Origin: Phallusia mammillata | Lineage: Eukaryota | Assembly: GCA_965637545.1 (NCBI GenBank) | Contig: OZ281500.1 | Coordinates: 18,538,001 to 18,602,000 of the forward strand | Direction of reading: 5' to 3' | Length of the DNA stretch: 64,000 nucleotides | Part shown: in pieces, positions 1 to 64,000 of the stretch | How positions within the stretch are numbered: the first letter of the stretch is position 1 | Layout: each line of letters opens with the position of its first letter | Made by a program: the position numbers and the translations under genes | Notes under the pieces: model-generated | What the model was told of the DNA's origin: nothing | The model's database searches: none | The model's input: only the letters and a program-made list of their open reading frames with translations

Positions 1-222
1 TGCATAAAATACCAGAGGGGTCGAGTTTTTAACATTTATTAAATTAAAAATCCACGACCATACAGTACATAGAAACCAAAAATATATATTTTTTAAATTC
101 CTGTTTTCAAAACTGTTTTCAAAATTGTTTTAGGAGAAAGGGAGTATCCAAACACGAACTTGTCAAAACTCACTTTATCACAATTAGCTCTTTTCTAACG
201 ATGTCACCTTTTTGTATTTAAG

Positions 223-3200
223 ATCGGACGGCACCGAGCACCTATTTAACCTTCGAGGGGTTGGAGAAAGTCCTTTGTCACTGGAGCACATAGAAATATC
301 ATGCAAGTGTCGATCGGTGGTCGAACAGAAAGTGAAAGTGCCCAACTATTCTGCACACAAGCTCACATACAAAATCTTCTCCGATATTCCATTCATTGAG
401 GGACCAAACGAAGTAACAGTGATGAAGGTCAGTAGGAGACTAAAGTAAATTCTATGTTAATTAGTGGTAGATTAAAGCTGGGTGATGTCCATGTGTTCTC
501 TATTTAAATATTTCCTTCATGAAACTGTGTTGTTTTTCGAGTAGCACTTAAATATTACCGAAAGTATTTCGTTTCGTATTTTGTAGTTTTTATAATGCTT
601 ATGTTTTACACATTTTACAAGTATATGGGCTGTATTTTAGTTTTTGACCCATTTAACCAGAACAAAACTCACTTTTGTTAGTTATGACTTCATGCGTAAA
701 TGTGGAAGTGTGTGTGTTTCTTATTTCACACCGATAAATCCAGTTGATGAAAGACAAAAATACTAGTTCATGAACAGTACAAATACGAGAGTGTTTTACT
801 TGTGTCACAATCACAATATTAGATTTTTTGATAAGTAAACTGCAGACAGCTACACTGGTGTGGCTTTATAGGTCAATAGATTGCAATGACTCCATGTCTT
901 TATCTTTACTTAACATGAAAACAAGAAAAAACGCAAAATGTTCAGCTTACCAAAAATAGATTATCTTAACTCTCAGGGCGATTCGACTGAATACACCTTC
1001 ACGTTGTCACCATGGCAACGGGGAACGACACGGGGCGTCCTGGCCTTTGTTGTGGATGACGCGTCGACCAAAGCGGCGCTTGAACGTTACGACAGCGACT
1101 CGGACGCTGAAGACGCGGCGGTGGATTCGATTCCGATTCCGGCGCCTGGAACCGGAGCATCCAAGACCCCGGCTTTCTTGAAACCTAAGCGTCTGACTGA
1201 ACTTGAAGGATTGTCTGGTTACAGGTATATAGCTTGTTTTTATTGTAAATATTTGTTTGTTTGATGCAGAATACTCTAAACCATTGGTCCCTAATTTCAA
1301 GCCTTGGGTCTGACCTCACAGTCATAAAGTAGTATGGGTTTGTCCCGCAGGCCTTTACCACCTTAAGCGATCTTTACACCTGTTGGGCGGTTATGTCACT
1401 TATGTTTGAGCGGTCAAATCACCTATGCCATTGGTGCGTTCTGTTTGTAAGTTTCTATCGCGATAGGGAGAGAGGGCTAGAGCTGGCGGCGGTTTTTGTC
1501 TGACGTTAGTCGGCGTCTGCATTAGTCCGCCCTATAACATGTGTTGTTGCCAGTCCGACGGGTTGTGGAAAGACTTAATTTGTTTCGAGTTTGATAAATG
1601 AGAACTTGGTTACTCCGGCTGCGGCAGAGAACGGCACAAAAAAGGCTTGCGTGAGGTTGCCAAAAAGCCAAAGCGAAAATGTGCAAAGCGAAAAATCATA
1701 ACGCGATGGTTTTCTTGCTGCTATTTTATGTCCGCTACTGGAAACGGTCCCCTTACGTCAAAGTGCCGATACGCTTGTGGAGAGTGCCTTGAGCAATCTG
1801 GACGCTAAAACCAATTCAATTGTCAACAACGCGATGCCGCTGGATGCGAAAGTGTTATACAACGAAACGGTACAGAAATATCGTTTCTACAGCAATGTCC
1901 ACGCAAAAACTTTGGAAGTCACTGTAGTCGGCGCGAAGAAAGACCGGTTTTGTATTGGCACAATATCTCTTAACCTGCTTAAGTGCTTTTTGATCACATG
2001 GTAACCCACAAGTCCAAGTGCCAAATTACTTCCTGCCCTGAAGGGGACACATATTGATTTTACTCAAATTGTTTTTGTTTGTTTTTCTTTCTTTTTTTCT
2101 TCTTTTTTTTTCTTCCCAAAGTTTGTCCGACTCGTTTTTCCATCAAATGTTTGATGGATTTGGCTGAAATTTACACAGATGGTAGATATAGTTATGTAGA
2201 TGTGCATCCCACTTTGTTTTTGTTGATAACCCCAGTATTTACCCCGCTAGCCCCCTAAAATGGTTATTTTCCCCCCAAAGTTTGTCCGACTCGTTTTTCC
2301 ATCAAATGTTTGATGGATTTGGCTGAAATTTACACAGATGGTAGATGTAGTTATGTAGATGTGCATCCCACTTTGTTTTTGTTGATAACCCCAGTATTTA
2401 CCCCGCTAGCCCCCTAAAATGGGTGAGTTTCTAAACAGTGTCAGAATTGGCTGAAATTTGGATTTCTTGTATAGTATGCCATTTATAGGTGTCGATGTTG
2501 TGTTCAACCCTGTAGTCCTAACATTTACCCCACAAGCCCCTAAAGTGTAAAACGTATTTGTATGTTACTGGGCACCACAAACGCAAGATTTCTTTGGTGC
2601 AATAGTGTTACAAAGGCAACCAGTTGTATGTTGCTCGTTGGTGGGTTGCTTGGTGGTCGTTTTATCGGAAAACATCTGTATTGGATTGGTGCCGTCACTT
2701 TACGAAGATAATCAACCTAACACATTAAGACTGTCCCATAGTGCAAAACCAGTCCTGAGTATCGTTCAAGTTTGAACATAAAGTTCCGAAGTTAAGGTCA
2801 AAAAACAGTATTGTTTTAACTTTTATTGCTTACTGTTAGTGTCGTACTGATACTCAGTCACTTTTTTAAGTGTAATTTCTTGTCAACATCACACATTCAT
2901 TGCAACTGTGACGGTTTCAATTTTTCTTGATCGTTTTAGCATGTTATACATGTCCAAAGTAAGTTGTTGATATTCACCACTAAAGTTTTTAAACTTGCGA
3001 TCAATGCCGTTCAACTTAACTTCTGTTAAGAATACCACGTAAACATATAAAGTAGTGATGCAACGAAGTTATTACATATTTCACTTAATCGCATATTTCA
3101 CTTAATCGCATAATTCACTTTAACGCATAATTCACTTAATCGCATCATTCATTTAATACAGGGTGGCCAACCCGTGGCCCGCGGGCCACATTAATCGCTA

Positions 3201-6200
3201 CGTAATTTATGGCGTATTTACATTCCGAGAAATCGGTGTTTATTGGTTGCTTTTTCCTTTTATAATCGAGCAATACACAGCTGTTCAAGTTACTTCTATT
3301 GCATCACAATGCAATTGTTACGCATCACATTTTCCACATTGTTACGTCAACAATCTTATTCGTGCTTCAAGAGTCAGTCAGTAACATATCTTGCTTTGTT
3401 GAGGTACATGTGATATCAGTTATAACGCATTTAGCAGTAAAATTTCTTCTGAAGTCTTCAGTGATATAGATTATGTTAAATAGAAAACGAAAAGGAAGCA
3501 ACGCGAACAGAATATTCCAAGAAAGGTGGACATGTGACTGTTTTTTTGTAGATGTCGATAATAAGCCAACTTGCCTGATATGTAATCAAACAGTATCAGA
3601 ATGCAAAGAATACAACATAAAGAGACATTACGTCAGCAAACATTCATCAACTTATGATAAATATCAGAATGAGTTTAGAAAAGATAAAGTGAAAGAATTA
3701 ACAAAAGTTATTCGTGGACAGCAAATGTTTTTTTCGAAAGTTTCTTTGCAGCAGGAGTCGGTTGTGAAAGCGAGCTACTTGGTGGCAGAAATAATAGCAA
3801 AAAAATCGAAGTCATTTGCAGATGGAGAATTTGTTAAGGAATGCATTGTTCGTGTTGCTGATGTCATATGTCCGGAAAAGAAAGAGACATTTGTCAAAAT
3901 AAGTTTGTCAAGACAGGCCATAACTCGTCGTGTTGAAGAGCTCGGAAATTCTATAGAAGAAACACTAATTGCAAAAGCGCAAAAATTTTCATCGTATTCT
4001 TTGGCGCTTGACGAGAGCACCGATGTCAAGTCTACTGCTCAGTTGGCAATCTTCGTGCGAGGAGTTGATGACGATTTCGAAATTACCGAAGAACTTGCAG
4101 CCATTGTCCCAATGAAAGGCACAACTAGAGGCATAGATTTGTTGGAAACTGTGATGACAACAATCAAGCGCCTTGGTTTATCATTGTCGAAGCTTTCGGG
4201 AATTACAACTGATGGTGCTCCATCAATGGTTGGAAGACAGCAGGGTCTAGCAAACTTACTTAAACTTGAAGCAAGCAAAGTCGGGAATGACACTGTCATG
4301 CAATTCCATTGCATAATACACTGAGAGAACCTTTGTGCCAAGTCATTGAAAATGCAAAATGTCATGTCAGTTGTTACTAAAACGGTAAACTTCATTCGTT
4401 CCAAAGGCCTGCGCCACAGGGAGTTTCAAGAGCTACTACATAGCATGGATGCTGACTTCGATGACATTCCAGACTACACCGAGGTCCGATGGCTGAGTCG
4501 TGGCAAAATGCTGAAACGAGTGTTTGAACTCAAGGATGCAATACAGAGCTTTATGGAAAGCAAAGGAAACAGTGTTGAAGAATTCATGAACGAGCAATGG
4601 ATAGAAGATTTTGCATTTTTGGTGGATATTACTACCCATCTAAACGAACTAAATTCACGTCTACAGAGAAGAGGGCAACTGATACACTCCATGTTCGATC
4701 ATGTCAACACCTTTGCTGTGAAATTAACCCTGTGGGAAGCGCAGATAAACAACAAAAACTTCGTTCATTTTCCTACTCTTCAGAGTCTTCAAGTTCAAAA
4801 CTCCCAGAAATACGCAAAACTAATAACGGAACTAAGGAAAGACTTCGATCACAGGTTCGCTGACTTCAAAAAGTCTGCTATGCATTTCAATGTGTTTTCC
4901 TGCCCCTTTTCTGTAAAGATAGAAGATGTACCTGAAAACCTACAGATGGAGAGCATTGATCTTCACTGCTCATCTGATTTAAGAGAAAAGTTTAAGGACT
5001 TTCCATTGCTAGAATTTTACAAAAAATACGTCTCTAAAGAAAAATATCAGAAGATTCACAAATTGGCTGTATTCGTGACCTCATTTTTCGGCAGCACTTA
5101 CTTGTGCGCGCAAGTTTTTTTGCGGATGAACCATGTCAAATCACCTGTGAGGTCACTAATTTCTGATACCCATATGGAGAACTCGCTTCGTATTGCTACA
5201 TCGTCCATCTCGCCGAATATTGCCAAACTTGTGAGAGAAAAACAGTGCCAAACTTCACATTGAAATGTCGCCGTGTAGCAAAAACTTTGTTGACTTTATT
5301 GTATCTTCGTATCGTTATTGTTCTTATAATTGTAAACAAGGATAATAAACATTTCTGACATTAGAGTTTCGGATTGAGGGTTTTAATTGGACATTATCAG
5401 ATAGCCATTTGTAAGATTACAAATCAGCAACAGTCAAGTGGCCCGCGCAAACTTTCGTAAACCGCATTTGGCCCTTTGGCCAAAAAGGTTGGACACCCTC
5501 GATTTAATAGCATAATTCACTTAATCGCACATTTCACTTAATCGCATATTTCACTTAAACGCATATTTCACTTAATCGCATATTTCACTTCATCGCATGT
5601 TTCACTTAATAGCATAATTCACTTAATAGCATAATTCACTTAATAGCATAATTCACTTAAACGCATATTACACGTAATAGCTTATTTCACTTAATCACAT
5701 AATTCACGTAATCGCATATTTCACTTAATCGCATATTTCACTTAATCGCATAGTTCACTTAATCGCATAATTCACTTAATCGCATAATCTGGCTCTAGGT
5801 CAGTGCTTTTCAACCTGTTCAGTCCCGAAGGTCTAACTATAAAAAATTAAACGCGTCCATCGATCAAGCCAACAAAATTAGAGGATCTTGGAGCATTAAG
5901 ATGCACTTCTAGGCTTGGTAGCCTCGCTTTGGACTGTCTTGTCATCTGCATCAAACAGTTGTATATCTTGGCCATTAGTAACTGCCTGTTAACATTTGCT
6001 TCGTTATTTTCGGCAGTTGTTAGAAAACTTGTTGGAATTTATTACGACTTGTCGTAACTTCTGCTTGGGATCATATCACTCGTACTATTTTCTTGCACAT
6101 TTTCTTTCTTGAAGAGATTGCGTTCATAGAAAACATACAAAAGAAATTAGTTGTCCCTGGTTTTTGATTTTATTAGATCTTTACCGTTTTTTTTTCTTTT

Positions 6201-9200
6201 TTAGGGTCTGGTACTCGCTAGAAGTTCACTCTGATCCGGCCGATCCGATTGGCTCATTGGAAGTCACGTGCCCGGTTCAAAGGGTCAATTACGTGGAAAT
6301 ACCGATCAAGAATCCATCCGGAGAAAACGTGAAGTTTGAGGTAAACAAATTGTAAAAGTTGTAAATATTGTAATTCCTTTTTATCTGCAAAAAAAACGCG
6401 TCCACTTTAAGAATCAGTTTTATATTGCATTTATGAAGGATACACAAACATTTACACGAAACGTTAAAGAATAAGTTTTATCCAATTTAGGTTCAGGTCT
6501 CTGGAAATTCGGTTGAAGGTGACTCAACTCTTTCTCTAGCGCCGCACGTGCCCGCTGTGTACCGTTTCAGTTACAGTCCGTGTGTGGTGGGCGAAGGAAC
6601 AGGGTCTGTAGTGTTTACAAGTGACCTGACTGGAGAATTCTGGTACAAACTCAATCTGAAATGCGTTTCGCCACCGCCAACACATCTCCCCATGATGGAA
6701 TGCCAGCTAGGTAAAATAAAATTATTTGTTAATAAGTTACGAATTGCTGTAATTTTGCAATGTAAAATTTTGGTAAAAATTGTTTGTTTATGCGAGTTGT
6801 GTTTTTTTTTCAAGACAGTTAGACAAGATTTTTAGACTTCATACATATTGAATAGCATTGCGATATTATATGGGTGAATTGCAAAGAATTAAAATGTCGT
6901 TAAAGGTGTTTGTGGTACGTTTGCAATATATTACAATTTATAAAGGCAATAAAATGTGCGGGTTTAGGCAACAAAGCTCTGTGGATTTTTTTCTAAAATC
7001 ATTAGCGTGCCCAATCATTAATGATACTGATATCTGCAAAACTCATTGTTCCGCCTAGCAAGACTAAATTGATACAAAAAAATATTCAGCCATTTCCTAG
7101 TATATTATAGTCATAAACAATTTTTACATACAATCTAGGTTCTTGGTCTCGTCAATACATCAGCATTAGCAATCCAACAGACGAGCCAATGGACGTGGAA
7201 GCATCAGTGTCCAATCCAGTTAACTTCTCACTTGACGTAACCATGACAACTTCAAAACTTCCGGACGGCACTGACCGCGCACCATCGTTCTGCGTCCAGC
7301 CGAGGTCGAAGGTCAATATCCCTGTCCAATTTATGGCCACTTCACTCGGAGCTTCGACCCACCAAGCAACAGGTATACGTGGTTAAATGTGTGTGAAGTT
7401 TTTTGTAAGAAAACTTGAAGTCATTTTATTTGATTTTTGGTAGCAAAGCAGTGATTATTTGACCCCAATTTTGACGTTTTAAAGATACCACACCTCTGGT
7501 GGTACACACCTTTACCTTCAGTTTTTGCCTGTGTTATATGTCTCGATTGTATGTTCCCAACGTTTTGGTGACTTTGAAAGATGAAAATAAATTTTGGTTA
7601 TGGTTAATTTCTTAAACTTCTCTTAAAAAAGTATGGCCTAATTTACTATTATAGCGCATATTTACAACATAAACACTTGAACAACTGAGCGACAGTGTGG
7701 TTTAAGCTTTTATGACTAATAAAAAAAATCTGCATCTTATTATTTTTACTTATTGTAATTATTTTGTTTTAAACTAATTTTTATTCAATACTCCCTGCGA
7801 CAATAATTTTATCCTCCAACGGAAAAATTCATAGACTGATTACCTTTTGACCTTTTCCTAAACATCAGAAGTACTCAAAAATCGAAATCCTCTGAAAAAA
7901 AGACCTAAAGTGACAACAAAAACATAAAATCTTACAGTTACACTGAGGAGCAAGCAACTGGGCGATGCTGCCTATCTTGTTGCTGGACGTGGTGTGGCAC
8001 CGGCGCCCATGGAACCTTTGAGTGTTAGTGCGGCCACAGGTTCCAGCACGTCACTCATTCTCCCATTCCGTAACCCCACTGACGTCACAGTGTATGCAGA
8101 CGTCACACTTTCCGATCATGAGCAGACCATGAACAGCATTGCTCCATCTGTGATAAGGTAACTTAAGTTACAAAGTTTGCGAGAAAGGTCTGACTATTTC
8201 GATGGCTCTATTTGTACTTGCACCTTTTAAACTTTCGTGAAAAAAAATCATGACTTTAATGGTGAAAATAACGGCCCATATAGACGTAAAAAGCGACATG
8301 CTTTATATTTCAAACGTTTCGGCAAATGCTCATGCAATCATCAGTGATCATCAAGCATGTCGCTTTTTACGTCTATATGTGCCGTTATTTTCACCATTAA
8401 ACTTATGAACAGATCCGTAAATAGTCCAAATCATGACTCTTGGATAAAAAGACTGACAAAAGTAAAGGAAATTGGAGTAATTAAGGTGTAAAAAAGCCTT
8501 TTTGTGCATGTGGTGGCATAGTTGTGCAGACGTTACTCGAAATAAACCTAAACTATACTAAAAAATAAGTTTATACGACTTTTTTTCTACCATATCTCGA
8601 TTCCTTCTGCTCTATTCTCCAGGTTAAAAGCCCCTGGTCTATGCTATTTTACATGTAAGTCTACGCCGTCAGTTTTTGTGATTATGGGTGCAAGGAGTTA
8701 ATATGTAGCCCTCAATAAAGAAACTACTAGCACATAAAACTAGTACTTGGAAACGTTCATAATTTACTACGATCATAAACTAAAAAAAATATCAACATAA
8801 AATTACAAAGTTGCAAAAAATAACAAAAACTACCGAAAGGTGAATCTCTAGGCCACTAAAAATCATACAATTTTGAAATATTCTCATGCTAAACCGGAAC
8901 TCTTACAGAAATTGCATCACGGCCGACTCGGCGTTCTGTCTCTTGCTCAAACACACAAACAACATTAAGTTGGCTCCGCTTCAGAGCATTGATATTCCAT
9001 TTACATTTGCTCCTGATACGGTAAGAATCATTAATTCATTTTATATGTCTACACCTCCACGTTCTATTCGCGCTGTTTCTTTTTTCATGTCCTTTGCTGG
9101 TTTTACACTTTAAGAATGACAAAAGGATTGTCGAATTGCCATACTAGCTCGGTTCTATGGCATTTTACGTGCTTTTTGTGGGACCTGTAAGCTTGTTTTC

Positions 9201-12200
9201 GAAGAATTTGTGAAACTTTAAACCGCTTAAAATATTAGTGCACTATTATCTGATCTTAAAATTATTAGAAGGTTAAACTGAAGAAAGTTTTGGTTAATAA
9301 CTTAACATATGGCTCTTGGCAGATGCGTCGCCACGAGGGGGCACTGACGATTTCACTTCGCAAAGAAGACGGTCGACCATGGCCGGGTGAAACCGACGGC
9401 ATTGAAGATTTGTCAGGTTTGCCTCAACGATTGTTACTTTATTGTTGTAAGATACTTGCCTTATCGGGCATGAATATCAAAATATCCAGTGGCAAAAGCG
9501 GTCCCATTTCGCCAATTAAAGACAAAACCAAACCGGTCAGGTATCTATCTTGGATATTTCTACTGAGTCGCACGTCAGGGGGATTTAACTTTTGTGTACT
9601 TAAGTATTGCTCTTCCAAGCAGTTTTTATTTTGAATCGACGACGTTTCGAGCTCTCATACGCGACGCCTTTATCAGGATAATGGCATATCTTGCAAGACA
9701 AATTTCTTGTTTAGCGACAATTTTTGTGTACATTAGGTTGTGTTACCCACTTAATATGTTTGATGAAATTTTCAAGTCATTAGATATTGTAAAGCGAATA
9801 ATTTTATTGCAGGCTTGGGAGGAGCTGAAAAAGACGACATTGGACGCTTGAGGTCGCTTAGCAGATCAGATGATGGTTCAATATCCGCCATCCGCTGGGT
9901 ATTCCCCATCCACGGAATCCCCGAAGTCAGATCGAGAGAAAGCAAAGGTATTTTTTATGAATGGACTTTAAATCAAGTGACTTAACTGCCTGCCATATCT
10001 TTATGTATTTTTCGCACAAAACAGTTTGCAATCAAGTTTGTTATTGTAGAAGCAACACTTCAATGTCAGGCCAGGAGTCGGATTGAAGAGCGTTTGGAGG
10101 TCACTCTCACTGGCGCTGTGCCAAGTTCCGCTTCCGGCCACAACCTGGCACGTTTGAGAGCCGTCACTCCCCTCGACCAACGGAGGTCATCCGGGGTCAG
10201 CGATGGTGTTGCTGTGGAAGGTTTGTGACGATTTGAGACAAATGTTGGGTTTTAACTCCCGTCATTGTAATATTATAAAATGGTCAATTTAATATCAAAA
10301 CGTCGCGACAAATCTATTGTCAAAGTTAGTGTAATATTACATGACAAGTTAAGTTAAAGCGACTTTTGTTTTCCCACCTTTTTTACCAATCCTTTTATGC
10401 GACTGAAGTGTATAATCAATGTATCCTTCGATTACAAATGGTGGTATGAGCATTTGCCCAAACGTCTTAAGTTCTAAACAGAAAGCATGTCGCTTTTACG
10501 TCTTTTTTACAGCTATATTACCTCATAAACATACCCGTGTATAGTGTTCCAAAAAAAGATAAAATTTCTCAAAATCATAAAACCGAAATTGATGGTCAGG
10601 CATGGGTTTTTACCCTGTTACTCCTTGCAAACTGAAATGCCGTTGAATGACTACTCTAGCCAATACGGCCGATCTCTCGTCACCAGCTGCACTGATGAGA
10701 CCTTATAGGTCGAAACAGTGTGCACTGTCTGTAGCTTATCATTTATTGGCTATATGCTTTTACGTGATGATTTTTTACAAGTAACAAAAAATACTCGACT
10801 TCATTTCCTATATACACTCACACGCGAAGCCATGGCAAATAGTTTACGGACATGAAATAATCAGTTCATAAACAAAATCGTTTTTTTAAGGTCACGCTGT
10901 TGCTGACGAATTTTCGTACACCATCGAATATCCGGACGGAGAAGCCAGACAACAATTAGAGCAAGCCTTAGCTGTTCATCTGGTACGAAAAGAGCGAGAC
11001 CCCCACACAGGAATGGTGATACTTCTTTTCAATCTCGTCTTTTCACCGTTTAGAATGCTCAGGTAACTGCTTGTGTATAGGGCAGGGTTGTGGTCTATTC
11101 CGATGAATTATTAGCAAATGACACTTTTTTAATAGTTAAGGCTTTTCGTCCACTTTGATGCAATGTCAAAAAAGTCCTGCTGAAGAAATATGTTATGGTA
11201 ACAAAGCAAATTATATGTGCGAGCTGATCACTCGAAACGGATAAATATAATTAAATAAATAAAACACGGATTGGATTATCCTGATAAAATGGCTTTTGGA
11301 AAAAATACTTCAATGTAACGATGAACATGGCACATGCCACTGTTTAAAGAAGCAATACATATAAAGTAGAGTAAATATGTCTTCTTTGAATCAGGTAAAA
11401 CACACATTTTTACCTAATTATGTATTCGTAGCCACACGGTGAACTTGAAAGTGACGTCAGCCACCGGGGGTATCTGGTGTTTCCCCCTCACCCTGCGTGC
11501 TTCCGAACCACCCCCAGATGACGTCATCACTGTTGAGGCAGCCGGACTTGGAAAAAGTTCAAGTGTCGGTTTTGTGCTGTTCAGTCATTCCAAGTGAGTT
11601 AACACAAATGACCAACCGCGAATGGCACTTGTTTCAAAAACCTGTGTTAAAATGAGGTAATAACTTTGTACGCGTGTATACGACTATCATACATCCTCTT
11701 TTGGTGCAACATATCTATATTTTCAACAAAAACAGGTTATCCTCTGAGGACAATAAAAAGTACCCAAGTGTCCTCCTTTTTTCATTCTTTGGATTACTAA
11801 ACGTACATGCTATTAAAAACAGCCAAAAAATACATCTTTCGCTTATCTTTTTGTACGAAATATGGTTTGATTTGCGACACTGCAAACATATGTTCAGTGT
11901 AAGTTGTGATAATTGTTGATTGAAATCAATTATTTTACAATGCGTTCAACTTCATCCAAACTATTCTATATTAATTGACTGCGAAAATTTGGTTTAATAT
12001 ATTTTTCTTTTATTATCTTCGGGCCCCGAAGATAGCTTATGATGTTGTTGTTTTTTGATGGGAATATGATAGGCCTGCGCGTGCAAAAAGACTTAAGAAT
12101 GATAGGTTTTATATAAACTCAAAACTTAATGCACAGACATGCGACTCCATTCAACGCATTCTTTGTATCTGGGAGCGACCCAGAACTGACAGTGTTTCCA

Positions 12201-12854
12201 ACCTCTGGTGAACTACAGCCTCAAGGAACGAACGGGACTCGTTTAAAGGTTAACTTTGTACCGAGCATGTACGGAAGGTCGTACCGAGCAAGACTTATTG
12301 TCCAGGTAAGGTTTGGGTTTCGAATACAGCTATATGTCTTATATTTGTAAGATATCTGAATAGGTACATAATTTACAAATTAAGTAACCGCGGGATGGCG
12401 CTAAAGCACTGTTCACTTAAAAACCTGAAGGAAAATATTCTTAAGAAAAATCCTGCTCATTTCTTCCTGATTATTGAATACACGTTTTTTAAATAATGTG
12501 AAATAAATGCAATTATGGGAGTCACAAAAGCCACAAGAAAACTAGTAAACGTGAAAAAGAATGATTTGTGGAAGGATTGTGGTGTATCAAAACCTAAAAC
12601 TAGCTGTTTTGCCACAATCCAATCAAATTTAGACCTTGGACATGCAATGGACCTACGATGTGAGAGGAGTGACGCCGGACTATCACACGCCCAACGTCCA
12701 GTCGGCCATTTTGACCTCGACCTTGGCCCGTCCTCGTGTGTTGGCTCAACGACCCAGGGTTAACTATGTGCGAAAGAATCTCAAGCTATCAGCAACGGCT
12801 GTTTCGTCTCCAATTAAGGGAATGCCCTTGGTAAATCGTCTAAAAAGCCAGTGA
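223..12854 (+). CDS. CFAP47: Cilia- and flagella-associated protein 47, 3' part (5' exons outside window)
   Basis: 14 phase-compatible GT-AG exons: 223-427, 977-1224, 6205-6340, 6491-6710, 7139-7372, 7938-8157, 8909-9020, 9323-9416, 9813-9947, 10050-10220, 10891-11062, 11432-11593, 12137-12305, 12633-12854. Repeated ASH/Ig-like segments (RVWYSLEV, GEFWYKLNL, IRWVFPIHGIPE, GGIWCFPL). C-terminus NYVRKNLKLSATAVSSPIKGMPLV resembles the vertebrate CFAP47 C-terminus as I recall it. Confidence 0.82.
2031..2547. mobile_element. Non-autonomous Helitron/Helentron (HINE/DINE-1)-like repeat, copy 1, with internal tandem duplication
   Basis: Begins CCCTGAAGGGGACACATATTG (2036-2056), also found at 56363-56383; then a T/C-rich tract and tandem subrepeats. 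Class assignment is inference; right boundary uncertain. Confidence 0.4.
2115..2422. repeat. Near-perfect 159-bp tandem duplication (about 2 copies, plus a degenerate third at ~2445-2547)
   Basis: CCCAAAGTTTGTCCGACTCG starts at 2115 and again at 2274; the units are almost identical through CCCCTAAAATGG. Confidence 0.9.
3159..5501 (+). mobile_element. Full-length hAT DNA transposon, Buster/Charlie/SPIN group (2343 bp)
   Basis: Left TIR CAGGGTGGCCAACC at 3159; right TIR GGTTGGACACCCTCG ending 5501; perfect 8-bp TSD ATTTAATA (3151-3158 and 5502-5509) with central TA; internal transposase. Confidence 0.93.
3473..5263 (+). pseudogene. GTF2IRD2/SPIN-like hAT transposase pseudogene (597 codons, one in-frame stop)
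   Basis: ORFs 3473-4324 and 4346-5263 are in the same frame, separated by TGA 4322-4324. N-terminal CLIC..KRHY..KH zinc finger, LALDESTD, TTDGAP, HCIIH, EVRWLSRG; the third catalytic motif reads TYLCAQ rather than TYLCEQ. Confidence 0.9.
8248..8408 (-). mobile_element. Penelope-like element fragment: 49-bp inverted repeat enclosing a degenerate minimal hammerhead core
   Basis: Arms 8255-8303 and 8353-8401 are reverse complements with 1 mismatch. The minus strand of the loop reads CTGATGA-TTGCATGAGCATTTGCC-GAAAC-GTT. Penelope assignment is inference. Confidence 0.55.
10657..10752 (+). ncRNA. Type I hammerhead ribozyme (intronic, sense to CFAP47)
   Basis: Core CTGATGA 10692-10698; stem II GACC/GGTC with loop TTATA; GAAA 10712-10715; stem III ACAGT(G)/(C)ACTGT; GTC cleavage triplet 10727-10729; stem I AGCTGCA (10685-10691)/TGTAGCT (10730-10736), extended by GAT/ATC and TAGCCAATA (10657-10665)/TATTGGCTA (10744-10752). 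Confidence 0.88.
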
Positions 12855-12882
12855 TCTGAATTTCATGTTTGCGGGTTCATGA

Positions 12883-12888
12883 AATAAA
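12883..12888 (+). terminator. Candidate polyadenylation signal AATAAA for CFAP47
   Basis: AATAAA 29 nt after the stop codon, followed by a T/GT-rich tract. Confidence 0.45.
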
Positions 12889-14483
12889 GCGATTTTGTTT
12901 GGTTATTTTATTAGAAAATGCTTACGAGTTATGTTTTAGGTTTGAGTTTGGACATTGTTTTTGTGTTATGCGCGTGTAAGTTTATTTTTGGTCTGTTTTT
13001 TTAATATATATTGTATAAAGATTTATAAAAGAATGAAATGTGTTATCCATAGAGCGTTTATTTTGTGTTTTTTGTAAGTTTTGTATGACAATATTTTGTT
13101 TGCTAAGATTTAAAAATTACAAATGTAGCGTCACTTTGCCTTGAATTGCTGTGTGTAAACCATTCTCAGGGAAGAAAGGCATAAAGACAGTAAAATGGGT
13201 TTATTTATCTACGTATTGAGCAGCCGTGTGTTGTGTACGATGACCAAAAACAAAGAAATATTCTTATTTGATCACTGCTGCTCTAATCCAGGTCGGTGAG
13301 GTCTGCGATTGAGATTATTTTATTTATTTTGACATTTTGGCGCTAAAGTCCGGTTAGCATTGAGTTTTGAGCAAACAACAATCAGCATCAGATTGCCTGG
13401 AGAAAATGGCGTTTTAGTGTTTACAAATTAAAATGAAAACATTTGATAGCGACTTTTCTGCTAGATGAAAGGTAAGTTCATTGTTTTTAGATAGTAAGTT
13501 TGGACATGTAATATAAAAACTAAACAAAATCCTAAATCCAATGTTGTTATTTTTTACATTGTCTCACTAAATTTGCCTGGGTATCAACAGTATTTTTGAA
13601 AATGATTTGCAGGTTTTGTTGTCTATAGACAGTTGTACATAAATTTTATCACAAACTTTGTTTTTTTTTCACTTAAATGTATTACAGGAGGCAATTAAAA
13701 CATGTAAGCAATACTGAATTGTGGTTTCTTAAGCATAGTTTAAGCACATAGTTTAAATTGTTTTGCTGCTTACCAAAATAACCTTCTGGTTGTTTTATCC
13801 ATTTTAACTTACCTAGATGTTTTATGAGCTTAATAAGCAAGGCATGTTACCTACAAAAGACATGACTTAGCCTACATCTAATATTTTATTATATGTACCA
13901 TGTTATTAGCATTATGTTTTTCTTTAGAAGTATTTTGTATTGCCATGTGACTGTTTTCCAAAACAGGGTTGGAAATAGGTCATGTGTATTACTATACCAG
14001 ACTGTTTTAACAATCTACAAGCACCAATCGACATGGTTTAGTAAATTTATTTGAAACAAGTAGAAAAGAGTTCATGGAAAAACTTGATTGTTATGTAAGA
14101 TAACTTGCAATAGATTGAATACATTGCCAGAGCTGATCAACATACAATATACAGGTAAGATTAAAATAACATTGGAAATATAAAGCAGTAAGAATTACAT
14201 TATAAAAAACTGTGAAACTTTGGCAAGAGTTTCAAGGTTTACAAAGTGTGTTAGTAGGCTAAAGTTATAAAAGTGGTTCTTTATATGCCATGTCAATGCT
14301 TTTCCAGCATACAGGTTTCAGGATTTCAAGTTTGTTTGCAAATTTTCAAAATGTGCACAAAGTGAAATTGAAATACATATGCTAGCGTTAAATACTTTGA
14401 AAACATTGTAATTTAAAAACAAACTGTTCTGTGATGTTGTGGAATACCAATATGAAGCACTCTGTGGCTTTGTCTGTATAGAA

Positions 14484-15083
14484 CAGGGGTCGCCAACCTG
14501 CGGCTGAGGAGTCGCATGCGGCTCTTTGATCCCTCTGATGCGGCTCAGTTTTTGAATTTACCAAATGTTGTACATTTGAATAAAAATTATGTGACGATTA
14601 TGCCGAACACAAAAGTCGAACACGAAAATTGAAGTGCAGTAGCAAGACTGTACTCGCTTGTTGTAGTTACCTGCAACCCCATCTCTATACCATTAAACGT
14701 GAAGTCTGAAAGAGGCAAACTGGCGGCGCGCAGGTTAATATGCAATATAAGACAATACTGTTTTTGTTTGTAGTGTGTGCGCGCGAAACAATAGCTGTTT
14801 GTTAATTGTTACGTAACAAACGCGTTAACAAAGGAATACAAATCTGCAAAAACAGAATATGCAACGCTACGTAAAGTTGTTTTCTCTGCTGACGAGACTA
14901 GTATACCAGTGTGTCTAATATGCAATGAAACACTAGCTAACAACAAAAAGTCGAATGTCATAAGACTAAAAACGTTTTGCATTTTATTTTAAATTTTAAA
15001 ACGACTTTGTGGCTCCCAGTGTTTTTTTACTACGTGGAACTGGTCCGAGTGGCTCTTTGAGTAGTAAAGGTTGGTGACCCCTG
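14484..15083 (+). mobile_element. 600-bp non-autonomous Buster/Charlie-type hAT deletion derivative
   Basis: TIRs CAGGGGTCGCCAACCT / AGGTTGGTGACCCCTG; perfect TSD GTATAGAA (14476-14483, 15084-15091); internal remnant encoding IPVCLICNETLANNKKSNVIR (transposase zinc finger) near 14900-14970. Confidence 0.9.
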
Positions 15084-15097
15084 GTATAGAAGGACCA

Positions 15098-18000
15098 CTA
15101 CGCGTTGGAACTTGCTTGTGCGCTAAGTTGAGACAGGGTCACGTTCTGTACGGGTACCGCGTCCGAGTTCGCCGTGTTTGGGGCACTTTCACCCAAATCA
15201 CATAACTCACAACATGGCCACGGCAAAAGCATCTTCCGCCAGGTGGAGAAACAGAGCAGCAGACAACACAGATTGATAAACTGATCGATGTCGAGGATCA
15301 GAATTGTAACCTGAAGATGTAGAAAATAGGTGTAAGCAGAAAAGCAAAATAGCAGAGAGCAGCTATAATAAACAGGGCAATGTTTTGCTCTTATAAATGC
15401 AACAAGTTTGTTAAACTGACAGCAATGTTTTATTTAGGTTCAGCTCTTGCGGCAAGACATTTGTCATGAACTAAGGGTCTAAAGAGGACAAAATGCTACC
15501 GCGGGACAATCTTGGCTACCTTTTTAACACCAGTTATATATCTAGATGGCTCTTCAGTTATTTCAAAAACAAAGAACGAAAACCAATACTTTTAGAATAT
15601 TTAATCAACTTTTCTTTTCAGTTTTAAACTTTAATGATTATGGAACCAGGTGATATTACATGTTTTATGAGTAAAATGTAAATTATTATCAATTACCATT
15701 TCGGGTACAAAACTTTTGATAAGCGTCACAACAACAAACGCTGTGACGTCAGTAAAGATGCAAATGGCTGCGAGGATGCAACATTTCGTCACAAGTCTTC
15801 TCGTTCCCTGGGACCCGGACGAAAGTTCACCAGCCTTGATCCAGCGTTTTACGATAAGTATGCAAAAGAGTGACAACAAAAACCCTGCAAAAACACACGG
15901 GATTGTCAGCGCAAGCAAAGAGCTGGTGAACAGGTAATTTACGTTTTTATATTCAATTAATGTGTGGTTTAGAGGTGTTGTTTTGAACCTGATTATGAGT
16001 GTATCTTGTATTACAGCAGAACTTTTTTAACCTGCGCAGCAGAAAACTGTTTTCTCGCGGCCTACTTTGTAGGCTATGAAAGCAAAATGATAAAAAAAAA
16101 CTTTTATCTGGTCGTTAAGATTGCGATCGCCTGCTTTTTTTCAACGAACCCCACAACGTAAGTCATCCTCTTGCAAAAACCAATGCATTTAAAGCTTTGG
16201 GTATGACATGGCGATCCAGTGTATTTTTGACTCACTTATTCCATAAGTGGTTTCTGTTTTTTTGCATATTCTATTTCTTACCATGCACAAGGATCTCTGC
16301 TATGAGACCGGCTAATGCTGGCGCCGAAACGTCCGTATCGTTTGTGACGCACATTGCATCATGTGACCATTGTTTCATGCCGATAATCACGATTCCTGTC
16401 ACAAACGCTATCACGATGAGCAGAAGCGTTAATCGACTCCACCTGAATGATAACACATACAATTTAGATTTGAAGCCATGTGTTTATTTACCCAATTGTA
16501 TTTACGAACATACAGTGTTACTTCTTGTAACTATTGGAAATATTGTCATGTACTTTTTTATTTCAGCGAGAAAAATGAGACTTACCACTTGATGAATGGA
16601 CTGGTCAGATGTCGCACTTGGGGCAAATCGTAAAGCACATGTTGACGTAACCATAAAAACGTCGTGAGAAGACCAAATCCTGAGAGAAACGCAATACTGT
16701 AAGTGTAAGGTATTGATTTAATTTTGTTACTTGTTAACTATATAGCATCTGTGAATAGACTGGCTTATGTGTCAGATTCAGAGTTGCAAGCGGGCCCGAA
16801 ATCTGAGCCCGAACTCGGCCCGAACCCGAAAGTATGAGCCCGAAGCCCGGCCCGAACCCGAAACGTTTTTGCGAAGCCCGTTTAGGCCCGAAATTTTGAT
16901 TGACAGGATGAGAAAGAAAAAAGAGATAGACAACAAATACAATCATCAATAGTAGACCATGGGGTAAACAATACGTTTTAGAGTAGAGTGGGCATTAGGT
17001 CAAAGCCAGAGTTTCTTAGCCGAGTGATTTTATTTTGTTTTTTTAAATGGCGGACACGGAACGTAAAGTAAGGCCCGTTTTAAGCCCGTTTTCTCACAAA
17101 TACCTAAGCCCGAACCCGGCCCGAACCCGAACCCGGTCCGAAAAGCCCGGCCCGACTTGCAACTCTGGTCAGATTTGTAATTTGTATTCGGGCCTTACGT
17201 TTTGAACGAGCGGCCAATTTAGGACCTAAATTCCAACTTTGCCCAACGTACTTCGCGATTTAACTTTCTTTTTGCAAATGCGCCTATATGATATTGATTT
17301 GTGGCGTTTGTACATTTCGAGTGTCAAAATACGGCTTGTGTTCCAAAATATTGTTTATTCAGCAAACTCAATTTTGAATTTAATTCCATCTGCAACTTAC
17401 TTTGGCATCGTGGAAAGATAAACTGTAATTTGATGAGAAAGAGTCTACTCCAGAGTTAGCAAAGTCTTTGTGCAACATGTTCGCAAACATACGCACGTAG
17501 TGAAAAAGTAACATGTAGCAAGTTTATAAACAATGCAACGTATATTAATGACCACACATTTTTCGCTGTTTGTCGGACAATGTCGGAAATGGTGTTACTC
17601 GCATTGTTTCATGTAGTTTTCATATTACGCGGATGATAAATCACTTATCGCCCCTAAATCTTTCACGACATATTATCTGTCAATCACGAATGGGCATTGG
17701 CAGTGCAAAACCATAAACAGTTCATTGTCCAAGTCATTTCGTTGTTTATTTGCATGTTTAGCTTCGGCTATGTTTGTGGTAATTAGAATAGAAATCAGAC
17801 AAACATCCTAATAAGCAGCCTTAACGAGGTTTGCGAGTGTTTCATGCCAAAAAACGTGAATTGAGAATTGGAAGGTCCCAATAAGAACTAGCATTTAAAT
17901 GTGCTGCCCTGGGGCTCTCCATAGCGAAAACCTAAAACATGACAAACATCCGTGTCAGGTTTATTGACCAAAATAGTAAGTCCAGCAACAAATGCTCTGA

Positions 18001-21000
18001 TTCGAGACCCCTGATATTTTGTTTTTTTGTGAAGTTTTGCTCAATTACTTTGCTTTTAGTGGTTTGCAACCGCCGCTTGACAAATGGTTTTCGTCAATTT
18101 TAGTCGCCTAAAAATAAAGTAACTCATAGACTCTGTACCAGTTGGTTTAAAATACCGCATATTGTACTAGTTACACAAGACTGGCAGTTTTAAAGTTTTT
18201 CGTACGCATTACCCCCTGAGTCTCTTTAGCTACGCCAAGCAGAATTGTAAACGGGCCTGAAATTTGAGCCCGAATCCCGAATCGTTTTTGAGAACCCGTT
18301 TGGGCCTGAAAGTTTGGTTGGCAGGCCTGTACATTGAAGCCTCAGGAAAGACCAAGTTAAATTAGGTTTCGAATCAAGCCCGCTGTTTAAAAGAATTACG
18401 TAAGCCCAAACCCGGCCCGACTTGCAACTCCGACGCCAACGACAAAACACAAACTATTTAAACGCTTACCTATTATAACAAGGAGGCGATTTGCTTTGGC
18501 GAAGTCCGAGCAGAGGTTGGCCAGCGGTGGACTGTATAAAACCACTTGTGCTAGAATGTACTTTGCTGTACATGTTACCGTGTAGGCTGTGACAAACATT
18601 AGTAGGCATCCGTCCAGTATTCGTCGTTTTGAAGCTTTAGGTAACCCAAGATATCGGCGGCGCCTGAACCAAAAAAAAGACGTCTTGTATAAACATGCAA
18701 AATTATTTTTTCGTTATTAAACTGTTAAAGGCTTATTGCTCACAATGAATATGTAAAGGCAGGACATAAGCTTATGTAGCACAACTGTTTTCTGGGAAGT
18801 AGGGATGCGCCGAGCCGAGCCAGAACCCGAGTACTCGGTACCGAGCATCGCTGTTTTTAATGCTCGGTGCTCGGCCGAGCAGTTGCGCAAACTGACCCGA
18901 GCGTTAAATTTGCATTTTCATGTCCTGCTAACATGCGTCACTAGTGTTCTAAAGGGTGCCTATGAACAAAAACGAATGATTTGTCAATGTACTAGATGAT
19001 GGAAAAAAGCCTACTTTATGGGCATGTACAGCTTAATAAAACACCGCCGGTGACGTAAGAAATCTTGTAGAGCTGAAACGTAGAAAGGGGATTTTTGTGA
19101 CGTCATAAAGCACCGAGCGTGCTCGGCCGAGCACCGAGCGTTAAAGTGAGATGCTCGGTGCTCGACCAAACAGAACATTTGCAGTTTTGGCACATCCCTA
19201 CTGGGAAGTATTTGTTTGTTTAACTCTCAGTGCAAGTCTCGTTCAATTTCTTGGGGCATAATAACGAAATTTCGTTGTACACGTCATCACTGGAACCACA
19301 TTATGATTTTGGCCAAAATCAGCTCGCCAATTAAATATGCAAACTAAGTTATTTTATTTTCAATTTTTTGGATTTTCCGACGGCAAGTGTACTTTAAGTT
19401 GTTTAGAGAGCCACTAAATTTCTAAGCATCCAAAAATACAGGTTAAATAACTTAACGGTATTTTGGTTCGTTTTTATCCTTAACACCAACACATATTTGA
19501 TCTATTTATTGGGTTGTTCCTTTCCATATTGACGTACAAAGCGGTATAATGACGCTGTCGACAAACTATAGTCTTCCAATTATGACGTCAATATACTTTC
19601 TCAAAAACATTTGGGAGTGCACGCCTGTGTCCCCGTGGTTTCAACTTGTTGAGTTTCATACCAATACTAATGCGTTAAATAAATTGCACAAAACGACCAA
19701 AATTGATGCTGTAGCATTTCAACTTATGTTACAAATGGAACTTGCGTGGTATCGTTTTCACAAAATCGATTTTCAAATGCATTTCATATCGCGTTTTGTA
19801 CGAGTCGATACATCATACTTACGCTGTCAAATCTAGAAAGGCGTTTGCGCAACTGGTGCTTTTGAAGTGAGTCAAAATGATTTTTTTTTCTTTAACCTAA
19901 CGATTTTGATTCAAATTAGTGGCAATTTTGCCATCATTTCGTGTTGTTTATGTTGCAAGAAGGTTCTAGAATAGCGAGTTAACAACCAAAATTAAGAAAA
20001 TGTTAATAAATTTTGCTTTAATAGTTGCAAAATTAATATCATAACTTTTAACGCCACAAGTAGTTATTATCTACATGCATTTGTCGTTAAGGTTGCGGAC
20101 AAAAAATAGGCTTTGCCGAAAATGCATTTCTAAGGCATTCAGACAAAAAATTCAGTGGTCTTCCGTGCTATTTTTTGTCATTTGGTCAAGTTACGTAACT
20201 TCTGATTAGTTCAGTTTAATCTTTGAATACAGTAAAAAATTAATCTGACTTTAGGCAAACATGGATACACTTGGCGGCCGTGAAATAAGGACCTAAAATG
20301 CGGCCGTCAACAGCGGAAAAACGTTGTGCACCCCTGTCTTATGGAAATTATTGGGAGACGGGCTTTATTCGGTATTAACACCTCCAATTGGCCTGGCGCA
20401 CTATGTTGATCTGATTTGGGCATTCCGTTCTGCAGCAAACGAGCCTTAATTGTTTACAATGACCAATCAAGCACGGTAGCGGCTTTTGATGTTGGTGCAG
20501 ACCTTTAAAACAACATTGCGTAATGCAAACCGTGAGCAGAAATTTAAACCTCAGTGGCAAGAAACCAAAGCCAGTGGCTAGTGACCAAGCTGACGTAACC
20601 GGATTTGCCGCGTGCACAAACACGAACAATTCCATTGTCCAGTCTTCTCTGGGCGGTCATGCGTGTCATGTAACGGTCAAAATGCGCTGTAACATCACGT
20701 TGCTGCAAAAACAAGACATACATTCCAGGAAAACCGAATGCTTTTGTAGCGTCTCGTTGTGAACTGTTGGCCAACCGTGCAGATTACCAAAACCGAAACG
20801 TTTTTTTTTGTACTCGTGAGGCGTTGCTTTGCATCAAAAGAATATTTTTATGAATTAAATAACCTGACTACTGCTTAAGTTTTCTTGTTGATTTTATTGG
20901 GATGTTGAACAAAATTACCAGAATAATTGATTTACCACATCGTTTGTGGTGCATTTTCCGCCTTTAGCTGTGTCCAATCGATTCATTGTCCGATTATAAA

Positions 21001-22780
21001 CAATTTCTTCACAAACTAATGTCAAATGTAGACCCGTACTTTACGCGTATCCGACAAATTTTAGTGATGTTTTATACCAGGGGTGGCCAACTTGTTAGTC
21101 GTTAAGATCGACGAAAATTTTCTTAATTGCACAGGATCGACTGATCAGTAGTAATTTAGGCTACCACTTACACAAAGCAATAACGCAAATTTCTGCATGA
21201 GATTTGATTGACGATTACAACATATTTATATTCATGAGTTTTATTATAAAGCATCACCCAGTTCTTGCAACAATAAAACGTCGCATATGTACATATTTTT
21301 CAAACTTTTAAATCTCCTCAATCAATTGCAACTGCTTCGTTAACGCAAACATTAAAGTTGTGACGACAAACGACATAATTTGTTGCTAAAATCACAATTG
21401 TTACCCACCAAAGAGAGTGACATTTACATTATTATTGTCTCATTGCACATTTGTGGGTTGTGTCAAAATGTCAGAAGTGCTGTTTTATATTATTTAATTT
21501 GTTTTTCAATTGATAAGCTTTTGATTAGTAATGGAGAATTTAGTGCGATCGACCAGTCAAAAGCAGACGATCGACCAGTCGATCGCGATCGACGTGTTGG
21601 CCACACCTGTTTTATGCAGTTCACATTGTGCGTGAAATTTGTAAAAGAACCAACAAGCGATGTTTGTATTTTCTATTTCAAAGTGTGCATTTTCTTTCGC
21701 AATCAATTCAATTGAAAACATGTGGATCTGGCAAAAGACCGTTCAAACGCACAGTTCATTCCAACAAAAAACAAGTTTCAAAATAGGCTTGTTTATGTTG
21801 ATCAGGGGTGTACAGATTTCTCAATCATTTTATTTCCGTGCCAAACTTATGTTCCAGTAGCTTGTATTATGTAAAGAAAGTATTTCATATATTTTTCTTT
21901 ACGCGAAACAACTACCATTTGTCCCATAGCAATGAAGGAACTGAAATATACATCTAATAAGCGCCTGGAACGCATGGAATTCGCAAATTGTTAGTACGTA
22001 AAGTAACTGAACATTCTATACCCATGTCATTTTTGAACCACATAGGGCCAGATTTACCCCGCAGATCCCGTGTTGTGCACCACTGGTGTAAATATACCAG
22101 ATAAATGCCAACTTCTCTACGTTGGTTTCAAAGTACGCTGCTGCATATAGCTTGACCCCCAGGTGAACTTATATGTTGCCTTTTCCACCGGACGTCCGGA
22201 AGTAATGCTATGACGTAAGTAGCAATTGGGTCTGGCCCTTGGCAGACAATACTATTGGACCCAATAATCACATGTGTTACATGCCATTAATATGTTAACT
22301 AACACAAAACAATTAACTGTACGTATTTAGGCACATAGGTCGTATGAACTGCAATTCTCAGTTTAATGTGTTTGTGAAAGTGTAGGAATATAAAATTAAA
22401 AACAGTTGGAACAAGATTTTTCCTTACGTTGAGCACTGCTGCAAAATGTTGTAACAAGAAACTACTTCGTTTTTTAGTATCAATATCTAACGATGTTTTA
22501 AAAAATGAACGTCTTGGTATTTAATGAAACAGCACAGTACTCTTTCTTGAGGATTTTGTCTGCGAAGTTGACTGTTTTGAGCAAAAATAAGCTTTACTAA
22601 CCTTCTAATCATGTAAAACACGAGTGCAGCCAGCATGTAAAGTGCTGCAAGGAGCATAAAGGTTTCCAGTATTGCAAACGCGACCCATAGCTTGCGATCA
22701 AGCAACATAGGAACACGTGGTTGTGTAGTCGAATTTCCAAGGCTTGAATTTTCCATTGGCATTAAGTTAACGCCGCTCAT
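15098..22780 (-). CDS. Lineage-specific seven-transmembrane GPCR-like protein (342 aa)
   Basis: Six phase-compatible exons: 22602-22780, 18470-18663, 16586-16679, 16282-16442, 15697-15884, 15098-15310 (1029 nt, ends TAG). Seven hydrophobic segments; motifs FLWLRQHVLY, CCILAAICIFTD, DQFINLCCLLLCFSTWRKMLLPW; N-terminal N-x-S sites; Cys at the start of TM3 and in ECL2. Confidence 0.8.
16779..17167. mobile_element. hAT MITE family A, copy 1 (389 bp)
   Basis: TIR CAGAGTTGCAAG(T)CGGGCC at both ends; perfect TSD GTCAGATT; many (A/G)CCCGAA subterminal repeats. Confidence 0.88.
18240..18432. mobile_element. hAT MITE family A, copy 2 (193 bp)
   Basis: CAGAATTGTAAACGGGCC ... GGCCCGACTTGCAACTCCG; TSD ACGCCAAG/ACGCCAAC (7/8). 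Confidence 0.8.
18800..19200. mobile_element. hAT MITE with TAGGGATG termini (401 bp)
   Basis: TAGGGATGCGCC ... GGCACATCCCTA; perfect TSD CTGGGAAG; repeated TGCTCGG/CCGAGCA subterminal motifs. Confidence 0.88.
21078..21609. mobile_element. Buster/Charlie-type hAT MITE (532 bp)
   Basis: CAGGGGTGGCCAAC ... GTTGGCCACACCTG; TSD TTTTATAC/TTTTATGC (7/8); GATCGAC subterminal repeats. Confidence 0.85.
21803..22085. mobile_element. Degenerate hAT MITE
   Basis: CAGGGGTGTACA ... TTGTGCACCACTG; flanks match only 5/8. A similar orphan right end lies at ~20323-20336. Confidence 0.4.
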
Positions 22781-25700
22781 GGTTATCGACTATAGGTCCG
22801 CAAAATTGCTGGCAATTCTTTTTCGCTGGAATTCAGTTGGATTCAACAAGGCTCGGACCACGTTGTTTTCTCTAAGCCAGTTTATGTCCTGCGCTACTCA
22901 AGACTAATATTCGATGTTCGGTTCCACGGCCGAATGGCTCTGCTGCCTTGTGCTCCGATTTAAGTACATCCGTTTTTTGGCCTTTTTTCTGCCGAACAAA
23001 CGTTTTTTTTTCAGATTTTATTCAAAAGTCTGTTCCATTCACGATTTTTTCACTTCCTGAAACAAAACCGCGTTGAACATTTTCGTTTTTTAATATTCTG
23101 CTAAAAATATTTCAACAAATTTGTGCCTATATGCCGAACATAACTATAATTAGAATGACAGGAACGTTCGAGTGCAAAAAAATTAAGTTGTATGGAAGGA
23201 ACTTACCTCCAAAACCACATTTCATGTCGAGTATGTGTAAAGTTATGATTACGACTAGATTTTTTTATGAAACATCGAAGACGCCATGATACGCGAAAGT
23301 GCCACAAACTTTGGTAAATTCACCTTTTAACCAGGAACTACAAACTTAACTTAATCCCTACAAATATGCGCCATGTATCGAAAATTAAAGCTGTGGTTTT
23401 TACGGCATAACTGGCCAGTGTCTTTTGTTGGGTTCAAAACCGAATTTAAACTTTAACAAATTCCCCAAATCATTCTAATGATAGTTGTAATAAATTATTG
23501 ATAGGCTAATTAGTTGGTCTTTAAAATGCACTGTTTTTTTTGTTTCTCGAATTGAAATAGTGTACCGTGGATACTCTGTATTCTCTGTGTGTGTTATTTT
23601 TAAAACTTTATACAAACTAAACGCAACTTAGGTTATAGTTAGGCACGAAAAAAATACGCGTACACATCGACGGTTTAAAACTGAACGAAACCCTATAACT
23701 GAATTCAAGCCCTGAAGGTTTGCAATTTGCCTATATTTGTTGCTGTCATTACAAGTGCCATCAATCACATGTAGACCAACCGCAAACCTGGCCTTAAAAC
23801 CAGCAACAAATACAGCCCCGTGATGCGGCTACAACCTTAAAGAGTCGGTTACGACGAGATGCGAAAGGCGTTAAACGGTCATAACAAATCGATGCGTTTA
23901 CAAACTATGACAAGCAGAAGACCTCGGGCTTATCGCCAGCGCGATGTTACGATTTCACGGCTTCGTAGAAAGATACATGCTCTCATGGGATGTAAGGGCT
24001 CGGCATAAGTTGTGTTTTCCCACATGCACCTGGTTGATGAGGTTGGTCGATACGTGAAGGATGTTTTGGTGTTGTGTTACGGAAGTAATGCCAGGTTTAG
24101 CGTAAACAGCGGTTATGATCAAAATCGGCGGCAAATTTGTTTCGCAAGTCGCACGAGCTTGCTATCACTGAGATTTTGTGTGTGTTTTATCGCTTTTGTT
24201 GCTTATAGCTTCGTGTTTTAATTTATGACATTACCCTGATGAACGTGTTTCTTATGGCACGTCGAAACGCCCCCTTGTTATAAAACAAACTGCTGGAAGA
24301 GCTACATATTTGTAATGCATTATGCCTGGCAGCAACAGCTTAATTATTGTTTCGCAAGTCGTTGCCAACTTACAATGAAACCCAGCTTTCGATAAATTGT
24401 TCTTTACGTTTTCATGATTTTGATTTGATTCTATCACAAATAGCCTCAATCACCATCGGAAACAGGTCATATTAATGGTGCTGGTGACTTTTGTGAAAAA
24501 AAAAACTAGATACAAAAATTTATCTAAACCAAAATACCTTCGTTTTTGAGACAAGAACTGACAAAGACAACCGGATTTTTTTGTCTGAAAAGTTTCATTC
24601 CAAAGCCAAAATGAAATAAAATTGCATAAAAAAACACCCACAATTTTGCCCTTATCTCACGCACTTTATCTACAAGCTTTGAGAATGACAGAAATTGAAT
24701 CATTTTTTGATGGCAATCAGGTATGAGTGATGTTGACAAGTTAATGTAAAACACATCAAGGGTGAATTACGACCTAACTGCCCTTCTCTTTTCGCTCACT
24801 TCCCAACGGTTGCCTTCCCATTAAACCCTCGTTTGCTATGTGGTTTCTATTTTAGATTTTAAATAAAGTTTACAGCTTGTGGGAGCGATGTGATATCATA
24901 TTGGTAACTAACTGTTATGATTTTCTTCGATAATATTGATCTAAAAAATTCTTTTTTTACACTTTTCTGATACAAAACGTTTTTGTTTTATTGGTTTGTT
25001 TTATACGTTATAGAAAAAGTTAAGTACATTGTTAACCGTTGTAAACTTCATCTACGTCGAAATATTTGTAACATTTACAATTCTCATCGTCTCAGTCATC
25101 TTTTTAGCTTGGGATTCGTAACCTTCTCAATCGTTTTAGGCAAAGAGGCAAACAAACTAAATAAAAGCATTATATACAGTCTGGGTGGCGCATTTTCGCG
25201 AGAATAATGTACCATCTCGTATAAAAACGCTTACTTCTTATAGCTGAAATTAGCTGAAATTTACACATTTCTGTTATTTTTTTACAAAATTAACACGTTT
25301 TTGCTTGTTTGTCTGTTTCCCGGGATTCGGGAATGTAATTTTGCCGGGAAATCCCGGGAAGGAACCCTAAGTCGGATTGGACCCTAATATTACAGAAAAG
25401 AAACATATTCGACAAGTTGTCCAACACAAAATCAAATCATTTCATAATTTAGTTCTGACTAGATCCCAAGTTTAAAAGTAGCGACAAAATCTCGGTCTTC
25501 ACCTTGCTTAGCGAATCCCGTTTGTCGTGTTGTGGGTTCAGATATAGTAGATTGCATCATCAAAGCTAATGTGAAAATGATGATGCGGTGTTCGTTGCAC
25601 AAGGCTCCGGTGTTTGCGTATTGCGATGCAACTGTCACGAAAATCTACACCGAAAATTGGTCACGTTTCTCGAAATTGTGAAAATCTAGCTTAAATTACG

Positions 25701-28415
25701 TTCAACAATTCGCCATCATCGGCAAATTGTTTTCAACTTGCCTTAACGGCGCAATAATTGTACACAGGTATGTGAAACTTTCGACGCACTTTAAAAAATA
25801 AATAAAAATAAAATATTTATTCGTTCGTAACAACTACACTAAGCTTAATCAAACCTAGCAGAATTTTGTCTGGATACTTGCGACGCGATTAATGGTGATG
25901 CACTAAATCAGCTAAATTGGTTTTGGACCAAAACTAAATGCGTGGGTTTTTAAGATTTTGCATTGTTGCCAATCTGAAAATAAACTATTGATCTTTTGTC
26001 TGGAGTGAACCAAACCATAATGCTCAAAAACGTACTAGTTGAATAATGTTAGATATATTGCGCAGGTTGATAGATTCTCCAACATAATTAGAGAAAAATA
26101 CACGTCTGTGTTTGAAAGTTGCGTGCGTAAATTAATGTTTAAAAATCGCTGATTTGGGCCAATAAATTCGGTTGACAAAATCTTTGGTATGTCATGAAGT
26201 AATGCCACTTTTAAAGCTTGATGCTTATTCGCAACTTAACCACTTAATTATGGTGAACCCATTTCTCCTTTTGTTAATTCTCTTTATGTAATTGCGGAAA
26301 TCTTATTTTTTAGCTTGTCAGCAAAGTGGTACTGATTGTTTCCCAATAAAATATCATGCAAAATGCGTCTACTTATCTCTTTTATAACGTTGATCAGTGC
26401 GGTGCTGCGAAAGCGCATTTTTCCAACTAAAAAGTGGGCAGCCAGCAACCTTGCATCGCACGCCAGCATAATTATTGGGACAAACAAGATCCCATACCAG
26501 GGGGGATGAGGTTCGCGGTCTCCATGCAAACACGAAAAAAAAATACAAAATGGCGACAAAAACACTTTAGGCTTTCCGATTGATAAAAAAATATAACTTG
26601 ACCCAGAATGCGATACAAAAAGACGAGCACAGATACGAACCAAAAATTTTGAGATTTTTTTTTCACTTTTGTATTAAGCATCAGATTTAATGAAAAAAAC
26701 TAATTAGGCGGTAATAAAAAGGCCTTTCGGGCAATAACAGAAAACCAAACCTGAACTAACAAAATATGTATATTTCTCAAATTTGCAAAATAACGTGTCT
26801 CTCAAACCACACCATAGATTTAACATTGTTTTTGCCTGGCGTGGGCACTTTCTTCCCAACACAGAAGCTTTCAACTCACGTTTTCTCCGCACGCCATGTC
26901 CTTACCTCTAGCTTCACCAACACATGTGCAGACAGCCACTGGGCTTGCATAAGACAAGGTAATGATCACAGGGCCCCACTTGCGACGTTTGTGGCGGCTT
27001 TGCGACCGTTTAATAGCCAGCAATGCGCACCCACGCAACGCTATCAACACAACCAATGGGGAGTTTCTCATATTGTTTGTCGTGTCTGCTTGAGATTGTC
27101 AAAAGATGATTGCGCAGCGAAATATGGGTTTTGTGTGCAATAAACGGATGTTCGATTCTGCTGCGGTCTGAACGCTTTTAAGATAATCTTTGGCCTATTT
27201 TGCTCCCTTGCCATTGCCGTGTGTTGTCAAAGGTATAATTTTGAGCATAGCTTTATTAAATATTTAATGGAAAAGTTTTGCAAGCAAAGTTTTTTGGTCA
27301 TGTTTTTTTGATCAGTTTGTGTTTTATGGTCGAATGTAAAATTTTGTGTCAACGGTTTCAAAGATACCCTTATGAGTTTGGGGTTATTTAGAGTAAAAAT
27401 ACGATCTGCTTTTCTTCCTACTTATGGTATGGATTAGGGAACCACAAGTAAAGGCTTATGCATAGCTTCGTATTAAGCCGTGACTTGCAAAAAAATGTTT
27501 CTCACGGCAAAACGAATTGAATGTGGCAAGTTTTTAAAAGTACCAGAAAAAACAACAACGAAATAGCAAGAACAGAAATTTAACATTACAGCGAACAAGA
27601 TCTCATCGTAAAATCATGTATTTCACAAATGTATTTCCTCCTACGCTTGTTTATACATTATCAAAACAGTAAGATATTTCATCAGGTTAAGTTCTGAAAG
27701 TCACGAAATCCTATTAAGTTTATCTGCGTTCAAATCGCTATAGCGAAGAGAAAATCCCTGCAATTGTTTTGGTTACGGCCGAAATTTCACAGTAATTGAT
27801 TACCATAGGATTGTATAGTTAAGGTTCGTCGTGGACTCGACAACATTTTGCTTGCTCTCGTTAAGGAGAATTACTATTTTGTTTGCCTGGTGCATATTTC
27901 TTCCACGTGTAGCAACCCGTTGTGTTGTTGTTTGTACCGAGGCAAACCTTTCTCCACTGACGAGACTTGTTATTCGAGTTGTGCATGTAGCGCGCCAACA
28001 ATGCCTAGACATACTTTCTATTTTGAGAATCGGAATTTATTGCGGTCAGAACTCAGGAGGTGTGTCTATATTATACAATTTTTTTCCCACCAAGTGGTTT
28101 TCTATCGGCACAGTCGAAGTCACGTACGACGGTTAGCAATCAAATCGCATTTACCAACACATATTTTTTTTGACTCAAGGTTTTATGGGTTCATACTCAC
28201 CACTTCATGGCTTTGTTGTGCTGAAAAGCTAAATGTAGGCCTATAATATGACTTAGGTTATTTGCAATTCTGAAACTGGCAATAGACGAATATTTTGTTG
28301 TCGATTGGGTGAGACTCCTTTGCACAAAAATATGTGATAGTTTGACAGGGAGTAAATGAGAAAACGTGAAGCAGTTAAACGGCGGGCTTAAAGCTACAAA
28401 ATATAGCGTGTATAT

Positions 28416-28919
28416 TAGGGTTACCAGACGTAAGGAATGTTCCTGACATGTCCGTAATTCAAGCGTAAAAACTGTGTCCGGAAGTAATTTTCAAAAACAC
28501 GGTTAATGTCCAGAATTTTAACGCCATGTAGCTTAACCTACAGTGGTTTACAGAATTATTTTTATAGGGACTAAAGGTTGACATTATAAGTGTTGTCTGT
28601 GCTCATTTTGATGCACAATGCTTCCTACCGCGTACTTTGATGCTAAACTACGCATCTTGAAAGCTAACAATATTCTGTTAAAAAAGACCGGATCTTGTAA
28701 AACTTTCGGTTTTGTTACTTGATTAGAAACAAACCTGCGCTTTTTATCTTTGTATTAGTAACGACATTTTATTAAAAATGGCACTGTTTGGGTTGGTAAC
28801 GGGTAACAACATGCTATATGAAGCGTTGTAACGGAACTTTGGTGTCGCCAAGCATAGCTCTAATAACTATAGTTATTGAAACCGTACAGAATTCTGCCTA
28901 CGCAGATATGGTAACCATA
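28416..28919. mobile_element. hAT MITE with TAGGGTTACCA termini (504 bp)
   Basis: TAGGGTTACCAG ... ATGGTAACCATA; TSD GTGTATAT/GTGTATAC (7/8). Confidence 0.75.
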
Positions 28920-31900
28920 GTGTATACCAGTATGAGTGATAAAGCATTTACATGTCGTTTTGTGTGGTGCCGTTAACTTTGGGACATAGATTAACCAAAC
29001 GTGGCGCAATTTGTATTCGTATTATTACAGAAAACAACACATTCACAAAATAACGCGGAAATGGTAACGAAAATAACAGCGTCCACACGGGTTTACACAG
29101 ATGCTTTGGAAGAAAATTCCGATGGAAAAACATTGAACGGACAGACGCCAAAATCTTTAGACAGATAATACTTTTTGTAGTTTTACATTGCTGATGTTTG
29201 CAAACAGCAGAATCTTTCGTTTGTAAACTGCTTCTGTAAATTACCAGTATTTTTTTTAAATGTGTTTTACGTATAAAACAAGACCTTACTCCAAAGCTAC
29301 CTTTTGCACTTTAAGTGGATAACTTTGTCTAAGTATTTCTAAATAAGTTTCGGAATTTTATGTTGTTACACCGGTCGGAGTGCATAGTGCTGTGACAATG
29401 CCTTTTAAACTTGCTATCTCAAGGCGGGTAAACCACTCGGTCATTTTGACGTGACGGTTGCATATGATTTGATCTCGTTTGCCAACTTGTGACCGTTTTG
29501 CCGAATTGTTAATTTTCAAAAAAAAAACAGATTTATTATTTTTCAATTAAAACATCACAATTTTTTAATTGGTGATTTTTTTAAGTTTATGCACAATCTC
29601 TTCAAAACACGATGCCTGAAATTACAGCACTAAAATTCCAATGGCTAAAACATCGTATTGAATGCGTGTACACAAATTACGTAGTCTAAAAACATGTTAT
29701 ATACCCACATCGAAAAGGACCCCAAAAACATAAATGTACACAAATAGACGCGAATTTTTCTTACAGCTTTCTGAGAATTATTGACAGTTCGGGATGGTAC
29801 CAGATTACCAGCAATTTCGCAAACTCTAATCAATTATCTTCGCTAAAGGCGCGAAAAGAAAAAGAAGATGTTTTCAGGCAAACCTAAATGTAAACTTTTT
29901 GACCATGACAATCGGCCACATGCCCGCGGAGTCAGTTTTACGCGATTGGGTCAACAAGATAAACTTCATTTTGTTCAGGTTCTAGGGTCAAAAGGTGTTA
30001 TAACGTCAACCAGGGCTGAAGCGTATCAGAGCAGATGGACGTGTGGAGATTATAGTGTCACAGTGGGCCTAAAAATGTGGCAGTTTACGTGGTGAAATCA
30101 CCTTGGTGTTTGGTTTTCGCTTCATAGATAGTCGCGCCTGGTTAGTAGATTTGCTTAGGGGATTTTGTAATGTTTTGTGATGCAATATTACGGTAATGAT
30201 GAGCTAAATTCACGTCGCCGGTATGGTGGGTGGCCCATCAGGGACCAAATAAGGGGACTTGTGTTTGTTAGAGAATGTTGTTTGCCAGGAATTATTTGCC
30301 GGATTAAGAACCAATATCTTTGCGAATGCTTGTTAAATCGGAATGATTGCAAACGTATATTAACCGTTTTGTATGGTTTGAAAGTTCAGAACTAGTAGGT
30401 TGTATGGCCGGTTCCTTTAGGGCTGGTGATTTTTAATCTGAGGGTCGCGACCCATTTGGGAGTCGTTTGCCATTTTTCTGGGACCTCGAGGGCTTAAAAT
30501 AAATGATACAAAAATGAAATATCCCCTGGTATTTAAAAAGTAAAACGTTTATAAGCAATAAAACGAGACTTTAACTTGGAATCTACTTAGAGTAATGTTT
30601 CGGTTATTTCTGTCCTAACCAATGACTATTGGACCTCAACACCGAAAGGACTTGCTAACATCCTTTTCCAAATATGGTTCGCAGGATAAAAAAAATTAAA
30701 ACCACTGCTTCGTCACAACAAAAAAATGTGTAAGCGAAACTTAAAAGTGTTGATCATAGTCAAATAAATTATACGTTACCGTCGTTTGGACATGATTGTG
30801 GTTTGTTGGAAATGATGGCGATCTATCAGTAAGTTTGCCTGAAACGCTCAAAGTCCCTTTAATTACTTCTCAAAACGATGTTCGACAGTTTAAGCACTTT
30901 TAAAATTGTGCGTGAAATCGCGTCGTATTGAAATTGTATTTGCGTGAATTTCTCCTCAAATCCGCTTCAAATTTCATGGCTTTAACTGCACATTATCTAG
31001 AAGGGATTTGACTTCTATCAGATGGATCGTCAGTCCATTTGTACCCACTATAGCAGGTGTGATTGGTGCGATTACGAAAATGAGTGACCGGTTCCAATGA
31101 CTTTCTTATAGCCAACCGCACGTGTTTGTCACCTTTATAAGTGTTAGAGCTATTAACATTAGAACTTACAACAGACAAAGTTTGCTAAATGCTGATAGAT
31201 GTCGTAGTTTATTTATTTGTTATATTTTTCTTATCGTTGGCGAGCAATCCTGAATGCGTTATGATCACAATAGCCTCCTATTTGATTGCGTTCTGTGGAT
31301 CTGTAGTTGATTTGATTCAGCCGTGTAATTTGTATGAAGTTGGTGACATTTTTGTTCCTGGGTTTAAGCAATGTCCTTGCTGCACAAGTGACCGAGGCAG
31401 GTTTAGAACTTACAACCTTATGAGCACAAACCGAGTAAGAGTAAGCTAAGCACTCGACGATCTTAGCTGTTCTTAACTCGGTACAAATAAACACCCGGTT
31501 CGTATTGGTATTGACACGTGTATTTGAACATATATTGCATGCGACATTTACGTAACAATGAAGACGGCCTAGGAGGCGCACCTATAGAACAAATGTTTAT
31601 ACAAACTGACAAACGTAAATACAATTTCGATTTTCAATTTAAACCGCATGATTTATTGCAAAAACAAGTTTGTTGGTAAAAACAAGAGTTGCAGTGACTA
31701 AACCACCGTATTGCTTAGTAATCAAGCGGTTTAGATGAACACTTTTGAAATTTAAATCCAGACCGAATAAAAACGTTTAAAACTTCAGAAAAACAAAATT
31801 AAAATAAATAAATGCAATTAAAGCCATGTTTGATTTGCGCACAAGCAAAGGAACCGCAATCCAACTGCAATGCTTGAAGTTTGAAACAAACGACGTTTCT

Positions 31901-32012
31901 TCGTAAGTCGGTTAAAGTTTTGACTTCCGTTTTTTTCTGTTTTTCTTTCAGCAGTGTGCATAGTGAAGGTTAGGGTGTTTGGTGCATGAGCTTGTGCGTA
32001 TCGTTTAATCGG

Positions 32013-35000
32013 TCACGCATCGGCGACTTCTGGATTTTGGTCGTCTTCATTTTGGGGTTGGTCCTCTTCTGCCACTGGTTGCTGCAAATGTTTGCAAAAA
32101 TGAAAGTTTTTTTTTGATAAAGCTTTGCTGCTTTTAAAAAAAAATACATCAGTGTTTAAAGTAAAAAACTTATTGAAATTGGAACATTTTCATGCAAATT
32201 TTCATGCATAGTCAAATATTATATAAATGATATCTATAAATTACGTGATCTACATACATCCGAGCTCTTTAAAAGCTTTGATCATGATCGAGTTATAATG
32301 TACGACATGAAATGTTATACTTATTTTTGGCAAAAATGGATTAACTGCCAAAACCGTCGTCTTGTCAGGATTTGTAGAATTAACTTTAGTTTTTAAATAT
32401 CGCGATGTCAGATAAACACATTCTGTGGTTGGTCGATGCGCGTCACGTGATCTACCTGCTCCGGTGCGTCATCACCATCTTCCACTTCCCGCAAATCCTC
32501 TGCATCGTCGACATAATCTGCTCCAGCACCATCCTCCGGACTTTCTTCCACTCTTGCTCCGTTGCTCTCAGTGTTGTATCCTTCGTCGTCGAACACGATT
32601 TCTTCTGGATCCGGAGCACGAGGGAGGAATTCGTCGTCGGGACAAATTCTCTCGAATAATTCTCTCGCCTGGAAAGGTCAATGCGTTACATGCGACAACA
32701 GCAACTAGGACTAGTAACGTTTCGACTTTTTTAAACTGACAATATGGTGGTACAGGCTCATGAGAGTGTCCGATGTAATTTTATCGTGATAATGCCATTG
32801 ACTTCATCATTTTTCATTGCCTACTAAATACAGCCATTTATCTTGATCATGGTGAGGAGTGAGATGTAATTACCAATAAATTTTATTTTTTAACGATTGA
32901 ATTATAGTGAAACCTGCTGGAATCGTCTAGTAAATTAAATCTCAAGGCTATATAAGATGAAGATGGACATACATTCATAAATGTGGTCATCCCTGAAGCG
33001 TTCATGCAGGCCAGCGACCACAGCCCACTAAAATTATAAATAGCACGCCAGGCCGAATAAAGACGTTGGACCGAATGAACCTGGTGCAATTCGCCCATGC
33101 GTACTAAGATTTATTGAAACTTTGGATTTCATTTCAAAACTCGCCTCTTCCATAGTTTTGTCGAATCCCAATTCCATTCCTGGGCCGCGCGCTACATACA
33201 AGTTGCTAGGTAACGCATCACGTGTCACACCGTCTTCCATCATGTCGAAGTAGGAAGACCAAAGAATGTGAGGTTTGGCGTCGTCAGTCGACTCTGCGTC
33301 GCCACCCTGTGGAACTTATGCACAAAATAACGTTTGCATTATCAAGGTCTGTAATCAAGTTGTGCTAATAGAACAAAATAAAAAAAATCGTACAAAGTCA
33401 ATAAATACACAATAAATCTAGTATTTTTACCTTCAGCATCTGCATGTCCTGCAAAAAGTATCTGCTCCACCTCTTTGAACTTCTCTCTCGGATTACAAAC
33501 CTGGTTATCATTGTTTGGGGCTGATGACAGCAAAGCGTGAACCAGATCTGCGAATTAAAAACGTGAATTGGTCAAATATAGTTTAAGCATCCTTTAATAT
33601 TCGAATAATCTGTTACTCACGATATTTGGAAGGACAAACGCAGCATTGTGGACCTGCCTCGATAACACGAACAGAACCTCTGCTGCCATCTGGAGGAAGT
33701 GTGATCAGCGAAACCTGTTCAAATACAACGTAAGATCCTTATTCTAAAATCAAACAGGGAAAGGATGGTGTCAGGGACCATGTCTTTTCGAGTTTGTATA
33801 TTTATGAAATCCAAACAGTCAATATTTTTTGTGTTTCTGTAAAATACTTACGTGCTCTTTGTCCGAAGCAAGAACAGACTTGTCTGTGACGTAGACCGCA
33901 CGTGACACGCTGCTGGCAAATTCACAACGATACGAGTCGGGAACGTTGCTCTCATCCACTATCAAGTGTTTGCATTTGATCTTCTGACCTGTCAAAAAAT
34001 AAAAATGCAAGAATCTACCGTGTCTTAGCCTAGGTAAACAATGCAAACATCATGATTTAGTTTAGTGTGTTATGCACTTTTCCTCTTACCTTGTGAATCA
34101 ATGATTGCTGTGCATTTTCCACTTTCTGTGTTCAAGACAAGGCCCACAGCATTTCGTCGCAAGCAGAAAGTTCCTCCAAAAACAGCACTTAACCTTGGAT
34201 CAAACAACGCAAAGAAATAAAAAACTTGTCCAATAACAAGTTAAACTCGAAAATGCTTTGTCCAAGAATAGGGCACAGATATCATTCTTGAAGGTGATGA
34301 AACTTTTTTTAAATTTTAAAATCTATTAGTCCACAGTACAAGGATAAAAAACAGGATACTTTGTACCATGTAGTTAACTTGTCTCAGATTATATCAACAA
34401 TGAATTCAAGCTAAGATATACAGCTAACCTGGAAAATGCCTGAGGCAATTCACCAACACCATACATAGGCCACAGAAATGCACTGTTGCCATAGCGACCA
34501 AGGCTCTGAAGAAACTTCTTAGTAGCTTTTAACCCTTCAATAGTGGTGCTTGTCTCTTTAACCATGGCAATTGAATGCAGAATAAATTGTTGAGCTTTCT
34601 CGCTGAGCCTCTTGGAACAAAGAAACTCAAGAAAAAGTCTGTCTTCAAACTCTACACACAAAAAAAGCATTTAAACTTGATGTAAAGCATAAGAATTATA
34701 GCCTAATATATAAGGAAATGTATGACCAAAAATGGCTACCTTGCCATATGGGTATGTTTGGGAGACCAGCTGATTCAGTATGATGCCTTTAATAGGTCTG
34801 GTGTACTACGATTCAAAAAAAGCTACATAAGAAAGTCAATAATACCTTCATACTCTTCAGGGTGGGCTTCATAATTTGCACATAGTGTGAGAACGCGCAT
34901 AAGAATCCTTTTTTCAATGACAGTTACAAACCTACAAAAAACAAATATCTGTCAACACCCAATTAATTATCCTTTAACATAAAATCATAAATTTTTACTT

Positions 35001-36511
35001 GCTGCTAAAAACATCTGCTCTGGAGCAAGGAACAGGTTGCAGATGGTCTTGGCCTGATAACAGTGTAAGAGTTCTTGAAACATTGCGAAACTCCAAATAT
35101 CTCGAAACATTGGATTGTATAAGCAACTCCACCAGTTTTCCACGAGAAAACATAACCTGATAAACAGGACAGTTCATTGCTTTGTCAACTGCTGGTTTAA
35201 TTATGTGCCTGTGTAGTTTCATCTAATTTTATCCAATTTGTCTGTGTAGTTGTTGAACCAAGTATTGCCTACATGCCGACAAAGAAAGATGCTATTCCCA
35301 ATTAATTATAAAGGAAAAAAACTTTTGTTTAATTTAATGTCTAATTTGCGTATCTGGCCACCATTTCAAGTTGACATGTATCTTACCTTAGGTGCAAGGT
35401 CAACGTTAAACCTTCTCCATTGGTCATAAAATTCATCAAATGATGGAAATTTGTAAGTTTGTTTTACTTCATCCTTCATAGCCACAGGAGATGGGGGTTC
35501 TTCTGTTTTAGTTTCTGCATCATTATCGCCTACATTTTCCCCACAACTTTTATTGTCATCCTCTGTGACTTCAGCAACAGGCAAAGATTCATTTGTTTCT
35601 ATTGTTTCAGCATTAGGCTTTGGAGCAGAATTATCAGGGATTTTAGTTGGTAAACTTTGGTCTTCTTGACTACCAGTGGTGTCATCATTATCAGATGTGG
35701 GCTTTGGTGAAGGAACTTGATTTTGCTCTACATCTTTAGGTGATGCTGTTGTTACTTTATTTTTCCTAGATGCAACAAACAATCAAATACAAATCCCAAT
35801 TTTTTCACAAAATTAAAATATTTCTTAAAAAATGTAAACTTGATGATTCTGGACATTACAATTGCATGGGTAAAAATGTTAACAGAATGAGAATTCAACA
35901 AGTACATTTACCTCAAGTTACAGATAAGGGAACCTTCTTTAATAAGCTGCCTTTGACTAGAAACAGGAATAAAAGTTTCATCCTCAGTAACTAAAGCTAC
36001 TGGATCAAATTCTGACAAATAAAATCCAATAAAAATTTTAATGCACTTTAGACTTTAGTATTTATAAATTCTGTATATTTACCTTTTCTATTTATTTCCA
36101 CAATTCCTCCAGAAGCAATAAACTCATCAAAATCTTTTATGTTAAAAGAAGCCCAGTTGCCTCCATAAAATTTGTTTTGGTCAATGTGCAAAACAGACTT
36201 TCCGATTCTGGAAAAAGCTCCTGACAGAACAGACTCTGTTAAACCTGGACGAAAAACAGTCAGATTAGAAAATTTCAAGTTGACCAAAATAGATAATCTA
36301 ATGTGTAACAATTGGTGTGATGCTAGCACAACTGTCTCAGGTTAGACCAGCAAAAAATTTAAGGTAAGTTTGCAGCTGAAAACATAATGTGGTGTGCAAA
36401 AGTTGGTGTATTGCAAAAACTAATGACAGTTTAAACAACGCTTAGACGGTAAAAATACATACCAGTTCCAATCAAAATAATGTCAAACTCTTCAGGCAAG
36501 GGCTCCTCCAT
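32013..36511 (-). CDS. CHM: Rab proteins geranylgeranyltransferase component A (Rab escort protein 1, choroideremia), ~686 aa
   Basis: Exons 36463-36511, 36083-36244, 35912-36011, 35387-35765, 34999-35156, 34846-34931, 34429-34651, 34090-34193, 33852-33988, 33621-33714, 33431-33547, 33145-33314, 32456-32668, 32013-32081. Motifs [91 protein letters not shown]; acidic insert typical of REP rather than GDI. Confidence 0.92.
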
Positions 36512-36889
36512 CTATGTTGTTTCGGTTTTTATCTCGAAATATTCAAGAACTAATGCTAAAGTTAAAAACAAAAACTGCTTTTGTTTGTCTGATCTGACAG
36601 ATGTGAGAAAATCCCCTTGGGGCTTTTTTCCGTATAAAATAACACAAACGAATTACCACCATTACACAGAAGTTATTAGAACTTCTAATTATATGAAATG
36701 TTCTGACGGGGAATATTGTTTATTTTGTGTTGAACTCAACATTAGTTTATTTATGATGTCCAAAATAGGACAGCAAACTTGATTTTACATTTTCCGTAGT
36801 TTTAACGACAGCACAGCGGATTTCTTCGTAGGTTTGGGTTTTTTCAACAAGGGCCGCTCTGCTTTGACTTACAGTACGAAAGTGTGCAA
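36512..36889. promoter_or_regulatory. Probable bidirectional promoter / 5' UTRs shared by CHM and NAE1
   Basis: Divergent start codons only 378 bp apart (CHM ATG at 36511 on -, NAE1 ATG at 36890 on +). Confidence 0.6.
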
Positions 36890-39800
36890 ATGGCAGAAAA
36901 GGAAAAGAAATACGACAGACAATTGCGTCTCTGGGGAGACCACGGACAACGTGATTTGGAAAATGCAAGTGTTTGTCTTATTAACGTCACTGCAACGGGC
37001 ACAGAAACTTTGAAAAACCTTATACTACCAGGTAAAGTAAATTTGATTTGTTAGCATTTTTACATTTTGTTGTTGAACATATTTGTGCACTACAACGTTT
37101 TTTTTGGACAGGATTAGTGAGAAACAAAATATGATCAGTGGTGGAATTCAAATTTTTTGTCAGGCAGTTCTGTCACAAACGTCATCTTTTTCAGCCGGTT
37201 CTGTTACAAAAAGTCATATTTCCATTGACAGTACCCAGTAATGCTAACCTGCTCACTGATCTTATAAAATTTCATGAGACAGTTCTCTTGAACTGGTGCG
37301 AACCGGCTGAATCCCACCACTGGATATAACCTAAAAATAATTAAATTTGTGGCAATATGGCAAATGCTAATCGTTCGTAAGAGCATAAAATGGCTTGTTT
37401 GGTTTGTGCTGCATTATTTTCTAATTAAAATGTACACAAGGAATTGGAAATTTTACCATTGTGGATGGTGGCAGAATTTCTGGTCAAGATGCTGGCAACA
37501 ATTTTTTTCTTGATCCTGAAAAAATTGGCGAATACAAATCTAAGGTAGATAAAGTAATTTTTATGGTCTGAAACAAATGTATATACTTGTACACAGTGGC
37601 GTATCCAAGGGGGGGTTTTGGGGGTCCGGACCCCCCCCCCCTTTTCAAAAAGTTGTGCGTAAATTAAATAGGCCAAAATCGTTCCGTTTACCACTGCGTG
37701 ATAACAGGGAGTCGTTATCTCAAAGACGTGAGCCTTCAATCTCTTGTATTCGCTTGTTATCTAATCGTCAATTGTGACGTAACAAGGGTTTAATAAGGAG
37801 GTTTATGCGCTAACAATCGGAAAGTTACGTTCCGGCTAGGACGCTGATACCAGTTTCTTGCTAAATGGTAACTGCACTAAGTGCAACATATCAAACTGTT
37901 TTTGCATTTGAACAATGTAAAAGTGTTAAAAACGTGTAATGTTGTGTTGCTTTGATCCGCCAAACACGTAATAGTTTGTCAAAAACATTAGATCGATGTA
38001 AATCGAGTTATGTTATTAGGGTAATTTGTTACTTGCCAGGCACAAACCAGGCACAAAAAAAAAGGATTACCGCTTCAGCAAGAGATTTAGTTCTTTAGAA
38101 ATTGGACCCTGTTTTTTTAAGCAACGATTTTGATTACCTGACAGTCACGCTTATTTTGCAGTTGCAGTTTGGCTGAGTAAGCTAGATAGCAGCGGCGAAA
38201 TCAGAAAACTACAAAGCTTTCGCTAAAATTACCTGTTCTTCCTGTCAATTAGATGGGTAGAGAAACCGCCAATTTTGGAAAAAGTGCTTTGCCGCATAAT
38301 GCGTCGTTTTGAACGACGTGTGACATCATAATGACATCATTGGGGATTTCCCCCAAAAAAATTGTTGGACCCCCCCCCTTTAAAAATTTCTGGATACGCC
38401 CCTGCTTGTACATCGTTTAATCACTTTTTAAACAACAAATCATTTTTTTTTGCCATAATTTTGGGATCTAATGATGATTTGCGAGTTATTGTTTCATCAA
38501 TTTGTCATGCACATAGAGTGTATCTGTATACACCATATACTTTTTTAAAACATAAATAAAATTGGCTGCAAATTTCAAATCGTTTACGGCCAGTAAATAA
38601 TGGCTGCTTACAGCTGTTGTTCGTGTTTGCAGTTTCGTGGGCTCAGCAAGGGTGGTGCTAAATACTGCATGGTATATCGACAAGAATATTGCATTATGTG
38701 TAAAATGTGAGAATACAAGCCCCAACAAGGGTAAAATTACACCAGATTTTAGTGTTATTTCCATTACAAATAGTCACCTGACACGAATATCTCTAACTGT
38801 CAGTGGTTCAAAAATCTGGAAAACTATAGTTTTTGCAAAAGCATATCCATGTCCTTTAAAACTGCCTACCTTGTGATAGCATGCAATAACATGTAATATC
38901 ATGTAGTCACATACAGTATTTAGTACTAGCGGCAATTTTCTTTCCAAATTAAAGTTTAACCCTGCTACTTATAAAACCTCCAAACATATTTTCTGCATTA
39001 GGTGGCAATGGAACTCCTCCAAGAACTGAATCCCGATGTTAAAGGAGAATATGTTGAAGAAGATGTCTCTCAGTTACTGGAGCGGACCCCACAGTTCTTC
39101 ACTGGGTTTTCAGTTGTTATTTCAGGATCCCTTACACTGACAGTCCTGAAAAAACTGGCAGCTTTACTCTGGCCGCACAAAGTTCCTCTTGTTGTTTGTT
39201 TATCATATGGATTCCTAGGTATAAAAGAGTTGATGTATCGTTTCAATTGTAACTGTCTTGTATTGTTTTTGTTACCACTTACAATGTAAACTAGAAGATT
39301 TATTATGGGTTTCCTTCTTGAAAGGGGGTAATTAGTTTTAAACATTATTGTTTACATCAGTTTTTTTAAATGTTTTGGTCAAGTAAGTGTTGTTAAATCA
39401 CATTTAATCATACATATCATAATAAATAGGTATCTGAAGTTATGCATGTTCTTTGAACCTTCCCCCTTGATTAGTTAATTAACAGACTTGAAATGTAAAT
39501 GTTCCTGTTACGTAATGGTGTTGCTTCTGGTTTGATAAACTGTTTCTGATATTTTATAATGAATAGTATGTGCTTTTTTAAACAGGTTACATTCGAATTG
39601 CTGTCGAAGAACATGCTGTGATTGAGTCTCATCCTGACAATGCACATGAAGATTTGCGTTTGGATGATCCCATAGAAGACTTTGTAAAGTTTTGTGACTC
39701 CATAGATTTAGAATCATTAGACAAAAAGGACCATTCCCACACACCTTACTTGATCATTTTGTTCAAGTATTTGCAAACTTGGAAAAATGACCACAATGGC

Positions 39801-41724
39801 CAAGTACCAAATACTTGGAAGGAGAAAAAACAATTCAAAGCTGCAATCCTTGCAGGTGTTAGAAAAAATGCAGAAGGAGTTCCTGAAGATGAAGAAAATT
39901 ATGATGAAGCTGCAAAGCATGTCAACACAGCTTTTGTACCCAATAAGATTCCTCCAGAGTTAAAAGCCATACTTGATGACCATAAATGCTTAAACATTAC
40001 AGATTCTAGCAGTAACTTTTGGATTTTGGCCAACGGTCTTAGGCAATTTGTGCAAAATGAAGGCAGTGGCTTTTTACCCTTGCGCGGTTCCCTTCCAGAT
40101 ATGACATCAGACTCTGAGCGCTATGTAAAGTTGCAAAACATATACCAGGCAAAAGCTGCACATGACATGCAGATTGTTTCCAACTATGTTTCGCATGCCT
40201 GCTCCAGCTTGGGCTGTGGAAATGGTCGGGTATCAGAAAGAGACCTCAAGAGATTCTGTAGAAATGCCCATTTTCTGAGAGTTCTAAGGTAAGCACTATA
40301 GATTAGTGCCAGGATTTGGCCTATTCCCAATTCTGTCATGTTTTTTTTTTCATTTTTGTATCCTAGCCCTGGTTATGTAGTGGTGGCACTCAACTTTGTG
40401 TGTTACCACGTAATAACACAGTTTTAATGAAAGAAAAACACTTAATATGAAAACAATACGCTTTGGGCTATTTGGATTGAGGTGGGTGTTTGTAATTAAA
40501 ATAACAGTCTCAGATACCCTGGCCAATCCTTTATTAACACATGTGGTATCATGCAGTGTTTAGTACCACCCGTTATATAATTTCCAACAAAGATAAAAGC
40601 ATGAATAAAATTTCATGCATGTATGCAAAACAAAAACTCTAGAAAAACTGTTATATATGTTTGTCAACTTTTGCATTCGCAGAACCAGGTCCTTAGAGGA
40701 AGAATACAAGCAGCCATCAAAGGCAGTCATCGATGAATTCACATCAGATAGCAATTCTGATGCACTGTGGTATGTTCTGTGGAGAGCTGTTGAAATGTTT
40801 TACACAACACATGGGAAGTATCCCGGTATAGAAGACGAAGAGTTGGAAATGGATGTCAGCAGAATGAAGGTAGCAATCAGAATAAAAAATAGCATTTTTG
40901 TGTGTGCGAAACAAAGATTAACTAACACACAAATAAACTTCGTTAATGACTTATCCTAGTGGTTCACAACCAGGGGGGAATTCCCCACTAAGTGGGAATT
41001 TTGTAATTTGTAGGGGGGAATTTGTGTCACAATATTAATCTCTTACTGGTTGTCTTTGCTATGGGTTATTGCTGCATTTGCCATATATGAGCTGAGAAAA
41101 AGTTTGTAGGGGGGATAAGATTTAAATATCGACTAAAAGGGTGCAGAGGACAAATAAGGTTGGAAACCACTGACTTATTCAACTTGCATAGCATATTTTC
41201 ATCATACTTTGTAACAAATGATAGGCTTTGAGAATCACAATGTTGGGTAGTTTAACCAAATATGCCATTAACTTGATTTATCTGTACTGCAGGATGAAAT
41301 AACATCTGAAATTTGTAAAAGTTTAAGTAAGGCAGTTATTTTGCCCTTTAAAGTACATGTGTTGCACAACACATTTTAATGACTGTGACACTCAAATAAA
41401 GGTTTGTACCTTGGCGTTCAGAATATTTGGAACTGTGCATTGTGAACATAACGAAGTTTATATTTTTTTATCACTTATTTTCAGTCCTTTGTCAAAGACC
41501 TGATGAAGTCGTGGGGAATCCCAGGTGCCATAGAAGCCGTATCAGACGATTCGTTGCAGGAAATTTGCCGATGCGGTGCCGCCGAAATTCATTCAGTGGC
41601 TGCCTACATGGGTGGGGTGGCAGCCCAGGAATGCATTAAACTGATTACTGGCCAATATGTACCGGTATCTGGAGCTTATATCTACAATGGCCTGAAGTCA
41701 ACGTCCTTGACCCTAGCTGTGTGA
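36890..41724 (+). CDS. NAE1: NEDD8-activating enzyme E1 regulatory subunit (APP-BP1), 530 aa
   Basis: Exons 36890-37031, 37441-37544, 39002-39218, 39586-40288, 40683-40869, 41485-41724 (1593 nt). Motifs [69 protein letters not shown]. Confidence 0.96.
37136..37322. mobile_element. hAT MITE family B, copy 1 (187 bp)
   Basis: CAGTGGTGGAATTC ... GAATCCCACCACTG; highly similar to 49243-49422; TSD decayed (5/8). Confidence 0.8.
37594..38404. mobile_element. Non-autonomous hAT element (811 bp) in NAE1 intron 2
   Basis: CAGTGGCGTATCCA ... TGGATACGCCCCTG; perfect TSD CTTGTACA; G/C homopolymer subterminal tracts. Confidence 0.88.
40957..41172. mobile_element. Charlie-type hAT MITE (216 bp)
   Basis: TAGTGGTTCACAACC ... 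GGTTGGAAACCACTG; TSD ACTTATCC/ACTTATTC (7/8). Confidence 0.75.
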
Positions 41725-42039
41725 TCAAGTTCAGTTTCAATTCCACTTGAAGTTCATGTTTGTAGATTTCTTTTTCGCAAATATAAGCTGCAATTGCTCG
41801 CTATATGAGATTAACAGCAGACAAATCCTATTGCTTATTGGGCAAATTTCAAGTGACATGGTCGTGTGCCTGTTTAGGTAGACCCATGTGTACATTGCGG
41901 GATCCCAGGGGTTGCTGCCTTATCTGGATGAATAGGTTGTGCATTTATGGCTCGTAATGCAATCATAGGCGCCGAGTGTGTGGCAGACATGGGGCCATTC
42001 GTCATTCATATTCAAATACAGGTTTTGCCGCTCTCGTGT

Positions 42040-42225
42040 TGTATTCGAAAGATTTTTTCTTTTTTTCCCGGTAATACACGAATACAATTCGAATAGTTGA
42101 AATAGTTGAGCGAATTGCTTTTTTTATTAACGTGAGAATTCGAAAAATCGAATACATGGCTAATACATTCGCTCGAATGCAATTCGAATTGTTGTTTACG
42201 GTTTGAATACCATTCGAATTGTTAA
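42040..42225. repeat. Cluster of TTCGAA palindromic motifs, probably a decayed hAT subterminal region
   Basis: Five TTCGAA copies within ~180 bp; no clear termini found. Confidence 0.4.
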
Positions 42226-42707
42226 TAGCTTTTATATGACAAATTTACTTTGTTGTGGTGCAAAGCAGACCGTTTCATTATGTTGCGATTATGCGCAATC
42301 AGTCGACTTCTTTTGTCAATTTGGGTTGGAAGCAGAGCGGTATTGTCCGACAAAGGAAACTCATAACATTCCACACGAAGTTGCATTAGATTTTCCGAAT
42401 TTACAAAACAAAAACAAATAAAGTGGCCAGCAAAACAATTTATTCAAATAGGAGCATGTTTCAGCTGATGTGCCCTTGTGCCTGGCGTTTGTTTGCAAGA
42501 CGAATAACCATAGATAACTATGATCACACAGTGCTTTCCGTACATAAATATTTTGACAGTTAAAACCAACACAATAAAAAAACACAAATGGATATTTTAT
42601 ACCCCGTAGAGCGTAGATTTAAAATGATCAAAAAATTACTTTAACCGAATTCTTTTGATTTCCATGTGGTGTGAAAGCAAAGAACGGGTGAAAGTGGTCA
42701 TCAAAGC

Positions 42708-42936
42708 GGGTAGAGCTACTAAGTACTAACACTGAGCTTCACCTTTGGCCCGACCTGGGAACTTCTGGTAGGTAGCGCAAAAGAGCATAGGCGTTTATGG
42801 TGCTGTTACAGCAATTTGGGTTTATGGTAAGAATAATTGCTGAGTCAGCACCCAAAACGCCTATGCTCTTTTGCGCCACCTACCAGAAGTTCCCAGGTCG
42901 GGCCAAAGGTGAAGCTCAGTGTTAGTAGCTCTACCC
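42708..42936. mobile_element. 229-bp foldback element / long-TIR MITE
   Basis: Arms ~42708-42816 and ~42835-42936 are near-perfect reverse complements (one 7-nt insertion, a few mismatches); 18-nt loop; flanks ATCAAAGC / ATCAAGC. Confidence 0.8.
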
Positions 42937-43889
42937 ATCAAGCGTGACAAGCGTCAAAATTGGATTCGTGTTGTAGATTTTTTGCTGATGCGATTGTCAT
43001 TATCATTAAACTTATAAGTTTATACTCCGCATATTTGTTTGCGTCTTTGCGAACGAGCAAAGAAAGTTGGCGCTTATCGGTTGAGCCCAAGTTTGTCTTC
43101 AAACAAAGTCAATAATGCGGTTACGTGTGATCTGTGATGCTTATGCGAAATATAAAAAAACGAATTTAAACGCTGGCACACTAGAACAGTAAACAAAGGA
43201 AAACTGGAAGAAAGAAAAGTTGTTTATCTCTAAAAGCAATGAAAATGAGCAAACAAAGTGAAATGTTCCAACCTGATGTCTCCATAATGAGATTGAAATT
43301 GTGAAACACAGAAAAATAGGAAGGAAAGTGAAAGTGATTTATCGGTTATCATACAAAACAAGTTGATACTATATAATGTAGTTTTATACAAACTGTTTTG
43401 AAAACTTAAGGGAAAAATTGTTCTTGTCCTTTTTCGTATCCGTTTTTGTTTGTTACTCGTATAAATCATTTCATTTTCTAGCCATTTTAAATCTTTTTTT
43501 ACATGATATAGATCAAAATACAGAAAAGCAGGAAAAATGGGAAATGATTTTTATTAGTTATCATGCAAATTTACTGCCATAACTGGCATAATTTTTCTGT
43601 ATGGTTTCTGAAGCTGTTTTCTAGATCAGTGTCTTTGGTTTAGTGTTTTGTACTGTTCTATCATTTTATAAGTGCTGATTCAAAATTATTGTTGTACAAT
43701 ACCAATTGTTTCAACGCAATTTATTGACTATAAAGAACTGTTTTTGACAGCAGCAGCAAGAGGCAACAGCGTGTTATGTTGTGTTTTTACAATAATCTTG
43801 TTTAAACAGGCTAATGTAAATACTTTCTATAATTTCCTGAATGGTTAATTTTTGTGCCCCCAAAATAAAACCCACTGAAAAGAATAGAA

Positions 43890-46800
43890 ATGGCTCAACG
43901 ACGAGGAATTTCAAATCTTAAAGATGAGGGATCTGTTGAGCCAAGATCACAAGCACAAACAACATTGACCAAAGGTAACACTTAAATACAAACACTGTAA
44001 TGCTTCTATCTATGTCTGGCTGCACTAGATTGGTAGTTAAATACTTAACCAGCACCAGTCATGGTATTAACAATCTAGCATAACATAAATGTATTAAGGA
44101 TGTTTTAAAAACTCTTCGCCTAATGTGGACAAAACAGGGGGTACATTTGATTTGTAAAATGGGGAGGCTTGAACATATCAACATCATTAATTGGATCTTT
44201 GCCTAATCCAGACAATTTTTTTTTGTCCAAACGGATTAATCGAGGTTTACTCTATGTTTAAAATTTGAATGTTTAGACTTAAGACATTAAACTTGGCTAG
44301 CCTAATTTGCTGCTTTTGTTTTGAAAGTGCAGTCCACTGCCATTTCCTATATATCATAGGAAGGCAATAAAGTAATAAAAGTGTGACAGTTGACCCACCT
44401 GCCTGGTAGGTGATGTCTGTTGGAACATATGTAGAAATATGCTAATGCTAAGTTCAAATCAATTTGATATGCATTATGGAATAAGACATAATACTGAATG
44501 GTATCTAAGCTAAGTTTAAACTAATAGCGCTATGTCTACATTGGTAAACTTTGTCTCCAAGATAATACTATTGGTAGAGGTTTGAAAAAAAGGTGATTGA
44601 GAGCTGATTTCTGTATTTGTAGCAATGCCTTGGTGATCACATTGTTTGCTAGTTAAGGTCATAAACTTACACCAGTTCAAACTGCATAATGTTTGTTTTG
44701 GTTGTGCAATCAAATATGCTTAGGAACCTTATTACAGCAGGTAGTTTACACCCTTGACAGTTTTGCCAGTTGGGCCTGTCAGAAGAATGTTGAAATCATA
44801 AAGGGTCAAAGTCCACAGTCCAATCTGAAGCACTCACTTGTTTATCCCTCTCAGATTTTGTCCAAAAGAGTAGGTCAGTAGTTCCATCAGAGCAAGCTTC
44901 TTGATCTGGTTGTTTGTGTGCTGACTTGAATTTCTAGTTTTAGTAATTAAAAAAGGTATAAATGGACAATTTTGTTGGCATTATGGAATGGTACAGCAAG
45001 TGGTTAGAGTTTAGAAGTAAGCCTTTGCTCCCGTTGACACTCAACAAAGATGAATACAGCAGTTCCAGCTTCTCAAATTTTCTTCAACGGTCAAAATGCA
45101 ATGCTCCGAATCAAACTGAAGAGCATGAGATTGCTATACAGGCTACTGGCACTGATTTTAGACACCGAAGAAAAACCCAGTTAATGAGCGTTGCCTTCCC
45201 TGCATATTTGAACAATGGTGCTTCAGGTGTTAAGACTAGTGGAGGTAGAAGACGTTCATCTTTACTGGAAAGTTTGGAACAAACAATGGAATTAATGTCA
45301 GCTGAAACTAAGTCACCTCGTTTGACATATCCCAAAAGCAGATTGCGACACAGCAGATCAAGTGATGGAGATTTTGCTATGTCATATTTGCCAGTTCCTG
45401 TTTATGAACTTAACACTCCAAAAGCATTAGACACCACTGTTAAACAAGTTGTCCCTAAAGGTAGTTTTTATATCTGTTTTCCAAGCTATTTTCTATATTG
45501 TCCGTGCAGTTTCCTACTGCATATGTGGTTGGCAATACGACAGTCATTAGTATAGTTTACAATTAAAACTTAAAAACGTTTTTTTAAGATGTATATGTAA
45601 ACAAATCTTTTTTTGTTTTTTAGAAAAAAGTGGTTCAACATGGACGTCAGTGATTGCAATCACTCTTATTTTTCTTGCTGCCATTTTCCTTTTATTTACA
45701 GTGTACCGCAACTTCCCAGAGCTGAAGCCGTAAGTAGTTAAACTTTAATATCTGTAATTGTACAACTCTACAGCAAACATTAAAATATATGACTACTGCT
45801 ATTAGAACCTGTATATAGTTGTGGATTAATAGTTTATGCTACTGTGTATGGCTGTTATCAAATAAAGGTTTTGAATTTTTCAAATAATCAAATAATTTTT
45901 TTCCTTTCAAATCAAATAGTCAAATAATTCAAATAATTTAAAAATCCAACAATGTAAGGCCCAGAACCGTTAAAGAATAGGGGTATTTAAAACTTATTAA
46001 ACATAAATGCAAGGTGGTTGTGCTCTTAGTCATTAAATCGATGCTAAACCTTTTTTAATAAAATAAATTAGTACAGACATTTAGTTATTCTCCGTAATTT
46101 GGCAGAGCCATGTATTCTCCACAGGTATTTTTTTCACATTATTTAACAGATTTCTCTGGGACACTTGGTTAATTTAAACTTTGGTTTTTAACATTTTAAT
46201 CACTTGCTTAAATAACCTTAAATGTAAATGTTACTAGGTGTAATTAATACCAAAATATAAGCTAAAAAGTAAATTATCATGCTTGAGTCCAATATATTTT
46301 GGGAAAGGGTATATAATGCTGGAAACACATGTTGCATATCTTTTGTTTACACTCAATTTCATAAAAATATCACCAATTTGTCAAAATAAATTGATTTTGC
46401 ATCTAAATTAAGATTTACTGCATAGGAAAAAATGTTTGATTATTTGAAATTGCGTAAAAAATTATTTGTTTGATAACAACCCTACTACTGTGTATCAAAA
46501 ATTGCCATCACAAGGTACCTATAACAGCAAAAAATAATACATTAAATATTGTTTCTTCGGCCAAGACTAAAGTCTACATGTGTGGCTTTGATCATGTACT
46601 TATACTATTTTTTACTTAAATGTTAGGTATAAAAATAGAAGCATGTCTGTTGCACTCAACATGTATGCATGAGAAAGGGTTTAAAGTTTTTGTCTGCTTT
46701 TGTAACAGAGAAGAAAAGGAGAAAGTGAAATTGCCAAGAGACATGGAAGATGCCAAAGAGTTGGGTAGAGTTCTGTCCAAATACAAAGACACATACTACT

Positions 46801-48605
46801 TTGAAGTGATGTCAGCATTCTTTATCACATACATTTTGTATCCTTTGAAATTTATTATGCCTACATTTTAATGTAAACAATGCCAGCACTGTGTCAATCA
46901 TAGCATACATTTAGAATCATGTTACAGCCAACATTACATTGTTAGTAACATGTATAACAACTGTGTGGTAAGCTTTTGTTTGTTTTGAATCACGCTCTTG
47001 CAAAAGTCATTATATTACTCATACATGTTTGTTGTTGTATTGATACACGTTACTGTAAACAAAACCATCATTTTTCTTGACTGTCATGCTTCTAGCCTCC
47101 AAACCTTTGCGATTCCAGGCTCCGTGTTCCTCAGTATTTTGTCAGGATTTCTCTATCCCTTTTACATTGCCCTGTTCCTAGTTTGCCTGGTAAGTAGCTT
47201 CTAAATAAGTCACCTGTGTTAAAGATTCCATACACTATTTAAAATCCACAGAGCCTTTCATATTTAGAGTGTCTACTTTTACTGCACAAAACCTCATTAA
47301 AAATTGAACTAAAATTTGCTTTGCAGTGTTCTGGCATTGGAGCTACTGGCTGCTACATGATTTCCTATTTTATTGGCAAACCTCTCGTCAACAAATACCT
47401 CAAGCAACGAGTTGAAAAATGGAACACTGTGGTAAATATATACATGATAAAACAGGATATTTAATTGGTGGTATTCAAATTCTTTTTATGTAAAGAACTA
47501 AAAATACACCTTGGTGGGAGTGGCCTAAATGTCTTGTGAAAATATTCTGCTGTAAGCGCCCAGTGTGAAAGCAGATCGTATGCCTACTACTGGTTGGAAA
47601 GATGATGTACAAACGACTATTAACGTATTAGGCAATGATTTTGTTGCACTAGCTTTAAAAAACAAAAAAAAATCTTTAATACAATTGAAAATCTGGGAAA
47701 GTAAAAAACTAAAAATCGTTTCCGTTGTTGTATTTGTTTATTTATGTTGTAGACTTTTGGGGCTAAGTAGTATGAACAAAAACTGTTCTTTAATTGTTGG
47801 TCTTTCTTTTTAGGTAGATGGTCAACGGGAACATTTGTTTAACTACTTGCTTTTCCTGAGAATCACTCCTTTTTTGCCAAACTGGTTCATAAACATTGTT
47901 TCTCCTGTTATTCATATACCAGTGTGGCTCTTTTTTTCAGCCACTTTCATCGGTGTGGCACCTTTATCATTCATTGCAATACAGGTTAGTAATCACAAAA
48001 TCTTACAGAAGCTTGAATCAAACAAGAAATGTATTTTATTTTATCCATAGTGTGATTTACCTCTGACCAAAATGTGCTCATACTCTTTGTGTGTGCATTG
48101 TTCATTGTACATGCGTTTTAGACCAGTAGTTTTTCAAGTGTGTAAGGAGCTGCAATAAACGAATTAAAACAGAATGCAGGATAACAGCAAACAAATATAA
48201 TAATCTTAAGTGGTTTTCTGAGGTCCGGTGAGGGCCGCAAAATAGTAGTTGGAAGCCGTATGCAGCCCCGCGGTTTAGCCGCAGTTGAGAATCACTGATT
48301 TAGACTAATGCTCTTTTTGCATTGTGAAACTGTCAAAAATGAATTTGAAATGTAACCACATAGGGTTGTTGCATTACCTCAACACTAACTGATCCCACAT
48401 AATACAGGTCTTTTTGTTTCAACATTGGATGGGTAAATTTTTTTAATATTATATGTATATTTCACAGGCTGGAACTACTTTATACCAATTAACTACAGCT
48501 GGCGATGCAATATCATGGACGGGGGTTGGAGTTATGGCAGTGCTAGCTGTTTTATCACTGCTTCCTGTTTTATTAAAAAACAAATTAAAAAACAAGTTTG
48601 AATGA
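43890..48605 (+). CDS. TMEM41B: Transmembrane protein 41B (stasimon, VTT/DedA-family scramblase), 275 aa short isoform
   Basis: Exons 43890-43974, 45624-45729, 46709-46837, 47096-47189, 47327-47431, 47814-47984, 48468-48605. Motifs KLPRDMEDAKELGRVLSKYKD, YIFLQTFAIPGS, FLRITPFLPNWFINIVSP, AGTTLYQL. Confidence 0.94.
44962..45460 (+). CDS. Candidate alternative first coding exon of TMEM41B (166 aa Ser/Arg-rich N-terminus)
   Basis: ATG preceded by an in-frame TAA and a TTTTAG acceptor at 44943; 499-nt open frame ending AAA G|GTAG, phase 1 like exon 43890-43974, compatible with the acceptor at 45624. Confidence 0.6.
46838..47095 (+). other. U12-type (minor spliceosome) GT-AG intron in TMEM41B
   Basis: 5' site GTATCCTTT; branch-point-like TTTTCTTGAC (47072-47081) close to the AG (47094-47095); no polypyrimidine tract between them; splicing restores YIF|LQTF. 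Confidence 0.88.
48124..48297. mobile_element. Charlie-type hAT MITE (174 bp)
   Basis: CAGTAGTTTTTCAA ... TTGAGAATCACTG; TSD TTTTAGAC/ATTTAGAC (7/8). Confidence 0.7.
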
Positions 48606-49242
48606 TTTCATGTACGTTTGCCGTTTTATCATCTCTAGTTGCAATAGGTTTTCATACGTATTTTTGAGCGATTGTCGAGCAGTGGATGTATTGATTTCAG
48701 CGTTAATCAGTTGGCACATCAGTAAAATGGTGGTCCTTTAAACTGGTGCAAGTGATCACAGCGTCTAACAACATGACCTGACAATAAAGTCAGTGAAATA
48801 ATGCACCTATTGTATAAATTTTCTGTATGACTATTGCTTTGGAAACAGGTTGACAAGCTAAAGTTTTCAGATGTGTTTTTGCGAACTTTTTATTTATTGT
48901 TTGTGATTTATTTTGCTGCCTATTGTTCAGCGTTTAATGTTGTGTGTTTAAAACGAGGCACTAGACCAAGCTAAGCAGTTTACAGGTAATTTGGATATTT
49001 GGCAAAGCGAGTAACAACTGCAGGTTAACCAAAATATGCAAACTGTGGTACGTTTGAAGTGTTTTTAAAGATGTCCTTTTAAAGTGTTTTATGTTTGTTG
49101 GATTGTCTTGTTTAAAATGTGTTGTACTGAATGTAAAATACAATTGGACGTTTTCACTAGTAATTTCTTGTTTTAAAAGCATTGAATTCGTGGACTGAAA
49201 GGCACAAAAAGAGTGTTAGTGGTGAGAAAAAATATTTAGAAG

Positions 49243-49422
49243 CAGTGGTGGGATTCAAATTTTTTGTCAGTCGGTTCTATCACAAAAGTCATATTTTTCA
49301 GCCAGTTCTGTTACGAAAAGTCCATTGACAGTAACCAGTAATGCTAACCGGTTCGCTGATCTCATAAAATTTCGTGAGACGGTTCTATAGAACCGGTGCG
49401 AACCGGCTGAATCCCACCACTG
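49243..49422. mobile_element. hAT MITE family B, copy 2 (180 bp)
   Basis: CAGTGGTGGGATTC ... GAATCCCACCACTG; TSD TTTAGAAG/TTTAGAGG (7/8). Confidence 0.85.
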
Positions 49423-50273
49423 TTTAGAGGTAATTAAGGTCATAGAAGTTAAACTTTCTTGGTAAAGTCACCTGGGTGCGACAAAAGTATACAAGAATCG
49501 GATTGTTGAGGGTTCAAAGTCAAACTTACAGTAAACATGGCCGGTTCCTAACCACGATCATCGGATACAGGATTCGCGCATTGATGTGCTAGTAGAAATC
49601 AGTGGGTTCATCGAACGTTGAAACAGGACAACAGTATGTAATGACAAGGTAACGTGTTTACCGTCGTCACTTATTGTGGCCTCCAAGTTTTTGCGCCTAA
49701 CGACTTTTCTACTTGGTGATGTTTCATTTCAATTGTTACGTCATTTTTACTCACCAAGCAAAATAAACTCTACTGAACTCAAGGTGCAATACAACTGTAA
49801 AATATGGTATAAGTCGTTCTGTCCGCCAAAACATATCTAATAATAAGAGTCCTACATAACCACGTACTTTGGCCATAATATACCATAGATAGCAAGTAAT
49901 ATATGATCAAACACAACGGCTGGTCGAGTTAACACGTCACCCTATTCAATCTTAAAATTTACCTAATATCCGACACGCGACACTTCCTATTGATGTAATT
50001 GTGACGTCATTCTGGGTTTGTTGTTTTTGTTTTGTTGTGCTTTTTGATGGCAGGGCTTCTTGATCTTTTAATTCGCGGTTGCTAACATAATTTGTCTTAT
50101 TTGGTCGAGCGTCTTCGAGATAATGCACGATTTGTATTGTGTTGCATTTTTATTGTATTTTTTGTGAGATTTTGCAATTACGATAGTTAATTATTGGCGT
50201 ATTTTAAATCCGAATGCGCTAGCATTAGGCTATTAGCAATAGCATTATAGCTTTTTAGCCATTCCCTTTTTTT

Positions 50274-63869: not shown

Positions 63870-64000
63870 CTGGTCCAAAAAGCAAAAGGCAATGATACGT
63901 AAATTAAGTGTGTTGACATTCAATTTGTCGCCAACCAAATTAAATTGTTTCTTGCATGCCTGGTTAAACTATGAGGCAAGTATCAGCGGTTCTTAACGTT

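What the first reader, a model, noticed from the sequence alone, without database searches (positions are those of the whole stretch)
10657..10752. Apparently intact extended type I hammerhead ribozyme in sense orientation inside a CFAP47 intron
Seen: every conserved core base is present (CUGAUGA, G10.1-C11.1, GAAA, GUC). Stem II is 4 bp with a UUAUA loop; stem I is 7 bp and continues through two internal loops into a perfect 9-bp helix. Helix III (ACAGUG-UG-CACUGU) is self-complementary with tandem G-U wobbles, so it could also pair between two molecules. Predicted cut after C10729, 161 nt upstream of the 3' splice site of intron 10221-10890, on the transcribed strand. Known: this architecture matches natural fast-cleaving type I hammerheads of retrozymes and Penelope-like elements; conserved intronic hammerheads exist in amniotes. 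Inference: either a mobile retrozyme copy or a domesticated element that cuts a ciliary/sperm gene pre-mRNA co-transcriptionally, influencing splicing or transcript level. I cannot tell from one sequence whether it has been described.
Basis: partly seen in the sequence, partly recalled or inferred. Interest (0 to 1): 0.88.

Follow-up and report, generated by a model that had tools for sequence, protein, structure and literature searches.

The report
Hammerhead ribozyme retroelement copy in intron
The self-cutting RNA motif in this CFAP47 intron is real and intact, but it is one of several thousand copies of a hammerhead-carrying mobile element in this animal's genome, so it is an ordinary transposon insertion and not a gene-specific regulatory device.

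Summary
A complete type I hammerhead lies at 10685-10736 (+), with its cut predicted after C10729. It sits in sense orientation inside the spliced intron 10221-10890 of a CFAP47 orthologue. A structural descriptor found it once in the window and never in 51 Mb of shuffled sequence. Rfam Hammerhead_1 scores it only 20.8 bits, below the gathering score of 34.

When DNA contigs of the same organism were laid on the locus, flanking depth was about 90. Summed depth over the ribozyme was about 1.13 million, and 4,422 contigs were laid at 80-100% identity. That means thousands of copies, roughly 10^4. The repeated stretch runs from about 10594 to about 10770.

Across the copies the catalytic core hardly varies. 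The changes that do occur fall at tolerated positions, apart from a G12A change at a CpG in about 10% of depth. Other copies occur head to head and in tandem, as known for Penelope-like elements and non-LTR retrozymes.

RNA contigs containing the motif come from other copies. None covers the unique intron sequence, and no cleavage ends were seen. The CFAP47 exons are spliced correctly.

Other windows of this genome carry many hammerhead notes. One that was followed up reached the same conclusion. Verdict: a new member of a known kind, of low interest.

The parts
10594..10770 (+). Approximate extent of the repeated element, a solo copy. The right border lies somewhere between 10763 and 10792. 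No convincing target-site duplication was found.
   Evidence: Summed DNA contig depth relative to about 90 in the flanks: 20x at 10558-10604, 287x at 10605-10651, 8,800x at 10652-10698, 12,500x at 10699-10745, 900x at 10746-10792 and 1x from 10793 on. The longest homologous contig pieces span 10594-10763. The only flanking direct repeat is a 7-mer, TTTTTAC.
10657..10665 (+). 5' arm of the perfect 9-bp inverted repeat that closes the ribozyme domain.
   Evidence: Sequence and folds. It lies inside the repeated stretch, so it is not an element terminus.
10685..10691 (+). Helix I, 5' strand.
   Evidence: Pairs with 10730-10736, 7 bp, checked by script.
10692..10698 (+). Catalytic core CUGAUGA (positions 3-9).
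   Evidence: Among thousands of copies only position 7 (10696, the free N7 position) varies.
10699..10711 (+). Helix II, 4 bp with G10.1-C11.1, and loop UUAUA.
   Evidence: Family variants are 10701 C>U, which keeps a U.G pair, and 10705 in the loop.
10712..10715 (+). Core GAAA (G12 A13 A14 A15.1).
   Evidence: G12 (10712) is A in about 10% of family depth, at a CpG. This copy keeps G.
10715..10728 (+). Helix III: a 5-bp hairpin with a GUGC loop, or a 14-nt quasi-palindrome able to pair between two molecules.
10727..10729 (+). Cleavage triplet GUC. The predicted scission is between 10729 and 10730.
   Evidence: Sequence and the Rfam alignment. Cleavage itself was not shown.
10730..10736 (+). 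Helix I, 3' strand. This copy has U at 10732 (a G.U pair), where 97% of family depth has C (a G-C pair).
10744..10752 (+). 3' arm of the 9-bp inverted repeat.
10221..10890 (+). Host intron of the CFAP47 orthologue (GT...AG).
   Evidence: RNA contig X14 record 15 joins 10075-10217 to 10888-11062, with a 3-nt ambiguity (aag) at the junction. Splice dinucleotides were checked. Exon peptides match CFAP47.
838..891 (+). Decayed relative of the same ribozyme in an upstream CFAP47 intron. CUGAUGA has become CUGGUGU and GAAA has become AAUA. It is preceded by an inverted copy of the 3' part of the ribozyme.
   Evidence: blastn at 74% over 47 nt, E 0.001; sequence; alignment.

Best explanation
This is a solo insertion of a very abundant, non-coding, hammerhead-bearing retroelement. 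It belongs to the animal type I hammerhead elements described as non-LTR retrozymes or non-autonomous derivatives of Penelope-like elements. The insertion lies in sense orientation in an intron of the CFAP47 orthologue.

In the element's life cycle the hammerhead cuts multimeric or read-through transcripts into unit RNAs with 5'-OH and 2',3'-cyclic phosphate ends. A host RNA ligase can circularise these, and a Penelope-type reverse transcriptase can copy them back into DNA. This mechanism is taken from the literature and was not shown here.

The copy at this locus keeps every catalytic base and all three helices. It can probably still cut the CFAP47 pre-mRNA after C10729 while the intron is being transcribed. 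That would be a by-product of the insertion with at most a small effect, since the exons are joined correctly. It has no dedicated function for the gene.

Shown: motif integrity, more than chance, multi-copy family, constraint on the core across copies, head-to-head and tandem arrangements elsewhere, gene identity, strand and splicing. Inferred: retrotransposition mechanism, activity of this copy, neutrality for the host.
For: - Complete core and helices.
- Descriptor hits: 1 in the window against 0 in up to 51 Mb of shuffles.
- In DNA run X1, 4,422 contigs were laid on the locus. Of these, 344 were at 99% or more, 1,064 at 95-99%, 1,637 at 90-95% and 1,377 below 90%.
- Summed depth reached about 1.13 million over 10699-10745, against about 90 in single-copy flanks.
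- Hundreds of loose ends run into unrelated AT-rich flanks, which means many different loci.
- Variation among copies inside the ribozyme is limited to five positions: N7 (10696), a wobble-compatible helix II position (10701), loop II (10705), the G.U/G-C position of helix I (10732), and G12A at a CpG in about 10% of depth. The 5' flank 10624-10678 has about 20 variable positions.
- With the family-majority C at 10732 the hammerhead is the minimum-energy fold.
- Other copies lie head to head in RNA contigs (X11 records 11 and 12, X15 record 28). Tandem 'goes back' joints appear in DNA contigs.
- These arrangements are described for Penelope-like elements and retrozymes (PMC4209133, PMC7229834, bioRxiv 10.64898/2026.07.22.740005).
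- A decayed second copy lies in another intron of the same gene.
- The element's GC content is 45%, below 50% as reported for animal retrozymes (PMC7229834).
- Exon-exon junction contig.
Against: - Rfam Hammerhead_1 is below gathering, 20.8 against 34 bits.
- No target-site duplication or tail was found at this locus.
- No reverse transcriptase partner was examined.
- No circular or unit-length RNA junction was seen among the RNA-run joints listed.
- The copy number comes from summed assembler word depth, which the tool itself warns is not a copy number.
- Helix III (5 bp) is longer than the 1-2 bp typical of canonical metazoan and Penelope hammerheads (PMC4209133).
- The apparent unit, about 110-175 nt, is at or below the published 170-400 nt range.
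- For this copy the hammerhead fold is 0.7-1.4 kcal/mol above an alternative fold, so its activity is uncertain.
Confidence: 0.85

Rival explanations
1. Domesticated intronic ribozyme. The copy has been co-opted to cut the CFAP47 pre-mRNA co-transcriptionally and so tune splicing or transcript level in ciliated or sperm cells.
For: - Sense orientation in a spliced intron of a ciliary gene.
- All catalytic positions and all CpGs are intact, while 10% of family depth carries G12A.
- The insertion is held by DNA runs of at least four samples.
Against: - Thousands of similar copies exist.
- This copy differs from the family majority only by neutral-looking changes, about 10 in 140 nt.
- No RNA contig covers the unique intron sequence, and no molecule ends pile up at 10729/10730.
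- The mRNA is spliced normally.
- Only one organism holds the sequence in the run index, so no conservation can be shown.
Confidence: 0.04
2. Inert relic. The motif descends from the family, but this copy does not cleave in vivo because it misfolds or lacks the loop-loop contacts needed at cellular Mg2+. It is then just repeat DNA.
For: - The minimum-energy fold of this copy is an alternative pairing of 10689-10694 with 10716-10721.
- The C-to-U change at 10732 weakens helix I by 2 kcal/mol relative to the family majority.
- Many metazoan type I and Penelope hammerheads cleave poorly as monomers (PMC4209133).
Against: - The energy gap is small, at most 1.4 kcal/mol.
- Co-transcriptional folding favours local helices II and III.
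- Helix III is a stable 5-bp hairpin, unlike dimer-dependent motifs.
- Invertebrate retrozyme hammerheads cleave efficiently (PMC7229834).
Confidence: 0.3
3. The family is moved as DNA, as a fold-back or MITE-like element, and the hammerhead is a passenger or serves RNA processing unrelated to retrotransposition.
For: - Many 'opposite strands' joints and head-to-head pairs among copies.
- A 9-bp inverted repeat brackets the ribozyme, with TA on either side.
- An unrelated fold-back repeat lies in the same intron and at 8248-8408.
Against: - Homology with other copies extends beyond the 9-bp repeat on both sides, so it is not a terminus.
- Copy borders are heterogeneous, as with 5'-truncated retro-copies.
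- Head-to-head pairs are the known Penelope insertion pattern (own knowledge of the Penelope literature, not found in the papers read here: the term 'inverted' has 0 occurrences in PMC4209133).
- The strong constraint on the ribozyme core among copies argues that RNA function is needed for spread.
Confidence: 0.06
4. Chance resemblance to a hammerhead.
For: Rfam score below gathering, with a window-wide E-value of 2.5.
Against: - No descriptor hits in 51 Mb of shuffles.
- Thousands of copies with a conserved core.
- The identical 25-nt core occurs in covarying phage hammerheads.
Confidence: 0.005

Closest known systems
Animal non-LTR retrozymes with type I hammerheads (Cervera and de la Pena 2020, PMC7229834)
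   Same: - Type I hammerhead with a 4-bp helix II.
- Non-coding, GC below 50%, thousands of copies per invertebrate genome.
- Tandem copies exist.
- RNAs containing the motif are abundant in transcriptomes.
   Different: - This locus is a solo copy with one ribozyme, so it cannot release a unit or circular RNA.
- The shared stretch, about 110-175 nt, is at or below the published 170-400 nt range.
- Circular RNA was not shown here.
Hammerheads of Penelope-like element flanking repeats (Cervera and de la Pena 2014, PMC4209133; Li et al. 2026 preprint 10.64898/2026.07.22.740005)
   Same: - Massive genome-wide occurrence.
- Palindromic helix III that allows dimers.
- Head-to-head and head-to-tail arrangements of copies.
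- Retrozymes are proposed to be non-autonomous Penelope derivatives.
   Different: - Penelope minimal hammerheads have a helix III of 0-2 bp and depend on dimers, whereas this one has a stable 5-bp helix III and a 7-bp helix I.
- No reverse transcriptase or GIY-YIG ORF lies next to it, since the intron is only 670 nt.
[quoted passage not shown]
   Same: Type I hammerhead in sense orientation in an intron of a protein-coding gene.
   Different: Those are single-copy and conserved at orthologous positions across species. This one is one of thousands of copies, and no orthologous conservation could be shown.
Schistosome Sm-alpha and newt satellite hammerheads (the basis of Rfam Hammerhead_1, RF00163)
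   Same: - Same core, a 4-bp helix II and a loop ending in AUA (alignment).
- Carried on short, highly repeated elements.
   Different: - Helix II and loop sequence differ.
- Helix III is longer here.
- The score against the Rfam model is only 20.8 bits.

Membership tests
Hammerhead ribozyme, type I | Conserved core: C3 U4 G5 A6 N7 G8 A9, G12 A13 A14, and the A15.1-U16.1 pair followed by H17 as the cleavage triplet. | tested here: met
   CUGAUGA at 10692-10698, GAAA at 10712-10715, GUC at 10727-10729.
Hammerhead ribozyme, type I | Three helices around the core, with G10.1-C11.1 opening helix II. Helix I is open-ended, and helices II and III are closed by loops. | tested here: met
   Helix I 7 bp, helix II 4 bp, helix III 5 bp, checked pair by pair. 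The descriptor finds it once in the window and never in the shuffles.
Hammerhead ribozyme, type I | Score at or above the Rfam Hammerhead_1 gathering threshold. | tested here: not met
   20.8 bits against 34. Clear-cut phage hammerheads with the same core also fail the gathering score, so this threshold is conservative.
Hammerhead ribozyme, type I | Self-cleavage giving 2',3'-cyclic phosphate and 5'-OH ends. | not testable with these tools
   Only assembled contigs were available. No pile-up of molecule ends was seen at 10729/10730 (table 6).
Hammerhead ribozyme, type I | Tertiary contact between loop II and the internal loop of helix I (the canonical fast-cleaving form). | not testable with these tools
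   Loop II is UUAUA, and an internal loop follows the 7-bp helix I. The contacts cannot be verified from sequence.
Animal non-LTR retrozyme | Multi-copy, non-coding repeat carrying a type I hammerhead, with GC below 50%. | tested here: met
   About 10^4-fold summed depth and 4,422 contigs. GC is 45%. No ORF lies in the 670-nt intron.
Animal non-LTR retrozyme | Tandem repeats of 150-450 bp delimited by hammerheads. | tested here: inconclusive
   This locus is a solo copy. Elsewhere in the genome, DNA contigs show 'goes back' joints implying units of about 108-127 nt (tables 5 and 5c), but the unit length could not be fixed.
Animal non-LTR retrozyme | Expression as linear and circular unit-length RNA. 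| tested here: inconclusive
   RNA contigs of three studies hold the motif at a summed depth far above the CFAP47 exons, 3,568 against about 6.6 in X14. They are embedded in longer contigs, and no circular junction was listed for the RNA runs.
Animal non-LTR retrozyme | Target-site duplications. | tested here: inconclusive
   Only a 7-mer (TTTTTAC, 10607 and 10772) is repeated in the flanks, and it conflicts with homology starting at 10594.
Penelope-like element (autonomous) | ORF with reverse transcriptase and GIY-YIG endonuclease between hammerhead-bearing flanking repeats. | tested here: not met
   The intron is 670 nt and has no ORF. The repeated stretch is only about 175 nt.
Penelope-like element (autonomous) | Minimal hammerhead with helix III of 0-2 bp that works only as a dimer. 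| tested here: not met
   Helix III is 5 bp with a 4-nt loop, although it is palindromic and dimer-capable.
Domesticated conserved intronic hammerhead (amniote HH9/HH10 type) | Single or few copies, conserved at the orthologous intron across species. | tested here: not met
   Thousands of copies. Only one organism holds the sequence in the run index, so orthologous conservation could not be examined.

The most novel reading that the evidence does not exclude
The family could be an unusually small retrozyme, with a unit of about 110-130 nt. That is below the published 170-400 nt range, at roughly 10^4 copies per genome. Its sense-oriented intronic copies, this one included, would then cut many pre-mRNAs. 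In an organism that other notes of this scan describe as using spliced-leader trans-splicing, such cuts could be tolerated or even exploited, with downstream fragments rescued by trans-splicing. A second strand: the exact 25-nt core (helix II plus loop) is shared with hammerheads of marine phage-like contigs, which might reflect a preferred fast-folding module or an old transfer.
Probability: 0.07. Interest if true: 0.6.

Novelty: new member of a known kind. Interest (0 to 1): 0.2.

Why it matters
As a single locus it matters little. Hammerhead-bearing retroelements in invertebrate introns are known, and this copy shows no sign of co-option.

It is useful as a clean, apparently intact, sense-oriented intronic copy in an expressed gene. 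That makes it a natural test case for whether co-transcriptional ribozyme cleavage inside an intron is tolerated by splicing.

It also documents that this genome carries a very large hammerhead family whose core is under visible constraint. Annotators should mask such copies as repeats and not call them gene-specific ribozymes.

Tried and rejected
- The Rfam gathering scan of the window found nothing. The permissive scan gave only the sub-threshold Hammerhead_1 hit.
- An exact or 3-mismatch search, a repeat search and blastn inside the window found no second intact copy, only a decayed relic at 838-891.
- A metagenome scan with the 25-nt core was meant to fetch further copies of the animal family. 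It returned only phage-like hammerheads, so no sequences of other family members could be aligned and no covariation count on the family was possible.
- ESM Atlas look-ups of two exon peptides were uninformative. Pfam on exon peptides gave only a weak ASH hit. Gene identity came from PDB sequences instead.
- The target-site duplication search was negative.
- I considered that the 9-bp inverted repeat with flanking TA marks a tiny MITE. I rejected this because homology with other copies runs through it.
- I considered that RNA contigs ending at 10729-10731 show cleavage. I rejected this because assembler contigs break wherever repeat copies diverge, and table 6 lists no end pile-ups.
- The organism is coded and was not identified.
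Full report
**1. What is in the sequence**

- CUGAUGA lies at 10692-10698.
- Helix II is a 4-bp stem (10699-10702 with 10708-10711) that opens with the G10.1-C11.1 pair. It is capped by UUAUA.
- GAAA lies at 10712-10715.
- Helix III runs from the A15.1-U16.1 pair (10715/10728) for 5 bp around a GUGC loop.
- The triplet GUC ends at C10729.
- Helix I is 7 bp (10685-10691 with 10730-10736) and includes one G.U pair (10689/10732).
- A perfect 9-bp inverted repeat (10657-10665 / 10744-10752) brackets the whole domain.

All pairs were checked by script.

The 14 nt of helix III are self-complementary if G.U is allowed. Two molecules are predicted to join through a 14-bp helix III.

Between helix I and the 9-bp helix lie 18 nt on one side and 7 nt on the other. 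The constrained fold puts a small side hairpin there.

**2. Is it more than chance?**

Rfam does not call it at its curated threshold. With permissive settings Hammerhead_1 aligns end to end at 20.8 bits against a gathering score of 34. The E-value is 0.016 for 401 nt and 2.5 for the whole window across all families.

That score alone would not exclude chance in a whole genome. I therefore wrote a structural descriptor requiring the core, G10.1-C11.1, A15.1-U16.1, H17 and the three helices.
- It finds this site once in the window.
- It finds nothing in 400 dinucleotide-preserving shuffles, 51 Mb counting both strands, even with helices relaxed to 4/3/3 bp.
- A descriptor that also admits minimal, dimer-type hammerheads gives the same single site and nothing in 200 shuffles.

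**3. Host gene, strand and splicing**

The exon peptide from 6548-6715 matches Chlamydomonas FAP47 (E 2e-11) and CFAP47 (E 7e-9). The peptides from 938-1200 and 10890-11051 match CFAP47 weakly but in colinear order, at residues about 2463, 2601 and 2952.

The intron has GT at 10221 and AG at 10889-10890 on the + strand. An RNA contig from run X14 joins 10075-10217 directly to 10888-11062.

So the gene is a CFAP47 orthologue on the + strand. The intron is real and is removed, and the ribozyme is in sense orientation 161 nt upstream of the acceptor.

**4. Copy number: the decisive result**

Two run searches showed that RNA runs of several studies hold 3-4 of the 7 sampled words of 10645-10765. 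Their share of the 52 sampled words of 10400-10900 (0.06-0.08) likewise comes to 3-4 words. So they hold the ribozyme stretch and essentially nothing else of the intron.

I then laid one DNA-type run and three RNA runs on 9900-11300 at 80% likeness.
- In run X1 the word depth is a flat 90-93 over exons and unique intron.
- Summed depth rises to about 26,000 at 10605-10651.
- It reaches about 800,000 at 10652-10698 and about 1,134,000 at 10699-10745.
- It falls to about 81,000 at 10746-10792 and returns to 93 beyond that.
- 4,422 contigs were laid: 344 at 99% or more, 1,064 at 95-99%, 1,637 at 90-95% and 1,377 below 90%.
- Hundreds of loose ends run into unrelated AT-rich sequence.

Summed assembler depth is not an exact copy number. 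The ratio of about 12,500 and the number of distinct contigs both still mean thousands of loci. The repeated stretch at this locus is about 10594 to about 10770.

**5. What the copies say about function**

Inside the 52-nt ribozyme, only five positions show an alternative letter at 10% or more in any run.
- 10696 is position 7, the one free core position.
- 10701 C>U keeps a U.G pair in helix II.
- 10705 lies in loop II.
- 10732 is C in 97% of family depth, making the helix I pair G-C where this copy has G.U.
- 10712 G>A is G12A, which is inactivating. It accounts for about 10% of depth and sits at a CpG, as do the variable flank sites 10667 and 10678.

The 5' flank 10624-10678 has about 20 such variable positions.

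The pattern fits a family whose source copies need a working ribozyme, with inserted copies decaying neutrally afterwards, partly by CpG loss. This copy keeps all its CpGs. It differs from the family majority at about 10 of 140 positions, and at only one inside the ribozyme.

With the majority C at 10732 the hammerhead is the minimum-energy fold at -17.9 kcal/mol. With this copy's U, an alternative pairing is 0.7-1.4 kcal/mol better. Activity of this particular copy is therefore plausible but not certain.

**6. Arrangement of other copies**

RNA contigs from two independent studies carry two copies head to head, 38 nt apart (X11 record 12, X15 record 28). Another contig has them 12 nt apart (X11 record 11). 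DNA contigs show many 'opposite strands' joints. They also show 'goes back' joints that imply head-to-tail units of roughly 108-127 nt.

Head-to-tail partial copies are the arrangement described for Penelope-like elements (PMC4209133). Head-to-head copies I know of only from my own recollection of the Penelope literature, since the papers read here do not mention them. Animal type I hammerheads are reported to sit in non-LTR retrozymes present in thousands of copies (PMC7229834). These are now argued to be non-autonomous derivatives of Penelope-like elements (bioRxiv 10.64898/2026.07.22.740005).

In the window itself a decayed relative lies at 838-891 in another CFAP47 intron. It is preceded by an inverted copy of the ribozyme's 3' part.

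**7. RNA evidence at this locus**

None of the three RNA runs covers the unique intron sequence. Depth there is 0 outside the repeat. The contigs that hold the motif differ from this copy or run into unlike flanks, so they come from other loci.

Several contigs end at 10729-10731. Assembler contigs break wherever repeat copies diverge, and the table of molecule ends lists nothing. No cleavage is shown. No circular junction was listed for the RNA runs.

**8. Mechanism**

The most likely account has three steps.
- The family spreads through RNA.
- The hammerhead trims multimeric or read-through transcripts to unit RNAs with 5'-OH and 2',3'-cyclic phosphate ends.
- A tRNA-type ligase can circularise these, and a Penelope-type reverse transcriptase copies them (mechanism from PMC7229834 and PMC4209133, not shown here).

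At this locus a solo copy is transcribed as part of the CFAP47 pre-mRNA. If it folds, it cuts the intron after C10729. Since the exons are correctly joined, any effect is small.

From my own knowledge, ribozyme cuts within introns can be tolerated through co-transcriptional splicing and exon tethering (Dye et al. 2006). Very fast ribozymes can abort processing (Fong et al. 2009).

**9. Comparison and novelty**

It works like, and most probably belongs to, the animal non-LTR retrozyme / Penelope-derived hammerhead elements.

It differs from canonical metazoan type I motifs in having a stable 5-bp helix III where they have 1-2 bp. The shared unit also appears short. It is not of the amniote conserved-intronic type.

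Other first-stage notes report many hammerhead elements in this genome. One follow-up on another locus reached the same Penelope-type conclusion. Those are leads only. The copy number and the head-to-head arrangement were tested independently here.

Verdict: a real, intact ribozyme that is an ordinary mobile-element copy, and a new member of a known kind.

**10. Side result**

A metagenome scan with the 25-nt core returned 20 loci that are not from the animal. All are complete type I hammerheads with the identical helix II and loop. They carry at least eight different, perfectly complementary helices III and several different helices I.

They lie between ORFs of phage-like contigs, which encode a terminase, exonucleases and a phage GroEL. 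One contig also carries three Pistol ribozymes. This shows that this exact core is used by bona fide hammerheads elsewhere.

Noticed in passing
L001-L020 (e.g. L002:3181-3205, L004:7674-7698, L006:5726-5750): Marine metagenome contigs with phage genes (terminase, exonucleases, GroEL) carry intergenic type I hammerheads. Their 25-nt core, including helix II and loop UUAUA, is identical to the animal element's. Helices I and III differ and covary. None reaches the Rfam gathering score.
   Followed up: partly
L004:9452-9531, 9909-9954, 10513-10577: Three Pistol ribozymes above Rfam gathering (40.6-54.4 bits) lie within about 3 kb of the hammerhead on the same phage-like contig, forming a ribozyme-rich intergenic region.
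   Followed up: no
window 838-891 (+): Decayed relative of the same hammerhead (CUGAUGA to CUGGUGU, GAAA to AAUA) in an upstream CFAP47 intron. It is preceded by CTGCAGACAG, an inverted copy of the ribozyme's 3' part.
   Followed up: partly
window 8248-8408 and 10420-10540: Fold-back (MITE-like) repeat with 59-nt arms, 93% complementary. A related half copy lies about 150 nt upstream of the hammerhead in the same intron. It shows about 6x single-copy depth in DNA contigs.
   Followed up: partly
window 3473-5263 (+): Two adjacent ORFs (283 and 305 aa) with a Spin-doc-type zinc finger and DUF4371, i.e. a hAT/ZBED-like transposase remnant, within the CFAP47 region.
   Followed up: no
window 42724-42927: A 93-nt-arm inverted repeat (94% complementary, 18-nt spacer). 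It scores 46 bits against Rfam MIR842, below gathering, and is probably a hairpin-forming repeat and not a microRNA gene.
   Followed up: no
window 5453-5843 and 3017-3203: Tandem arrays with a 17-nt period, about 20 copies.
   Followed up: no
window 55146-56282 (-): A 378-aa ORF with an ALS2CR8 (CARF) domain (Pfam E 2e-18). Neighbouring genes include NAE1-like exons (39002-40959 +) and Rab escort/GDI-like exons (34389-36329 -), named by eye from their translations.
   Followed up: no
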